A stretch of 4,341 nt of DNA, from the IMG/VR virus record IMGVR_UViG_2602041905_000015; one strand, written 5' to 3'. Positions 1-4,341 of the stretch are shown here, in pieces. The notes under the pieces were generated by a model, which saw only the letters and a list, made by a program, of their open reading frames with translations, had not been told where the DNA came from and ran no database searches. Origin of the DNA: a virus (Duplodnaviria; Heunggongvirae; Uroviricota; Caudoviricetes). Position 1 is the stretch's first letter; each line of letters begins with the position of its first letter. The translations under genes were made by a program, and so were the position numbers.

Positions 1-2
1 TG

Positions 3-163
3 ATGCCGGATGATGGTGCGCCGTTCCGCTACAGCTTCAGCGCCCTGAAAGACCGCCATAATGCTAAAAAAAAAACCGGTATGGAACGGGCAGACGCTGG
101 GGAGACGGCGACAGAGCTTGTGGAGGACACGCAGGCCATTGCCCGTTACGGTCGTAACGTCAC
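3..163 (+). CDS. J: Redundant J fragment (frame 0) with a 36-nt non-canonical block and A10 tract
   Basis: Translates to …DDGAPFRYSFSALKDRHNA-KKKTGMERADAG-ETATELVEDTQAIARYGRNV. Flanks match J, but nt 66-101 replace the VEVNWIDPDNG(W) block that appears in the second copy at 223-255. Ends at an N-run. Confidence 0.6.
17..65 (+). repeat. 49-bp direct repeat, copy 1 (identical to 174-222)
   Basis: tgcgccgttccgctacagcttcagcgccctgaaagaccgccataatgct occurs at 17-65 and again at 174-222, read directly from the sequence. Confidence 0.9.
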
Positions 164-173
164 NNNNNNNNNN
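164..173. other. N-run (10 nt): gap or masked placeholder
   Basis: Ten consecutive N; the reading frame changes across it. Confidence 0.95.
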
Positions 174-222
174 TGCGCCGTTCCGCTACAGCTTCAGCGC
201 CCTGAAAGACCGCCATAATGCT
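174..222 (+). repeat. 49-bp direct repeat, copy 2 (identical to 17-65)
   Basis: Same 49-mer as 17-65, placed immediately after the N-run 164-173. Confidence 0.9.
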
Positions 223-255
223 GTTGAGGTGAACTGGATTGACCCGGATAACGGC
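175..255 (+). CDS. J: Second overlapping J fragment (frame 1): APFRYSFSALKDRHNAVEVNWIDPDNG
   Basis: nt 174-222 are identical to nt 17-65; the fragment continues with the canonical-looking J sequence and is bounded by N-runs on both sides. It sits in a different frame from both the 3..163 fragment and the main J body. Confidence 0.7.
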
Positions 256-265
256 NNNNNNNNNN
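256..265. other. N-run (10 nt): placeholder hiding about 137 nt of J
   Basis: Upstream J sequence ends at …DPDNG and downstream resumes at LLETQ. The intervening J segment, as I recall it from lambda, is about 46 codons and includes ETATELVEDTQAIARYGRNV, which in this window appears misplaced at 101-163. Confidence 0.8.
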
Positions 266-2318
266 ACTGCTGGAGACGCAGACCGTGGATTTCAGCGTGG
301 GTGCTGAAGGGCTTCGCCATGTACCGGGCGATGTCATTGAAATCTGCGATGATGACTATGCCGGTATCAGCACCGGTGGTCGCGTGCTGGCGGTGAACAG
401 CCAGACCCGGACGCTGACGCTCGACCGTGAAATCACGCTGCCATCCTCCGGTACCACGCTGATAAGCCTGGTTGACGGTCAGGGTAATCCGGTCAGCGTG
501 GAGGTCCAGTCCGTCACCGACGGCGTGAAGGTGAAAGTGAGCCGTGTTCCTGACGGCGTTGCAGAATACAGCGTGTGGGGGCTGAAGCTGCCGACGCTGC
601 GCCAGCGCCTGTTCCGCTGCGTGAGTATCCGTGAGAACGATGACGGCACGTATGCCATCACCGCCGTGCAGCATGTACCGGAGAAAGAAGCCATCGTGGA
701 TAACGGGGCGCACTTTGACGGTGACCAGAGCGGCACGGTGAATGGTGTCACGCCGCCAGCAGTGCAGCACCTGACCGCCGAAGTCACTGCAGACAGCGGG
801 GAATATCAGGTGCTGGCGCGATGGGACACACCGAAGGTGGTGAAGGGCGTGAGCTTCCTGCTCCGTCTGACCGTAACAGCGGACGACGGCAGTGAGCGAC
901 TGGTCAGCACGGCCCGGACGACGGAAACCACATACCGCTTCACGCAACTGGCGCTGGGGAACTACAGGCTGACAGTCCGGGCGGTAAATGCCCGGGGGCA
1001 GCAGGGCGATCCGGCGTCGGTATCGTTCCGGATTGCCGCACCGGCAGCACCGTCGAGGATTGAGCTGACGCCGGGCTATTTTCAGATAACCGCCACGCCG
1101 CATCTTGCTGTTTATGACCCGACGGTACAGTTTGAGTTCTGGTTCTCGGAAAAGCGGATTACCGATATCAGGCAGGTTGAAACCACAGCCCGCTATCTTG
1201 GTACGGCGCTGTACTGGATAGCCGCCAGTATCAATATCAAACCGGGCCATGATTATTATTTTTACGTTCGCAGTGTGAACACCGTTGGCAAATCGGCATT
1301 CGTGGAGGCTGTCGGTCGGGCGAGCGATGATGCGGAAGGTTACCTGGATTTTTTCAAAGGAGAAATCGGGAAAACACATCTGGCCCAGGAGTTGTGGACG
1401 CAGATTGATAACGGTCAGCTTGCGCCGGACCTGGCTGAAATCAGGACGTCCATTACGAATGTCAGCAATGAAATCACGCAGACCGTCAATAAAAAACTGG
1501 AAGACCAGAGTGCGGCAATCCAGCAGATACAGAAAGTTCAGGTTGATACAAATAATAACCTGAACAGCATGTGGGCCGTGAAACTGCAGCAGATGAAGGA
1601 CGGACGCCTTTATATTGCGGGTATCGGAGCCGGTATTGAGAATACGCCAGCAGGTATGCAGAGTCAGGTGCTTCTGGCTGCTGACCGGATTGCGATGATT
1701 AATCCTGCGAATGGCAACACAAAGCCGATGTTTGTTGGTCAGGGCGATCAGATATTCATGAACGACGTGTTCCTGAAACGCCTGACGGCTCCGACCATTA
1801 CCAGCGGCGGTAATCCTCCGGCATTTTCCCTGACACCGGACGGGCGGCTGACGGCGAAAAATGCCGATATCAGCGGTAACGTGAATGCGAACTCCGGGAC
1901 GCTCAACAACNNNNNNNNNNNNNNNNNNNNAGCTTTCCCCCGGGACTCCCGTGCACCGGAACGGTGGCCATCAGGGACCATCACCGTCAGGGTTTATGAC
2001 GATCAGCCGTTTGACCGGCAGATTGTTATTCCGGCGGTGGCATTCAGCGGCGCTAAACATGAGCGGGAGAATAACGATATTTATTCGTCATGCCGCCTGA
2101 TAGTACGGAAAAACGGTGCTGAAATTTATAACCGTACCGCGCTGGATAATACGCTGATTTACAGTGGTGTTATTGATATGCCAGCTGGTCGCGGCCACAT
2201 GACGCTGGAGTTTTCGGTGTCAGCATGGCTGGTGAATAACTGGTATCCCACAGCAAGTATCAGCGATTTGCTGGTTGTGGTGATGAAGAAAGCCACCGCA
2301 GGCATCAGTATCAGCTGA
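266..2318 (+). CDS. J: Tail tip host-specificity protein J, C-terminal portion (5'-partial; interrupted by N-run 1911-1930)
   Basis: Continuous frame from 267 (ctg ctg gag acg cag = LLETQ) to TGA at 2316-2318, matching track ORF 285..2318. Translation (…[56 protein letters not shown]…, later …[39 protein letters not shown]…IDMPAGRG…) matches phage lambda gpJ as I recall it, including the fibronectin-III-like middle region. Frame is the same on both sides of the 20-N run. Followed by a hairpin plus T-run. Confidence 0.93.
1911..1930. other. N-run (20 nt) inside the J C-terminal region
   Basis: Twenty N between …NANSGTLNN and [16 protein letters not shown]…; the window-coordinate frame is preserved, so the true length must be 2 mod 3. 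Confidence 0.9.
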
Positions 2319-2337
2319 ATTTTATAACCCATATACG

Positions 2338-2361
2338 GGCGCCAGAAATGGCGCCTTTTTT
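2338..2361 (+). terminator. Rho-independent terminator-like hairpin downstream of J
   Basis: ggcgcc (2338-2343), loop agaaat, ggcgcc (2350-2355), then tttttt (2356-2361), starting 20 nt after the J stop codon. Confidence 0.6.
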
Positions 2362-2374
2362 ATTGCAGAAAAGC

Positions 2375-2380
2375 GAGAGG
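2375..2380 (+). promoter_or_regulatory. Shine-Dalgarno sequence for lom
   Basis: gagagg lies 5 nt upstream of the ATG at 2386. Confidence 0.6.
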
Positions 2381-2385
2381 TAATT

Positions 2386-2985
2386 ATGCGTAAAGTTTGT
2401 GCAGTCATTTTGTCCGCAGCCATCTGTCTGTCCGTATCCGGTGCGCCTGCATGGGCGTCTGAACATCAGTCCACACTGAGCGCGGGGTATCTTCATGCCC
2501 GTACGAACGCTCCCGGCAGCGATAATCTGAACGGGATTAACGTGAAATACCGTTATGAGTTTACGGACGCGCTGGGGCTGATTACGTCCTTCAGTTATGC
2601 CAATGCTGAGGATGAGCAAAAAACGCACTACAGCGATACCCGCTGGCATGAAGATTCCGTGCGTAACCGCTGGTTCAGCGTGATGGCGGGGCCGTCTGTA
2701 CGCGTGAATGAATGGTTCAGCGCGTATTCGATGGCGGGTGTGGCTTACAGCCGTGTGTCGACTTTCTCCGGGGATTATCTCCGCGTAACTGACAACAAGG
2801 GGAAAACGCACGATGTGCTGACCGGAAGTGATGACGGTCGCCACAGCAACACGTCTCTGGCGTGGGGGGCTGGCGTGCAGTTTAACCCGACCGAATCCGT
2901 GACCATTGACCTTGCTTATGAAGGTTCCGGTAGTGGCGACTGGCGAACGGATGCATTTATTGTTGGTATCGGATACCGTTTCTGA
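2386..2985 (+). CDS. lom: Outer membrane protein Lom (Ail/Lom/PagC-family 8-stranded beta-barrel), 199 aa
   Basis: ATG at 2386 with SD; TGA at 2983-2985. N-terminal signal peptide MRKVCAVILSAAICLSVSGAPAWA with an AWA-SE cleavage motif; C-terminus ends …IVGIGYRF with a terminal aromatic typical of OM beta-barrels. Sequence is near-identical to lambda Lom as I recall it. Position between J and stf matches lambda gene order. Confidence 0.93.
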   Translation: MRKVCAVILSAAICLSVSGAPAWASEHQSTLSAGYLHARTNAPGSDNLNGINVKYRYEFTDALGLITSFSYANAEDEQKTHYSDTRWHEDSVRNRWFSVMAGPSVRVNEWFSAYSMAGVAYSRVSTFSGDYLRVTDNKGKTHDVLTGSDDGRHSNTSLAWGAGVQFNPTESVTIDLAYEGSGSGDWRTDAFIVGIGYRF

Positions 2986-3090
2986 CAACAGACGCCGATT
3001 TATCTTCTGTAAATATTGTTATGATACGCAGGTTCATCCACTTTATGGGGTGAACTGCGTTTGAGGAAACGTAAAGTTACACTGTCCTGA

Positions 3091-3123
3091 AGCCCGTGGC
3101 GTCACTGCTGCGGGCTTTTTTTA
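3091..3123 (+). terminator. Rho-independent terminator-like hairpin downstream of lom
   Basis: agcccg (3091-3096) pairs with cgggct (3111-3116) across a 14-nt loop, followed by ttttttt (3117-3123). Confidence 0.55.
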
Positions 3124-3136
3124 TTGGTGGAAAAGT

Positions 3137-4341
3137 ATGACAGTAAAAATTTCTGGCGTGCTTAAAGATGGCACAGGAAAACCAGTACAGAACTGCACCA
3201 TTGTGCTGAAGGCCAGACGAACCAGCAGCACGGTGGTGGTGAACACGGTGGCCTCTGAAAATCCGGATGAAGCCGGACGTTACAGCATGGATGTTGAGCA
3301 TGGTCAGTACAGCGTCACCCTGCTGGTTGAAGGTTTTCCGCCTTCACATGCCGGGACCATTACCGTCTATGAAGGTTCCAGACCAGGTACGCTGAATGAT
3401 TTTCTCGGTGCCATGACGGAGGATGATGTCCGACCGGAGGCACTGCGCCGCTTTGAGCAGATGGTGGAAGAGGTGTCACGTAACGCCTCCGCGGTTGCAC
3501 AGAATACGGCAGCCGCGAAAAAATCAGCCAGCGATGCCAGTGCATCAGCCAGCGAGGCGGCAACTCATGCAACCGATGCTGCAGCCTCAGCACGTGCCGC
3601 CAGCACGTCAGCCGGACAGGCCGCGTCGTCGGCTCAGTCAGCGTCTTCCAGCGCAGGAACGGCATCGACAAAGGCCCGTGAAGCAGCAAAAAGTGCTGCT
3701 GCTGCAGAGTCATCAAAAAGCGCGGCAGCTACCAGCGCCAGTGCCGCGAAAACGTCAGAAACGAATGCCGCAGCGTCACAACAATCAGCAGCCACTTCTG
3801 CATCCACCGCGACCACGAAAGCGTCAGAAGCAGCCACTTCAGCACGGGATGCGTCGGCTTCAAAAGAGGCGGCAAAATCATCAGAAACGAACGCAGCCTC
3901 GAGCNNNNNNNNNNTCCTCGGCAACGGCGGCAGCAAATTCTGCGAAGGCGGCAAAAACGTCCGAGACGAACGCCAGGTCTTCTGAAACGGCAGCGGGACA
4001 GAGCGCCTCAGCTGCGGCAGACTCAAAAACAGCGGCTGCATTATCTGCCAGTGCCGCGTCAACAAGTGCCGGGCAGGCCTCAGCCAGTGCCACCGCCGCC
4101 GGAAAATCGGCAGAAAGTGCTGCATCGTCTGCTTCAACAGCCACAACGAAGGCTGGCGAAGCCGCTGTACAGGCCAGCGCAGCAGCGAGGTCTGCTTCCG
4201 CAGCGAAGACATCCAAGACGAACGCGAAAGCGTCGGAAACCAGCGCAGAATCCTCAAAAACGGCTGCCGCATCGTCCGCCAGTTCGGCGGCGTCATCGGC
4301 ATCATCTGCGTCTGCTTCAAAAGATGAGGCGACCAGACAGG
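3137..4341 (+). CDS. stf: Side tail fibre protein Stf, N-terminal portion (3'-partial at window end; N-run 3905-3914 with apparent frame change)
   Basis: ATG at 3137 preceded by ggtgg (3126-3130). Translation MTVKISGVLKDGTGKPVQNCTIVLKARR…GRYSMDVEHGQYSVTLLVEGFPPSHAGTITVYEGSRPGTLNDFL… matches the N-terminus of lambda Stf (orf-401) as I recall it. It continues into a long Ala/Ser/Thr-rich low-complexity region with recurring AAK[ST]SETNA motifs. After the N-run the coding frame continues in window frame 0 (tcc tcg gca acg… = SSATAAANSAKAAKTSETNARSSETAAGQ…) with no stop to the window end. The track's stop at 3985 comes from reading the pre-gap frame across a placeholder gap. Confidence 0.88.
3480..4341 (+). 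repeat. Degenerate periodic coding repeats (Ala/Ser-rich) within stf
   Basis: K[ST]S[EK]TNA motifs at 3749-3769, 3875-3895, 3954-3974 and 4206-4226. Spacing is 126 nt between the first two and 252 nt between the last two, giving a period of about 42 codons. Strong GCN/AGC/TCN codon bias. Confidence 0.7.
3905..3914. other. N-run (10 nt) inside the stf repeat region
   Basis: Ten N; the stf frame shifts from window frame 2 to frame 0 across it, so the true gap length must be 0 mod 3. Confidence 0.9.

Follow-up and report, generated by a model that had tools for sequence, protein, structure and literature searches.

Gene content and source of the window

The window, meaning the whole 4,341-nt stretch of DNA analysed, carries the 3' two-thirds of the tail gene J, then lom and then the 5' part of stf, and belongs to a lambdoid prophage. 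It is identical to the whole of GenBank record JQFD01002073.1 (4341 nt; assembly GCA_000742495.1), and an exact-protein look-up with the chimeric open reading frame (ORF) specific to the window matched JQFD01002073.1 only. JQFD00000000 is E. coli isolate 913, an ST95 O1:K1 strain from a neonatal nasogastric feeding-tube biofilm, which was sequenced with MiSeq v3 2x300 reads from Nextera XT libraries and assembled de novo with SPAdes, with ExSPAnder cited (PMC4620641). The window is thus a piece of a scaffolded SPAdes draft made from MiSeq reads. Judging by the contig index of 2073, a genome of about 5 Mb is split into more than 2,000 pieces, a poor assembly.

The same prophage is present at 100% identity in the ST95/B2 ExPEC strains UTI89, NU14, IHE3034, APEC O1, MS8345 and ATCC 11775; coordinates given below as reference positions are those of the UTI89 prophage locus (L002). 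Five ACGT fragments (1-163, 174-255, 266-1910, 1931-3904 and 3915-4341) make up the window, separated by N runs at 164-173 (10), 256-265 (10), 1911-1930 (20) and 3905-3914 (10). All non-N bases outside 66-99 are 100% identical to, and colinear with, the UTI89 prophage. Fragment 1 (1-163) corresponds to reference 3266-3428, with equal length, colinearity and differences confined to 66-99; fragment 2 (174-255) corresponds to 3282-3363, and the two last fragments, 1931-3904 and 3915-4341, to 5229-7202 and 7218-7644. The genes and the spacers within J are as follows:

164..173, no strand: N10 spacer between pieces that truly overlap, true distance -147 nt
256..265, no strand: N10 spacer for 137 nt (reference 3364-3500), of which 65 occur in 99-163 and 72 are missing from the record; reading frame broken
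266..1910, + strand: J coding sequence, UTI89 reference 3501-5145, 100% identical (exact match)
1911..1930, no strand: N20 spacer for 83 nt of J, frame kept by chance (from mapping to the UTI89 locus)
1931..2318, + strand: 3' end of J, stop codon included, with the greater part of the C-terminal receptor-binding domain
2386..2985, + strand: lom (Ail/Lom outer-membrane beta-barrel protein), complete
3137..4341, + strand: side tail fibre gene (stf-like), 5' part; frame broken by the N10 run 3905-3914, which stands for 15 nt

The intact, 100%-identical J homologue contains the Pfam domains FNIII-A_GpJ, Phage-tail_3, Ig_J, Ig_J_second, Phage_Tail_Tip and Ig_GpJ_C, and in intact loci the tail-tip genes run in the order L, K(C40), I, J, lom, stf. 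Both domain architecture and synteny are those of the lambda gpJ family (central tail fibre or tip attachment protein J), and the underlying gene is an ordinary member of it with L-K-I-J-lom-stf synteny. Locally, the protein is nearly identical to that of lambda J: within VEVNWIDPDNGW the sole difference is DPDNGW in the window's J against DPNNGW in lambda, the latter being the motif that the initial annotation of this DNA had correctly given for lambda J.

Measured on the reference, the true distances behind the N runs of 10, 10, 20 and 10 are -147 (an overlap), +137, +83 and +15 nt. The run lengths therefore do not match the true distances, the flanks of the first run overlap and are duplicated, and only the N20 run retains the reading frame, which it does by chance. 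Adapter masking was considered as the source of the N runs and rejected, since the flanks run colinear, with real gaps of small size between them. Fragment 2 lies wholly within the stretch covered by fragment 1, which begins 16 nt earlier and ends 65 nt later, and 72 nt (reference 3429-3500) are missing from the record before window position 266. The earlier proposal that 1-163 belongs inside the gap at 256-265 thus holds for its last 65 nt only; the rest overlaps or precedes fragment 2, and 72 nt are still missing once those 65 nt are placed. The J copy of this record is fragmented, lacks 72 and 83 nt, has one part present twice and bears in addition a 12-codon block.

The duplicated 49-mer and the substituted block

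The initial annotation had reported an identical 49-mer at 17-65 and 174-222, and the two copies are indeed 100% identical. Past the 49-mer, copy 2 continues with VEVNWIDPDNG, in agreement with that annotation and borne out by translation, and copy 1 enters a run of ten adenines at 66-75 (A10), also as annotated, and goes on to encode KKKTGMERADAG and then ETATELVEDTQAIARYGRNV. In translation, copy 1 reads ...DRHNAKKKTGMERADAGETATELVEDTQAIARYGRNV, copy 2 reads ...DRHNAVEVNWIDPDNG and intact J reads ...DRHNAVEVNWIDPDNGWETATELVEDTQ..., the native J sequence at the site of the block being GTTGAGGTGAACTGG.... The A10 tract is the longest homopolymer of the window, in which the next longest is 7; intact J has no homopolymer above 6, and the earlier judgement that such a tract is atypical of J was sound.

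At the nucleotide level, the block comprises 34 nt (66-99), of which 14 match the native bases, and it affects 12 codons. The same-length replacement of 36 nt put forward previously was right in that length is conserved; the changed bases number 34 and not 36, the figure of 36 nt being that of the 12 codons. Fragments 1 and 2 resolve into the following pieces:

1..65, + strand: J coding sequence, reference 3266-3330 (reference = window + 3265, frame B), exact match; ends on the wobble SNP site 3330
66..75, + strand: A10 filler in place of native GTTGAGGTGA; its length equals that of the 10-N spacers
76..99, + strand: displaced exact 24-mer, reference 3184-3207, from 157 nt upstream (reference = window + 3108, frame A)
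100..163, + strand: J coding sequence, reference 3365-3428, in frame B again; 1-163 keeps the exact native length
174..255, + strand: J coding sequence, reference 3282-3363, 82 nt, frame A; the non-overlapping part of K=33 edge 3249-3363 (see below)

The 24-mer encodes PVWNGQTL at its original site; in the block, where it lies one base off register, it is read as TGMERADA. The junctions of the block are blunt, and the replacement preserves length to the base. The block falls on residues 399-410, within the Phage-tail_3 domain (330-498) of J, at a site where 8 phage alleles differ by no more than 2 nucleotides within the native 34 nt. The record also contains this stretch intact, at 174-255, 108 nt further downstream.

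The layout is governed by two offsets to the reference, one (3108) shared by 76-99 and 174-255 and the other (3265) shared by 1-65 and 100-163. The lengths fit these two frames, in that 10 + 24 = 34 and 64 + 10 = 74 each fill the hole of one frame exactly. Because free concatenation of the pieces would need two independent coincidences, the layout fits a placement of pieces by coordinate.

Searches for the block and its reading as real sequence

This region of J was present in 4,331 of the 5,426 complete E. coli genomes, and all best matches had 80-90% identity (89.1% for all matches listed), a value lowered by the block. A 74-nt query centred on the block found no match in the 5,426 complete E. 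coli genomes or in 50,697 phage records, and exact-pattern scans with the left and right junctions found none in GTDB representatives, IMG/VR or JGI metagenomes. The fetched J loci contained no block, and each held the 49-mer at most once. In the related J genes and genomes compared, there was not even a short A tract at the position of the block. The comparison with other lambdoid J genes that the initial annotation had suggested likewise gave no natural occurrence, the 8 phage alleles being near-native. The block is thus not reproduced in independent genomes, as expected of an artefact. A natural J allele or mosaic is contradicted by the absence of the block elsewhere, the frame-shifted 24-mer and an A10 tract foreign to J.

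The initial annotation had offered as an alternative that two real alleles were represented. In this form, fragments 1 and 2 would be genuine J alleles of two prophages of isolate 913 and KKKTGMERADAG a real variant. ST95 genomes do have 2-5 J copies each, and sites of inter-copy SNPs coincide with piece boundaries. However, the fragments are identical to each other outside 66-99, and identical there also to both UTI89 J copies, so that the alternative fails to explain the block, and no J in the 4,331 E. coli genomes or the phage records has it. The reading would further require that a segment of the conserved Phage-tail_3 domain, whose native 34 nt vary by no more than 2 differences among the 8 phage alleles, be replaced by an out-of-frame copy and three AAA codons. 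We therefore consider two genuine alleles to be very improbable.

A real mutation in the isolate could in principle take one of two forms: gene conversion or templated patching with a source 157 nt upstream, or a site of poly-A slippage or phase variation. In certain genes of phages and bacteria, homopolymer tracts are responsible for phase variation and programmed slippage, and this general precedent, together with the preserved open reading frame, speaks for the reading. Against it, length-preserving, blunt junctions lacking microhomology are unlike the products of recombination or slippage, related genomes have no A tract at the site, the intact stretch is also in the record, 108 nt downstream, and the rest of the prophage is 100% identical to other ST95 strains. 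These observations make a real mutation of either form exceedingly improbable. The specific claim that isolate 913, or a subpopulation of it, truly has a J in which 34 nt were exchanged for A10 and a 24-nt patch from 157 nt upstream is as hard to credit; if true, it would mean that a phage tail-tip gene had undergone an unusual templated edit without change of length.

Individual routes to such an edit were also considered and rejected. Deletion at the GCTG microhomology shared by the two sites would leave 3 G, where the record has 4 G, and would alter the length. Slippage or phase variation of the A10 tract does not agree with related J genes, which are without an A tract there. A process of the kind driven by diversity-generating retroelements (DGRs), or gene conversion, does not suit an exact, out-of-frame copy with blunt junctions at an invariant site. 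The likeness to a DGR is superficial, and consists of a nearby 'template' (3184-3207) and an altered 'target' in a tail gene. Unlike a DGR target, the copy in the block is exact, out of frame and not adenine-mutagenised, and the block lies in a conserved structural domain and not at the C-terminal receptor-binding end. No reverse transcriptase was annotated in the intact homologous loci, and no variation of the DGR kind was seen at the site of the block across the genomes compared. The block thus lacks the A-specific template/variable pair of a DGR target, and the intact loci lack an annotated reverse transcriptase nearby.

Assembly-graph geometry and the origin of the block

The affected stretch lies within a 902-nt run that is identical between the two prophage J genes of UTI89. 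Among lambdoid J alleles, the piece boundaries 3282, 3330 and 3501 fall on wobble sites that vary, and site 3330 differs in every one of the 8 phage alleles of J, as it does in the second copy carried by HS13-1. HS13-1 has the prophage of the window at 100% identity and also another, SNP-bearing J copy, which differs at 3177, 3282, 3315, 3330, 3387, 3390, 3393, 3468, 3510 and further sites. De Bruijn branch points were built from the two UTI89 J genes (J1 and J2) and one HS13-1 copy, paralogues that may not be those of isolate 913.

With HS13-1-type SNPs, the K=33 graph contains an allele-specific edge, 3249-3363. When its leading 33 nt are removed, this edge becomes 3282-3363, which is fragment 2 exactly, and when its trailing 33 nt are removed, its last base is 3330, where window 1-65 also stops. 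The overlap between the two trimmed views of the edge is 82 - 33 = 49 nt, the length of the duplicated 49-mer. The block itself has a length of 34 nt, or K+1. The overlap of 33 nt had been derived before the assembler was known; 33 is one of the default k values of SPAdes (21, 33 and 55), and a final K of 33 is unusual with 2x300 reads. Graphs built at K=21 and K=55 from the same paralogues did not reproduce the ends of fragment 2 or of 1-65.

Other boundaries, at 3184, 3207, 3266, 3428, 3501, 5145, 5229, 7202 and 7218, were not reproduced with the available paralogues; the only agreement for these came from population-level SNPs, those at 3150 and 3501. Of other layouts tried, a Velvet-like one was rejected since it would require an even k of 34, and a SPAdes K=55 layout was rejected since it fits nothing. 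Several layouts of edge order and gap values fit the exact string in part, and none fits it fully. A look-up of Lom for sister assemblies of the same outbreak clone returned long contigs only.

In printing a path, SPAdes writes the full edge after an N run. If that applies here, fragment 2 would be a full edge spanning the SNPs 3315 and 3330 only; as a parse of fragment 2, this and a trimmed K=33 edge cannot be told apart here. SPAdes scaffolds also follow a convention of artificial 10-N gaps, for which a literature search gave no usable support for the '10 N' value.

The same geometry can be read with the block present in actual reads. In this account the block would have been present in a chimeric Nextera or PCR product, or in a small number of low-quality reads, from which SPAdes faithfully assembled a low-coverage tip. 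The tip, 66-163, would consist of poly-A, J 3184-3207 and J 3365-3428, with a skip of 157 nt, and this 98-nt tip would have been butted to a 98-nt piece, 3266-3363, at an assumed overlap of 33 nt. In its favour, 66-163 and the inferred 3266-3363 are both 98 nt long and their overlap would be exactly 33 nt, the block with its junction base spans K+1 = 34 nt, and the reference reads GGCT at 3361-3364 and then GGG, a context prone to Illumina errors. Weak tips may moreover have survived in so highly fragmented an assembly. It leaves unexplained, however, why the 24-mer shares its colinear frame exactly with fragment 2, for which the chance is estimated at about 1 in 1000 with a source within ±500 nt, and why the native length is kept exactly; the poly-A also comes with no adapter sequence. 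We regard a tip built from faulty reads or molecules as unlikely, if worth keeping in view. It would still make the feature an artefact, of wet-lab or base-calling origin, and the block is not genomic under either this parse or one by scaffolding.

Taken together, these results lead us to conclude that the 5' 265 nt are very probably an in-silico artefact of short-read de Bruijn assembly with SPAdes/ExSPAnder and not genomic DNA of the isolate. An artefact, in the form of a chimeric or low-quality contig, had been favoured from the start, and that preference is upheld by the fragmented SPAdes draft, by the block being found nowhere else and by its make-up of a homopolymer and a displaced, out-of-frame piece of J. 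ExSPAnder adds N symbols according to the estimated gap and, where paths overlap, tries an overlap alignment (PMC4058921, section 3.3).

Paralogous J copies probably explain why the region was shattered. The isolate would have several near-identical prophage J copies that differ at scattered wobble SNPs, and because of them the assembly graph would split J into short edges, allele-specific or shared, that overlap by K = 33. The provenance of the record, the coordinates, the absence of the block from the collections searched, the two-frame layout and the K=33 match of fragment 2 are direct results, and the exact software step and the origin of the A10 tract are inferences. The scaffolder would have joined such short pieces by estimated distance, used one stretch twice (1-65 and 174-222) and inserted nominal 10-N spacers where no overlap was accepted; fragment 1 would have been ordered before fragment 2 and not merged with it. 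In fragment 1, a 34-nt (K+1) stretch would then have kept the wrong content, namely a 10-nt filler written as A and 24 nt of a piece whose position was right for fragment 2 and not for fragment 1, in which it came to lie. Speculatively, the A10 tract, which is as long as the nominal spacer, could represent ten nucleotides of gap left unfilled and printed as A, the base with the value zero in two-bit coding of sequence; to our knowledge, no such printing of A in gaps is documented for SPAdes.

The record resembles repeat misassembly by SPAdes/ExSPAnder in its nominal N runs with truly overlapping flanks, its short pieces, in part bounded by inter-copy SNPs with a k-sized offset, and its location in a multi-copy prophage gene. 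It differs from such misassemblies in the same-length overwrite of 34 nt and in the A10 tract standing instead of N, for which we know of no documented counterpart in this software.

What the 5' end shows is an error of scaffolding or assembly that lies in an ordinary lambda-like J of a public draft genome, and is a problem of sequence quality and not of biology. Its importance is limited to data hygiene, and the record merits flagging. The spurious ORFs of the record, which include a false 71-aa ORF, an X-containing J ORF, a truncated 282-aa tail-fibre ORF and an antisense ORF, are already in protein collections. Scaffold spacers of 10 N may conceal overlaps as well as gaps, and mining of J and stf diversity, or model training, on such drafts would take in a KKKTGMERADAG variant that does not exist, along with a false duplication. 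The true sequence at this locus is the ordinary colinear J of UTI89, APEC O1 and other ST95 prophages.

A shifted frame and repeats in the tail-fibre gene

The reading frame of the stf-like tail-fibre gene is shifted by the second of the following features, in which 10 N stand in place of 15 nt in the colinear UTI89 prophage, and gene callers have therefore produced a false tail-fibre product and a spurious ORF on the opposite strand.

3137-3985, plus strand: tail-fibre ORF, false 282-aa product ending in ...XXXXLGNGGSKFCEGGKNVRDERQVF
3905-3914: N10 spacer in the tail-fibre gene, true length 15 nt
3881-4339, minus strand: spurious antisense ORF

Both the 282-aa product and the antisense ORF at 3881-4339 are held in public protein collections. 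The Ala/Ser/Thr-rich part of the gene (3674-4330) consists of degenerate direct repeats of 20-37 nt (families D1-D7). Since the scaffold end (4341) and the N10 at 3905 both lie within this part, its internal repetition was probably what broke the assembly there as well.

For a single E. coli isolate, the contig index of JQFD01002073.1 exceeds 2,000, which points to a very fragmented assembly of isolate 913. Overlaps concealed by 10-N spacers, and filler runs of this kind, may also occur in other records with the JQFD project prefix and in those of the eleven sister sets.

Reading frames and gene ends around J

Four further features lie in or directly after J and lom, as follows:

186-1379, minus strand: 397-aa antisense ORF through J, across an N run
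1911-1930: N20 spacer in J, true length 83 nt
2337-2356: terminator-like GC hairpin followed by a T run, directly after J
3089-3118: terminator-like GC hairpin followed by a T run, directly after lom

The N20 separates the Phage_Tail_Tip domain of J from its C-terminal receptor-binding domain. The frame of J is kept across it, since 83 and 20 differ by a multiple of 3, and a 677-aa J ORF with X residues is called through the spacer. The 397-aa antisense ORF is absent from the public gene set of the record, and nothing suggests that it is a gene. Terminator-like hairpins are not in excess (two observed vs 1.0 expected from shuffled sequence of the same region); despite this unremarkable count, their positions match the ends of J and lom.

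J copies of resident prophages

The J genes of two different UTI89 prophages (L002, positions 3121-4022, and L001) are perfectly identical over 902 nt and diverge outside this stretch, with 94.5% identity over window positions 266-1910. Differences in a further J copy, from HS13-1 (L023), fall almost all at third-codon positions. This pattern of identity and divergence suggests that the tail genes of resident prophages have recombined with each other.

Follow-up and report, generated by a model that had tools for sequence, protein, structure and literature searches.

The 3' third of J in a UTI89-type lambdoid prophage is probably a natural recombinant of separate shaft and receptor-binding cassettes

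The stretch of DNA analyzed here (the window; 4,341 nucleotides) carries the 3' part of a lambdoid J gene that is very probably functional and a natural cassette recombinant relative to lambda, ending in a receptor-binding domain (RBD) that most likely recognizes OmpC or another trimeric porin. A sequence-only reading of the window had proposed that J follows lambda up to nt 1361 and then enters a swapped receptor-specificity module spanning the remaining 957 nt of the gene (1362-2318). Comparison with lambda and with the J proteins of other lambdoid phages suggests that this region is itself composite, and that the part relevant to the receptor begins several hundred nucleotides downstream of the junction first noticed.

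Results

The window and its match to UTI89

A megablast search against complete E. coli genomes placed the window in a lambdoid prophage of UTI89 and of many related human isolates. Window positions 266-1910 are 100% identical to the UTI89 chromosome (NC_007946), and positions 1931-4341 are identical to it except for an N-run. Four N-runs occur in the window and its first 265 bases are scrambled; bases 1-265 were left out of the analysis. The window is thus a segment of a UTI89-type E. coli lambdoid prophage comprising the 3' part of J, lom, and the 5' part of stf, with the following features:

266..1361 (+): lambda-like part of J (end of the hub and two Ig/FNIII domains, to ...GYLDFFKG); 100% identical to UTI89 gpJ
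1362..1583 (+): predicted long alpha-helical shaft (AHS) variant, UTI89 J residues 821-894; from the alignment, 23% identical to lambda with 28 additional residues
1584..1730 (+): predicted upper central straight fiber (CSF), beta prism; from module identities and the start of Pfam Phage_Tail_Tip
1731..1910 (+): conserved CSF island, lambda 916-975, putative crossover zone; 88-97% amino acid identity to all J proteins compared
1911..1930 (no strand): N-run hiding the fiber/RBD neck and the first part of the divergent 3' module; from comparison with UTI89
1932..2318 (+): predicted C-terminal Ig-like RBD, W-type, with the stop codon; from Pfam Ig_GpJ_C, AF2, and Foldseek
2337..2361 (+): intrinsic-terminator-like hairpin 3' of J; 8-bp stem with six GC pairs, followed by a T-run
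2386..2985 (+): lom homolog (Ail/Lom outer-membrane beta-barrel); 199-aa ORF, RefSeq annotation in UTI89
3137..4341 (+): 5' part of stf, the side tail fiber gene, which leaves the window; RefSeq annotation in UTI89

J occupies one long ORF on the plus strand (285-2318), and all peptides quoted by the sequence-only reading lie inside it. The corresponding gene in UTI89 is an intact ORF encoding a 1159-aa gpJ (WP_000515773.1) and lies in a complete tail module (RefSeq, 1422981-1435359) that contains the tape measure, M, L, K, I, J, lom, stf, and tfa. This is the genomic location of a lambda-type gpJ, and both lom and stf fall within the window itself. The UTI89 stf product is 1035 aa long and is annotated in RefSeq as a "prophage tail fiber N-terminal domain-containing protein"; the part of stf present in the window has 83.6% nucleotide identity to lambda orf-401. 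In phages 21 and 434, a terminator is annotated where the window has the hairpin that follows J.

Breakpoints relative to lambda J

The lambda reference was the 1132-aa J of NC_001416 (UniProt P03749), which was aligned with UTI89 J and scored in 40-residue blocks. Over lambda residues 1-820 the two proteins are ~98% identical overall and 92-100% identical per block, with a nucleotide identity of 0.90-0.99 and a third-codon-position identity of 0.80-1.0. Directly after DFFKG (lambda 820, window 1361) the identity drops to 23% in the module that follows, which is 28 residues longer than in lambda, with gaps of 21 and 7. Identity returns to 80-97% over lambda 903-962 and falls again from approximately lambda 975 to the C-terminus, where amino acid identity is 33-53% and third-position identity is 0.14-0.6. 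The sequence-only reading had described just this succession of a lambda-like body, a switch after nt 1361, partly conserved blocks, and a distinct tail, and the pairwise alignment agrees with it on each count, locating the breakpoint and showing that identity to lambda is not uniformly high across the C-terminal region.

The joints at lambda 820/821 and at approximately lambda 975-1003 are sharp in amino acid, nucleotide, and third-codon-position identity. Because these step changes include synonymous positions, they point to recombination rather than drift, and the collapse of third-position identity at the joints rules out gradual divergence without recombination. Upstream of 1362, the window has 96% nucleotide identity to lambda, 434, and 2G7b as against 78-80% to phage 21, PhiR70_1, and PhiR55_1, whereas downstream of 1362 the pattern flips, with 0-51% identity to the first group and 89-98% to the second. 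This inversion argues that at 1361/1362 a lambda-like body meets a phage-21-like shaft, and we interpret the abrupt step there as a recombination joint, attributable neither to chance nor to drift. In 2G7b, the DNA passes from lambda-like to window-like at approximately window 1768-1813, and phages carrying an A8/21-type RBD have 80-100% nucleotide identity to the window up to the N-run, where it drops from 80-91% on the near side to 31-41% right after it.

The N-run at 1911-1930 (20 N) stands for 83 nt of UTI89 (L002 5881-5963), with window 1910 corresponding to L002 5880 and window 1931 to L002 5964. Together with base 1931, the hidden 83 nt make up 28 codons, the number that the sequence-only reading had estimated, and the peptide was read from UTI89. 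An artifact of the N-runs is ruled out, as their flanks are identical to the finished genome.

Domain anatomy of J

Pfam analysis of UTI89 J returned six families, each matched over nearly its full profile (E 1e-31 to 3e-43). These make up the full domain series of a lambda-type gpJ: a hub of Phage-tail_3 and FNIII-A_GpJ, two Ig/FNIII domains, a tail-tip fiber, and a C-terminal RBD. Ig_J and Ig_J_second were both detected, the latter ending at residue 818; Phage_Tail_Tip spans residues 872-1000, and Ig_GpJ_C spans residues 1029-1159 (E 2e-38, profile positions 1-135 of 135). Shaft residues 819-871 had no Pfam family match. The domain names AHS, CSF, FNIII-2, and RBD used here follow the lambda gpJ structure paper (PMC11101478), in whose scheme the junction at 1361/1362 falls on the boundary between FNIII-2 and AHS. 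In lambda gpJ, residues 841-861 turn from helix to strand on receptor binding (PMC11101478).

The shaft module is 23% identical to those of lambda, 434, and 2G7b and 99% identical to those of phage 21, PhiR70_1, PhiR55_1, and VT1-Sakai. The upper fiber (1584-1730) is 55-57% identical to the former three and 94-98% identical to the long-shaft phages, and the island at 1731-1910 is 92% identical to lambda. A single-sequence AF2 model of the shaft region shows a long helix with a mean pLDDT of 49 and values of 72-87 only in its center, which hints weakly at helicity. A one-phase heptad count of 0.50 against a background of 0.37 was not convincing, and we therefore claim no canonical coiled coil for the shaft. 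Lambda residues 902-933, including F924, constitute the HepS trigger, and the Phe equivalent to F924 is kept at window 1755-1757.

The AF2 model of the RBD (pLDDT 84.4, pTM 0.78) is an eight-stranded sandwich, for which Foldseek returned only four solved gpJ fiber entries below E 0.001 (E 2e-13 to 7e-12, TM 0.87-0.92). In structural alignment, the model matches A8 gpJ (9WCB/9WCA) with a TM of 0.87-0.89 and 57-58% identity, and lambda gpJ (8XCK, closed, and 8XCJ, with LamB) with a TM of 0.89-0.92 and 43% identity. The predicted fold is that of the solved, Ig-like gpJ receptor-binding domains, and the check by structure prediction that the sequence-only reading had suggested places the C-terminal domain in the same fold as the lambda RBD.

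Shaft and RBD as separate cassettes

The J C-termini of phages 21, 434, PhiR70_1, 2G7b, PhiR55_1, VT1-Sakai, and cdtI were compared module by module; "W-type" is the name given here to the RBD class of this window. When phage sequences were searched with the 957-nt region, many records matched bases 1-548 only and others matched bases 360-957 only. Six combinations of shaft and RBD were seen, built from two shaft types and four RBD types. The long shaft is joined to the W-type RBD in UTI89, VT1-Sakai, and PhiR55_1, to the A8/21-type RBD in phage 21 and PhiR70_1, and to the 434-type RBD in cdtI, while the short lambda-type shaft is joined to the lambda RBD in lambda, to the 434 RBD in 434, and to the W-type RBD in 2G7b, whose RBD, like those of VT1-Sakai and PhiR55_1, is 96% identical to that of the window. 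The RBD classes are discrete, with W-type members at least 91% identical to one another and at most 65% identical to the next class.

These combinations indicate that the shaft/upper-fiber module and the RBD assort independently among phages. Independent assortment places the receptor-relevant junction at approximately 1911-1931 rather than at 1362, and it resolves the flagged 957 nt into two modules and a conserved crossover island. As the switch points between shaft and RBD lie within or just after this island, it probably serves as a homology patch for crossovers. Lambda residue 964, inside the island, is the fusion point of the J chimeras of Brodel et al. 2024 (PMC11338833), and the receptor of the A8 chimera was changed by replacing only the residues after lambda 964 (PMC11338833). 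Only the last ~130-155 residues of J bear on receptor choice. The mosaic junction proposed at 1361/1362 is thus real without being the only one, as the region holds at least two. Of the proposed receptor-module swap, the part that holds is the RBD, which belongs to a different allele class from that of lambda (43% identity); the junction at 1362 bounds the shaft and not the RBD.

The receptor of the W-type RBD

A sequence search of the PDB gave A8 gpJ ("A8 gpJ 713") as the best match (E 1e-121), with lambda at E 1.7e-100; the A8 sequence was taken from the PDB alignment. The RBD of the window is 59% identical to that of phage 21, 56% to A8 (over the equivalents of lambda 1004-1132), 43% to lambda, and 38% to 434, such that A8 represents the closest characterized class, yet one that forms a separate cluster from the W-type. 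The RBD of PhiR70_1 is 100% identical to A8 and marks the natural donor class of A8. A8 delivers DNA through OmpC (PMC11338833), and PDB 9WCB contains A8 gpJ with the OmpC of EDL933. Since the closest solved relative binds OmpC, OmpC or another trimeric porin is our best guess, and by this analogy the W-type RBD most likely recognizes such a porin rather than LamB. Taken individually, OmpC has roughly an even chance of being the receptor, another trimeric porin (LamB included) is a less probable candidate, and something else is less probable still.

In comparison with A8, identity is 29% in the N-terminal loop of the RBD, which has a 4-residue indel, and 0% in the loop at domain residues 46-47, where the indel is of 6 residues; it is 33% in loop 71-73 and 80% in loop 101-115. 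Segments 66-78 and 98-102 are divergent, while the DDQxFDRQ, NG, and DMPAG turns and the last 28 residues are conserved (80-92% for the last 28). The presumed receptor-contact loops are therefore not conserved with the A8 class. Nor are the RBD and its loops L1-L4 similar to lambda: overall identity is 43%, and in the predicted loop segments it is 0-27%, except for the conserved NG and DMPAG turns. Strand order in the monomer model would have the variable loops facing the receptor and the conserved turns facing the prism, and the loop pattern would fit a constant signal-relay face combined with a variable binding face.

The W-type RBD belongs to a different allele class from the LamB-binding domain of lambda, and 43% identity within the same Ig-like fold makes altered receptor use relative to lambda plausible. 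Given that identity to the A8/21 class is 56-59% and that the probable contact loops differ, the W-type RBD may quite well use another porin or another range of OmpC variants. The literature searched contained no receptor assignment for the W-type class, and for the PhiR/mEp temperate-phage panel, for which receptor data were sought, the SNIPE paper gives only ManYZ dependence. The GenBank hosts of W-type phages are E. coli C or ECOR13 and not K-12. A second Eligo chimera, 1A2, uses the OmpC of EDL933 and not that of K-12 (PMC11338833), and the W-type target may likewise be a restricted set of OmpC variants, or it may be a different porin. The long and short shaft cassettes may for their part be kept by selection for escape from J-sensing defense, as HepS senses the adjacent island, or by selection for tuning of the ejection trigger. 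This reading, with a W-type target beyond K-12-type OmpC and LamB and, separately, shaft cassettes under receptor-unrelated selection, is conceivable though rather doubtful.

Frequency in E. coli

Counts were made in 5,426 complete E. coli genomes, with a match required to cover at least 80% of the query. The W-type RBD was found in 3,357 of the 5,426 genomes, often in several copies each, the 434-type RBD in 2,083, and the A8/21-type RBD in 1,807. The lambda RBD was found in 97, always at 99% identity or higher and, among the matches listed, mostly in laboratory K-12 strains. The long shaft occurs in 3,542 genomes and the short shaft in 2,621. The W-type is the commonest J RBD in E. coli prophages and lambda has the rare one, which reverses the earlier framing of this J as a protein that diverges from lambda. 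Protein homologs of the W-type RBD come almost only from Escherichia and Shigella; the large protein search behind this statement yielded mostly gene fragments and frameshifted calls and is useful for taxon range and a shallow alignment only. GenBank entries of this allele class go back to VT1-Sakai (AP000400).

Discussion

In the explanation we favor, a lambda-like body made up of the hub and two Ig/FNIII domains would be followed by the long shaft with its cognate upper beta prism, a near-invariant beta-prism island would provide the homology for crossovers between cassettes, and the C-terminal cassette would be the W-type Ig-like RBD. By homology with the lambda and A8 structures, the variable loops of the three RBDs of a J trimer would enter a trimeric outer-membrane porin. 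The binding signal would then reach the helical shaft via the conserved top of the RBD and the beta prism; the shaft would unfold and allow the tail tip to open. The signal path, like the homotrimer with receptor-triggered tail opening, would follow the precedent of lambda gpJ (PMC11101478). Phages whose records give a laboratory host carry W-type alleles, the host being E. coli C for PhiR55_1 and PhiR5_1 and ECOR13 for PhiR49_2, and plaquing data have been published for PhiR55.1 (PMC13190303). The J of VT1-Sakai is annotated as truncated by a mutation, indicating that not every copy of this J is functional.

A simpler account would treat the whole 957-nt region as one receptor-specificity cassette swapped at DFFKG. 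The identity break at 1361/1362 is indeed the sharpest in the gene, and the long shaft and W-type RBD do occur together in UTI89, VT1-Sakai, and PhiR55_1, but such a unit is very unlikely given that 2G7b has the W-type RBD (96%) behind a short lambda-type shaft, that phage 21 and PhiR70_1 combine this long shaft (99%) with an A8/21-type RBD (56-59%), and that in cdtI the long shaft is joined to an RBD of the 434 type. The A8 chimera, which changes receptor with only post-964 residues replaced (PMC11338833), argues in the same direction. It is somewhat easier to imagine, though still improbable, that the W-type RBD continues to use LamB with no change in host range relative to lambda. Its fold is that of the LamB-binding domain (TM 0.89-0.92), and some motifs are common to the window and lambda only, among them WPSGT and a loop that lacks the 6-residue insertion of A8/21; against this stand an identity of 43% to lambda compared with 56-59% to the OmpC-binding A8/21 class, and predicted loop segments with just 0-27% identity to lambda. 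Receptor use changes with a few point mutations in the lambda RBD, so a divergence of 57% is unlikely to preserve the use of LamB.

The least probable of the alternatives, and a very unlikely one, is that the window carries a decaying cryptic-prophage gene or an artifact of assembly or masking in place of a functional allele. Its four N-runs and scrambled first 265 bases could be taken in that sense, as could the truncated annotation of the VT1-Sakai J and the many database matches that are fragments. The flagged bases outside the N-run are nevertheless those of a finished genome with an intact 1159-codon J and a complete tail module, none of the six gpJ Pfam domains is cut short, and phages of this allele class are on record with a laboratory host. 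The reading of a functional cassette recombinant, with a W-type RBD that probably binds a trimeric porin, accordingly remains the one we prefer.

The mosaic in this J is real, yet such mosaics are already well known among lambdoid J genes. That J C-termini are exchanged as modules is textbook knowledge, and engineered lambda particles already make use of it; both the mosaicism of J and chimeras fused at lambda residue 964 have been published, and the J sequence of the window is extremely common, with a gpJ annotation already present in thousands of RefSeq genomes. That the commonest J RBD in E. coli has no receptor assignment in the literature searched is a gap that would be cheap to close, and an assignment would be useful for lambda-based delivery vectors and for the prediction of prophage host range. 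Where host range is predicted from J, the sequence should be cut at the conserved island (approximately lambda 964-1003) and not at the first point of divergence.

Comparison with known J proteins

The J protein of the Salmonella phage Gifsy-1, which uses OmpC (PMC12312913), has the prism island in common with the window J (46% identity over 206 residues) and carries an Ile where the window and lambda have the Phe of the HepS trigger. There is no detectable similarity between the Gifsy-1 RBD and that of the window, and the known OmpC use of Gifsy-1 is therefore uninformative here. The same allele class extends across the whole flagged region in VT1-Sakai (Sp15, AP000400, H0006), PhiR55_1, PPompW prophages, Stx2a phages, and phage 204576. 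These J genes are 94.7-96.7% identical to the window in nucleotide sequence, with amino acid identities of 99% in the shaft and 96-100% in the RBD, and differ in small patches, reading NEVFLKYL and HEREHTDIY where the window has NDVFLKRL and HERENNDIY (loop). The OmpC-using J of phage 434 (lambda h434 hybrids) and the J of cdtI are further examples of the cassette system seen in the window, with the 434 RBD 38% identical.

Lambda gpJ shares its gene position, domain series, and RBD fold with the window J, but its shaft is 28 residues shorter and 23% identical, its upper prism is 57% identical, and its RBD is 43% identical with divergent loops. The A8 gpJ chimera (9WCA, 9WCB) is the best PDB match to the window J by both sequence and fold, with a neck that is 82% identical. 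Unlike the window J, which has the long shaft, A8 gpJ is an engineered chimera on the short shaft of lambda, and natural C-termini of the A8 kind can be swapped at lambda 964 (Brodel et al. 2024, PMC11338833).

Allele differences within J

Among the J proteins that share the receptor-binding domain class of the window (W-type, 1932-2318), a single short block at window 2059-2085 stands out, with nucleotide identity of only 74-78%, against 89-100% elsewhere. The peptide reads HERENNDIY in the window vs HEREHTDIY or HEKEHTDIY in 2G7b, PhiR55_1, and VT1-Sakai. This block occupies the same loop as the 6-residue indel that separates the receptor-binding domain classes, and it is likely a hotspot of receptor-contact variation. 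A second difference lies in the conserved island of the central straight fiber (1731-1910). At window 1761-1782, the UTI89 allele carries the lambda-like NDVFLKRL and other W-type and phage-21 alleles carry NEVFLKYL, which makes this site a small conversion patch within the island.

The island also bears on abortive infection. HepS, the abortive-infection nuclease of Gifsy-1, is triggered by lambda J residues 902-933, including F924 (PMC13043305). At 1755-1757 the window retains the Phe that corresponds to F924 of lambda J ([12 protein letters not shown]); the J of Gifsy-1 has Ile at this position. Because the Phe is conserved and falls within the published trigger region, the window J would be predicted to trigger HepS.

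Scrambled 5′ end and N-runs

No genome was found to be colinear with the 5′ end of the window (1-265), which is composed as follows.

Composition of the 5′ end of the window
1-66: match to UTI89 J
directly after 1-66: A10 run
76-99: 24-nt piece taken from ~80 nt upstream
between the 76-99 piece and 164-173: further J piece
164-173: N-run
174-255: repeat of sequence already present at ~17-66 and beyond
256-265: second N-run

The J reading frame is broken by this scrambled segment, and the arrangement looks like an assembly or masking artifact. The N-run in stf (3905-3914) hides 15 nt rather than 10, as window 1931-4341 spans 2411 nt vs 2416 nt in UTI89; the surrounding sequence is a long low-complexity stretch rich in Ala, Ser, and Thr, with imperfect internal repeats.

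J in other prophages and its upstream neighborhood

VT1-Sakai carries a J of the window's allele class, but its annotation splits the gene in two (1-223 and 100-2520 of its record, L008) and describes it as "truncated by a mutation"; some copies of this common allele are thus located in defective prophages. Upstream of the window, the UTI89 tail-gene region (L002) contains a hypothetical ORF of 112 codons (2467-2805) between the gpI homolog and J. In lambda, the gpI-J interval is only a 60-nt gap. The UTI89 ORF may be an accessory gene (moron) acquired by insertion.
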